A stretch of DNA of 64,000 nt from contig CM069143.1 in assembly GCA_035221665.1 (NCBI GenBank), positions 19,344,001 through 19,408,000 on the forward strand, in the 5' to 3' direction. Source of the DNA: Okamejei kenojei. Lineage: Eukaryota. This document shows, piece after piece, positions 1-64,000 of the stretch. The translations under genes were made by a program, and so were the position numbers. Within the stretch, counting starts at the first letter, position 1. Every line of letters starts with the position of its first letter. The notes beneath the pieces are model-generated. The model did no database searches. It had not been told where the DNA came from and saw only the letters and a list, made by a program, of their open reading frames with translations.

Positions 1-503
1 GCGCACCAGCCTACTGCGCATGCACGTGCGCAAGTTTCTTAGCGTGATTTTCAAGGGTGGATAGTGATTACCTGAAGAGTTTCACGAAGCAAACTTATGG
101 ATATTTTTGCTGCAGAATGGATTTTGTGCACAAATAATATGGTAAGTAATTTTTTTTGAGCTATATGTTTTTAAATACTTTATTAAGAGATAGGACCTAT
201 TGAAAACAAATTACATGATAAAAGTGGAGAGAACAATCTGCGCATGCGCGGTTTCCACGATTTAAAAATAGCCGAATGACAGTTCACCAGGGAGGGAACA
301 ATGTGCGCATGCGCGGTTTTGAGGATTAAAAAAATGCCGACCAGCAGTTTACCGGGGAGGGAACAATGTGCGCATGCGCAGTTTCAAGATTAAAAAAAGC
401 CGACTGACAGCTCACCGGGGAGAGAATAATCTGCGCATGCGCGGTTTTCAAGATTATTAAAAGCCACTGCCCACCCTGGCTGATTACTCACGGCACGTGC
501 CTG
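1..503 (+). mobile_element. Non-autonomous hAT DNA transposon, right part (same family as 48133-48977), inserted in L1 ORF2
   Basis: Near-identical to ~48480-48977. Ends in TIR ACGGCACGTGCCTG at 490-503. Carries four ~62-bp internal repeats with TGCGCATGCGC. Left end lies outside the window. Confidence 0.85.
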
Positions 504-1748
504 AACTGTTCATAGAAGGATGTAAAAGCTTCTGTGATTTCTTGTGGTTGTTAAACTAAATTTCTAGAAATCGGATGTAGAACTTTGGAAACTACTCGAT
601 TAGCTTGCTCCTTACGCAACTGAAATGCTAGAAGGTGACTAGCCCTATTTCCCTTCTCATAGTATTTTTGATTTAAGAATCGAAGGGCTCCTTCCGCTTT
701 ATATGTTAGAAGCTCTTCTAACTCATGTCTTTTTTGTTTTAGTTCCTTTAACAGATTCTAGTTTCTATTGTTATTTTTGTGTTCTACTTCTAATATCTTT
801 ATTTTACTTTCCAAAACAGATTGCTTCTTCAACCTAGTCTTCCTTACTCTACTCGATATTTCAATAATTTTGCCTCTTATTACTGCTTTTGCACCATCCC
901 AAAGAGTGGATAATGTTACTTCACTATTGTCATTGTGGTCAAAATACTCTTTAATACAATTCCTAATTTCCTGTGTCACTACGTTATCTGTCAATGAAGA
1001 GACATTTGCTCTCCAGTATTTAAAACTCTTTTCAGTTCCTAACTCCAAGGTAAGGATTATGGGCGCATGGTCACTGATTGTTATTGAACGAATTTTACAA
1101 TCTACCACTTTATATGTATATTGTTTGAGAACACAAAGCATGTCTATATGTGAGTAACTCCCGTGCACGTTCAAAAATAAACTATAATCCCTCCCCCTTG
1201 AATTTTGATATCTCCATGTGTCTACGAATCCTAACTCCCCTAGCATTTTATTTAATATTTAGGTTTTATTTGTATGGTTGTGCTCATCTGGTAATCTATC
1301 CAGCCTCCCATCAAGGACTGCATTGAAATCACCACCTAGTATTATCATACCTTTGGCATTTTCTGCAAGAATATTTGCAATGTCTCTAAAGAAAGAGTAA
1401 TCATCTTCCGTTGGTGCGTAAATATTTATAAACGATACTACCATCCCACTTATTGTACCAATTACCATTACATATCTCCCCAATGTATCTTGGAGTACTT
1501 TTTCCACAGAGAAAACTACATTTCTATTGAAAAGGATAGCCACTCCTCTCCCTTTCCCATAGAAGGCACTAAATATCTCACCAACCCACTCTCTTCTAAG
1601 CTTTTTTATGTTCAGTTTCCACCAGATGCGTTTCCTGAATCAATGCAACTCCACGTCCTAAATTTTTGAGTTGGCTCAGAATTTTTCTCCTCTTTATGGG
1701 GTGATTTAAACCGTGGACATTATAACTTACTATATTTAAATTAGTCAT
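504..1748 (-). pseudogene. L1 ORF2 N-terminal apurinic-endonuclease domain (stops/frameshifts)
   Basis: ATG at 1748 gives MTNLNIVSYNVHGLNHPIKRRK...IQETHL; continues in ORFs 1259..1543 and 758..1246. Confidence 0.85.
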
Positions 1749-2535
1749 TATCCCACGTTGTGTAATCTACTAGTTGCTTTCTATACCATTTTTGTTTCTT
1801 GCTCTGGTTAGCCTGTGAATATCCGCTGCACTCAAAATACAATTTACTAGGGTGCGATGTAACAATGAAAAACATTTGTCAAACTAACAAATCAATAAAC
1901 AATAAACAAAGCATTAAATCAATATAAAATAAAACTACACAAAGGACAAAAAATAAAGAAAGAAAAAAGGGACTTCCTACCTAACAAACCCATCTGGACA
2001 CCCTGAACTAACTGGTGTACCAGCTCCTCGTAAAAAGGCGAAGAGATGTGACGGTCTCTCCTGGGTAGCCCACTTATGTGTGGTTGCAACTACAGTAAGG
2101 TTGCTCTAAATCCCACTTTGGGACTTTTGAATTGCAATTATAAGCAAAAATAAATGGCAGGTATCTCCCCCCCACCCGAGAGAGCACCCCTCAATCCCTC
2201 TCTTTGATAGTACATTTAAATCAATTAGAAAATATAATACATTACAAAACCAGTTGTATGTGTGCTGTAAAAATGTGGCATAATCACTCTTCATCAAGAC
2301 AACAAAACAAAACCAGAGAGTATATGTACAAACTACATATTATTTGTCTCATCTTATACTATTATCTGATAGTATAGATGTTAATTGTCCACTTCATTAA
2401 CTCAAAGATCTCTTTCAGACATTTTACCATTTGCACATATGACCCATGATTCTGTAGTTATTTCAAACCTGTTTATAGTCCATCTCCTATGATACCCAGT
2501 ATGATGCGAAGATTTTCCTCTGACAGATTTGCTAA

Positions 2536-3442
2536 TTATCTCTGGCAGCTTGCTTTATTTGTCCCCCCTGACCAGTGGTCTTGCAGCAGTTCTCTATTCA
2601 ACACATCTCTGGACTCCGATCTGATGTAAATCCACATCTTCTCCAGTGTAGGTACTGCCTCAGTCAATGTCCTGAAGGATTTAACTCTAGAATCTAGGAA
2701 GATCTTGAGCTGTGCCGGGAATGGAGACTTGGCTTTAATATTTTTCTCCCGCAGTTGCTTAATCACCTTTCGTACCTCCTTACGCTTTCTCTGGACTTCT
2801 GGCGAGTAGTCTTGATCAAAATACACTCTGTCCCCATCATATATTATCTTTCGCTGCTTCCAAGCCTGTTGCAACACGAGATCTTTCGTATAATAGTCTA
2901 AAAATCTGACTATTATAGATCTTGGTGGGGCTAGCTCTGCACTCGGTCTAGCTGCGAGGGACCTATGTGCTCTCTGTATATAAATAGTTAAATCTTCTGG
3001 GAGTTCTAGGGCATTCCTCAACAGTTCATTTACAAACTGGAACATGTCCTTTTTTCCTTTCCCTCTGTGACTCCATATATCCGCACATTTTACGCCTTGC
3101 TCGATTTTCCAGATCCAGGCATTTCTCTGCTAAATTAGCTTCTCTCTCGTCGTGTCTCATTTCCTTATCTTCTGTTGAACTTACTCTGACCTCCATTTCC
3201 TTCAATTTTCCTTCTAGCTTTTCCATTCGAGCTGTTAAATCTTTCATTTTATCCTCCACTCTCGTTAATCTTTGTTTGGTATCTTCTGAGGCCTCTTTAT
3301 GTTCTTTTCTCAACTCTCTCAACTCGGAGAGAATTAACGGGCTTTCCTTATCGGACTCGGCGTCATCTTGCGAGGAGTCTGTCAGTTTCTGACCATTCTT
3401 TCCTTTTCCTCTGCGCTCGGACGCCTTATGTCGACCCATCAT
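2536..3442 (-). pseudogene. L1 ORF1p (frameshifted)
   Basis: ORF-track pieces 3026..3559 and 2536..3045 join by a frameshift into an L1 ORF1-like protein. Confidence 0.8.
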
Positions 3443-3589
3443 GTTCACACAGTCGTTAGCACTCCTTTCTCCTCGTAAATCACAGTATTTGTCTTTCTTA
3501 TGGCTGGTTTGAAGAGGGCCTCCCAGGGAGCAGGTCGATTTCACAGCCTTCACTGTCATGGCGTCACCGGAAGTGAAAAATACATTTTA

Positions 3590-3800
3590 ACATGAACATC
3601 TACCCCAGTGACTCCTTCGTATTCCTCACTGTGATGGAATGCAAAGGAAAGTTAAATCTCTCCCTTCTTTGTCCTCCAGCGGTCAGGGGCCTCTAACCTT
3701 CCGTTGTCGGGACGATCTTACTCCCGTAGCCGACGGTGGGCCTCCTCATTGAGGTGATCAAGCTCATGCATCGGAGGGAAATCTCGGCTCCCCTGCGCCA
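3590..3800 (-). repeat. Fragment of the GC-rich non-autonomous retroelement family also at 40507-41425 and 41633-42460
   Basis: Shares the CATCYACC..CAGTGA...CTCACTGTGRTGG hairpin motif with 40630-40660 and 42293-42340. Confidence 0.4.
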
Positions 3801-4090
3801 GGTTTAACCACAAATTTCTGGTTTAACCACAATATTGAGAACTATTTTCAAAAGTTTACTAATTTCTAGGTTTGACTGTCCATACTGCTTTTTACATCTG
3901 TGCATTTACTAAATATAGATAAATTCTATTACATTTGTAGTTCTCTATTATTTTTCAGTAAATCTCTTTTTGGCACTTTGATGTAAAATGCCAGTAGTCT
4001 GGCAAGAGTTGACAATAGGGAACTGACTGAACTTTGTACTGGTTAGTATTGGTTTATTATTGTCATAGGCGCCGAGAAACTGGGGAAACA

Positions 4091-4992
4091 ACCCCACCAT
4101 CGTGTTTCACTGATGAGGTGATATGCTTTGGATCTTGGGCAGTTCCTTCTCTCCTCCATACTTTGCTCTTGCCATCACTCTGATATCTTCGTCTCATTTT
4201 CCACAAGACCTTGGTTGCTCTTTTAAGTACTTCTTGGCAAACTGTAACCTGGCCATCCTATTTTTGCGGCTAACCAGTGGTTTGCATTTTGCAATGTAGC
4301 CTCTATTTCTGTTCATGAAGTCTTCTGCGGACAGTGGTCATTGAGAAATCCACTCCTAAAGAGTGTTTCCGATCTGTCAGACAGGTGTTTGGGTTTTTTA
4401 AATTTATTATAGAGATAATTCGTCTGTCATTTGCTGTGGTGGTGTTCCTTGGCCTGCCAGTCCCTTTGCGATTAGTAAGCTCACCAGTGCTCTATTTCTT
4501 CTTAATGATGTTCCAAACAGTTGATTTTGGTAAGCCTAAGATTTAGCTGATATCTCTAACAGTTTTATTCTTGTTTCTCAGTCTCACATTGGCATCTTTG
4601 ACTTTCATTGGCACAACTTTGGTCCTCATGTTGATAAACAGCAATAAAGGTTTCCAAAGGTGATGGACAGACTGGAGGAAAGAGTAGGTGCTGAGAGCTC
4701 TCTTATACCTGCATTGAGGAGGCAATTAAACACACCTTAACATTTACAATCACCTGTAAAGCCATGTTTCCCAAACATGATGGAGCCCTGAAATGAGGGG
4801 CTATGTATAAACACTGCTGTAATTTCTATATTGTGGAAGCAAAATGTATAAAAATGGCCTCAAGTGCAAATCTGACAATATGCACTTGAACCAGATGTGA
4901 TTTTTTTTTTTTAGTACAAATCTCAAATTGTGGAGTACAGAGGCAAATAAATAAATTATGTGTCTTTGTCCCAAACATTATGGAGGGCACTG
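4091..4992 (-). mobile_element. Tc1 transposon fragment (transposase 5' part plus one TIR)
   Basis: Ends ...CCAAACATTATGGAGGGCACTG|TA. Body matches the copy at 15790-16973. Confidence 0.85.
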
Positions 4993-5619
4993 TAGCTGTC
5001 AGATTACTAAAGCTGTCAGATTACTACATCTGCATGTTCGTGACATTTAGAAATATTGAAAAACTATTAAAAAATGAATGGATCATTTAAAAATCATGTG
5101 AAAATATGTGAATAATTAAAAGCATATAAATAACTGTTTAAAAAAGGATGTTTATAAAAGGTTAATTTATGCCTCCTCTCACTGCAGTGGATGGACTTTG
5201 TGTTCCTTCACCACGTCTAACCTCGTGCAGTTTGAGTGAACAGTTTCTGTATGGAATTGCTGGGGAATTCAACATATTCTAATCGTCTCCATGTGAAATT
5301 CAAGGATAGAGCCATTAGGAAAGCTACAAAGCCAGAAAATTCAAGTTTTTAGCATTCATCTATGAGCCTTCCGCTGTGGTGAATTTTAAAGCAAAATGTT
5401 ATTCTCGTGTTAAAATTCACTAAATTTCAGAATTGAGGTTGAGCTATACTTGAGAATGTAAGTTCACGGATGTAAGTTGGCTAATTGAAGAAAAAAGTGT
5501 TTAAAGATCTAGGCTTTAAACCTGGCACAGTGCTAATGTCTGCTGGGCAGCAGTAAAACAAGCACTGGTGGGCTACTACCATTGCTATCACCATAAAATC
5601 TTCAAATTTATTGTTAGGA

Positions 5620-6770
5620 TACCAGAGGGCATAACTATGAGATGAGAGGGGCTAAGCTTCTGGAGCGCTAGAATCTGTGTTGTGGGCTGAAGGGACTGAT
5701 TTCCAGAGGGCTTGTATGGTCATTGTGGGCCGAATGGATTCTTGGGCTGGCGGCTCAGTCACTCAAGCTTATTGTGCTGGTAGCTCACTCACTCACGGTT
5801 GATGGGCTGGCAGTTGACTCACGGGCTATTCCTTGAAATTCCATTTCAAGCAGGGTGCAAGGCCACCAAATTCAAGTGCAGTTTCATACCATTTCAAGCA
5901 GGGTGCAAGGCCACTAAAGACAGTGAGTCGTGACTTCGCCTTCCTTCATCTTGCAGAGACTGAGCTACCCCAACACTTCTGGGTTTTATAGTTCTCCCCC
6001 CCCCCCCCCCCCCACCAGAAGGGGCGTGGCCTTCATGGCGTGATTGACAGGAGAGAGAATCTCAACATTTTTTAAACACTAATAACTCTTTTATTTTTCC
6101 TCGGCACCTGACGAGCAGAGGGGGACTCTGGATAAGATGGAAAAAAAAACACAGCCGTAGTAGCGTTTTTTTCTAAAATCAATATAAAGCGCAAATAGGA
6201 AGAGGTCATCATTAGACTTTTAATTATATAAAAGGCAAGGCAACTTTAATTAGGCTGGGCAACTTTAATTAGGCAGGGCAACTTTAATTAGGCAAGGCAA
6301 CTTTAATTAGGCAGGGCAACTTTAATTAGGCAACACAGCTTTAGCATTTCCAAACCAAAGGCAACACACCTTTAGCGTTTCCAAACTATATTTCCAAACC
6401 ACATTAAGGGCACTGACAGGTCAATAAAACCATCACAGTTTAGAGGACATGTGTTCAGTGTTATTCAGAGCTCAGACTGAGAGACATGACCCTCTTGCAC
6501 CCCCATCTTGCAGAGACTGCTGAGGCACTCAACACTTCCGGGTTTTATAGTCCCTCCGGAAGTGGCGTGGCCTTCAAGAGAGAGAATCTCAATATTTTTT
6601 AAACACTAATAACTTTTTTTAATCGATGGGAAAAATCCTCTTGTCCTACGCAGTGGAGGGGGACTCTGAGTAAGATGACCAAAATCACAGCTGTAGGTGG
6701 CAGCGTTTTTTCTAAAATCAATATACAGAACAACAGGAAGTGTTCAAGATCAGACTTTTAGTAATATAGA
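5620..6770 (-). mobile_element. Probable non-autonomous Helitron-like element with duplicated 5' end module
   Basis: Minus-strand start A|TCTATATTACTAAAAG at 6770. ~290-bp direct repeats at ~5927-6230 and ~6484-6770. Internal minisatellite. No TIR or TSD; 3' CTRR/hairpin not clearly seen. Confidence 0.55.
6233..6333. repeat. 19-bp minisatellite (AGGCARGGCAACTTTAATT) x5
   Basis: Five consecutive units, read directly. Confidence 0.95.
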
Positions 6771-7724
6771 TAAGGACATTTCCAAAAGAGTAATCAAAAA
6801 GTTTGTTTACTTCGAATTTTTACCTCACTGAACCCGTTTACTGTTTGGTTCAAAAATTCTTGAGCTGCTAAATGTTATTTTATTTGTTGAAAGAACAATC
6901 AAGTTATGAACAAAAATATGGCTCCACATTCCTGCTGGGAATTTTTTTTTTTCATTATGATCTCTTTACTTTGACGCTACTTTCCTGCGTGACCCAATCA
7001 TTCTCTCAGCAAAGCATATTTTTAAAAATGGGATTAACGTCGGAAATGGCATTGCAGCTGTAATGTACAAGAGATTGTATTGGAGGCAATATGGAGGGAG
7101 AATAGAACAAAAGGAAATATGTATTTTGGTTGGATAATAGAGTTATTAAATTACAAAGGAGATGATGATGTGAGCATAAGTGCTATGTAATATGCAAATG
7201 TGACATGCAAAGAGCTGTGATAGGCAACAACAAATTTATAACCAAGATGAATTATTTACTGGTTGAATATAATGAAAATAATTGTGATAATCTTGAACCA
7301 GAAAGATAAGAAACGGAACAGAATGTAATGTGTCTCAACCAAAAAAAAGACTTTCTGCTCTTTGAGAATTATTGGAATACTTTAGGATACGACAGATATA
7401 TCAGAATGATAGCGGCAGATAAGTCTGTTGGCAAGCAATTACAGGCTTAACTTAGTATTTTTGTACTTTGCAGAGTTGTTTTGTACAATATCTACATTTG
7501 GTTCTTCATTGTTTAGTGTCAAAAATGTAAACAGCAAAACAGTAAAGCAAATTAAGTAGAAACAGATAGATTGGTATTCATTGAGAATCAGAATGGGGGG
7601 TCTTGAACTAGTAATAGATCAAAGAATATGTGGTTTTTCCAACATAGAAAAGAACATAGAAAATTGTTGTGTGACAGGAATTGACAGGTTCACAGAGATC
7701 ATATGTCAAAAGACAAGTTGGCTC

Positions 7725-8640
7725 ATTTTTTATGGTCATATAAACCCTACCTGTGACAGATGTAACTTTGAAGTGGCCTCTCTGACTCATGTTTTGGTCC
7801 TGCCCACTTTTGGAAAAATATTGGAAAGACATTTTTGATACTATTTCTGTAGTCTTAGATATTGATTTACAACCTCATCCTATTACTGCAATTTTGGGGC
7901 TACAAATGTTAGATTCTATTCATTTGTCCCCCTCCGCCCATCGGTTGATTGCTTTTACCACATTAATCGCTAGAATATCTATTTTATTTAAATGGAAAGA
8001 CTCCAACCCTCCAACCACACTCCAGTGGTATTCTGAAACTATATCATGTTTAAATTTAGACAAAATTAGGAGTGACATTGTTGAACCCTTGGTTAAATTT
8101 GATAAGACTTGGGGAAAATTTATGGAACACTTTCATACAATATAAATTGCTCCCTCTTTAACCGTCATAAAAACGATTTTACTTCTATATGGTGGACCGG
8201 ACTTGACGTCATACAGACTTAAATTGTTGAAACTTTTAGTTCAGATTTTGNNNNNNNNNNNNNNNNNNNNNNNNNNNNNNNNNNNNNNNNNNNNNNNNNN
8301 NNNNNNNNNNNNNNNNNNNNNNNNNNNNNNNNNNNNNNNNNNNNNNNNNNNNNNNNNNNNNNNNNNNNNNNNNNNNNNNNNNNNNNNNNNNNNNNNNNNN
8401 NNNNNNNNNAGTTTCCTTTTAGAGATTTAACTATATTTACATAGAGACCGGGAGGTCTATACTCAATGTGTATTTTGACATTGGTCTCATATCAGGTTAT
8501 ACCTGTTATTAATGTAATCCTGATCCCTATGTATCAATATAATTGTTATGTTTTTCACATTTTTATTGCTCTGTTTTTTTTAAATGTTTTGTTTTCTTTG
8601 GAAAAAAACAATAAAAAGATTTTAAAGAAAGAAAAGAAAG
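7725..8640 (+). mobile_element. L1 3' fragment (ORF2 CCHC C-terminus, 3'UTR, A-rich tail)
   Basis: CDRC...H..WSC zinc knuckle; ORF 7789..8145 ends FDKTWGKF; AATAAA at ~8610 followed by an A-rich tail. Confidence 0.85.
8251..8409. other. Assembly gap (159 N)
   Basis: Run of N. Confidence 1.
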
Positions 8641-9390
8641 GAATTGATGTTTCAGGTAGCAGAATGTTCCCTCCATTATGCTGAGTACGGAGGTATTTAA
8701 ATGTGTTTCATGTTGGCATTATTGAGGAAGTCAATATTCTGAATGTGGAGGGTGAAAGATGACAATGATGAATTGAAAATAATTGTGTGTAGGAGAGAAA
8801 GGGCAATATGAGGTTATGCCAAATGGCAGTTCAATGTACTTGAATTATTTTGCTCGATTAACTTCTGACTGAAGGTAGAGGGAGCAAAAGAATGTTCAGA
8901 AGTAACTCGGTAAAGTGCAAGTACAGGTAGTTCTGCTATAAAGCAGCAGTTCCGTTCCAAATAGACCTCACATTATAGAACATAGCCTCTTTACCTTTCT
9001 ATTGTTGGTGATGGAGAGGTAGCCAGACTGATGTTGGCAGCAAGGAGAGGGTGGTAGTGGACGAGGGCCCAGTCTTTGTAGACCGGAGTCAGGTTGTAAG
9101 TGGGTGTTTGGGTGTTATGTGGTGATTGGAGAGGGGTAGGTGGGAAAGGGCCCAGTTTTTGCAGACTGGAGTCAGTAAGTAGGTGTGAAGTGGTGATTAG
9201 GGAGAGGGCGAGGGGGAGGGGGTACCAGGGTTATGTTTCTGTTTATCGGACCTGCAGTAGAACTCGTGCAGGCCGTTGGTCAGCTGACGATTGTCCAAGG
9301 AGCGGGGCGTTTTCCTCGTAGCTGGTGATTTCTTGCAAGCCCTTCCAAACTGAAGAAGAGTCATTCGCTGAAAACTTGCACCTCAACTTC

Positions 9391-9789
9391 AACTCCACCT
9401 CCCATTCCGAATCCGACCGTTCTGTCCTGGGCCTCCTCCTTGGCCAGAGTCAGTCCCACCACAAATTGGAGGAGCAGCACCTCATATTTTGCTTGGGTAG
9501 TTTACACCCCAGCGGTATGAACATTGACTTCCCCAATTTCAGGTAGTCCTTGCTTTCTTCCTCCTTCCCCTCCCCTTCCCCTCTCCTTCCCAGTTCTCCC
9601 ACAGCCTACTGTCTCCGCCTCTTTTTTTGTTCTTCCCGCCGCCCCCCCACCCCCACATCAATCTGAAGAAGTGTGTCGACCCAAAACGTCACCTATTCCT
9701 TCGCTTGATAGAAGCTGCCTCACCCACTGAGCTTCTCCAGCATTTTTGTCTGCCTTCAATTCTTCCAGCATCTGCAGTTCTTCCTTAAA
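9391..9789 (+). mobile_element. 5'-truncated Penelope-like element (GIY-YIG C-terminus plus pLTR)
   Basis: FNSTSHS...LEEQHLIF.LGSLHP motif. Flanked by direct repeat CACCTCAACTTC (9379-9390, 9790-9801). Confidence 0.85.
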
Positions 9790-9898
9790 CACCTCAACTT
9801 CTCAGAGTACCTTTCCTTGGCAGCTGATTCATCTTCTCAGCTTGCACTTTCCCTGCCTGTGGAGGTCTGCATACCCGCTCCTGTAGGCCTCATCTGTA

Positions 9899-10613
9899 TG
9901 GGCCTGTCCCACTTCGGCGACTTTTTAGGTGACTGCAGGAGACTGCAGTCGCCACATGGTCGCCACGTGTTTGCGGGTGGTTGTCGGGGAGTTGCCTACA
10001 TGGTCGTGAGGAGTTCCCACATTTTGGGAACTGGTCGCGGCCGCAATATTGTTGCCGCAAATTTTTCAAAATGTTGAAAAATTAGCGGCGACTTGAATGA
10101 AGCCGCCATGGAGAGTAGTGAAAATTCTTATGCCATAGGTGGGTCGCCAGAAGGTCCTAGTGGGTTGCCAGGAGGTCGAAGGTTCTTGTAGATTGTAGCC
10201 GGTGAATTTAATTGACTCATTGGGGGAAAAAAACGTAAGCAGTAATTTTCAGAACCATGGATAACCGACCGGTAATGTTAAATGTCCGCTGAGTTTCACA
10301 GCCATGTATCTCTGGTTTCTTTAAAGTTGTCTGGCTTCTTAAAAGTTTCTCCACTCCTTCTCGCCCCTCTCCCCTCCTGTTTTAAAGGATTTATCATACA
10401 CTGTGCTTTAGCCATCTTAATTACAGCGCCAACCTTCCTGTTCATTGCAGTGTGTGTCTGTATCGCCTTGGCTTTGCACCGTGTGAATTTCAGACAGCGC
10501 TCCCCCGCTTGCCCGGTCCTCCTTGGCTTTGCACCGTGTGAATTTCATACAGCGCTCCCCCTACTTTACAGTCGCCGGCAGATACCTGAAAAATCGCCGG
10601 TGGGACAGGCCTA
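9899..10613 (+). mobile_element. PIF/Harbinger-type MITE
   Basis: TIR GGCCTGTCCCAC / GTGGGACAGGCC with TTA on the right flank. Reverse copy at 54371-55112. Confidence 0.8.
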
Positions 10614-10989
10614 TTAGACTGGCGGAGCTGTCTGAATTCTGCTGTAAACCAGGGCTTGTCGTTGTTGAACCATATCCCGGTCCTAGTGGGAATGCAACTG
10701 TCCTCACAAAAGCTGACATATGATGTCACAGTGTCTGTATATTCATGGAGGCTTGTAGTTGCTTCCCTGAACACATTCCAATCAGTGCAGTCACAGCAGG
10801 ACTGTAGATTTCCAATGCCCTCGCTTGTCCACCTTTTCATTGTTCTGACCACTGGCTTAGCAGATTTTTGTTTCTGCCTGAGGGTCGGAATAAGGTGAAC
10901 AGGTGAACAATGATCAGAGAGACCCAGACCCCCCGGGGAACAAAGCAATATGTGTTCTTGATTGGTGTAACGGTGATCGAGTGTTCTCT

Positions 10990-11350
10990 CCCCTCTGGTG
11001 GAGCAGATAACAGGTTGCCATCATCAAAGACCCACACCATCCTGGTCACACATAAATCTCTCCATTGGGAAGAAGGTACAGGAGCCTGAAATCTGTAACA
11101 TCCAGGTTCAGGAACAGCTCCTTCCCCACAGCCATCAAGCTATTAAACACAACATCAAATAAGCTCTGAACAATAACAGTCTATTATTACTGTTGCACTT
11201 TATCTGTTTATTTATTGTGCATATATGGTCTATAGACACACTGAACTTTTATGTCCCATTCTGTATTATGTTTATATATTCTGTTGTGCTGCAGCAAGCA
11301 AGAATTTCATTGTCCTATCTGGGATACATGACAATAAAACTCTCTTCACT
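10990..11350 (+). mobile_element. Rex1-like LINE 3' fragment inserted in the opposite orientation
   Basis: RFRNSxFP.AIKLLN-type C-terminus; 3'UTR ending CAATAAAAC-TCTCTT. Same tail at 60080-60268 and 60572-60800. Confidence 0.65.
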
Positions 11351-12064
11351 CTTGTTAAAGTCCCCCAAAACAATGACCATAGAGTCCTGGAAGTTACTCT
11401 CTACCCTCATTACCTGGTCAGCGAGTTGCATTTGCGTCTCACGTAGGGGCGCAATATACCCCCATACCTGTTGGGGGGGGGGGGGGGGGGGGTGGAGGGG
11501 GATGTAAACTCCAGCGAGGATAAACAAGGTAAATTTCCTCGGAGAATAAAAGGGTTTGCAATTTATAAAGAAAGATTCTAGATTGGGAGAACAGATGTTA
11601 GACAGTGGGTCGCTGCACTTGTCCTGGTTAGTGTAGAAGCATATTCCACCGCCTCTTCATTTTGCTGCTGCCTCAGCTCTATGTAGTCGAAAGCCAGCCA
11701 GTTGCAGCGCATTGTCTAGGGTCGACTCCCACAGCCAGGTGTCGGTGAAGCAAAGCTCGAGAGAAGTCCTTGTTTGTCTGGCGCAGGAGTTGCAGTTTGT
11801 CCACTTTGTTGTTGAGGGAACGTAGATTTTCAAGAATATTTGCTCGGGAGCAGTGTGCGTAATCCTCATCGTTGGAGTCGGGTGAGTGCTCCAGAGCACT
11901 GGCCGCGGGTCTTTCTCCGTCTCAAGACCTCGAACACAGCCACAGCCCCGCTGACGAATATGTCCAAAGAAACCAGTGAGAGAGAAATCCGGAACAATGT
12001 TTAGTGGTACCGCATATCTGATGTTAAGAGTACATGAGCTTTCATGTTCATGAAAGTGATCTTT

Positions 12065-13288
12065 TTTTAATCAAAATAATATTTACAATACAATAACACA
12101 AAACAGAACCCACCACCATAATACAAGACAAACAAATATACTTAATAAACTATTTCCAACTATGTTGCAATCCCTGTCAAGGATGCATTCAACCACCCGC
12201 GGTGCCCAGCGGTCCCGGAAATCCCCCAGGGTGCCCGTGGACAGTGCGTAGTCCCTCTCTAACACCACCCGGGCGCAGACGTAGCCTCGAAAAGGGGCAG
12301 GCAGCTGGCTTGGGCAGAGCCCTCTTCCGCCTGGCGCCCTGACTCGCGGATGGCCAGCTTGGCCAGGCCCAGGAGCAACCCAACCAGGACATCTTCGGCC
12401 CTACCCTCTCCCCTACGGACAGGATGTCCAAAGATGAGGATGGTGGGTGAGAAATGCAGCCAGGAGGCAAGGAGCAGCCACTTTAGATAATGGAACAGGG
12501 GCTGCAGCCTCACACACTATATAAACGTGGCACACAGCCTCTTTCAGCCGGCAAAAGTGGCAGGCGACTTGCAAATCTGTGGACTGCGAGAGAAACGGGT
12601 TGCAGGGAAATCCTCGGTGCAGTACCCTCCAACCCAGGTACCCTTTGTAGAGGGGCAGAATCCCTGCATAGAGGGACCCCGACACCAACTGCCACTTAGT
12701 GTCCGTATGTTGGGCCAGGTTGAGGAAGTGCAGGGTGTGGAGGAGGAGCCCGTACAGGACACGCCTCCCTGCGTCTTGGTGGGAGATGAAGGGTATTGAG
12801 GAAAGGCGGCTCAAGTTGTGTGGGACCGCCTCCCGGGAAGGATCACGGCGCCTGACGCCCCACCAACACCCGGTGGGGCGGGACAAGGGCCGGCTGCTCT
12901 CACGCCTGGGCTTTCGCCCTCTGCCGGCGGAGGGAGGGCCCTGTCGACACAACCAGGTTCCAGACTCTCAACAAGTCCCGGTAGAAGCCAGGCATCCCCA
13001 GCAGGACGGCACGGCTGCCGGCCACCATCGGGATCCACGTGCCACCTTGAAGGCAGCGGCCCCGTTGGAAAAAGTGCATCGCCAATACGAGCCACCTGAG
13101 TACAGGTATCTCTGCAGGGTTCTGAGGCGGGGAGCCGACAACTGGGTGGGAATGCACACAAGCGACTGACCGCCTTCCTCGATCGGGAGATTCAGGACCG
13201 CTGCAGAGACCCAGTGCTTTCCGTTGCCCCAGAAGAAGTCCACCAACTTCTTCTGGATGATCCCAGCAAAGATGGCTGATGGGACCCA
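12065..13288 (-). mobile_element. 5'-truncated Tx1/L1-clade LINE with TSD
   Basis: DFFWGNGKHW...LPIEEGG, LGWRVLH, CHFC...H...C knuckle, T-run at the left end. 17-bp direct repeat TCATGAAAGTGATCTTT at 12048-12064 and 13289-13305. Confidence 0.9.
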
Positions 13289-15789
13289 TCATGAAAGTGA
13301 TCTTTGTGCGATTTTCACAGACGACACAAACGAACAAACACATACAAAACAACAAGGAGCAGTACACCATGGCAGCCATTGTCGGCGCCAGTACCAAGTG
13401 ACCGCTTATGATTCTCTTTACGGAACATAGGGAATAAAATAAAAACATGAACATGAAAAGTATAATTGTGAGAGTGTTAACAGAAGCAGCAAAAGTTAAG
13501 AGGAAGTACTCTATCTTTTAAAGTTTTTTTTAATTATTAACAATAATCAATGTCTAATGGAATGAGCCTCGATATACATGTTAAATTTACAGTTATCAGA
13601 CAGTCATTTGGCAATTATTCACACTTATGTAGTTGTTGGAAGTTTGCATCAATTTGAAAGCTCTTGTTGGCATTTTGCTGAGCACTCAATAGATAAAGTT
13701 AGTAGCTTCATAAATTTGCTTGTTGAATGTTTTGCAAGCTACCTTCCCAATAGAGGTGACTGGAACAGAAATGTTCTAATTTTCACGTTTAAGAGTGTTT
13801 AAATATGAACTTGATTTCTCTTATACGATTCGGGATTTTTTTTTTGTGGAAATTGATGCTTTTGTGAAAAGTAAGCCAGGTTACTTTTTACTGTGCATCA
13901 GTTATTGGCCTGGCAAAGTTTGTAGTGAATTTCCATCTTGAACAACTGCAATGTATCTGGTAAAGTTACTTCCACATTGGTGTCTGATAGTGAAATCTAG
14001 GGTTTATACCAATGGATAACAAGTCAACAGCAATATATTTACGTTGGGATTTGTGTCACTTGGAAGAAAACCTGCAGGTGGTGCTAAACCCCTGCAGCAG
14101 CTGTGGTTTCATCAGTGGTACATGACCCAAGCTTGGGAAATACTGTTGGAGTAACACAAGAGCTAATAGCAGCGCGTTGTTCGCTGGACATCCATTGAAA
14201 TGGAGATCCTTCTTTTTTGTCAGTAAGATTTAACATTTTGTTCCGTAATTGACATTGACAGCTTTTTAAAATATTGTGGGAGTGTTCAGAAAGCATATTA
14301 CATATTTAAATCAGGTTCTGGATGAAACATTCTTCCTCAGATCCCCTCTAAATCATCTGCCCCATGACATAAACCTAGCCTTCTGGTTATGTATAGTCTG
14401 CTAATTATATCTATGCCCCTTATTTTTTTTGGTATACCTCAATCAGGTGAGGAACAATTGATGCAAACGTACGTGAATGCCAAGGGGGGATGGTTACATT
14501 TGCTCTTGTTGAACAAGGTGATTGTAACGTGCATGATGCAAGTATTTATTACCACTAGTCAGTCTTTGCCTGAGTGATATATAATCTCTGTTGCTTGATG
14601 ATATGAGCTGGTTCATTAAATCAGTTGAAAATTTGACCGATTGTAAAATTTGATGCATTTTCATAGTTGAAGACAAAATTTAGGAATGTGGTAAATCGGT
14701 AATGACAACAAAGTTGTTTTATGCATATCAAGTTTCCGTCTAGGCATATGGTATATGTAACTTTAAATAAAATTCCAGGTACCTGAAGGTATAACACTGA
14801 AGTGGAATATTGCACCGCAACCTCATGGTCACGGAGATGTCATTTATAATTTGACCAAGAGCATTTTCAGTGCTGTGCAGCAAGAAACCTAAAATCATAT
14901 TCAAGCTCCAGAAGGGAAGATTGGAGTTGAGACAACAATTTACATTGGCAAATGGATAATGACTGTGTTGCAAGTCTGAGAAATTAGATGTTTTTACATT
15001 GCTGCCAGGAAAGGAAATCAGGTGGTCAACAGCTTGATAGGAATTCAAAATTTGACTTTTTATGCTAATTTTGACCAGTATCAGGACTTGTAATGTGCAA
15101 TCAATTACAGATTAATTCAGGAACATGATTGATTAAGATTGTTTTTTATGGTGAAAGGCTGACATTGATCTGTTCTGTGTGGTGGTTCTTCAATCTATGC
15201 AAAACATTTCACAGTGTGTCAAAGTTGCTGTTTTTTTTGCAGAGAACTACTTCAGTGTTAAATAGCCACAGTGCTATCAGAGTATTAATCTTTACCATGA
15301 ACTATCAAACCTGCACAGTTATCCAGTTTCCGTGCAGCCTTGATGTTAGCTTTAGAAAGCTGTAAACGAGATCAGCTTTGCTCCAGGCAGACTCTCACTT
15401 AACTGCCTACTTCCTTGCTTTTATGTCTTGCTTCTGTGCCTCTTCCAGACTCGGCTATCACAGTTGGATAGATCCTATATCTTTTCAATTGTTTGAAACA
15501 GCCATTCTCTGATGTTATACAATGTTAAAAACAGCAGCAGAAAATACTCTTGCAAGGTGACAACTGCTGACAAAGGAAGAAGGTGGTTTAGCTTTCAACA
15601 TTGCAGGGTTAGATCATATAAGCAATAGGGACTTGGAATTTCCTCTGGGCATTTAATAGATGCAGATTGAACTTTTGGCAAGGAGGTGGTTACAGCTGTC
15701 ATTTTACCAATTTTGTTTTGAAATGCAAATCTAGCAAAGTGCTTGAAAATTGTGAGTACTCGGTCACTATTTAAAAAAAAACATTGTTA

Positions 15790-16973
15790 CAGTGCCCTTC
15801 ATAATGTTTGGGACAAAGATTCATCATTTATTCATTTGCCTCTGTACACAATTTAAGATTTGTAATAGGAAAAACTCACATATGGTTAAAGTGCACATTG
15901 TCAGATTTTAATAAAGGCCATTTTAATACATTTTTGTTTTCACCATGTAGAAATTACAGCAGTGTTTATAGAAAGTCCCCCCATTTCAGGGCACCATAAT
16001 GTTTGGGACACAGTAATGGCATGTAAATGAAAATAGTCATGTTTAGTATTTTGTTGCATATCCTTTGCATGCAATGACTGCTTGAAGTCTGCGATTCATG
16101 TAATGTTGCCGGGTGTCTTCTCTGCTGATGCTATGTCAGGCCTGTATTGCAGCCATCTTTAGCTTATGCTTGTTTTGGGGGCAAGTCCCCTTCAGTTTTC
16201 TGTTCAGTACATAAAAGGCATGCTAAGTTGCGCTCACATCGGGTGATTGACTTAACCACTCAAGAATTGACCATTTCTAGCTTTGAAAAGCTCCTTTGTT
16301 GCTTTAGCAGTATGTTTGGGACCATTGTCTAACTGTAGAATGAACCACCTGCCAATGCGTTTTGAGGCATTTGTTTGAACTTGAGCAGTTAGGATGGGTC
16401 TTCCAAATTCATTGTGCTACTACCATCAGCAGTTGTATCATCAATGAAGATAAGTGAGCCAGTACCTTCATCCGTCATACATGCGCAGGCCATAACACCC
16501 CCACCACCGTGTTTCACAGATGAGGTGGTATGCTTTGGATCTTGGGCAGTTCCTTTTCTCCTCCATACTTTGCTCTTGCCATCACTCCGATATAAGTTAA
16601 TCTTCGTCTCATCTGTCCTTAAGACCTTTTTCCAGAACTGTGGCTGCTCGTTAAGTACTTTGTGGCAAACTGTAACCTGGCCATCCTATTTTTGCGGCTA
16701 ACCAGTGGTTTGCATCTTGCAGTGTAGCCTCTGTATTTCTGTTCCTGAGGTCTTCTGCGGCAGTGATCATTGACAAATCCACACCTTACCTCTGAAGAGT
16801 GTTTCTGATTTGTTGGACAGGTGTTTGAGGAGTATTCCTTATTATAGAGAGTATTCTTCTGTCATCAGCTGTGGAGATGTTCCTTGTCCTGCCAGTCCCT
16901 TTGCGATTAGTAAGCTCACCAATGCTCTCTTCCTTCTTCATGATGTTCCAAACAGTTGATATGGAGGGCACTG
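15790..16973 (-). mobile_element. Tc1 (IR/DR-type) transposon with internal deletions
   Basis: TA|CAGTGCCCTTCATAATG...ATGGAGGGCACTG|TA. Inner DR CATAATGTTTGGGACA. Transposase remnant STVWNIMKK..GRTR..ADDRRI. Confidence 0.92.
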
Positions 16974-19900
16974 TAATTATGGATCAGTTAGCTTAACATC
17001 AGTAAATTACTACTGAAGACTATTTGCGGAAATACTCGTGAATAATAGTAAAATTGTAAAATTTTGAGCTTATACATTGCTCTTCTACGGCAGAGTGGAT
17101 TTTGAGCAGCTAGTGGCCATATCGAAAAAGGAAAAATAATGCACTTCCTTATGCCATTTTAGAACCCCAAATCATGGTGTCAAAATGTTCTCTCCTAATA
17201 ATGTTAAGACTATACTACCATGCATTCACAATGGACAGTCTACTGATTAAAATAGTGGTTTCCTTAATGCTGTTATTCACAGGATGAAAAACTGAATATT
17301 GTAAAGATTAGTGAACCTCTGTGGCATGATTTACAGTACCAAAAGGTGGTGAAGCATACCTTTTGCATGCTGCACTCATAATTTAGAGGCATAGATTAAT
17401 TATTGAAAAAACGTGAAGTCCAATCTCATCTTCGAAATTTACAATTGAAATGTTTAAAGAAAACAAGCAACACCTGAAATTATTTTGAAGAATTTACTCA
17501 TTTGTATCTTTTGGCAACTAAAGAGATGTCATGGAGGTATCTGAATGTTTTGGCACAGTGAATGACAAGATGAATTTCTCTTGTGTAATCTTTAGCGTGG
17601 CTGGTGTTGGAAGCATTTATACAAACATCAAATACAGTTTGTGGCTAATTTCTGCATGCTGATGTTGCCAAGCACAAGGATTGAGTGATTAAAGTACTAA
17701 TTTTGATATATATTCATAGAGGAAAGTTAAAATAAGAAAGTTTCCAAAATCCAAGAGAATAATGCTGGAAAAGAAAACATTTGGAGAAAATAACATTGTA
17801 TTCATTTGAGCAAACATGGTGAAACTAAAAAGTTTGAAAATGGAGTTTGAGGTGCTAAATATGGGTAAAATTCTTTCCTTAGGCAGTGAAATTTTGATTT
17901 TTATGTTAATAGTTTGGAAGAGAATGTAAGAAGTTCTGTTGAGTTTGCAAATATATAATACAGAATATAATACAGAGCCAGGATTACCCTCAATGTTAGT
18001 AGACAACGCCGCATTAAAGGGTGGTTAGATACATATTTGAAATACAGATAGATGAAAAGAATATGAAGTGGATATGCCTGCTGCGAAATTGACAAAACCA
18101 TTATGGATTAGGTAGTCTCCATTCCTGATGAAGATATCTTTGATTCCAAGATACACTTAATGTGTTTTCTCAATGTTTTACAGTGAGTGTGATAATGATG
18201 GAATATTTTTTTTATTTACAGTGAATAAATTAAGGCTGCATCTTGATATTACCACTGCACTTTTTGAAAGATTTATAACGACTTTGTTCCATTTACAGAA
18301 ATGAAACATATTTTGGTTACTTTGCATCACTAACGATTCAAAAGCTTGTGATACTTTTATAATGGGGAGTCCTATTGTTGAATTAAAGCATTTACTTACA
18401 GGTTGCCAGATTTGTTTTAGTTCTCTTGGGATTTGGTTCTTTTGGGAATAATTTACATAGGTAAATGACTGAGACTAAACGTCAGTTTGAACCTCGAATC
18501 TAAATTACTCTGACATCAATGTTTTACACTTGGTTTGTACATGATAATGACTATAGTAATTTGGGAATGGAGGTGATAATGTATTGCTTTTAAACACTCA
18601 TAAGGTGCTGCTATATTTGCGCTGTTTTTGCCACTAGTTACTACGTCAGCAATTAAGGGCTACCTATTAGTTTGAGAAATGTTATAATGTATCTGAAAAT
18701 AATGGCCTGTGTTAAAGGAAGGTGATATTATATTGTGCCATTTAATCCTGGAAACAACCATGCATTTGACACCTTGTTACATCTTTGAGCTTTTTCACCT
18801 TTTGGTCTTTTTTCCTTTAGATTTTAAATCTGTGCTATTGACATCTAGTGTTTTTACAGTTAAATCTTGTGCAGATAGTTATATTTGAGAGTAAGAAATT
18901 CTCATTCATTTACAACAATTAATGATAAAAGTGCGAACTGAAAAAAAAGGTAAAATGTGAGTATACATTTGAACAGCAAAAGACTTTGATCTTTGTATTA
19001 AATACTGAAGCCATTTGAAACAAATTTGTAAAGTGATGAGTTTGTTCAAAAATGACAGGTCAAGACTAATCCCATTTTCAAGTAAAAGATGCCATAATAA
19101 TAGGATAAGTACCAAGAACATGTTTTACCTAATTTCACTTTGAAGCAGTTGGACCAATTGGATTAGATGACATTGGTAATTTTATCTGTTAACATTACCT
19201 CCATTTGTGAACAATATTTATATGGTTTAGAATAAATAATATTTGAGTAATACTATGTAAGCAGACTTCAGATTGACTCATGAAAATCAAAGATACTGCT
19301 GAAATCTACAGAATTTCATCTAGAAAAAGTGTTGGTTTGCTCAGAGACTATCCTATTAATTTTCTAAAAAAATTCTTTGTAAAAAAGGACATTTCCAAAA
19401 GTTAAAATATTGCAAAACTGTAAATTTGTTGCAAAAATAGAAATACATGGAAATACTCCCACAATTCAGCTAGTTAGTGTGGAAGCTATTGACATTTCAG
19501 GGCAATGGTGTTTCATTGGAACAAGGAGACACTCGATTGTTGGGGATATTTGATGTGTGGACTTGACTGTTCTTGCATAACAGATCCTTTCGCATCATTT
19601 AAAGTGCATACGATGGAATGATTTGTTTGCGGTGGCATCATGATGAAGGAGACAAAAAGGCAAACTGTGATCAGTTGAATATAGATTCTAAAGATGGAGC
19701 ATAGGTACTGACACTGCAGTTATGGGAGAGGATGAGAGAATGACAACAGAACTGCAGGCAATGGCATAAACATGGTTAAGAAACCTCTACTTCATGGTGG
19801 AAATTAATCCTTGGTTGAGCAGGAATGAAGATTTATTTGATGTGGGAGGTATCATTGTCAGAGCAGATGTGATAAAGGAGGAGAACATTTCAGTGAGTCC

Positions 19901-20773
19901 AATATGGACTGTAATCCATTCCGAAAAATTCTGATAAGAGTTTGAAGATGGGAGGGGAAATGTAAGTAATGGACCATGTGAAAGTGAGTGAGCAGTGGAA
20001 ATTGCAAGCAAAATAAATAAAAATGTATAATTTTAGGTCTGAGCAGAAACACGTGGACATAATCACTAATATACCAGGGAAAAATTAAGGGGGGGAAATC
20101 TTACTTAAATAGACTGACACAAGGAATTTTGTACAAAAATGGCATGCATGTCTTGGACTGCTATGGTTTTCGATAGAAACAACTTTTATTTGGGAAAAGT
20201 AAAGTCAAAAGAGAAGCTGTTTGGTGCAAAAAGGAGGGTCACTTGGTGAAAGGTTGGAACCTTGTTTGGGTCTTGTCCAAGAACAAAGTTGTAACCTTCA
20301 ATGATAACCATTTTTGTTCTCTGCCTATCTGTCTGTCTGTCTCCTTAATATCTGATTCTCTGTCTGTCTGTCTCCTTAATATTTTATTTTTCAGGAATTT
20401 AGGTGAGAGAATAGTATGCATTTTGCAAGCAAATGTCAGCATATCTCCTCTAGCAGAAGTAAAGTGAAGTACAAAGGTCTAGAAATTAATGTTGCATTGT
20501 GTTAATTTTCTGAGTACATTTATTTACAGAGTTGAATATAAATTCAGACCATTTCTGGGTTGAATCAAGGATTTCTGGAAATTCAGCTTTATACGATGGA
20601 GTCAATTCCATCTTGCAATTTTTGAGTCAGAATCCTTCAATGGACACAACCAGGACAATTGTATTTTCTTAGTGTTCTGTCTGGGACCCTGCTCCAATGC
20701 TATTGACTTTCTTATTGAGGATTTAAACTCATTCTTCAGTGTATTTTCCCAAGCGCCACCACCATGAAGATCT

Positions 20774-20919
20774 TCTTCTTCTTCCACTGCTTTTGTGTGG
20801 CGTGCACAGCCTAAAGTTGTAGGACAACTTGTTCTATTTGATCTTCCGTTTGTGCACGTCGAGTTGATTGCATTAGTCGAAACAGGGTGGATCACGTGAA
20901 GGTTGCAAACTTCCACCCC
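20774..20919 (-). mobile_element. 146-bp SINE-like retroelement with 5' HDV-like ribozyme and (GAA)n tail
   Basis: 13-bp TSD ACCATGAAGATCT (20761-20773, 20920-20932). TCTTCTTCTTC tail. 5' 54 nt fit the HDV double pseudoknot. Confidence 0.85.
20866..20919 (-). ncRNA. HDV-like self-cleaving ribozyme (compact, minimal P4)
   Basis: GGGGUGG-AAG-UUUGCA-ACC-UUCACGU-GAU-CCACCCU-G-UUUCGA-C-UAA-UGCAAUC: 7-bp P1 with G1-U wobble, P2 UUGCA/UGCAA, P3 ACC/GAU (one mismatch), L3 UUCACGU, catalytic-C equivalent at 20876. Confidence 0.78.
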
Positions 20920-21459
20920 ACCATGAAGATCTGATCTCTGGATACCCTTCTCCTATCAACATCTCCAGGCTGTCTGTTTTATCTGACTCTCTTGGGCCTG
21001 ATTGGGTCTTAGGTGCAGAATTTGTATTTGAATGTGGTAACTAATGCTGTGCCCAAGGATACCGAGGTTTGAAATGATGGGCACACAACCAACATGGTCA
21101 TTGTTGTATTTTGCCTTGGAGTCTTCCTTCAAGCCACAGGCCTATGCTGTGATATTTCAATAATGCATTGCAAACTACCTTTGATCCATGTTAAATATTA
21201 CAGAGTATTGTTGAACATTAAATCATATTATTAGAACCTTCTTCTCGGCACCACCTCCCAGTGGCACAGAATATTAAGAATATTAACTGCTTAATTAATA
21301 TGGATTTTTTTAATCAGTTATTCTTGAAATGAATACCCTTTATTTTTTACCAGATGAACATGTTCAAATAATCTACATATTTAAGGGGGCGGAGGGGGGG
21401 GAATTTCAGCACGTATTGTAAATTAAATACTTCAGTACAACTATTTTGTAATGATTAGG

Positions 21460-23128
21460 TGGATGGTCCCCGATCCATGATGGGGTCTATCCCAGATTAT
21501 TAAGAGAGGCAAGAGAGGAGATTGTTGGGGCTTAACAGAGATATATGTATCCTCTCTAGCTCCAGTTGAGGTCCCGAAGGACTGGGGAGAAGGCAATGTT
21601 CTTTTGATTAAGAAGGGCAGCAGAGATAATTCAGAAAAGTATAGGCTGATGTGTTTTACAATGGTAGGCAAGTCATTGGAGACGATTCTGAGTGTTAGAA
21701 TTACTAAAATTTCCAAAAACATGGGCTTATGCGGGATGTCAGCATGGCTTTGTGCATTGGAAGTCATGTCTCATGCACAGCTGAGTTTTTTGAGCAGATG
21801 ACGAATGTGATTGATGAGGGTAGAGGAAGGGATGTTATGAAATTGAGGATCTATACAGCATCGAGACATGCCGGTCAGCCCACCCAGGTAGAATTTCTCT
21901 ATTGATAACATCTCACAGTTGTCGGACATGACGTTACTGAGAGATCGTTCAGTGAGGCCATATGTGTAAAGCTGAGAAATAAAAAAAGGATGTTCACCTT
22001 GTTGAGGTTGCATTACATTTGGTCAACAGGAATGAAAAGGAACACATATGCCAGGAAATTGCAGTCAGCTGCAAGACGAGTATAGTTGTCATAGTAGGGG
22101 ATTTTAACTTCCTCACTACAGGCTAGGATGGTTATTGTTCCAAGGGCTTGGATATGGTGGAATTTTCAAGTATGTGCAGTAAAGTTTCCTCAGCCAATAT
22201 GTAGAGGGTCCTACAATGGAGAGGCCAAAACATGACCACTTAGGGAGTTGGCCAGGGCAAGTGGCTGAATTGTCAGTGGGTGAGTACTGTGCGGTCAGTG
22301 ACCATAGTTCAATTACGTATAGTTATATAAGGACACGGCTAGTCCACAAGTAAAAGTTTTTAATCGGTCCAAGGCCAACCTTGATGATATTAGCCAGGCT
22401 TGCACAACCTGTTTGGAGTGGTTTGTTTGTGGGCAAAGGGATGTCCAGAAAGTGTGATATTGAGAGTTGAAGGTATGCATGTCCCTCTTGAAATGAAGGG
22501 CAAGGCAAATAGGAGTAAAAAACCTTGGATGAATTAAGAAATTGGGGCGGTGGCCAGGAAAAGGAAGGCAGCAGGGATCAGGTGAATTCTATGAGGAGTA
22601 TAGGAGATTAAGGAGCATACGTAAGAAGGGAATCAGCAGGCCAAAAAGAGGGCAACGAGGTAGCTCTAGCAGATAAAGGAAAAAGGGTAACTACAGAGAA
22701 TATGGAGCTGCAGGTGATTGCTAAGGTCCTCAAGGACCTTAGGACGTGCAGGTTTGTAAATTAAATGCCTGTAAATTGCCCGTAGTGTATAGCGCATAGA
22801 ACTAGTGTAAGGGTGATGAACTTGGCAAGATAGGAATTGATTAGGGATTGGCTGCATGGTTTTCTGCAAAGGAGATCATGTCTCATGATTGAGTTTTTCG
22901 AAGAAGTAACAAAGAAGATTGATGAGAGTAAGGCCATAGATGTTGTTGATAAGGGCATCAGCAAGGTGTTTGATAAGGTGTTCCTTATGGCTCCTTGTCT
23001 TCATGGTAAAAACAAAGGAGAAATATTCAGTGATGATCTCCTGCTGCACCCCACATAGATGACCATGCTACAGAAGGCTCTGGAAGATTAAAATGCATGG
23101 GATCCAGGGTGTGCTAGCTAACGGGATA
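21460..23128 (+). mobile_element. Old rearranged CR1 LINE fragments (EN and RT regions)
   Basis: IKKGSRD..KYR, IVGDFN-like, HGFLQRRSCL..EFFEEVTKKIDE, FDKV remnants. Confidence 0.8.
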
Positions 23129-24488
23129 TGTGTCTTTTTACAATACTGGAGACATTTTGAGGAACAAGATTACTATTCAGTTTTCTACACCAATACACTG
23201 TTCCTAACAAAAATCTACCAATCGTGTGATATAATAACAATAACAGATGTAAATTAGATAACTTCAAGACAAAAATCTTTTTAATGACAGACAAATTTTC
23301 ATCATTTTACCACCAATTTAACAACAAAAATGTGACATTAAAAATGCTGCCACATTAAGTCATGAATTGTTAATTCATGAATAAACTTCATATGCCCCCT
23401 CATACATATACATTTTGATAATGATCTAGGGAAATATCTTCATCAATACCAGGAGAAAAATACAGTAACATAAAGGTAATACAGTACAGTAAAAATCCCA
23501 TAACAGTCTTTGTGCTTGGTGTCCATCGTCACACGACCGTTATCAGGGTCGGTACATCCGTAAGTTAAATCACGGAGGCTCCAAACCTCAAATGCTTTTC
23601 AAAAACTCAACGAGCGTAAGTTGAATCACGGAGGCTCCAAACATCTAATGCTTTTCAAAAACTAAACGAGGTATCCTATGGTAGTAACGATTTTTGGGCG
23701 AGTTAATTATTTTTTCTTATTTTCCAACTTAATATATCAAAAACATCGTGGTGTCAAAAACGCGACGGCCATTTACGATATATTTTCCGACTATTTTAAA
23801 TCAATAAAAACATTTTTTGGACATAAATTGGTCATCAAAACTAAGAAACCGAGCCAATTTTCAAATTGGCAACACCCTGTCTCTTGTTTAGCTGTCGTAC
23901 GGACCAAATCACTAACTTCATTCCTTCATGTCAACTTCGGGAAGCCTCGTATACGATCGTTATGGAGACATTTTACATAATAAATCAGCCCAAATCAAAC
24001 ATTCTGATGAATCATCGGCCAGCGATATAGCTTAAATCCGGTAATGTACTATTTAGATCACATTGGTGAAAATGTTCAGTTTTCGCTAATAATGTAATAT
24101 TTGTTTTCAGGGACACCAAACCTTTGCGTGTCCACTCGGATGGATGCTGTATTTTACTACATGATCAGGTGAATTAAGTGGAAACGGTGTTTGCAATTTT
24201 ATTGTTCCATGTGGTATTCATAAACATAGAAAGGAATAAGAAATATGTGCACTTACTGTGTCAACCAGGTCACTGGTGGACACCACGTGACAACCGTTAC
24301 ACAAAATGCATTTGTGTATTCTGATGCCTTGTTTTGGAAACTTGCCATCAATTTTGCTATCTTCTTATATTTTTTGTTGATACTATATTAGTCATGAACA
24401 CAATAAAGTGCTTGTCAACTTTTGTGAAGCAATTTAAAATTTGACCCCCTTTGTCACACTTTTATGTGCAGTATTGTAAAAAGACACA
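23129..24488. mobile_element. Unclassified non-autonomous TIR DNA transposon (1.36 kb) inserted in CR1
   Basis: Perfect inverted ends (A)TATGTGTCTTTTTACAATACTG / CAGTATTGTAAAAAGACACATA(T). TA or ATAT duplication. CR1 resumes on both sides. Confidence 0.85.
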
Positions 24489-25490
24489 TATAGAATCGTC
24501 CTAATGATAATGGTGGTGGTGGAAGAAGGTTGTTTTTCATACCGGAAGCCTGTGACGTGGTGTGTCTCAGGGATTGGTGCTGGTCACATTGCTGTTTTTC
24601 ATCAAAATCACTAATTTTGATGAGAATGTACAAGGCACAGATGGCAGATGACAGATGGTATCGTAGACAGTGAAAATGGTTATCAGGAATTACAGCACAA
24701 TCTTGATCAGCTGCAAAAGTAGGCCGAGAAATAGCAATTGGAGTTTAATTCAGATGTGGGAAATACAGTATTTTTGGAAGTCAAACCATGGCAGGACCTT
24801 CAGAGTAAATGGTAGGGCCCTGGGGAGTGTGGTAGAGCAGGGGGATCAGGGAGTACTAACACATAGTTCCATAAAAGTGGTGTCGCAGGCAGATAGAGTA
24901 ATGACGTGCATGTTAGGCATGCTCGCCTTCATCAGTCATGGAATCGAATGTAGAAGTTGAGACATTATGTTACAGCTATAGAAAAGGCCACACTTGAGTA
25001 TTGCGTTCAGTTTGGTCACCCTGCTTTAGGAAAGTGCCATTAAGTTGGATAGAGTGTAGAATATATTTACAAGGATGTTGCCTGGATTTTAGGGTGTGAA
25101 TTGCAAGGAGAGATTGGGCAAGAATTTTGTTCATGGGATGCAGGAGACTGAATGGTGATCTTATAGAGGCATATAAAATCATGAGGGTCATAGATTAGGT
25201 GGATGCACATGGGATTTTTCCCAGGATTGGGTAACCAACTAGAAGGCAACATTTTAAGGTGAGAGGAGAAAGACTTAATAGGAACCAAAGGGGCAATCTG
25301 TTTCGCACTGACGGTGATGGGTATATAGAACGAGCTGCCAGAGGAAGTAATTGAGGCAGGTACAATACCCACATTTAAAATATATTTGGTACATGGATCA
25401 GAAAGGTTTAGAGGAATATGGACCAAATGCAGGCTTAAACTGGGCTTCTTAGTCGGCATGGACTAGTTGGTCCGAAAGGCCAGTTGCTGT
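24489..25490 (+). mobile_element. CR1 LINE RT and 3' end (continuation of 21460-23128)
   Basis: GVSQGLVL, RPHLEY..QFW-like remnants; typical CR1 3'UTR. Confidence 0.8.
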
Positions 25491-25652
25491 CAATTATTCT
25501 AACTACCTTGATATTGTTAGAATTATGGTCACTGGTTGCTAAATGTTTCCACGCTGACACTTCAGTCACTTACACTACCTCATTCCCCTAAGTAGTTGTG
25601 CCCTATCTAGTAGGGTCCTGTATATATAGATTAGGAATTTTTTCTTGGCCAC

Positions 25653-27990
25653 ATTTTTTTTAATGTAAAATATTTTTATTAGAAGTAAATACATATTAAG
25701 AAGGAATAACATAAAATCAAAAAAGAAATAACATATTATTCGTCACATACATTCTTAATATTTTTAAAGTTTACAGTCGTTCTTATTTATACTTCTATAT
25801 TTTTTATTATTTTATAACAGAAAGAAAATAGTAAAGAGAAATAATAAAAATAAATAAAATAGAAGTAGAAAATCGATAAAATGAGTGGAGTATAAAGCAA
25901 GATATTCTTCATTGGAGATATATGCATGGTCTATTGTATATAGTTCATTTATTCCTTCATTCAGGCTTCAGTCAGGCCCTCGAACCGGACCTCCTTGACC
26001 CTTTAAGTATTCAATAAATGGAGACCATATTCCTCTGAATTGATCTAGCTTGCCCAAAAGGACAAGTCTTAGTCTTTCCAGATGAAGTGTCTCCGACATT
26101 TCTGTAATCCACATTTTGATTGTGGGGGATGTAGGACCTTTCCAAAATCTTAGTATTAGTTTTTTACCAATTATTAAACTATAACCAATACAAATTATTT
26201 GCTGTATTGTTAGTAGATGATCCGTTTCTATTATTCCTAATATTAATTTTGAGTCTGGAGTCAGATTTGCATTAACTACTTTCGAGATTATGTTAAAAAT
26301 TTCTATCCAAAAATTAGTACATTTTTATACATTTTGTGAATGAATGCGTTAGATTAGCTTTTAAATGCTGACATTTATCACATATAGCAGAAACATTTGA
26401 AAAAATGCTGTTTAATTTGGATATCGAAAAGTGTAATCTATGTAAAACTTTAAATTGTATCAGGGAGTGTCTGGCATTTAATGAGCAGCGGTGTATATGT
26501 TGTAAACTTTCATTCCATACTTCTACACTAATTGTCCTAATTCGTTTTCCCATGCTTGCCTATATATTTCCGAGTTTGGTAAATCATTTTCCAGTAAAAT
26601 ATTATAAATATATTATATTAATATTTCTGTATTCGGATATTTATTTAGACATTCATCTAAAATTTCTGTCTTTCTATTTCTAAAATCCTGTGTGTTTGAT
26701 TTAACATAGTCTCTAATTTGTAAATATCTAAAGTATTCTTTTGAGTGTAATCCATAATTTTGTTGTAATCCCTGAAATGAAAGGAATAAACCTTCCCTGT
26801 TGAGATCACCCATCTTATTTATTCCATAAGTTCTTCCCTTTTAAAAAACCTTTGTCCATCATTGAAGGTTTAAAAGTGATGTTATTTGCAATGGGAAGAG
26901 CCAGCGGTATACTTTCTAATGTTAATGTTTTCTTTAATTGTTTCCAAATACGTATGCCACTTTCTATTATTGGATTTCCTCTATAATTTTTTTAATGTAT
27001 TTTAGTATTAGCAAATAAAATCGAGCTAATTTCAAAAGGTGAACAGTCTTCCTTTTCCATTTTTAACCAGTTTGGTTCTTTATCTACTTCTTCCAACCAA
27101 AAATTCATATTTTTAATATTTACTGACCAATAATAAAACATAAAATTAGGCAATGCAAAACCTCCATTCATTTTTGATTTACATAGATATTTTTTATTTA
27201 TTCTATGGCTCTTATAATCCCAAATAAAGTTGGTAACTATAGAGTCCACTTTCTTAAAAAAAAATTTAGGAAGATATATCGGGATCAGTTGAAACAGGTA
27301 TAATAATTGCGGTAGAAAAATCATTTTTATCGCATTAATTCTACCTAGCATTGAAATAGGTAATGTTTTCCAATATAGGATATTCTTAAGTAGTTTATTC
27401 AATAGGGGTGGGAAATTAGATTTAAATAAAGAATCATATCTTTTTGTTACATGAATTCCAAGATATTTGATTTCTTAATTTGCTATCTTAAAAGGATATT
27501 GTTGTAATATATGTGAGTTATTTCCCATTATTGGCATAAGTTCATTTTTATTCCAATTAATTCTATATCCTGAAATCAATCCAAATTGAGTTATTATATC
27601 TAATATGTTAGGAATACTAATTTCCGGCTTTGTAATATAAAGTAATACATCATCTGCGTATAAAGAGGTTTTATTTTCAGTTTCTTTGGTTTCATACCCG
27701 TATATTTCAGGATGTAATCTGACGCGCTGTGCTAATGGTTCAATTGCCAGTGCGAACAGTAGTGGAGATAGAGGACAACCTTGTCTACAGCCACGGAATA
27801 AATTAAATTTAGTTGTTAACATTTGATTTATTAATATTCTAGCTGTTGGCTTGGTATATAGTAGCTTAACCCATGTTATAAACTTCTCTCCCAACTGAAA
27901 AGTTTCCATAACCGAAAATAAATAAGACCATTCAATCTGATCGAAAGCATTCTCTGCGTCCAATGAAATAATTGATTCTTGGCCACATTT
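25653..27990 (-). mobile_element. L1-clade LINE, RT to 3' end, 5'-truncated
   Basis: SLDAENAFD, GCRQGCPLSP, LYADD, LPISMLGRINAIKM, CDKC..H knuckle; poly-T at ~25653-25680. Confidence 0.92.
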
Positions 27991-28580
27991 AATAAATTCC
28001 ATCCTGTCCAAGCATTATGAGAGACCCAGTCAATATTAGGAAAGTTGAAATCTCCCACGAATACTACCCTATTATATTTGCAGCTCTCTGCAATCTCCCT
28101 GCTCACCTGTTCCTTGAATTCATTCTGATTATTGGGAGGCCTGGGTACAGTCCCATCAAAGTGAACATTCCCATCCTGTTTCTATGTTGTACCCATAACG
28201 CCTCAATGGGCAATCCCCCGTAAATATCGTCCCTAATCAGTTATGTCCTCCTTGATCAAAAAGGCAATGCCATCCTTTCTCTTTTATCTGCATCTCTTAT
28301 CACACCTGTAGCATCTATACCCTGGAATATTGAGCTGCCAGTCCTGCCCTTCTGTCAAATACATTTCTGTCATTGCTATAATGTCTTGGTTACACAAAGC
28401 CAATCAAAGCCCTGAAAGGGCATGATTATATAGAAGGATATACTTGTTTTTAAGAAAAATGGGCACCTCACTATAACTCCTTTCTACGAAGTTCTCCATT
28501 TCCTGGATTTTCGTCCGGCTATCCAGCTGCAACTACACTTTCCTTATGCAGTCCGTCAGGAGCTGCAGCTGGGCACGTTA
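27991..28580 (-). mobile_element. Old CR1 endonuclease-region fragment
   Basis: VVFVGDFNFPNIDW motif. Confidence 0.7.
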
Positions 28581-30395
28581 TTTGAATATAAATTTAGATG
28601 GATTGAATAGTAAGTTTGCAGATGACGCCAAACGTTTGAAGTTTTGGATTGTGAAGGAGGTTGTCAAAGGATACAGCAGATAAAGATCATATGGAGATAT
28701 AGGCAGAGAAATGGCATTTGGAGTTTAATCCAGATAAGTGTGAGGTGCTACATTTTGGAAGGTTAAATGTATGGGGGAGTCAACAGTTAATGGTAAGATC
28801 CTTAGGAACTTTAGTATATAGAGGAATGCAGAACAAAACATAATCCATGATGCTATTGCAGGTTCACTTCAAATTATATATATATTTGTCCAGTAAATGT
28901 GATAATAAATGGGATTTTTCACTGCATAAGCTGAAAATTATCATGCTGCATCAATCATCCATTTGCCTCTACATATGCTGCTTGACTGACTTAATTCTTA
29001 CAGCAGTTCTTTTTGCTCCAGATTCCACCATTTGCAGTCTGTTGTGTCTGCAAATTCTATTATATTTAACTCATTGCAAAATAACAAAAACAAAATATTT
29101 GTAATGTGCTGCCTGAAAATGTTTTAAAAAGCACCAAATTTAAGAATGCATTAAGTGGACATTCCTGTATTTCATCTCTTTTTATTACTCAGTTGTTTTT
29201 CTCATTGACATGACGTAAAGTGTAGAGTTGGAGAACACAACCTGTTGCCAGGTCTTTTAGATTTCTTTTTCAGCTGGGATCATGCCAACTAGTAGAAAAA
29301 TGTCGATGACTTTTCAGGAATGAACTATAAAATACACATTTATGGATTCAGCATACAAAACCAGGAGAGAAGCTCATGTAGGAGTGACATTCAATTGATC
29401 GTATTGCTGCATTTCAACAATGGGGCGATGGAGTGCCTGGGGTGATTTTGACTTTTTGCTGATTTTATAAAGCTGGAATTGCTGACGATCATTCATTTCT
29501 TTAAGTTGTACACATGATTAAGCATTGTATACATGAATAAGCATTGCCAAAAAGATCTGTAGCAATACAAACATCAATACTGAAAAAATTCAGTTTCCAC
29601 ATTCTATCACATTTTTAGTATCACATTGGGAGGCTGTATATAGTTGTTATTCAGAACTGTAAATATTGTTAAGGGAGAATATAAAGGTTTATTAAAAAAA
29701 TGCTGGAAGTACCAAATACATATCCAGAAATAGCAGACACACTATAGCTATTCAATCATTAGCTGTGGGGGGAATAGGACTGGTTATGATTTTTAAACTA
29801 TACGTCATATAGCCATTGTTGGCCAAATTATTGGGCAAACAATTGAAAATTTAATTGAGCCAAATAACGTGACAGGTTGTTGTAGAAGGTCTGAAACAAT
29901 TCCAAATCTGCTTTTCGGCAACAAAACACATAATTTAACTGAAAGGTTGCATCGGCAGCCAGTGGTATTGTCTCCATTTTTTAATTTATTTATGTTGCAG
30001 GATATGGGAAATTGGCCAAGTAGTTCTTTATTGTCCATTTTGAATTGCCTTAGATATGAATCAAATACCGTTTGGGAGTCCAGAGGTAGAAAATATAGCA
30101 TTGATTAATGTAAGCATGTAAGATGGGGTTCCAACAAAAACCTCTTCAAACGTCACAGATGTTACAATGTAATGACTTGTATTGCCAATTTGAGACTGGC
30201 GATGATTGACAGCAGGTCGAAAGTGATGTAACCACGTATAGCTATTATTACCAGACAAGTGATCATTTTAGTCCACACATGGCCCTCCATGATATTCTCA
30301 GCACCCTGCATTCAAGCAAAAACAGAAGATCTTTATCATCTTCAGTGACACGAGGCATAGATATTGTATGACTTTATTGTTCCTATCTTGTCCCT

Positions 30396-31090
30396 TGTGA
30401 CAGCGTCCCTTCCTCGGATGCTGCTCTGATCCCTAACAGTGGCAGAAAGTACAGGAGAGGCCAATCCCCCGCATCAGGAAGAGGGTGAGAGGAGAGGTAG
30501 GAGAGAAAGAGGAAGAAAGATAGAAAGAAGAGAGAGAGGAATGGAGAGAACATGGGACGCCTCCGTGCTAGCTGTGTTCCCCTTTCGCAGGTTCGGAGAA
30601 GACTGAGCCACTGGGACAAACCCAAGACCACCAGCGCCACAGTGTGGTCAGACTAAGGCTGCTATAAAGAAGCCCTAGACAGTCAGCATCTCTTCAGGTA
30701 ATGCAGGGGAAAGCCTGAAAATGCCAGTGCTTCTTCCTGCTCACATGCAATAAAGGGACGTGAATGAGCCAGAGACAGCCAGGTCTGCCTCTACAAACCC
30801 AAAGCTGAGCAGCCAGGATACCCTGAGACCGGCATTGCCTCCTACTCGAGGTAAGGGTGAATAAGAGTAAGCCTGAGATCGCCATGCCTCCTCCTTCGAG
30901 ACAAGAACTGACAGGCCGGGACAAGCCTGAAATGGCCAGAGCCACCATACATGTGATGTGACGACAAGGAACTGTGTCCCCATGTGGTCCTGGATTTTCC
31001 TGTCACTGTCAATAAAACATATCACGTGAGTTCACCCTACTGTGAGTGTAGGTGTAGCCACTGCTGACCTAACGTAATTCCCAACACCAC
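30396..31090 (+). mobile_element. Probable solo LTR
   Basis: ~700-bp GC-richer block starting TG and ending ...CCCAACA. TATAAA at ~30664, AATAAA at ~30749 and ~31011. Exact TSD not established. Confidence 0.4.
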
Positions 31091-31261
31091 ATCACCTAGC
31101 TTCCTATCACCCTTAATTACCGATCGAGTTGTCCATTGTGCCTTGTTACATTCACAATTTTGTTATAATTAAATGAGCTGCTGGTTATACAATTAGCAGT
31201 TTCACACATTCGAACCATCCCTGTACACACCAAAGTGAATAGGATAAAGGTTGCTGCAAAC

Positions 31262-34200
31262 CATAGAAACATAGAAATTAGGTGCAGGAGTAGGCCATTC
31301 AGCCCTTCGAGCCTGCACCGCCATTCAATATGATCATGGCTGATCATCCAACTCAGTATCCCGTACCTGCCTTCTCTCCATACCCTCTGATCCCCTTAGC
31401 CACAAGGGCCACATCCAACTCACTCTTAAATATAGCCAATGAACTGGCCTCAACTACCCTCTGTGGCAGGAGTTCCAGAGACTCACCACTCTCTGTGTGA
31501 AGAAAGTCTTTCTCATCTCGGTCTTAAAGGATTTCCCCCTTATCCTTAAGCTGTGACCCTTGTCCTGGACTTCCCCAACATCGGGAACAATCTTCCTGCA
31601 TCTAGCCTGTCCAACCCCTTAAGAATGTTGTAAGTTTCTATAAGATCCCCTCAAAATCTCCTAAATTCAGAGAGTATAAACCGAGTCTATCCAGTCTTTC
31701 TTCATAAGACAGTCCTGACATCCCAGGAATCAGTCTGGAGAACCTTCTCTGCACTCCCTCTATGGCAATAATGTCCTTCCTCAGATTTGGAGACCAAAAC
31801 TGCACGCAATACTCCAGGTGTGGTCTCACCAAGACCCTGTACAACTGAAGTAGAACCTCCCTGCTCCTGTACTCAAATCCTTTGCTATGAAAGCTAACAT
31901 ACCATTCGCTTTTTTCACTGCCTGCTGAACCTGCATGCCTACTTTCAATGACTGGTGTACCATGACACCCAGGTCTCGCTGCATCTCCCCTTTTCCCAAT
32001 CGGCCACCATTTAAAATAATAGTCCGCTTTCCTGTTTTTGCCACCAAAGTGGATAACCTCACATTTATCCACATTATACTGCATCTGCCAAACATTTGCC
32101 CACTCACCCAGCCTATCCAAGTCACCCTGCAGTCTCCTAGCATCCTCCTCCTCACAGCGAACACTGCCCCCCAGCTTAGTGTCATCCGCAAACTTGGAGA
32201 TATTGCCTTCAATTCCCTCATCCAGATCATTAATATATATTGTAAATAGCTGGGGTCCCAGCACTGAGCCCTGCGGTACCCCACTAGTTACTGCCTGCCA
32301 TTGTGAAAAGGACCCGTTTACTCCTACTCTTTGCTTCCTGTTTGCCAGCCAGTTCTCTATCCACATCAATACTGAACCCCTAATACCGTATGCTTTAAGT
32401 TTGTATACTAATCTCTTATGTGGGACCTTTGTCGAAAGCCTTCTGGAAGTCCAGATATACCACATCCACTGGTTCTCCCTTATCCACGCTACTAGTTACA
32501 TCCTCGAAAAAATTCCACAAGATTCGTCAGACATGATTTACCTTTTGTAAATCCATGCTGACTTTGTCCAATGATTTCACCACTTTCCAAATGTGCTGCT
32601 ATCCCATCTTTAATACTGACTCTAGCAGTTTCCCCACTACCGATGTTAGACTAACTGGTCTGTAATTGCCCGTTTTCTCTCTCCCTCCCTCTTAAAAAGA
32701 GGGGGTGTACATTTGCTACCCGCCAATCCCTCAGGAACTACTCCAGAATCTAAAGAGTTTTGAAAGATTATCACTAATGCATCCACTATTCCTGAGCTAC
32801 TTCCTTAAGTACTCTGGGATGCAGCCTATCTGGCCCTGGGGATTTATCGGCCTTTAATCTATTCAATTTACCCAACACCACTTCCCGACTGACCTGGATT
32901 TCACTCAATTCCTCCTTTGACCCACAGTCCCCTGCTATTTCAGGCAGATTATTTATGTCTTCCTTAGTGAAGACGGAAACCAAAGTAGTTTATTCAATTG
33001 GGTCCGCCATATCCTTGTTCCCAAATGATCAACTCACCTGTTTTCTGACTGCAAGGACCTACATTTGTTTTTAACTAACCTCTTTCTCTTCACATATCTA
33101 TAAAAACTTTTGCAGTCAGTTTTTATGTTCCCTGCCAGTTTTCTTTCATAATCTATTTTTCCTTTCCTAAATTAAGCCTTTGTCCTCCTCTGCTGGTCTC
33201 TGAATTTCTCCCAGTCCTCTGGTATGCTGCTTTTTCTGGCTACTTTGTACGCATCATCCTTTGCTTTGATACTATCCCTGATTTCCCTTGTTTATCCACG
33301 GATGCACTACCTTCCCCGATTTATTCTTTTGCCAAACTGGGATGAACAATTTTTGTAGTTCATCCATGCAGTCCTTTAAATGTCTTCCATTGTATATCCA
33401 CCGTCAACCCTTTTAGAATTAATTGCCAAGTCAATCTTGGCCAATTCACGTCTCATACCCTCAAAGTTACCTTTCTTTAAGTTCAGAACCATTGTTTCTG
33501 AATTAACAATGTCACTCTCCATCCTAATGAAGAACTCAACCATATTATGGTCACTCTTGCCCAAGGGGGCACGTACAACAAACGGCTAATTACCCCTTCC
33601 TCATTACTCAAAACCCAGTCTAAAAATAGCCTGCTCTCTCGTTGGTTCCTCTACATGTTGATTTAGATAACTATCCCGCATACATTCCAAAAATCCTCTT
33701 CCTCAGCACCCCTGCAATTTGATTAACCCAATCTATATGTAGATTGAAGTCACCCATTATAACTGTTTTGCCTTTGTCGCACGCATTTCTAATTTCCCGT
33801 TTGATACCATCCCCAACTTCTCTGCTACTGTTAGGTGGCCTGTACACAACACCCACCAGCGTTTTCTGCCCCTTAGTGTTTTGTAGCTCTACCCATACCG
33901 ATTCCACATCCTCCAAGCTAATGTCCTTTCCTTTCCATTGCTTTAATCTCCTCTCTAACCAGCAACGCTACCCCACCTCCTTTTCCTTTCTCTCTATCCC
34001 TCCTGAATATTGAATATCCCTGGATGTTCAGCTCCCAGCCTACGTCACCCTGGAGCCATGTCTCCGTGATTCCCAACTATATCATAATCATTAATATCTA
34101 TCTGCACGTTCAACTCGTCCACCTTATTACGAATACTCCTTGCATTGAGACACAAAGCCTTCAGGCTTGTCTTTACAACGCATTTACCCCTTATACAATT

Positions 34201-34620
34201 TTGCTGAAAAGTGGCCCTTTTTGATTTTTGCCCTGGTTTTGTCTGCCTGCACTTTTACCTTTCACCTTGCTACCTTGCATCTACCCTCATTTTTTACACC
34301 CTCCTGCCTCTCTGCTCTTGTACCCATCCCCCTGCCACATTAGTTTAAATCCTCCCCGACAGCACTAGCAAACACTCCCCCAAGAACAATTGGTTCCATT
34401 CCATTCCAGGTGCAAACCGTCCTGTTTAGTACCTGGTTTCCCACCTCCTCCCAACAACTGTCCAGTGCCCTAAAAATTTGAATCCCTCCCCCTTGCAACC
34501 ACTTTTCAAGCCACGTATTCATTTGCATTATCCTCCTATTTCTACTCTGCTGGCCCGTGGTACTGGTAGTAATCCGGAAGATTACTACCTTTGATGTCCT
34601 ACTTTTAAGTTTATCTACTG
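31262..34620 (-). mobile_element. CR1 LINE: end of ORF1 esterase region, ORF2 (EN+RT), 3' tail
   Basis: VYRPPNS, MGDFN, SDHN, KSPGPD..HPRVLKE, GVPQGSVLGP, KFADDTK, RPHLEYCVQFW; terminal (CATAGAAA)2 repeat; many small indels. Confidence 0.95.
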
Positions 34621-34939
34621 CGCAAATCCTCTTGAAGCTTACATTTCTATGTAATCTGAGGTAGTGGTGAGCCATTTTTTTCTTGAACCACTGCACTCCT
34701 TGGTGCAAAGTCGTCCATGGTGCTATTGGGGAGACAGTTCCAAGATTTGGATCATCAGTAACAAAATAGTGATTGATTTCAAGTTAGGATGGATTGTGAG
34801 GCTTGGAGAAAAATCTTTTTCCAGCCCAAAGCGAGCGCGCCCGAATACACCCTTGCTCTTGGAGAAAGAAAGATACATCGTTGCAAACCTGTTGGAACTA
34901 CTTGCTAACCAACATTAAGATAGGGAGGTGGGGAAAATC

Positions 34940-35253
34940 TCCCTTCCTCTCACCCCCACCCAACCATTTCCTCCACTAAACAGATGGTTAACTAGTTCCA
35001 CAGCTCACAACATGTATCCCTCTTAGGCTCCCACCTGTCTCGTGCCAACAGTCGGCCTATCAGGGAACCTCCTTGCCTGAGGTCATCTGTTGCCAGCCCC
35101 AAGTTGTCTTCTTTTTTTCTTTGCTTCCAGCTTTTCCCCCATTCTCCCTACCACAATCAATCTGAAGAAGGGTCCCGACCCAAAATCTAACCTATCCATT
35201 CCTTCAGTGATGCTGCCTGACACATTGAGTTAATCCAGCATTATGTGTCAATC
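34940..35253 (+). repeat. Penelope pLTR-derived repeat with degenerate hammerhead core
   Basis: TCTGAAGAAGGGTCCCGACCC...GATGCTGCCTGA...GAGTTAATCCAGCA. Confidence 0.65.
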
Positions 35254-35256
35254 TAA

Positions 35257-35574
35257 TGGGGCTGTCCCACTGTACGAGCTAATTCAAGAGTTCTCCCGAG
35301 TTTCCCCTGATTCGAACTCGGAGAATTACGGTAATAGCCGCTGGTAGGTACTCTGGGCTCTCGTGGACATTTTTCAGCATATTGAAAAATCTTCCCGAGC
35401 TTACCGTGTTTCCCGAGTACCTGCCATTAGCGTTACGAGCCTGTAAGAGATTGACCCCCCCCCCCAGAGATCCCGCAACCCGCAAGACATCTACGGCTTA
35501 CTACGAGGTTGATTTTTTTTTTTTAAACTTGGGAGGAGAGCTCTAGAATTAGCTCGTACAGTGGGATAGCCCCA
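35257..35574. mobile_element. PIF/Harbinger-type MITE (second family)
   Basis: ~28-bp TIR TGGGGCTGTCCCACTGTACGAGCTAATTC; TAA/TTA flanks. Confidence 0.85.
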
Positions 35575-35589
35575 TTAGGCTGCCTTAGA

Positions 35590-36483
35590 TGGGTGACTGA
35601 TCACATTTAGTAAAGACTGTCCAATCATCAAGTTTGTTGAAGACACTTGTGGTGGTGGGCCTGATCTCGATAATGATGAGAGGCTACGGGAGGAGGTGGC
35701 TGATCTGGCACCCTGGTTGTGTGGACACAGCTCTTTCAATGTCACAAAAGCGGACGCTGATTGTGGACTTTAGGCAGGGCTAACATCCAAGGACGTTCCA
35801 TGCACTGGGATTACATGGATTACTTAGGATAGGGTGAGCAGCTTTAAATACTGGGTGTCCACATCACAGAGGAACTGACATGGACAAAACACCTGCCGCA
35901 CTGGTGAGTAAGGCAGGCAGCGCCTTTAACCACCTCAGGCAGCTGAGAAATTCAGAGTCTCTCTGAGGATCCGTCAGTGCTTCTACTCAGGTGTTGTAGA
36001 AAGCATCTAGTCGGTAACATCTCAATCTGGTTGAGGAACAGCTCTGCCCAGGACAGGAAGGCTCTGGCAGGAGTAGTGCATTCGGGCCAAAGCACTATAG
36101 GAAACCACACTCAATCCCCTGCAGGAAAACTATACACCAGGAGGTGCCGATCCCGAGCCAGCAACATAATGGAAGGACCCCTTACAACCCAGCAACGGAC
36201 TGTCACAGCTGTACAGTCAGGCAAGCGCAGCCTCTAGCTGTCACGCAGCGAAAACAGAGAGGTGAGAGGAGTTTCCTCCCACAGGCCATTAGGATAGTAA
36301 ACTAATCTCACCAGGGATTAATTTACTGTTGTGTTGTGTCTTCTTTTAATTTTTTTCTAAAATGTAAATACTGGTTCTGTTATGTTCTGTTGTTTTTGCA
36401 CAATCCACAGGCATTGCCACTTTCATTTCACTGCACATCTTGTATGTGAATGAGACAAATAAAGTTGACTTGACTTGACTTGA
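35590..36483 (+). mobile_element. Rex1-type LINE 3' fragment (RT C-terminus)
   Basis: IIKF.EDT, IVDFR, FKYLGVHIT remnants; AATAAA plus (GACTT)n tail. Confidence 0.75.
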
Positions 36484-39400
36484 ATGTATGTAAAGTTAAA
36501 ATAAGTTGCAGGACTTCCAAATATTGGCTTTTCCCAGTGGCATTAATTGTTTTTAACAAACATAAAAACCTCACCCATATTTATTGAATATTTTGGTAAT
36601 TTGTGTACTTTTCTCTGATGCACAAATAATGCTCTGCACAATTTTATTTTGAGATTATGGATAATAAAAATTGAAATGTACCGTGCTTAAGAATTTGGAG
36701 GTGAATTGTGGAATAAAAACCTGAATTCATAGTTAATTTAGATATTCAATAACTAAGAAAAACTGCAATTAGTAATAAATTGTTAATATTGAAAATTGTA
36801 CGGATGTTTGTGGCTGAGGCTTTTCAATAACAAATACTTCTAGCTCATTGTGCCTTGTACATTTGAGTATAGATATCAAATAACAACTGGCTTTCAAAGC
36901 ATATTGAGATGAATGAACAAGTTTATTGTCAGTGAATGATCTTCTTGCAATACCATTTATGAATGACTCTCACCCTGAAAGACTTTCAACTTACGAAAGC
37001 CAATCATCGTCGTTGAGTATTCAGGAACTGAGTCTCTATAAATTTTCTTCAGCTTTGAGCGTTAGCTTTGTTTAAGACGATGCAACTTTTTGGGTAGAGA
37101 GGACAACAGAAAGCTGTTAGTATATCTCATGAACGGATATATTCTAAGCGTTTATGTTCAATAGTCTGTGCTTGAGACAATTCAACAAACAAATTTAATA
37201 TCCTCAATGTGGGATTGAGGCCAAATATGAACGGTGGTGATAATATGTTTACCTTTTGGTTTCTAATTGCTAATGAATATTACCTATTCCAAAAGATGAA
37301 CCCTTGTATGATTCATTGAGTGGCACCGGACCAACCTATCAGCACGCTGAAATGAATCTTCTGAATTGTAATAAGGGTACAGTGTTAATGTTTATGTGCT
37401 ACGTCATCAAAATCTGGATATCTGTAATGTGCAGTTCAAATTGTGCAGATGAAATGGGCAGGAATTCTACTAGGGATAAATCATATAACAGAAAAAAAGC
37501 CACAAATGCTGGCGAACACTCAGCAGGTCAGTATCTCACCAGTTCTTCTGTTGCCCGCCATATGGAGATAAGGTGGAGTAGATATAATTCTACTTCTAGT
37601 CGATTGGGTCTAGTGATGAAATAGAGTCACAGTGATGAAATAATGACACACCACTTGCTGAGTACATTTCAGTTTTGCAAGAGACTAAGATTATGTGAGT
37701 TAGTTTGTGACGATTAAAACTGCTGAACAAGTATAATCTAGCTATCTATTTTCTTTTTGTGTTTCTGCTTTGTTGTTTAGAAGTAGGTTAATTCATTTTA
37801 TTTATGATCAGTCTTCAAGTTTAAAGCTTTCATTCTGATAGGCAGAAACAAGCATTTTGATGTCCTACTTAAGCGGCCCAATATCCACATAGAAACCTTT
37901 TTTAATTTTTTTATGATTGAAGAAATAGATACCAGAAAGATCTCTAATCTTCAAGTATAATTTTAAAAATATACAGTTGCTTGAAAGTACATGAAGTTGA
38001 AAGTTTTGATTAGAGGATTGGTAAATTTTGTACAAAGCAACTTAAAAGAAGAAAATCATGATCACACACAAACCATGAAGAAATACTAAATGTTTAATTA
38101 TTGTCACTGGTATTTTAGAAGAAAATGCCAGAAGGGAAGAATAATTGTTACATACATGTTGATCAAGTAAAATAAATTAACCCTGGAATCATAGTCCCAA
38201 ATTCATGCATTGGAGTATTGAAAGATAATAGTCCTCAAACTGCTTTGACCTTAAGAATGACACATGTGGATAAAATGCAGCTGGGCTATTGTCTGTAAGA
38301 CAGTGAGTATGTGCCATGGGATTTATTTGTATGTTTTTGTGCAAATTTTTTGTCATGGGAGCCGCTGTGCAAACAGTAGTTTCTGATAGCACCTGCTTCT
38401 ATTCAGGGAGTATGTGAGGGCTTTCTTTTGCAGAGCTTCAGTAGCCATTCCATTCAACCTTACACAAAGAAACCGCATAAAGGGTGCATTCCAGTGACGC
38501 TTAAATAAACCAAAACCATCAACAAGGGAAAGACACGTAAATATTGGCCCAGTTTATCTGCTGTTGTCCTTTATCGGGTTACATCTGGACCTTGTGTTAG
38601 TATGATTACTGCACTCTTTGTAGGCAGGCTGTTTTTCAGACACACTGTAAAAATGTCTTTAGTTCACTATTGCTTGTTATAATTTGCTTATAAATTGCTG
38701 ATTTAGGCTTTGCGTTTTCTGTAAAATTGCAAAAAAGAGTCGTTGATGCTGTGAGGTTAACTATGCCATGAACTGGGAATTATCTTGCACAATGGCAACC
38801 TAGTAATTAACAAATTTGCTAATTAGAAATAAAGGATTACAAGAGTCATGTGGAAACTATCATAGCCCTCTCAATGCATTTCCAACTAGTAGATTATTTT
38901 TGGAATAAAAGATTGAGGCTGAATTCACCATGGCAAATTTACATTTGCAAATAAAATAGACAAGATAACTTTATCTGTACAGATTCTGTTTCAAAATAGC
39001 ATTTGGAATTTGTTCCAGTTTTTTTTTAACATGGCTTGCATCAAACTCCAAATTTAATTTAACTGTACTATCTTTTACTTTGTGCATTTTATAAGCTAGC
39101 ACATTTCCACTTTGATACATGTTCTTACTGGCACGTTTCAATGTACCCATTATCTCTGTTATCTGGTATATTAGTTAATTAATGCTTCAGTTTTAAAACT
39201 CCCACATTTGATTTCAATGTATTATAAAAAAATCTACTTTTTGCTCAAATTGAAAAATGTGCTTTGATCTGTTTATTTGTAATGCATGAATAAGCCACTT
39301 GGAACAAAATTACATCTTTGTGATGTAAGCACCATGTTTTGGTGAGTTTTGGTTAAGACCAGATTAAAATACATGAACCCTTCTTTTGGATCTTCAAGAT

Positions 39401-40506
39401 AAGAGTTTGCACCATTTTCTGAAAAGTCCAAGATTCACCACAAAGAAAACCTGCAGTTTTGTGCAAATCAACAGGGGTGGAGAAAATTGGCATAAAAAAC
39501 CACAATCAGCACCAGAGAATTGTTCCTACGTGTGCTTATCATAAGAGTTTGATTTTTTTTTAAAGCTCTGGTCATGAAGTAAAAGCTGAATTAGCAGAAA
39601 ATACCCCCAAATATTACATTGACACTTCCAAGTATAGGCTCAGTGGTGTATTTGGGTGGATACTGGTAGGTCAGTTCAAAGAGAGGTGGGAACTGCAGGC
39701 AGGAACAATTGTTTGAGTATGCAGCAGTCATTCTTCAGGCAGCACTCATCAGATTTAAAGGACATGGATAGGTGACTTTTGAGACGGGACTACATTGAAT
39801 CAGTCTCTAGAAGGGTCCTGACTCGAAGCGTCACCTATCCATGTTCACTAGGGATGCTGCCCAATCTGCTGAGTTACTCCAGCATTTTATCAACCCCACA
39901 ATCTCTTTCCTTTCAAATACTTATCCAACTCCCCTTTGAAAGCCGTAACTGAACCTTCCTTCGGTACTTTCCTTTGTAGTACCCTCCAGGTCCCAACCAC
40001 TCATTACGTATGTAAAAATTAATAGATATTACTTCCTCTTCATTTTTGATTCTCTTGTCATTTGCCTTTTTTCTATAACAGATCATTTTGACCCTTCTGC
40101 AAATAAGAACGGTTTCTCTCTCCAGATCTCTATTCTTTATAAAGAACAGATTTGCACAATTTCCTGGTCCGCACAACTAAATTCACTTGTTAGTGGAATC
40201 ATTCTGATAAATGTTCCACGCACTCCCCAAGTAAAAATGTAAATTAAGTAAAAGAGTAAAGCTTCTGCATTTGAATATCGTACATATGGCCAGAAAAGTG
40301 TTTTTTTGCAGGTTGCTAGAGAGGCATCACTGAAATGTAAACTACAACATAATGTTATTAGCAGCACTCTAAATGGAACATGGCTTTTGCCAACAGGGCA
40401 GCTGGAAGTCTCTTATACTGATCAGTGAAAAAGGTTTGTTGCTGTGCTGACTGCTCTGCTCTTTCTTTGCTGGTAGTCAAACATGCTGCCCCACAAATTT
40501 GAAACT

Positions 40507-41425
40507 TGTCAAGTCAGATTTATTCGTCACGTGCACAATAAGTGTAGTGAGTTGAGTAAACTGAACTTGCCAGCGGCGGTACAATAAAAAAAAAAACACA
40601 CACAATACACAATAAAAATTTAAAACAAACATCCACCAAAGCATTCATCACTGTGGTGGAAGGCACAAAGTTTAGTCAGTCCACCTCCATTTTCCCCCGT
40701 TGGTCGGGACCACAACCCTCCGCAGTCGCCGCTGCAGGCGGCCAGATGTGCAGGCAAGGTAAGTCCTGAATCGGTGCTTCCCTACCGGAGACCAAGGCTT
40801 CAAGATGGTGTAGGCCGGAGGTCAAAGATCTAAAGTCCCCGCCGCACCGCAGACCGCACGGCCAGCGATCGAAGCTCTTCTCCAGGGATCCCCAGCGAGG
40901 AATCCCTCTCCGGATGGTAAGTCCCCGCCGCGCCCGCGGTTAGAAGTAGGCTGCGGGCTGGCTGTCGGAGCTCTTCTCCTCCGGGGTCCCCAATGAGGTA
41001 TCCCAGACTCTGGACGCCGCGTCAGTTGGAGCTCTGCAGACTGCGGCTTCAGACTGCCGCGGGCCATCGAACGGAGCGCTCCCTTCCGGCGACCCCCGGC
41101 GAGGACTCGCCCGCTCCGCGATGAAAAAGTCTACGCTGCGCCCGCTGCTGAAGACCCTGGCGCCGGGAAAGGCCGCACCGATCCTTTGTTTTTGGCCGCG
41201 AGGGAGGCGACATGGAAAAAGTCGCCTCTCCGTGGAGGAGGCGACTGGAGTGGTTTCCCCCCCCCCCCCCCCCCCCCTTACCCCCCCCCCCCCCCCAAAC
41301 AACCCCCCCCCCCACAAGACACACCGAGAAACATTTAAAACACACATTGGGACATACTAAAAAAACGAAAAAAGTAGAAAAAACTAACGCTGCTGGCTGG
41401 GCAGCCGGATCGCAGTGTCCCCACT
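40507..41425 (-). mobile_element. GC/CpG-rich non-autonomous retroelement with (TTGAC)n-type tail
   Basis: Tail and AATAAA (minus strand) at 40507-40525; CpG-dense body; hairpin shared with 41633-42460. Confidence 0.55.
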
Positions 41426-41632
41426 AATAAAGTTACTAATAAAGTAAAGAAACGACCTTTTTCAATCTTCATTGCTGCAAAATTGCACCTCGCCTCCAAC
41501 AATTTTCTTGCTGGAGTGGAATTAACCTACAGGATGAACTATCTACTTCTTTCCATCTCTACTGCTGAACTTTGATCATCCAAATAGATGGAGCTCTTGG
41601 GGCTAGCAAAATCAAGGGATATGGGAAGAAAT

Positions 41633-42460
41633 TTGGGAGTGGCGGCGCTGCCCTGGCAGCAGCGGCTCACCTGCAGTCCGTCTGTTTTTCTTTTTATTTG
41701 TTGTTTTCTTGTCTTGTTTTTAGCGTTAATTTGAGTTATTATGTAGGGTGTGTGTGGGAGGGGTGGGAGAAAAGTTCTTAGTCGCTTCCTTTTGGGGGGA
41801 CGTGACTTTTCTTGTCGTATCCCCCGTCTCCGTCTGCGCTGAGGCCTATCGCGGAGCTGGCGGCCTCCAACTTTAACTGCGACCGACCCGAGGCTCCGGA
41901 GGTAGAGCCAGCCAGGACTTACCAGCGTGGGGCTGGCCGACTTCGGGGCTGTGGCGGGTTCAGGCGTTCCGGCGGCCCGACTCGGAGCAGAGGCGGCTTT
42001 CTGGTGGTGGTGGCGGCGGCAGCAGCGACTTCGGAGGCCCGGCCGCGGGCCCAGTGGACGACATCGTCGGGAGCTCGCAGGTCACAGGTTAACCTGTTTT
42101 TCTGGACTGGAGGGCGGCAGCTTCGGCAGCTTTGAACGCCCCGGGCCGCGGAGTCGAACCGGCCCGCTCGCGGAGCGCGGTTCGCCCGCGGGCCTTATTT
42201 ACATCACCCGGTGCGGTCACAACATCGGAGGCCCGGGTTGCCTCAGCGAAGAGGAAGAGGAAGAAGGGAAGAGACTAAGACAGGATTTTTGACTTCCACC
42301 ACAGTGAGGAGGTGTCTGGTGAACTCACTGTGGTGGATGTTAAATATGTGTTCATTGTGTGTTTTAGTTATTTACTATATGTATTACTGCAGGCAACGAA
42401 ATTTCGTTCAGACTGCAAGGTCTGAATGACAATAAAGTTTTCCAAGTTCCAAGTTCCAAG
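41633..42460 (+). mobile_element. GC/CpG-rich non-autonomous retroelement inserted into a CR1 3' end
   Basis: CR1 3' sequence on both sides (41580-41630, 42461-42575). Ends CAATAAAG plus (TTCCAAG)3. Hairpin CCACCACAGTGAG...CTCACTGTGGTGG. Confidence 0.6.
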
Positions 42461-42949
42461 GCAGGCACGAGTTACTGATTGTGGATGATCAGCCATGATC
42501 ACAATGAATGGTGGTGCAGACTGGAAGGGCCAATGGCCTCCTCCTGCACCTATTTTCTATGTTTCTATGCTTCTAAATCTCAGTCAGTAATTTAAAGTAG
42601 AGATATTAGTAATTATTTGGGAAACAAAGGACATCTACTCTTCTTTCCCTGCAGCCACACATAATCTTCCTCCAATCCCTTGCAATAATCAAAGTCTGAC
42701 AGAGACCTTGGAATATTTTGATCACTTTAATTATAGCTTGGGAACTATCTCACTGAAGACATTTATTGACGACGAGATTCATTACACTGCACCAGTATAG
42801 CCTTTCGTGGATTGTGGAAAAGTTTTTGAAAACCATGATCACAAATCTGACATCAAGGTCACGAGGCAGGTACAAATTATTTGGGAGGCCAGAAAATGGT
42901 ACATAAGAAAAGTGAAGTTATCTGCAATGAATATTTCTTAACTTGGTAG

Positions 42950-43320
42950 CATAAGACTAAGTGCTAGGTTTGAGCAATCTCCAGTCCCTCACTGCAGTAT
43001 GTCTGAGCACTGCCACTGGATCCAGTGTTGAATCCAGGGGTACAGTTGGAGGTCTGATACCTGTCATGAAAGTATGATCTGTGCATGAGGTCAGGTGCAT
43101 ATAGTAACTGTATTTCTGCGCCACAGTACTCGAGCACAGAAACGGAAGATGCACTGAGTAGCAGAAGGTTGCCCACAGCGAAGAATAATTGTCCTCTTGA
43201 TTATGTGCTGGGATACAGTTCTTCAGCAGCTATGTATTTTGCATTATGCCGCTATTTTCATGCCCATGCCTAGGTGGACATCATTTATTTGAGATCAACG
43301 TAACAAACTCTGATTCTGAC
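42950..43320 (-). mobile_element. Very old LINE fragment, possibly Vingi/I-group RT C-terminus
   Basis: Remnant motifs SVLEYC and MTGIRPPT resemble the SxxEYCxxxW...ITGxxxxTP signature; heavily degraded. Confidence 0.3.
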
Positions 43321-43424
43321 CTTACTCACAATCTCTCCATTTACATTCTCCAGATACATCGTAGAAGAGCATGCTCTCAGTTGCATATTTACCATTATTC
43401 TGTCAAAAGTCATCTCTTACTCTC

Positions 43425-43620
43425 CAGCTATCTGTCGTGTTCACACCTTATCTTTCCATATCTCTGTCTCCCTCTCCCCTGATTTTCAGTCTGAAGAAGG
43501 ATTTCAACCCGAAACGTCACCCATTCCTTCTCTCCAGAGATGCTGCCTGTTCTGTTGAGTTACTCCAGCATTTTGTGTCTATCTTCAGTACCAACCAGCA
43601 TCTGCAGTTCCTTCCCATAC
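43425..43620 (+). repeat. Stand-alone Penelope pLTR/SINE-like copy with hammerhead core
   Basis: CTGAAGAAGG..ACCCGAAACGTC at 43491-43518; 3' end CAGCATCTGCAGTTCCTT. Confidence 0.75.
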
Positions 43621-44423
43621 ATCACTCATTTCCTGTATGGCTTAGCTCCTAGTTAGAAGAATTGAACCACTGCAAATCCCAAAACTAGATGTATTTTGTT
43701 GATAAAGATAAACTGGTGCAGCAATTGAAATTTGGAGCTGGTTAAATATGTGCGTTAGGAAATGTTATTGTCTCATTTTTTACCACAATTTCTAGCATAA
43801 TTCTAAATTTATAAATGGGTGTTTTCATTCAGAAATCGCGAGCATTTTGTGTTTGAACTTTATTATTCCAAAAGCACCATGGCCCCATGCCGGATTATCG
43901 TAGGAGATGAACTGGTGAGTCCATTCTATGCAAGATCTTTGCAGCCAGTGACTAAAGGAGAGGAACGTTCAAATGATTCCGACAATGAACTGGGTAATAA
44001 CGATGATATTGAAAGTGAGATTTCTGATGACAACGCCTCTGAAAATGACCAAAAATCGGATCAACGTGGACAGTGATTATGCGTCCCCTACCCCTCCAAG
44101 GCGTGTAACACAGAATTGTTGGCCTGCAGCATTGACTGACACTCAGAATTGGATCAAATTACAGTGCATTCAGAAAGTATTCTGACCCCTTCACTTTTTC
44201 CACATTTTGTCACGTTACAGCCTTATTTTAAAATGGATTAAATTCATTTTTTTTATCATCAATCTACACACAATATCCCAGAATGAAGAAGAGAAAACAG
44301 GTGTTTAGAAATTTTTGCAAAGTAATTGAAAAGAAATAACTGAAATATCAAATTTACATAAGTATTCAGACCCTTTACTCAGTACTTTGTTGAGGAACGT
44401 TTGGCAGCAATTACAGCCTCAAG

Positions 44424-47303
44424 ACTCCACCGCCCTCCAGCAGCCCGCAGCCGTCGCCTCACCTGCAGACTGGACTCTACAGTGGGCCTGAAGCCTCCAC
44501 ATTGCTAACTCCTCCCACCACTCTGTCTTTAACGGAACTGGGTCCTAGTGCCCGTCTCCCCAGCCCCAGTAACCTTAGTGGCTATTCCACTGGGTCTTCC
44601 CCACCCCCCCCCACCATGTAACCCCTGCTCTTCCTCACCCACACCACAGCCCCCATACTACCCCACCCCCTGACCACCCTCCACCCCCTCACCACACAAC
44701 GCTCCGTCCTCAGTTCACTCACCTGCCTTCCTCCGGCCACAACCCCGATCCTTGCCGCATGTTCATCATCCCCCCCGGACCTCCCCCTCTCCGACACCGA
44801 ACGGTCTGTCCTCAGCAGAGGTCTTACCTTTGTCCCCCTCCATCCCCACCTCAATGATTTCCGCGCACAGCACGACTTGGAGCTCTTCTACCGTCGCCTC
44901 CGCCTCACAGCGTTCTTCCACGGGAAGAAGCCCACGCTCCCCGCTGATGATCCCTTTTCCTGTCTCCCACGTACCCCCTCCATTTGGACCCCCCCTCGTA
45001 GCCTTCCGGCTCTAGAACTATTTATCCAGAACTGCCGTCGGGACATCAACTGCCTCGACTTCTCCACTCCCCTGTCTCACTCCAATCTCTCCAGCCCCGA
45101 ACGTACTGCCATCGACTCACTCCGTAACAACCCAGACTGGGTTATCAAACCCGCCGACAAGGGAGGTGCCGTGGTAGTCTGGCGCGTCGATCTCTACAAA
45201 GTGGAGGCTGCGCGCCAACTCTCGGACACCTCCTCCTATTTACCCCTGGACCATGACCCCACTGACGAACACCAGGCCACCATCTCGAGCACCATAACCG
45301 ACTTCATCAGCTCCGGTACCCTACCCCCCCCCAGCCTCCGACCTCATCGTTTCCCAGCCCCGCACGGCCCGATTTTACCTTCTCCCCAAAATCCACAAAC
45401 CCGACTGCCCTGGCAGACCCATTGTCTCTGCCTGTTCATGCCTCACTGAACACATTTCTACATACCTTGACGCCATCCTATCCCCCTTTGTTAAATCCCT
45501 CCCCACCTATGTTCAAGACACCTCAGAAACTCTCCGTCGGCTCCGTGCATTCCATTCTCCAGGCTCCCATCCTCTCATCTTTACCATGGACGTCCAGTCA
45601 CTCTACACCTCCATCCCCCACCAGGACGGTCTCAAAGCCCTCTGGTTCTTCCTCAACCAGAGGAGCAGCCCATACCTCTCCACTGACACCCTCCTCCGCC
45701 TAGCGGAGTTGGTCCTTACCCTCAATAACTTCTCTTTTGATTCCTCCCATTTCCTTCAAACACAAGGCGTAGCTATGGGCACACGCATGGGCCCCAGCTA
45801 CGCTTGCCTCTTTGTTGGGTACGTCGAACAATCCTTGTTCTCCGCGTACCAGGGTCCCATCCTCGACCTCTACCTCCGTTACATCGGCGACTGCTTTGGT
45901 GTCGCCTCCTACACCCACCAACTTCATTCATTTCACCACCAACTTCCATCCGGCACTCAAATACACTTGGACCATTTCCGACATTTCCCTACCATTCCTT
46001 GACCTCACCATCTCTATTGCAGGTGATACACTCCTGACCGACATCCACTACAAACCAACTGACTCCCACAGCTACCTGGACTACTCTTCCTCCCACCCTG
46101 CTTCCTGTAAGGACTCCATCCCCTATTCCCAATTCCTCCGTCTACGCCACATCTGCTCCCAGGATGAGGTGTTCCACACCAGGTCATCACAAATGGCCTC
46201 ATTCTTCAGAGAACGGGGATTCCCCTCCCCACTATTGATGAGGCTCGCACCAGGGTCTCCTCCATACCCCGCAACACTGCCCTCTCTCCCCATTCCCCCA
46301 CTCGCAAACAGGGCAGTGTCCCCCTGGTCCTCACCTTTCACCCCATCAGCCGGCAAATACAACACATAGTCCTCCGCCAGTTTCGCCACCTCCAACGTGA
46401 CCCTTCCACCCGCCACATCTTCCCATCTCCCCCCCTGTCTGCCTTCCGCAAAGACCGCTCCCTCCGCAACTCCCTTGTCAATTCTTCCCTCCCCTCCCGC
46501 TCTACCCCTTCCTCGGGCACTTTCCCTTGCAACCGCAAGAAATTCAACACTTGTCCCTTCACCTCCCCCCTCCACTCCTTTCAGGGACCCAAGCAGTCCT
46601 TCCAGGTCCGACAGAGGTTCACCTGCACCTCCTCCAACCTCCAACCTCATCTACTGCATCCGCTGCTCCAGATGCCAGATGATCTATATCGGTGGGACCA
46701 AGCGGAGGCTTGGCGATCGTTTCGCCGAACACCTCCGCTTGGTCCGCAAAAACCAACCAGACCTCCCGGTGGCTCAGCACTTCAACTCCCCCTCCCATTC
46801 CGTATCCGATCTCTCGGTCCTGGGCCTCCTCCACGGCCAGAGTGAGCAACACCACAAGTTGGAGGAACAGCACCTCATCTTCCGCTTGGGGAGTCTGCAT
46901 CTTTTGGGCTTGAACATTGAATTTTCTCAATTCTGTTAACCCTTGCTGTCTCCTCCCCTTCCCACCTCTCCCTCAGCCCTCGGGCCCTGGCATTCCCTCT
47001 ATCTCTATCTCCTTCCCCCACCGTTGTCGCACTAGCTTCTTACTTTCACACCACAAACAGCTTACAATGGCTTGTTCCCTTTATCATCGATACTTTTTTG
47101 CATATCTTTCATTCATTCTTCTTTATCTCTCCACATCACCACCTATATCTCTCGTTTCCCTGATCCCTGACCAGTCTGAAGAAGGGTCTCGACCCGAAAC
47201 GTCGCCTATCTCCTTCGCTCCTTAGATGCTGCTGCACCCGCTGAGTTTCTCCAGCTTTTTGTGTAACCCTCAATTCTCCAGCATCTGCAGTTCCTTCTTT
47301 AAC
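44424..47303 (+). mobile_element. Penelope-like retroelement (RT + GIY-YIG, Neptune-like), near full-length, frameshifted
   Basis: IKPADKGG, LPKIHK..GRPI, DVQSLYTSIP, GVAMGTRMGPSYA, RYIGD, PFLD, YKPTD, Cys linker, NLIYCIRC..YIG..RF.EH. 11-bp TSD ACAGCCTCAAG (44413-44423, 47304-47314). Confidence 0.95.
47176..47203 (+). ncRNA. Minimal hammerhead ribozyme core in the Penelope pLTR
   Basis: CUGAAGA-A-GGGU(CUCG)ACCC-GAAA-CG-UC: conserved core, 4-5 bp stem II, palindromic ACGU stem III, GUC cleavage triplet. Confidence 0.7.
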
Positions 47304-48132
47304 ACAGCCTCAAGTCTTCTTGGGTATGACGCTACAAGCTTGGCACACCTGTATTTGGGTAATTTCTCCCATTCTTCTCTGCAGATCCTCTCAAGCTGTC
47401 AGGTTGGATGGGGAGCGTCGATGCACAACTATTTTCATTTTCACAAAATGTGGAAAAAAGTGAAGGAATCTGAATACTTTCTGAATGCACTGTAGGTCCT
47501 GCTGATAAGCACCATCCTACCTTTTGTCCCTCAACCTTATTTTGTGGTCCGCCTGAGCCAGGACTAAGGGTTCCAATGGACCCTGGACATGATTAATCAG
47601 GTGATTTCTTCACTCCATTTTTTCCACCTGCACTCATGGCTGATGAAACAAATAGATACGCCTTACAATTCTTTGACAATCCTGTTATTGTAGATGACCT
47701 ACCACCCTCATCAAGATTTAGAAAATGGCATGATATTTCTGAGGAAGAAATGAAAGTGTATGCGGCCCTTGAAATCACCAAGGGCTTATGTAGTAAAAAT
47801 CACCTCCATGATTACTGGGATAGATTACAGGGGTTCAGTCAAGTGATGAGTCGGGACCGATACATACTTTTGCATTCCTTCCTGCATTTCAATGACAATA
47901 CCAATCAAAAGGTGACGGTTCATGTCGATTGTGACCCACTGTACAAAATATGTCTGGTGAAAGTACGTAATTTAATTTCTTTCAGCCACACCAAGAAATA
48001 TTATATGAAATAATGAAAGGATTCAAAGGCCACTTGAGTTTCAAGCAATATATCCCCCAATAAGCCTTGTAAATGGGGTATAAAAATGTGGGTTTTGTGT
48101 ATTCGGTGAATAGATCTAATCTACGATAGAAT

Positions 48133-48977
48133 CAGGCACGTGCCGTCAGGGTAGGCAAGGTAGGCAGTGCCTACTCTGACTAAAATTATAAAATAGTAAT
48201 TATTATATATAAATATATAAAATGGTCATAAACATATATAAAATGGTCATAAATACTAAAGTCACGGGAGTATTATGCCTCCCTAAGCGATCAATCACTT
48301 AGGGAGGTATAATTCTCCCGTGCCTTTCATCAGCAGTACGTTTTAAACGCGGAAGTATGAGGTACTCACGTGTCGTCGACGCTGCTTCAAGCCATCAGTG
48401 GGAACGGTCCGTAAAGGCAGCTGAAACTCTGCCTTTACACCGCGGACTGCGTGCATATGCTGCGTTGCGCACTGCGCATGCGCACCAGCCTACTGCACAT
48501 GCGCAAGTTTCTTAGCGGGCTTTTCAACGGTGGATAGTGATTACCTGAAGAGTTTCACGAAGCAAACTTATGGATATTTTTGCTGCAGAATGGATTTTGT
48601 GCACAAATAATATGGTAAGTAATTTTTTTTGAGCTATATGTTTTTAAATACTTTATTAAAAGATAGGACCTATTGAAAACAAATTACATGATAAAAGTGG
48701 AGAGAACAATCTGCGCATGCGCGGTTTCCACGATTTAAAAATAGCCGAATGACAGTTCACCGGTGAGGGAACAGTGTGCGCATGCACGGTTTTCAAGATT
48801 AAAAAAATGCCAACCGGCAGTTTACCGGGGAGGGAACAACGTGCGCATGCGCAGTTTCAAGATTAAAAAAAAGCCGACTGACAGCTCACCGGGGAGAGAA
48901 TAATCTGCGCATGCGCGGTTTTCAAGATTTTTAAAAGCCACTGCCCACCCTGGCTGATTACTCACGGCACGTGCCTG
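48133..48977 (+). mobile_element. Complete 845-bp non-autonomous hAT element
   Basis: 14-bp TIR CAGGCACGTGCCGT; 8-bp TSD GATAGAAT (48125-48132, 48978-48985). Confidence 0.95.
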
Positions 48978-49015
48978 GATAGAATGGAATGTAAATGTGA
49001 GAACAATGATCGCAA

Positions 49016-49180
49016 AGTAGATAAAAATGATGGAGAAACTCAGCTGGTGATGCAGCATCAATGGAGCAAAGGAAAAGGTGACGTTTTCTTCTCTCCATAG
49101 ATGCTGCCTCACCCACTGACTTTCTCGAGCATTTTTATTTACCTTCGATTTTTCCAGCATCTGCAGTTCTGCTTAAACAA
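49016..49180. mobile_element. Mini Penelope insertion: inverted plus direct pLTR fragments
   Basis: 11-bp TSD AATGATCGCAA (49005-49015, 49181-49191). The left half is the reverse complement of the right half. Confidence 0.85.
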
Positions 49181-50463
49181 AATGATCGCAAGATGACCGT
49201 GGGGTCTAGTGTGGTGAAAACTCTTGTGAATGGAATTGATTCCAATGATCGTACGGTATATATGGACAGCTTTTTATCCTCCCCTGAGCTATTTCTTAGC
49301 TTGAAACAAAAAGGGACTGGTGCTTGTCGTACCGTAAGATCAAACCAAAAATGTATGCCCAAAAAAATTGGTACAACAGACATAAAGCTGAAATAGGGGG
49401 ATCAACCTATGTTTTTTAATTCTACTGATGGCCTTACTTTTAACACATGGCAGGACACAGTTCGTGTCAGTTGTCTCTCATCTATGCATGGAAATGAGAC
49501 TGTCGACAAGGAACTTAGGTCAAAGAAAGAACCAATGGGAAAGCGGACTGTGAAGAAGCTAGCCCTAGTGCAGGACCACAACAAATTTATGGGTGGCGTC
49601 GACAAATTTGACCAATTATCAGCTTACTCCTGTTATCCACACAAATGCCAGAAATGGTATAGTTATTTTCCACCTTGTGAAGGAAACTGCACTTGTGAAT
49701 GTTTTTGTCACTTATAAACTGTCACATCCTGATGAGAACATTGATCAGATTGGTTTTCGCCAGAAAGTTTGTGAATCTCTCAATCCAGTGAACATTCGTA
49801 CCATTGCAAAGACCAAAGCAAACACTGTTGATCAGTGAAGTAAAAGCAGGCTAGTAGAACAGCATTTTTGTGCAGAATATGAGAATAAAAGGTACAGGTT
49901 TGAATGTATTGTGTGCTCGGATCGTGCCTCTGCTCAGCGCCACCAGACTAGAACCTACTGTGAGGCCTGCGGAGTCCAATGTGGTTCCCTAAAGGTTACA
50001 AATGGTACAATACAGTGTATAAATATAAAATTGAATATGAATAGATTACAAACAAACTGTATGCTAGAATGTTATGACTTTATTATACCATGGTACGTTG
50101 AGTGAATTTGAAACTGACACTATGGCTTGACATTGCATGAGTATGCATGCTTTTGTGCATTTGATATTTCAATAAGGCAGTTCGGTATTCCGAACAATGC
50201 AAGGAATCATGGGATTTGTCAAAGGTCATTCGAGAATTTTAAAAAAGCGAACGGGGTGCCTGGTAGCGGGGAGAGTGGTGTGTAACAGCGAGAGAGAGGG
50301 GGCAGATGCGAATGGGAGACAGGGAGAGATGGTGAGAGGTGGGGAGAGAGGTTTCAGTTAGACAGACAACCACTGGTAAAGCCATGACTCTTTGCTTCTA
50401 GGAGAGTTGAGAAAATGTCCTCAATCGAGAGAATGCAACTTCAGAACCCCCTCGTCTCGACCA

Positions 50464-50875
50464 CAAGGATCAAATGACCTGAAGTTTGCTTTGAATGAAC
50501 TGAGTGTTTTACCGTCCTCGTCGTACACCGGCGTTTTGTGAGAGTGGTTGGATCTCGAGATCGAGGAGTCAGCGCCCGATAGGTAAGAGGCCCGCGGTAG
50601 CTGGTGCCTCTCTGCTCGCCGCTGGAAGAACTGACACCTCTACTCCCCGGGTTGGGTGCTGCCTCCTCGACTCCGTTGCTCGGCGGCGGCCAACTAGGAT
50701 TCCAGAGCATCGCCGATGCCTCACATCAACTCTCCCGTCGCCTGTCCGGATAATGTGACTGACGTTGGTTGAGCTGAAGCTGGGATCCAATCACTCTCAC
50801 AAAACGCCGGTGTACGGTGACAGCGTTAAGAACACTCAGTTCACTCAACACAAACTTTAAGTCATTTGTTCCTTG
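50464..50875. repeat. ~90-bp imperfect inverted repeat pair (50464-50554 / 50784-50875)
   Basis: Arms share CAAGG..AAATGAC..AAGTTTG..TGAACTGAGTGTT..CGTACACCGGCGTTTTGTGAGAGTG.TTGGATC. Confidence 0.9.
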
Positions 50876-51209
50876 CGCCCGTTGAAATCCCGGCTCCCAT
50901 CCATCCCAACCACAGCGCAAAAGTCTAATGTGTAGGAAGTCTGAAGGAGGGTTTTCTATCCCAAGGTACGCGGACGGGTGTCGGCCCAGGCCCTCAGCCA
51001 GTGAGGAGGGGTGGCGCCGGTCCCAGCTCGGCTCTGCCTGGCGGGACGGGCGGGGTTGAGCTTGAGTTGGTGCTTTTCCGCCGAGCTGGAGCCGCGCCTT
51101 TCCCCCCTCCCCCCTACCCTCGGCCGCCCCCGGACGGGACACTCGGGAGGGGATGGAGATGGCCCAGCGGCAGCTGATTAGTGCCAGTTCGCCCATGGCC
51201 TGGTCGAGT

Positions 51210-51244
51210 TAGTGAAATTTTGGCTGTCGCAGTGAAAGGGTTAA
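51210..51244 (+). repeat. Probable piggyBac right terminus
   Basis: ...GCAGTGAAAGGG|TTAA: AGGG terminus followed by the TTAA target. Matching left TIR not clearly found. Confidence 0.6.
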
Positions 51245-52649
51245 ACCACCGCTGTGCCTGTCGGCTCGTGGGAACGGAAGGGGATATATCTTGATTGCTT
51301 TGTTCGAGGAAATGGAGAAAATCTTGGGTAGAGGCTGGCTTGTTTCAAAGCCTGCCTGGGCTTGCTCTCTTGGGACCAGTTGAAGGCCAGTGATTCCCTT
51401 CAAAACAGAATTGATATCAAAACTAGAGCCCATCCATTTTTCCAGTCAAAAGCAAATGCAGCATACTCCATCATAATCATCATAATGAAGTGAGAGGGAG
51501 CAAAACCTTTTATAACTTACTGAAGAAGTCAAACACAATTAAGAATAATGGCATTAATCCAAGTGAGGATACCATGGTCTGAAGGTTACAGTGAAGGTAG
51601 TGCTGACAGAAGATGTGCAATCAAAATAAGTTAAGTGAGTGCATTTAATAAAAAAAAACAAATTATTGCTTCCTTTTAATATAATTCAGGTAGTTAGTAA
51701 TGGGCGTTATAAGCAATAATAATGACCAGAGTGCTGATCCATGAAATATCCCACTGGCAATCTCCCCTCATGATGATTCCTTTCTCTGTACAAACTTGCT
51801 TTTTTAATGATTCAACCAATTTATATTAGACTTGAGAATCTCTTGCTCAGAACAGAAATCTCCCGTGCCTCCCAAAGATGTGGATGAACTTTATTAACAT
51901 CTCTGCCTCTACTTCAGTCTATCTGTGGCTTTATTAACAACAATGAACCTGCGTCAGTCTATCTGATGAAAGGAATATCCTGGCTGTTATTTGGCTAGAC
52001 TGCAACATTGTTCTAGCTGGAGTTCCACCTTGCATCCTTATTATTCAAATCATCCAATACTCAGCTGCTGATACTTTAATTCACAAGCAAGAGAAAGGTA
52101 TCGTGCCGACTTTGCCATTTGGTAAGATTGTGGCTGATCTTTTTAAGTTAGCACACTTTCCAGCATTAAACCTGCATTCCTTGATAATTTTGCTCATAAC
52201 ATCGATTGTCAAGAACAAAATCACTGATCCACCTTGGATCTCAGCCTTGGACTATTCATCAACTTTTAAATTGTATTTACAAAAGTAGACAGTATTAAAT
52301 GGACAAGGTGATGATGTTTTCAAGAGCTTTCAGTAAACTCATTTTTCTCAAGAAGAAATCCTTTGTTTATGTGACAAAAAAATTCCAATATGCCATGTCC
52401 TCGTAATGCCTTTTCAGTCTCTTGTGTATCAGTAATGCCAGCTTGTGCTCAGCCAGTCCAATGTGTTCAGGCAGATGAAATGTGGACATGGTTCTACTTG
52501 AAAGACACTTCTTTTGAAGTTAAGCCTGTCATTACATTATAAAACTCAATTTGTCATGTGGACAACGTGCATATACATTTCATGTTTTAAATAAAATTGT
52601 AACTGTTGGGGTCCAGCAGCTCTAGCTCTCCGAAATGAGTGAGCATAAT

Positions 52650-53320
52650 ATAAGAAATAGGAGCAGTATGCCATGTAGTTCCTTGAACCAGTTCCACTGT
52701 TCAATAAGATAACCTGATTGTGGCATCAACTCACTTTCATGGCTGCTTCTCAACACCTTGGACTGCATTCCATTCAGACCTAAATTCTGAATCTGTCAGC
52801 CTTAAGTACATCAAGTTACTCAGCCTCAGCAGTTCTTTGAGGTAGAGAATGTCAAAGATGTACAACCATCCAACAGTATTAATATATCTTCCTAGCTCCT
52901 ATTATGAAGCTATGCCCCCTGATTCCCCAATAAGAGGAGATGTCTTAGCATCTACCTTGTTGAGCCGCTTCAGTATCTCGCTATAAGATCTTTAAAAAAA
53001 AATCAGTAGTGTCCCTGTGTATCTGAAGATCGTGTCCTCCTTGTTGGTAGTGATTGTGACTTCGGGAGGGATTTCAGGAGTAGCATTGTGCACCAGTGTC
53101 GCAGAGAATGAATGTTTACAATGGTGAATTGGTTACTAATCAAGAGACGTGCTATATTTTGAATGGAATCAAGATTGCATAGTTGGGGTGGAACTTGTTT
53201 AGGTAAGTGGTGAATATTGCATCAGATTCTTGACTGGTGCCTTGTACATAATACAAGACCTTGCGGTGTCAGGTGGCGAGTCACCTCTAATGTCCTTTTG
53301 TACCCATGATATTTGTGTAG
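52650..53320 (-). mobile_element. Old CR1 3' end plus L2/Crack-like RT C-terminal fragment
   Basis: MYKAPVKNLMQYSPL..LDSIQ remnant on the minus strand; similar remnant on + at ~63720-63950. Confidence 0.4.
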
Positions 53321-54370
53321 GAGTAAAACTGACCCACCTGGAAGGCATTGAAATGAATAATGACTTTGACCTTTTCAAGGTATATGATCATAAATTAGAG
53401 AGTGCTAGAGGCATACAGTGTTTTTATAAAGTAATAACTTAACCAGATGTAAATCAGTGATTTGTAGCCAAAGTTTGTTAACATATTTTTTGCATTTGTT
53501 ACATCAGAGACTAAATAAACTTTGGAATAAGTCACGGTTATCTTCATTTATATTGTGGAATATTCATGAGTGGGTTTGTACTTGTAAAATAGATCTGTGG
53601 AAGTTTAATTTGCCTGAAGGGTAGTCTTATAATAAGAACTATTGTATATATTGTATCTATTGAACAGGTACAGAAGTATTGTATATATTGAAATTTTTGT
53701 TTTAAAGCTTGTTTTCTACCTGTTTCCCTTTTTATTGCATGTATTTCAATCTTTGTCAAGGGTATGGATAGTTTTGTAGACTCTGAACCATGAGTTGTAT
53801 ACGCAATTGTATCTTGAATGGATTAATATATACATAGTTTATAAAGATAAACTGACTAGTTGAGCATTTATTAAAGTTTATTTGTTCAAATTACAAATGA
53901 AGCAACTTGATGCAGTTAATTTACTCTGCAGGCGGTTGTAGATACAAATGGACCGAGTGCAGTACATTTGACCTGATTAGAAACAGATTATCATTTTTCT
54001 TATAATTTGAACAGTTTTATTTTGCAGTAAACCATGTCTGTTGGTGTTAGTGTCAGTATGTAAAATATGAAAATTATTCAGGTTTAGGTCATTCCATCGT
54101 CACCATTCTTCCATATCTGTACCTGAATTACTAATGTCTATTTTAGGATAACTTTGATGTGCAAAATTGGAACCTCTCTTACCACTCTTCTGTCTATAAA
54201 TCACCAAGTAGTGCTGTTGTCATTTATTTGAACAATTGCTTCTTTGTATGTGGTTTCCTATTTAATTTTTGGCTAAATGTGAATATTTCCAGCTTTGTTA
54301 CAGATGCTTGCTAATATGTGGCGTCTTTAACAGTAAGAATTTCCGTGAGATTTTATTGCTGGAACTCTTA

Positions 54371-55112
54371 TCAGCCTGTCCCACTTAGGCGATTTTTCAG
54401 GCGACAGGAACGGCGATTGGAATGGGACTGTCAGAGTGGAACACATACACTCATCGCTTCCTTCACCAGCCAGTTATGCAGGTGGAGGGACAGGGCAAGC
54501 GGGGGGAGTGCTGTCTGAGTGAAATTCACACGGTGCAAAGCCAATGTGATACAGACACACACCACGATGAACAGGAAGGTCGACGCTGTAATTAAGATGG
54601 CGAAAGCACAGTGTACGGGAAGGGTCACTTAAGTCCTTTAAAGGGGGGGGGGAGAGACGGGGTGGGGAGAAGGGGTGGAGTAAACTTTTAAAAAGCCATA
54701 GATACACGGCTGTGAAGCTTGGCGGACAATAACATTACCGGTCGGATATCCTTGGTTCTGAAAACTACCGTTTACGTTTTTTTTCCAAATGACCCAATGC
54801 AATTCACCGGTCAGCACTGGCGACAACCTACGAGAACCTACGACCTCCTGGCAATCGACTACCACTGAATCCTTCGCACGAGAATTCTCGCTACTCTCCA
54901 TGGCGTCAAAATTCTGGTTGCCGCTAATTTTGCAACATGTTGAATAATTAGCGGCGACCAGATTGAAGCCGCGACTAGTTACGAGAATGCAGGAACTACT
55001 CACCACCATGCAGGCGACACCCCGGAAACCTCCGGCGAACATGTGGTGACCTTGTGGTGACCTCATAGTCTCCTGTAGTCAACTAAAAAGTTGCGTAAGT
55101 GGGACAAGCCCA
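54371..55112 (-). mobile_element. PIF/Harbinger-type MITE (inverted copy of 9899-10613)
   Basis: TTA|..GCCTGTCCCACTTA ... TAAGTGGGACAAGCCCA|TTA. Confidence 0.85.
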
Positions 55113-56240
55113 TTATTTTGCAAAACGAGAATTAATTTTAAGGATAAAGGGGACGGAGATAACTAAACAGGTCAAGTAGCATCTGTTGAAAAAGAAAGCA
55201 GAATTAGCATTCCTGGTCAATCGCCATCTATAAATAAACAGGGGGTTTATGTATGAAGGCTGGATGTTAACTTACTGAAAGCATGATTGCAAATATTGGT
55301 CTTGATCAGTTATATATAGAGATCCTTGAGGATTGTAGGCCTGGTTGGGAGAAGTGAGACACAGGATGAATTTGAAATCTCAGGAGAATTTTATAACACA
55401 GGTCTTGGCATTACATTTCAGAGAAAAAAAACATTGATGGATGAATGTGACTTGGCACTATTTAGGATTTGAGCAGAAGTGTCTCGCCTGAACTAAAGTT
55501 CATACAGTGCAAAGTGGGAAATGGGCCAGGGCAACTAGAAGAATAATGTCCAGGGATATAGAGTGGACAAAGGTTTCAAAGGCAATTGAGCTGATGCCGT
55601 TGAAGCTGCTGACTGCTTCTTGTGGTTCACACAATTGGGCTTAAGTCTTTAATGATTGATCTTTGTGTGTCGCACTATAAAATGAGTATTTCTGCACAAT
55701 AACAAACAAGATAAATTAATCTTATTCATACAGTTCAGAAAAATAACATGTAAGCACTACGATGAGGGGTGCAGCTTTTTAAAACCTCAAAGGCTGTGAA
55801 TTAAACAAATCTTGAGTAGTACTATTTTGAAAAGGAGAAGGTTCTTTCCGGGTATTCCTGGTTCATGTTTACCCCTTAATCAACAGCACATAAATATAGC
55901 TTTATATATTTTATCATGTGGAAATTCATGGAATCTTTGTACGTGACAACAACATTTGTGAAGCACTGGTTGGGTGTGATGAGCTTTAGGATCTCCCTAA
56001 GAGTGAAGAACGCTAAAATGCAAATGCTTTTATTTCATTACGTTCTTCATATCAATAATGAACTGTTTGGCCCCACTAATGCTCTTATCATCATCCTCAA
56101 ATACTGCAGAGCCACTTTTGTTACGTCTGTTAAATTTGCATATATTTTCTCTTAGTTCTGCTGAGAACAATTCAGTATTTGAGTAGTAACTTCATCATTT
56201 GTTCTAGTGTAAGTTGCTAGTATTTTTTTTTAAATTGCAG

Positions 56241-56342
56241 CAAAGAAGGATGAAAATCAAGTTGAGGAGAAAAAAATTGTGCCTGCTAAAAAAAAAGTGA
56301 AAGAGTTAAAGATTTTGGATCCCAAAACAGCTCAAAATTTAT
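56241..56342 (+). CDS. DIAPH2: Diaphanous-related formin, FH2-domain internal exon (xKKDENQVEEKKIVPAKKKVKELKILDPKTAQNL)
   Basis: Acceptor tttttttaaattgcag, donor gtaagt; 102 bp, phase 1-1. KKKVKELxILDPKTAQNL is the DIAPH FH2 motif. LDPKT and GSYR favour DIAPH2, but the paralog assignment is not certain. Confidence 0.9.
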
Positions 56343-56748
56343 GTAAGTCCTTTATATGCTATCAATTTCTAAGGATTACTGCATTGCATGCTATCTATTT
56401 TACATATGCACGTACAAATCAAGACCAGAAGTCGGCTACTAGCTTTTCAGTCCTCCTCCTCCATTTAATGCGATCATGCTAAACCTATTAGCAACCTCAA
56501 CGATTAATTCCCATGTACCCCATTTTTATAAAATAACTAACTACAAAGACTCGCAACCATTCCCGTATTGGCAAATATGCTATGATTTATTAACAAAGGA
56601 AATTCTACATGCTGGTAGTTTGAAAGACATCATGAAAAAATCTTCAATTTCCCAGCACAATATTTCAGTCATCAGCTGCTGATGTTTCTCTTAGTTTCAC
56701 ATTTTTTTAATTTGTTTGATCACAGTTTGTAATTATGTCATTGTTTAA

Positions 56749-56901
<153 letters not shown>

Positions 56902-57189
56902 TGAGGACATATCAATTTGATTGATTAAAGTGATACACAATGCTTTGACGTGCTCATATTTTACATGTTGAGGGTACTATATTGGAATAAAATTTTAATT
57001 GCTGTAAATTCCAATTCACGATTTCCCCCTGAAACAGTCCAGAATTTCTTTCTCTTTCCAATTTTTAAAATCATTCTTCTTGTGAAAATTATAGATGGCT
57101 TATTTTGAAATGATTTGTTTCAATCGTGCTTATTTAAAATATAATATTTTCAGCAGTTATTCTTCATGCAGAACACTGGCATTGCTTTC

Positions 57190-57495
57190 TAGTTTAGTTT
57201 AGTTCAGATATACTGCATGCAAACAGACCCTAAAGCCCACCGGGTCACCGATCACTCGTTCACACTAGTTCTTTGTTATCTGCTCATTGCAGACTCGGTG
57301 CAATTTATATAGGCCAATTAACCTACAAATCGCATGTCTTTGGGATGTGGGTGGTAATCGGAGCACCTGGAGGAAACCCACATGGCCACAGGTAGAATGT
57401 GTAAACTCCGCACAGATAGAATCCATAGTCAGGCTCGAAACACCGCTTTTGACGCTGCGAGACAGCGGCTCTGCCAACTGCGCACTCTGCTGCCC
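57190..57495 (-). mobile_element. tRNA-derived V-SINE/HE1-like SINE
   Basis: Minus strand reads GGGCAGCAGAGTGCGCAGTTGGCAGAG...GGGTTTCCTCCAGGTGCTCC...; (TAAAC)n tail. Confidence 0.75.
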
Positions 57496-57675
57496 AGATG
57501 CAGGTTAAGTTTAAGAATATTTTTCTTTGTTCTGATACAATGTCAGGTATGAAACAAATTACTGAGCAAAAAATACACAGTGATCTTGATGCATTGATTA
57601 TTTTTTTTAAAATATGCCTAAATTTCCTTTTCATTAACATCTAATGATAGAAATTGAGTCTTAAAACAACCTTTG

Positions 57676-57836
57676 GACAGCACAGTGGCGAGCTGGTAGA
57701 GCTGCTATCTCAGCAGCAGAGACCGGGTTCGGTCCTGACCTCAGGGCTATCTGTGTGGGGTTTACACATTTTCTCTGTGACAGCATGGGTTTCCACTAGA
57801 TGCTCTTGTTTCCTCCCACTTTTCAAAGACATGCAG
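57676..57836 (+). mobile_element. V-SINE/HE1-like SINE 5' half (3' half apparently at 61324-61461)
   Basis: tRNA-like head (A/B-box-like AGTGGCGAGCTGG, GGTTCGGTCC) ending ...AAAGACATGCAG; the matching tail resumes after 61323. Confidence 0.65.
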
Positions 57837-58195
57837 AAACTTTTTTTCTCTGTTGCCAGCTGGGCAACCTAGGCAGCTTTTTAGGTTGCCAAATGACAGT
57901 TTAGGTGCTCATTTAAGACGGCTTGCATGACACGTGCAATAATGTGCTCGGACGAAGTGCGTAGTTACCAGTCGGAATTATGGTCAATGAAGCATTCTCA
58001 TATTATTTCTGCCTCAAATAAAGTCACACACTAAACATATTCACCAATCAAGACATGATATATACCACAATGACATGCAGCAAAATTACAATACAGTATC
58101 TCATCTCTTTTTACACGTTCCAATGAATGCAATTTCTATTATTTCTTTCCACTTCGACACAAAAATCTGGTTGGATTATTCAGCGTATGATCAAC

Positions 58196-59575
58196 CTCGG
58201 TGAGACCAAGTGCAAGCTTGGCGGTCGCTTTGCACAACACCTCCACTCAGTTCGCAATAACCAACCTGATCTCCCGGTGGCTCAGCACTTCAACTCCTCC
58301 TCCCATTCCGAATCCGACCTTTCTGTCCTGGGCCTCCTCCATGGCACCTCATATTTTAACCATATAACCATATAACAATTACAGCACTGAAACAGGCCCT
58401 CTCGGCCCTTCCAGTCCGTGCCGACCATTTGTTTTCCTCTAGTCCCATCTACCTGCACTCAGACCATACCCCTCCATTCCCTTCCCGTCCATATACCTAT
58501 CCACTTTACTTTTAAATGTTAAAATCGATCCTGCCTCCACCACTTCTGCTGGAAGCTCATTCCACACAGCCACCACCCTCTGAGTAAAGAAGTTCCCCCT
58601 CACATTACCCCTAAACTCTGTCCCTTAATTCTCATGTCATGCCATATTTTGCTTGGATAGTTTACACTCTAGCGGTATGAACATTGGCTTCTCCAATTTC
58701 AGGTAGTCCTTGCTTTCTCTCTCCTTCCCCTCCCATTCCCAGCTCTCCTACAGCCTACTGTCTCCGCCTCTTCCTTTCTTTTTCCCGCCCCCCCTCCCGA
58801 CATCAGTCTGAAGAAGGGTCTCGACTCAAAACGTCACCTATTCCTTCACTCCACCCGCTGATTTTCTCCAGCTTTGTCTGCCAATGGGATCCCACCACTG
58901 GCTACATCTACCCATCTCCTCCCCTGTTGGCTTTCCGCAGAGACCGCTCCCTCCGTAACTCCCTGGTCAATTTGCCCTTCCCACCCAAACCACCCCCTCT
59001 CCTGGCACTTTCTCTTGCATCTGCAGGAAATGCTACACTTGCTGCGTTACTTCCCCTTTTGACACCATTCAAGGACCCAAGCAGTCTTTCCAGATGCAGC
59101 AGAGGTTCACCTGCACCTCCTCCAACCTCATCTATTGCATCTGCTGCTCTACATCAGTGAGACCAAGTGTAGGCTTGACGATCGCTTCGCCCAACACCTC
59201 CGCTCGGTTTGCAGTAACCAGCCTGATCTTCCGGTGACTCAGCACTTCAACTCCCCCTTCCATTTCGAATCCGACTTTTCTGTCCTGGGCCTCCTTCACC
59301 ATAAATTGGAGAAGCAACACCTCATATTTCGCTTGGGCAGTTTACACCCCAGCCGTATGAATATTGACCTCCAATTTCAGGTAGTCCCTGCTTTCTCCTC
59401 CGCTTCCCAGCTCTCCCTCAGCCCAGTCTTCCTTTATTCTTCCCCCCCCCCCCCCCCCCCCCCCCCAGCTTCACATCAGTCTGAAGAAGGGTCTCGACAC
59501 GAAACGTCACCTATTTCCTTTGCTCCAAAGATGCTGCCTCACTCGCTGAGTTTCTCCAGCATTTTTGTCTACCCA
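58196..59575 (+). mobile_element. Two tandem Penelope 3' fragments (GIY-YIG + pLTR); the first is split by a CR1 3' piece (58357-58642, - strand)
   Basis: GETK..L..RFAQHL...QHFNS occurs twice. Hammerhead cores at 58808 and 59481. CR1 piece flanked by CATATTTT repeats with an (AACCATAT)n tail. Confidence 0.8.
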
Positions 59576-59944
59576 TTCACACAAGTTCTGTTCTCCCACT
59601 TTCCTCACCCATTCCCTACACATTAGGGGCAATTTTACAGAGCCAAGTTAAGCTAAAAGCCAATGCGTCTTTGGGATGTGGAAGGAAACCCACATGCTTG
59701 CAGGAAAAATGTGCAAATTCAACACAGACAGTGCCCGAGGACAGGATCGAACACAGATCTCTGGCATGTGAGGCAGTAAGTCCACCAGCTGTGCCACTAT
59801 ATTTTATTTTCCAACATACAAAAAATTATACGTTGATAACTTTGGTTACTAAAAAAAGAAACTATCCATTTTCGGTCTTAAATCTCTAAGTGACGCTATG
59901 TCCCCATTTACAGCTACTGTATGTTTTAATTCAGTACAAGACTA

Positions 59945-60071
59945 TGGGGCAGTACATTGGCCATAAAGTTGCTGCCTAAAATTGCCAGAGACCCGGAATT
60001 GGTCCTGAACATGGGTGCTGTCTCTATGGAGTATGCTCCACATTCCAAAGGTGTGCAGGAATCTTTTTCAG

Positions 60072-60110
<39 letters not shown>

Positions 60111-60385
60111 CGGTATATAGTCACATATAAATATACGCTGTTTTGTTTTCTCATTTATAACATTGTTTACAGAGTACTATGTTTACATATTCTGTTGTGC
60201 TGCTGCAAGTAAGGATTTCATTATTCTAAATGGGATGTGAGAGAATAAAACACTCTTGACTCTTGACTTACGTCGCTAATGTGTGGGATAGAACTAGTGT
60301 ACGGGTGATAGGTGGTCGGCATGTACTCGGTGGGCCGAAGGGTCTGTTTCCACGCTGTATCTTTAAATTAAACTAAAAACACTAA
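59945..60385 (+). mobile_element. V-SINE-like copy interrupted by a Rex1 3'UTR fragment containing (TA)n
   Basis: SINE head 59945-60060; Rex tail to ~60268; SINE 3' end GGTGGGCCGAAGGGTCTGTTTCC...(TAAA)n. Confidence 0.6.
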
Positions 60386-61961
60386 AACCAGAGGAAATCT
60401 AAAGAAGGGTCTCTACCTGAAACGTCACCCAATTTCTTCTATCCAGAGATGCTGACTGCTCCATGGAGTTCCCCCACACAATTAAAGCATGGAATAGTCT
60501 TCATCCGACCATTGTTACCCAACCAGATGCAATTAAATTCAAGGTAGCTCTTATTTTCCTTTTTTGCTTAAGTCCAAGTCAAGAGTCAAGAGAGTTTTAT
60601 TGTCATGTTCCCAGATAGGACAATGCAATTCTTGCTTGCTGCAGCACAACAGAATATGTAAACATAATACAGAACGGGAGATAAAAGTTCAGTGGGTCTA
60701 TATACCATAGACCATATATATATATATACACAATAAATAAACAGATAAAGTGCAATAGGCTGTTATTTTTCAGAGTTTGAAATTTGGTTGTGGTGGGTCC
60801 ACTCCTGCTTAAATTCCATTTGGAATTTTTTTGGAGGACCAGGAAACCAATAAGCAAGAGTTACTCCAGGGAGTTACACCAGCTCCAGGGAGTGATTCTG
60901 CGTTGGTTTTCAGTGGTCGCAGCGAGGCGACGACCGGACAGGCGTGACAAAAGGAGGGAGAAAGTAGTCGACGCCGACCAGTTGCCTTGGCAGTGAGCAT
61001 GTGCAGGGCGGCACATGCGCACAACCACAGCCGATGATGTGCTGGCCGTGGTTGTGCGCATGTGCTGGGTTTGGATGTGCAGGCCGCGGCAGTGCGCATG
61101 TGTAAGGTGCCGGCTGTGCCGGCGGAGAGCGTACACCCAGACACGGATAGCGGGCGGAGACGGAGAGTGACAGAGAGAGAGATAGCGAGGGGGTCCCGCT
61201 GAGAGTTGAACGGCAGGTGTCCTGGTTGCTTGCCAAGCCGGGCAAAATAGCATGGCATTTAAGTTGCCCTGCGGCACTTTAGGTTGCCATTGGCACCTGG
61301 GCAACTGCTAATTTCAAGCCCTGCTTTGTATCTTAATTGGCCTAGGGTGATGGGAGCAGATGCGAAAGTCGGATAACATAGAACTAGTGTGAACGGGTGA
61401 TCGATGGACAACATGGACTTGGTGGGCTGAAGGACTTGTTTTCACACTGTATCTTTCAATCATCCAAACCTCATTGGTCTTTGAAGTATCCTTGCTATAG
61501 AATTTAGATAGTCTCTACATTGGACAGTAACTAAACAATGGTCCCTTAATATCATCATAATTTCAAAACATGAATCTCGCTGCAAATCTACGCATAATCA
61601 ATGCATCTTCAGTTTTTTCTCTTTTTGCAGAATTTGTTTCCCATGAGCAATTTTTTTTTAATTTGAATTTTTAGAATAGAGATCCTTTTGGTGAAAAAAA
61701 TACACTAGTTGCTGGAGTAACTCAGCAGTTAGACAGCATGACTGGAGAACATGGATAGGTTACGTTTAGGGTCTGGACTCTTCTTCAGACATTGTGGGAG
61801 AAGAAAGCCTGAAGAGAGATGGGGACAGGACAAAGCTGGCAAATGATAGATGGACACAGGAGGGGCGTTTAGATAGACAGATGGTTGGATGGATGACCAG
61901 AGAAAAAAACGGCAAAAAGTGTAAAATAAGAGGGGTAGGTAGAGAGTTTGGGGAGGGGTGT

Positions 61962-62750
61962 TCTTTTCAGAAGGCCTTTGATAAGGTGTCACACGTGAGA
62001 CTGCTAAACAAGATAGGAGCCCATGGTATTAGAGGTAATGTACTAGCCTGCATAGAAGATTGGTTGACTAGCAGAAGACAAAGAGTGGGAATAAAGGGGG
62101 CCTTTTTCAGGTTGATTGCTGATGACTAGTGGTGTTCCGCAGGGGTCGGATGGGTCCGCTACTTTTCACATTAAATGTTAATGATCTGGATGAGAAAATT
62201 GATAGCTTTGTGGCCAACTTTGTGGATGATACGAGGATAGGTGGAGGGGTAGGTGATGTTGAGGATGCAGGGAGGCTTCAGAAGGACTTTGTCAGATTGG
62301 GAAAGTGGGCAAAGAAGTGGCATGATTGGGTTAACGAATGACGAACGTTTGATGGCTGTGGACTAATACTTGCTGGAGTTTAGGAGGATGAGGGGGGAAT
62401 CCTCATTGTGACCTACCGGATTATGAAAGGCCTAGATAGAGTGGACGTTGAAAGGATGTTCTACTAATGGAAGAGTCTAGAACCAGAGGGCAAAATGGAG
62501 ATGGAGGAATTTCTTAAGCCAGATGGTGATGAATCTGTGGAATTCATTGCCACAGATGGCTGTGGAGGCCATTTGGGGCAGTTTTAAGCATAGATTGATA
62601 GGTTCTGGATTAGCAAGGGCATCAAAGGTTATGGACAGAAGGCAGAAGAATAGGTATGAGAGTGAAAAATTGATCAATCATGATTGAATGGCGGAGCAGG
62701 CTTGATGGACTGAATTACTTAATTCTGCTCCCATGTCTTATGATCTTATG
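61962..62750 (+). mobile_element. CR1 LINE fragment (RT with internal deletion, 3' end)
   Basis: FQKAFDKVSH, RRQRVGIKG, FVDDT; 3' tail (TCTTATG)n. Confidence 0.85.
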
Positions 62751-64000
62751 GTTAGTAGGTTGTCCATTTCAACGTGTCTTTGGCTGCAAACCTATCCATG
62801 CATTTGTCTCCTGATGTTCTGGAACTGATCCCACTCCTGTTGGTTCTGGATCTTCGCCCCGTCACATAGCCGACTGTTAATCCATACCTCCGGCTCTGGA
62901 TCACACTCTGGATTAATGCGAGAGCTAGATGTTACACCATTGCCTTTTTCAAAATATCAGTTCCCAGATTGCCACAGTTTGATTGTATTAATTATTTGCA
63001 GGAAATCGCTGTCAGGCCAACATTTTTTGCCCGTATTGCTTGTACTGTAGCAGTCCATCTGTTGAAGATACACCCACGGTATTGCGGTATTGTTAATGAG
63101 TTACGAGATTGTGTCCCAGTGATGAAGCAGTGCCAGGGATGTGTGTGACTTGAAGCAGAATCTGTTGCTAAAATTAGTGTATGCAGAGAGAAAAAAAACT
63201 CATGTCAATAAGTCCAGCTGTGCATATTGGCACTTGTCACAATGTAGGTCATTTCTTGCTTCATTTTTATTTGTGATACCTGCTTATTTCTTGTACTGTC
63301 TTGTGGCTGGAAGTGTGAATGGATTTGTTTGGCGGTGCGGTGGCACTGCAAATTGTGCAGCCATTGTTTACATTACGTTAGCAAGCTTACAAGGAAATAG
63401 GTGTGGAATATTAATTTGTTTGCCCTGAGATCTGGTTTGGACATGATGAGCCAAATGCCCCACCCCCTCCTCCCCCCTCCCCCATGTGGCAAATCTTCTT
63501 CAATGTAGCTGATTTTGAATCCTATGCTTGCTACTACCATTAGAATTATTAGATAATTATCCATTGGTTATCGTAAGAGAGTGTTAGCACATAGAAATAT
63601 TACTATTGTGCGACCATTGTTGTTGATGACCTTATGATTACCTTGGGATCATTTTGTGTGGTCAAAATTAGTTTGACAGACTAATTTTCCCAAAATTGTC
63701 ACCACAAGAGTGGGTCAGAGGTGGCTCTCTGTTGCAACTTACTGACATCCCAAAGCAGTTCCACTATTTACAATCCTCAAGCTTGGAGTACTCTCAATTT
63801 GCCTGAAATGGCTTTACTCTGGATAGTGTCATGCTCCTACAACAGTCAAGAAGCTTGTAACATTCGCGAGTAAAATTATTTGCTTGACCTGTACTCTATC
63901 CATCAAACTAAATATTCACACTCTCCAGTTCCCACATACTGTGGCCATTATAAATACTAACCAATTAGCTAGTTACGTGCCAAAGATGTTTAAGAGCACC

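Follow-up and report, generated by a model that had tools for sequence, protein, structure and literature searches.

What is the 146-bp insertion on the minus strand of the window (the whole 64,000-nucleotide stretch of Okamejei kenojei DNA analysed here), and how did so short an element, with a ribozyme-like head, arise and spread? An initial annotation had described it as a SINE-like retroelement between 13-bp target-site duplications. The insert has the sequence and coordinates given there (Table 1), and the 8-bp stem (20801-20808 with 20851-20858) and the 7-bp hairpin (20814-20820 with 20824-20830) are present; the duplication is 13 bp without ambiguous bases and 15 bp (20759-20773 and 20918-20932) once two ambiguous bases are counted. 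Its remark that no tRNA, 7SL or 5S head is visible was borne out, as there is no tRNA gene at 20000-22000 and no such Rfam match, and the head is the own head of a LINE. The element thus lacks the tRNA, 7SL, 5S or snRNA head with a Pol III promoter by which SINEs are strictly defined. Elsewhere in the window lie fragments of other LINE endonuclease and reverse transcriptase (RT) genes and a DDE_Tnp_1_7 transposase (1262-1639, 27478-28014, 31641-32495, 45298-45999 and 47597-48010); no host-gene domain was found among the 42 open reading frames (ORFs) of at least 120 aa.

Table 1 Parts of the element and its flanking duplications (nt, nucleotide of the element counted from G1).
Feature	Positions	Strand	Remarks
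Whole element, subfamily A copy	20774..20919	minus	146 bp including tail
Upstream target-site duplication	20920..20932	minus	13 bp; 15 bp if 20918-20919 (shared with G1-G2) are included
Downstream target-site duplication	20761..20773	minus	15 bp with 20759-20760
Predicted P4-less HDV-like ribozyme	20866..20919	minus	nt 1-54; head identical in the full-length LINE
P1 5' strand	20913..20919	minus	G1 at 20919
P2 5' strand	20904..20910	minus	private mismatch nt 11 = 20909
P3 - L3 - P3	20891..20903	minus	private mismatch nt 28 = 20892
P1 3' strand	20884..20890	minus	G1-U36 wobble
J1/4 (GU) and 5-nt P4 remnant	20877..20883	minus	22-29 nt P4 hairpin here in relatives
J4/2 and P2 3' strand	20866..20876	minus	predicted catalytic C44 at 20876; C-N-N-A kept in four families
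LINE 5'-UTR-derived part, nt 55-78	20842..20865	minus	contains end-duplex 5' arm (20851-20858); inverted heads end at nt 71-82
Short middle	20828..20841	minus	non-colinear with LINE; probably a local duplication
LINE 3'-end-derived part	20792..20827	minus	last ORF codons and stop (20811-20813), 3' UTR with end-duplex 3' arm (20801-20808)
(GAA)n tail	20774..20794	minus	partly decayed

The element joins the two ends of a LINE

Rare short variants of the element have a different middle, which reads as the final codons of an ORF. A search pattern on these variants (the 3' part of subfamily C) recovered LINE 3' pieces at 3 of 30 loci, ending in a Cys/His motif, a stop codon, a 20-nt 3' UTR and the same tail; two exclusion patterns placed behind the head returned short variants only and no LINE directly. 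Walking upstream from the 3' pieces led to the full LINE, which runs for about 3.04 kb from G1 to the same tail in one copy (L256, with a 9-bp duplication containing one mismatch), begins at nt 9-10 in two others (L257 and L258), and has the head together with an internal deletion in a further one (L264). These copies supply the long LINE sharing both ends for which the initial annotation had proposed a search. From head to tail the element comprises nt 1-78 of the LINE, a short middle that is rearranged, and the final 45 nt of the LINE. All LINE copies seen are broken, and they are about 85-93% identical to one another.

Pieces of the partner's ORF match RVT_1 (E 9e-29). Endonuclease and RT domains are present in P0001, its closest homologue that is intact (75%), and neither P0001 nor four pieces of L257 showed an RNase H domain. 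Most of the best homologues of the ORF consist of one ORF of about 1,000 aa, on contigs about 3.2 kb long, and the profile given for Vingi elements in PMC13708176 is a single ORF of about 1,000 aa with an APE endonuclease and RT, a length of about 3.1 kb and no RNase H. Every family that has both a head and a usable RT is placed in a single 100/100 clade of an RT tree that contains no named Vingi, Ingi or RTE element as reference and leaves out cpB_L506, where the RT is a neighbouring unrelated one, as well as two RT pieces of the window; L296 belongs to the same clade, yet no head was found there. On these sequence grounds the partner is classed as a Vingi-type LINE of 3 kb with a single ORF. 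Contigs of an archaeal genome bin (L374-L376) encode an RT of this LINE type at about 40% identity, probably through eukaryotic contamination.

The derivation of the element from this LINE is virtually certain. It has the 5' end of the autonomous LINE, shares the LINE's 3' end and tail while lacking the ORF, and has been amplified as a unit with target duplications, which are the marks of a SIDE. A SINE that acquired its ribozyme head independently and has only the tail in common with the LINE is hardly conceivable; the middle of the element (nt 79-92) is not colinear with the LINE, which speaks for such an origin, but the full-length LINE has the same nt 1-78 at its own 5' end, L256, L257 and L258 refute this reading, and subfamilies C and D retain longer pieces of the LINE 5' UTR. 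Filing the element as a ribozyme-headed, internally deleted Vingi-type LINE is secure, and it is a bipartite non-autonomous LINE of the SIDE/NARTc kind, a class already known. The suggestion of a SINE mobilised by an RTE/Vingi-type LINE thus holds for the Vingi-type partner with both ends in common, and fails for RTE and for a SINE with an independent head.

Copy number, 5' ends and subfamilies

The 41-nt core of the head has 2,429 exact matches in the element's own 2.76-Gb genome and a 24-nt tail pattern has 4,512, with none for either reversed control, so that the family is multi-copy, as the initial annotation had supposed. It numbers at least 4,512 copies, and we infer roughly 7,000 or more because, among the first 30 tail matches, only 10 also have the exact head core. 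When the same genome was searched at the DNA level, 1,153 candidates came up, of which the 40 scored are each 93-100% identical. In 21 sequencing runs, all of them made up of contigs, the element with an identical 5' boundary was also found in runs of other organisms.

The 5' ends were compared in two sets of 30 copies, selected on the head core and on the tail and overlapping by 10 insertions. In agreement with the predicted boundary at G1, the 5' strand of P1 forms the start of 30/30 core-selected and 29/30 tail-selected copies, and a duplication of 8-15 bp ends within 3 nt of G1 in 27/30 and 25/30, respectively. Total length across the family is 135-146 nt, copies of the main subfamily diverge from their majority by a mean of 3% (80 copies, a sample biased towards the query), and the thousands of dispersed copies trace to few masters. 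The short subfamilies come from at least three different junctions (A/B/E, C and D); mini-elements of this family were therefore born at least three times, because subfamilies C and D have other junctions. Between subfamily majorities the head differs at nt 8, 32 (U-A to U-G) and 45, all neutral to the fold.

Some single loci show further rearrangements. At L461:1465-1509, L151, G000:C4:37358022 and C12:33602019 the part of the head that lies between the P2 strands is inverted, apparently with the 7-bp repeat of P2 as the substrate for inversion. Two independent copies (L091 and L147) are interrupted by another short repeat; the insertion point is the same in both (about nt 91), and the duplication measures about 14 bp. 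One subfamily C copy was multiplied as part of a larger repeat unit that lies on C10, on C39 and on several small contigs (L176, L187-L191), and the short copies L243 and L249 sit inside copies of their own parent LINE. A small sub-lineage (L271, L275, L276 and L281) has head changes at nt 43 and 45 and keeps C44.

The head is a predicted HDV-like ribozyme without P4

In the subfamily majorities P1 (7 bp, with G1-U), P2 (7 bp) and P3 (3 bp) are each fully paired, and are followed by GU, a 5-nt loop replacing P4, C-U/G-A-A and the 3' strand of P2. Of the HDV-like fold drawn in the initial annotation, the P1/P2/P3/P1.1 topology, the G1 pair and the J4/2 cytosine are found in the family majority, while the copy in the window has two private mismatches; a P2 of 5 bp and a mismatched P3, as read there, are not the family form. 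Of 511 comparable heads the first 100 were inspected, and just 2 have the P3 mismatch (nt 28), which is therefore taken as private decay, as is that at nt 11 in P2; in this copy the predicted ribozyme may be weakened or inactive. All pairs and core bases are intact in 15/30 tail-selected copies. We also considered the P3 mismatch as the mark of a propagating sub-lineage, which its 2/100 frequency rules out, and the ATG inside P2, with a 20-codon frame, as the start of the LINE, which is rejected since the ORF starts near nt 107 and the ATG is lost in subfamily B.

A scan with Rfam, which the initial annotation had recommended, found no ribozyme in the window stretch, even with E values as high as 10, and none in L264, and the energy of a plain fold of the window copy, free of pseudoknots, is not unusual (z -0.78). 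Both results are as expected of a pseudoknot without P4. Relatives were sought through the protein. Related proteins are encoded by 78 metagenome loci, among which three further LINE families (L371 and kin, L300, and L316) have full HDV-like heads including P4 at their 5' ends; the heads of family 2 score 22-25 bits against the Rfam HDV-like models, under the cut-off. Two descriptor matches in 1.1 Mb were free of mismatches (L316 and L371), and both lie at a LINE 5' end. The strict descriptor found no head in 32 upstream regions; a looser one matched 14 times in 1.1 Mb, against 5 in shuffled sequence, with 4 matches at LINE 5' ends. A loose search pattern on P3 and L3 turned up no further family that has this P3, no relative was found in viral contigs, and none of 46 loci in genome contigs had a head at a LINE end. 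The head at L300:286-361 differs from those of the other families in its parse, in which L3 is 5 nt long and the junction is GG.

The covariation that the initial annotation had proposed to examine is present in P1 and P3, where 94% of cells are paired and 5/10 pairs have changed on both sides (7 heads, 4 families). These values were reached by 0-4 of 500 shuffles, and slid controls pair at 47-64%; P2, which MAFFT misaligned, was left out of the count and read from the descriptor parse. L3, GU and the J4/2 C are constant across families while the stems covary. The head is thus a predicted P4-less HDV-like ribozyme with stems covarying in related LINE families, and the family head probably cleaves RNA.

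Sister families have heads that resemble the CPEB3 ribozyme. The CPEB3 model RF00622 has 42 matches among 59 scored candidates of the own genome, 30 of them over the cut-off of 35 and the best at 66.8 bits. Of 20 such heads examined, 3 run into the 5' end of a LINE (L485 with ORF hits), 2 belong to short direct elements, 1 is unclear and 14 are inverted. The RT of CPEB3-like family A belongs to the same clade as that of the partner LINE. At L495:1500-1610 a tail follows a CPEB3-like head almost directly, a candidate mini-element of about 95 nt.

The two ends of the LINE are complementary

The stem noted in the initial annotation (nt 62-69 with the 3' UTR) is also present in the full LINE, where its arms lie 3 kb apart. 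Directly after the ribozyme come 25-30 bases that show complementarity to the element's own 3' end, with a sequence that differs per family, and this is clear in 4 of 6 families. Pairing between the stretch behind the ribozyme and the stretch before the tail was compared with shuffles. In 45/55-nt test spans, pairing as strong was reached by 0-1 of 500 shuffles in 4/4 copies of family 2 and by 17 and 9 of 500 in family 3, and was not significant in 3/3 single LINE copies of the own family, whose majority gave 63 and 34 of 1,000 in these first-chosen spans and 2 and 0 of 1,000 in 30/40-nt spans chosen afterwards. With 30/40-nt spans, CPEB3-like family A gave 0-3 of 200 in 9/9 pairings, and CPEB3-like families B and C were weak.

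A cross matrix of the families with 30/40-nt spans is strong on its diagonal, with cognate z of -4.7 (own family), -5.4 (family 2), -3.1 (family 3) and -4.2 (CPEB3-like family A), and -1.6 and -1.4 in the two weak families, and with every non-cognate pair at -2.3 or above; with 45/55-nt spans the cognate values are, in the same order, -1.9, -4.1, -2.5, -3.9, -1.0 and -1.3. The own family's duplex is weak and its core is a palindrome; the stem extends to 10 bp in subfamily B (z -4.3), and the 3' domain of the main subfamily A folds weakly (z -1.5). We consider it rather likely that the end duplex forms and matters, and the mini-element can be read as the ribozyme together with the duplex that closes the RNA, the ORF having been looped out.

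Heads are often inserted in reverse or alone

Compared with the full-length reference, truncated LINE copies often have the head alone, reversed, at their 5' junction. Such inverted heads were found at 6/30 loci chosen on a 3' coding stretch (one being the query), at 3/30 chosen on an internal stretch and at 3/30 when the first 30 among 147 exact matches to the 3' end were taken (two of them repeats of the 3'-coding set), with one more in the head-selected set; the same locus sets held four ordinary inversions. The 11 inverted-head insertions of the own family have their distal ends at nt 62, 71, 75 (six), 76, 79 and 82, that is, at nt 71-82 in 10/11, and the forward LINE piece begins anywhere at nt 169-2916. 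One duplication of 8-13 bp spans head and LINE piece at L192, L199, L211, L250 and L423; an enclosing duplication was sought at L207, L215, L233 and L245, and none was found. Of 30 loci matched by a pattern designed for heads that end at nt 75, 2 are inverted, and most belong to a different short subfamily. Several inverted-head junctions overlap the duplication by 1-4 nt, and microhomology may contribute to these insertions since inverted heads end in A/C-rich sequence. Two of 13 tailless heads (L104 and L111) are head-only insertions, which end at nt 68-73 and have 12- and 15-bp duplications.

The same products occur in related families. Among 37 loci of family 2 there is one clean inverted head (L372), ending at nt 108 behind the family's own arm, and one unclear case (L312). 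The 14 CPEB3-like heads were called inverted on protein hits (6), on DNA similarity to those together with the tail (3), on the tail and mutual similarity with one weak protein hit (4) or by eye (1). Duplications of 11-14 bp span both parts in 6/9 tested, the head ending 15-40 nt behind P2.

Proposed mechanism and alternatives

As a whole, we consider it likely that the element is best explained by LINE ends joined without the ORF, whose self-cut RNA is closed by the end duplex and copied by the LINE protein. A read-through transcript would be cut at G1 by the head, whereupon the 5' arm would pair with the 3' UTR and close the RNA, and the LINE protein would nick the target and prime on the GAA tail. 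With the head thus kept next to the 3' end, the single-stranded stretch behind the 5' arm would offer a second site for priming and landing, and use of this site would produce inverted heads, by a twin priming such as has been described for L1 (PMC2912911), as well as lone heads and new mini-elements; it would also explain why the parent's front end is so often inserted in reverse.

The head might alternatively act mainly as an internal promoter starting at +1, with an inherited and weak ribozyme fold, the short copies being full length merely through their shortness. A start at +1 would likewise give 5' ends at G1, the thousands of dispersed copies from few masters need a reliable source of transcripts, P4 has been cut down to 5 nt, and Pr77 of L1Tc is reported to be both a DNA-level promoter and a ribozyme (PMC4035085). 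Yet the stems covary across families where L3, GU and the J4/2 C stay fixed, all majority-level changes of the head preserve the fold, and ribozymes without P4 are reported to cleave in vitro (PMC10879173). We regard a mainly promoter role as unlikely, although the promoter and ribozyme roles are compatible with each other.

A doubtful but more serious alternative concerns the hot spot of inverted heads, which could result from protein binding to the ribozyme or 5' UTR, or from T-rich target ends annealing to the A-rich nt 68-77, the complementarity of the ends being incidental. The R2 protein binds a 5' RNA segment; in the present family a T precedes G1 in 17/30 core-selected and 14/30 tail-selected insertions, the junction overlaps of 1-4 nt fit annealing, and the own family's duplex is marginal. 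However, complementarity is restricted to cognate ends and is found in unrelated sequences of four families; A-rich stretches occur throughout the 3-kb RNA, yet 10/14 inversions in the sets that were not head-selected involve the head alone; and the clean inverted head of family 2 ends right behind the arm. That the duplex causes the priming hot spot is, in our judgement, evenly balanced.

Extended to Vingi-type RNAs in general, the closed RNA with its two ends paired becomes a more tentative proposal, to which we give somewhat less than an even chance. These RNAs would be closed panhandles, in which the ribozyme and end duplex form the unit handled by the RT, with a built-in second priming site behind the head that would yield inverted heads, lone-head insertions and mini-elements; a lone ribozyme could be dropped into an intron, and the CPEB3 ribozyme of mammals would then be a Vingi head left without its LINE, for which the CPEB3-like heads described above are a candidate origin. 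Such panhandles, if true, would answer a question posed in PMC5786205, namely why bipartite elements are made by RTE, Ingi, Vingi and R2 alone. End pairing and inverted-head products point to a step of retrotransposition apparently undescribed for APE-type LINEs. Vingi elements serve as tools for RNA-based gene insertion in which the template has both UTRs (PMC13708176), and a 5'-3' duplex with a hot spot of inverted 5' ends would bear on the template design and insertion fidelity of these tools.

Comparison with known systems

Elements that combine a ribozyme with a LINE 3' end are a known class; a P4-less HDV-like head in thousands of copies of an animal genome is apparently new, as are the end duplex and the inverted-head hot spot, the parts that a specialist would not expect. 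A literature search found no paper on a Vingi ribozyme, on end pairing or inversions in Vingi, or on a retrotransposon origin of CPEB3; Kojima 2011 (on Vingi), Ruminski 2011, Repbase entries and patents may already note Vingi ribozymes.

The closest likeness is with NARTc and RIME, derived from L1Tc and ingi in trypanosomes, a sister clade, which are described as short non-autonomous copies of the two ends of a LINE that begin with an HDV-like ribozyme (PMC4035085, PMC5786205); in contrast, the present family resides in a genome of vertebrate size, its partner has no RNase H, its head of 54 nt has no P4 and it totals 135-146 nt. The R2 SIDEs of Drosophila likewise combine a ribozyme with the 3' end of the parent, do not depend on Pol III and are reported to be born by template jump or recombination (PMC3414825); R2, however, is site-specific with an RLE endonuclease, whereas the insertions described here are dispersed, with 8-15 bp duplications, thousands of copies and several independent births. 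The non-autonomous derivatives of Vingi-1_EE and SINE2-1_ACar, as given in PMC5786205, indicate that the Vingi clade makes bipartite elements by internal deletion. The nested double pseudoknot without P4 is shared with the minimal HDV-like or theta ribozymes, which PMC10879173 reports nearly only from gut phages, and which here would head a retrotransposon in thousands of copies. The L3 and J1/4 of the RF00622 consensus of the mammalian CPEB3 ribozyme are the same here, although the head in the window does not reach that model and CPEB3 is a single intronic copy with P4. Finally, the twin priming of L1 similarly leaves an inverted 5' segment within one target duplication (PMC2912911), but in the present family the inverted piece is mostly the same head of 60-80 nt, whose distal end is fixed and which adjoins a 3' piece from up to 2.8 kb away.
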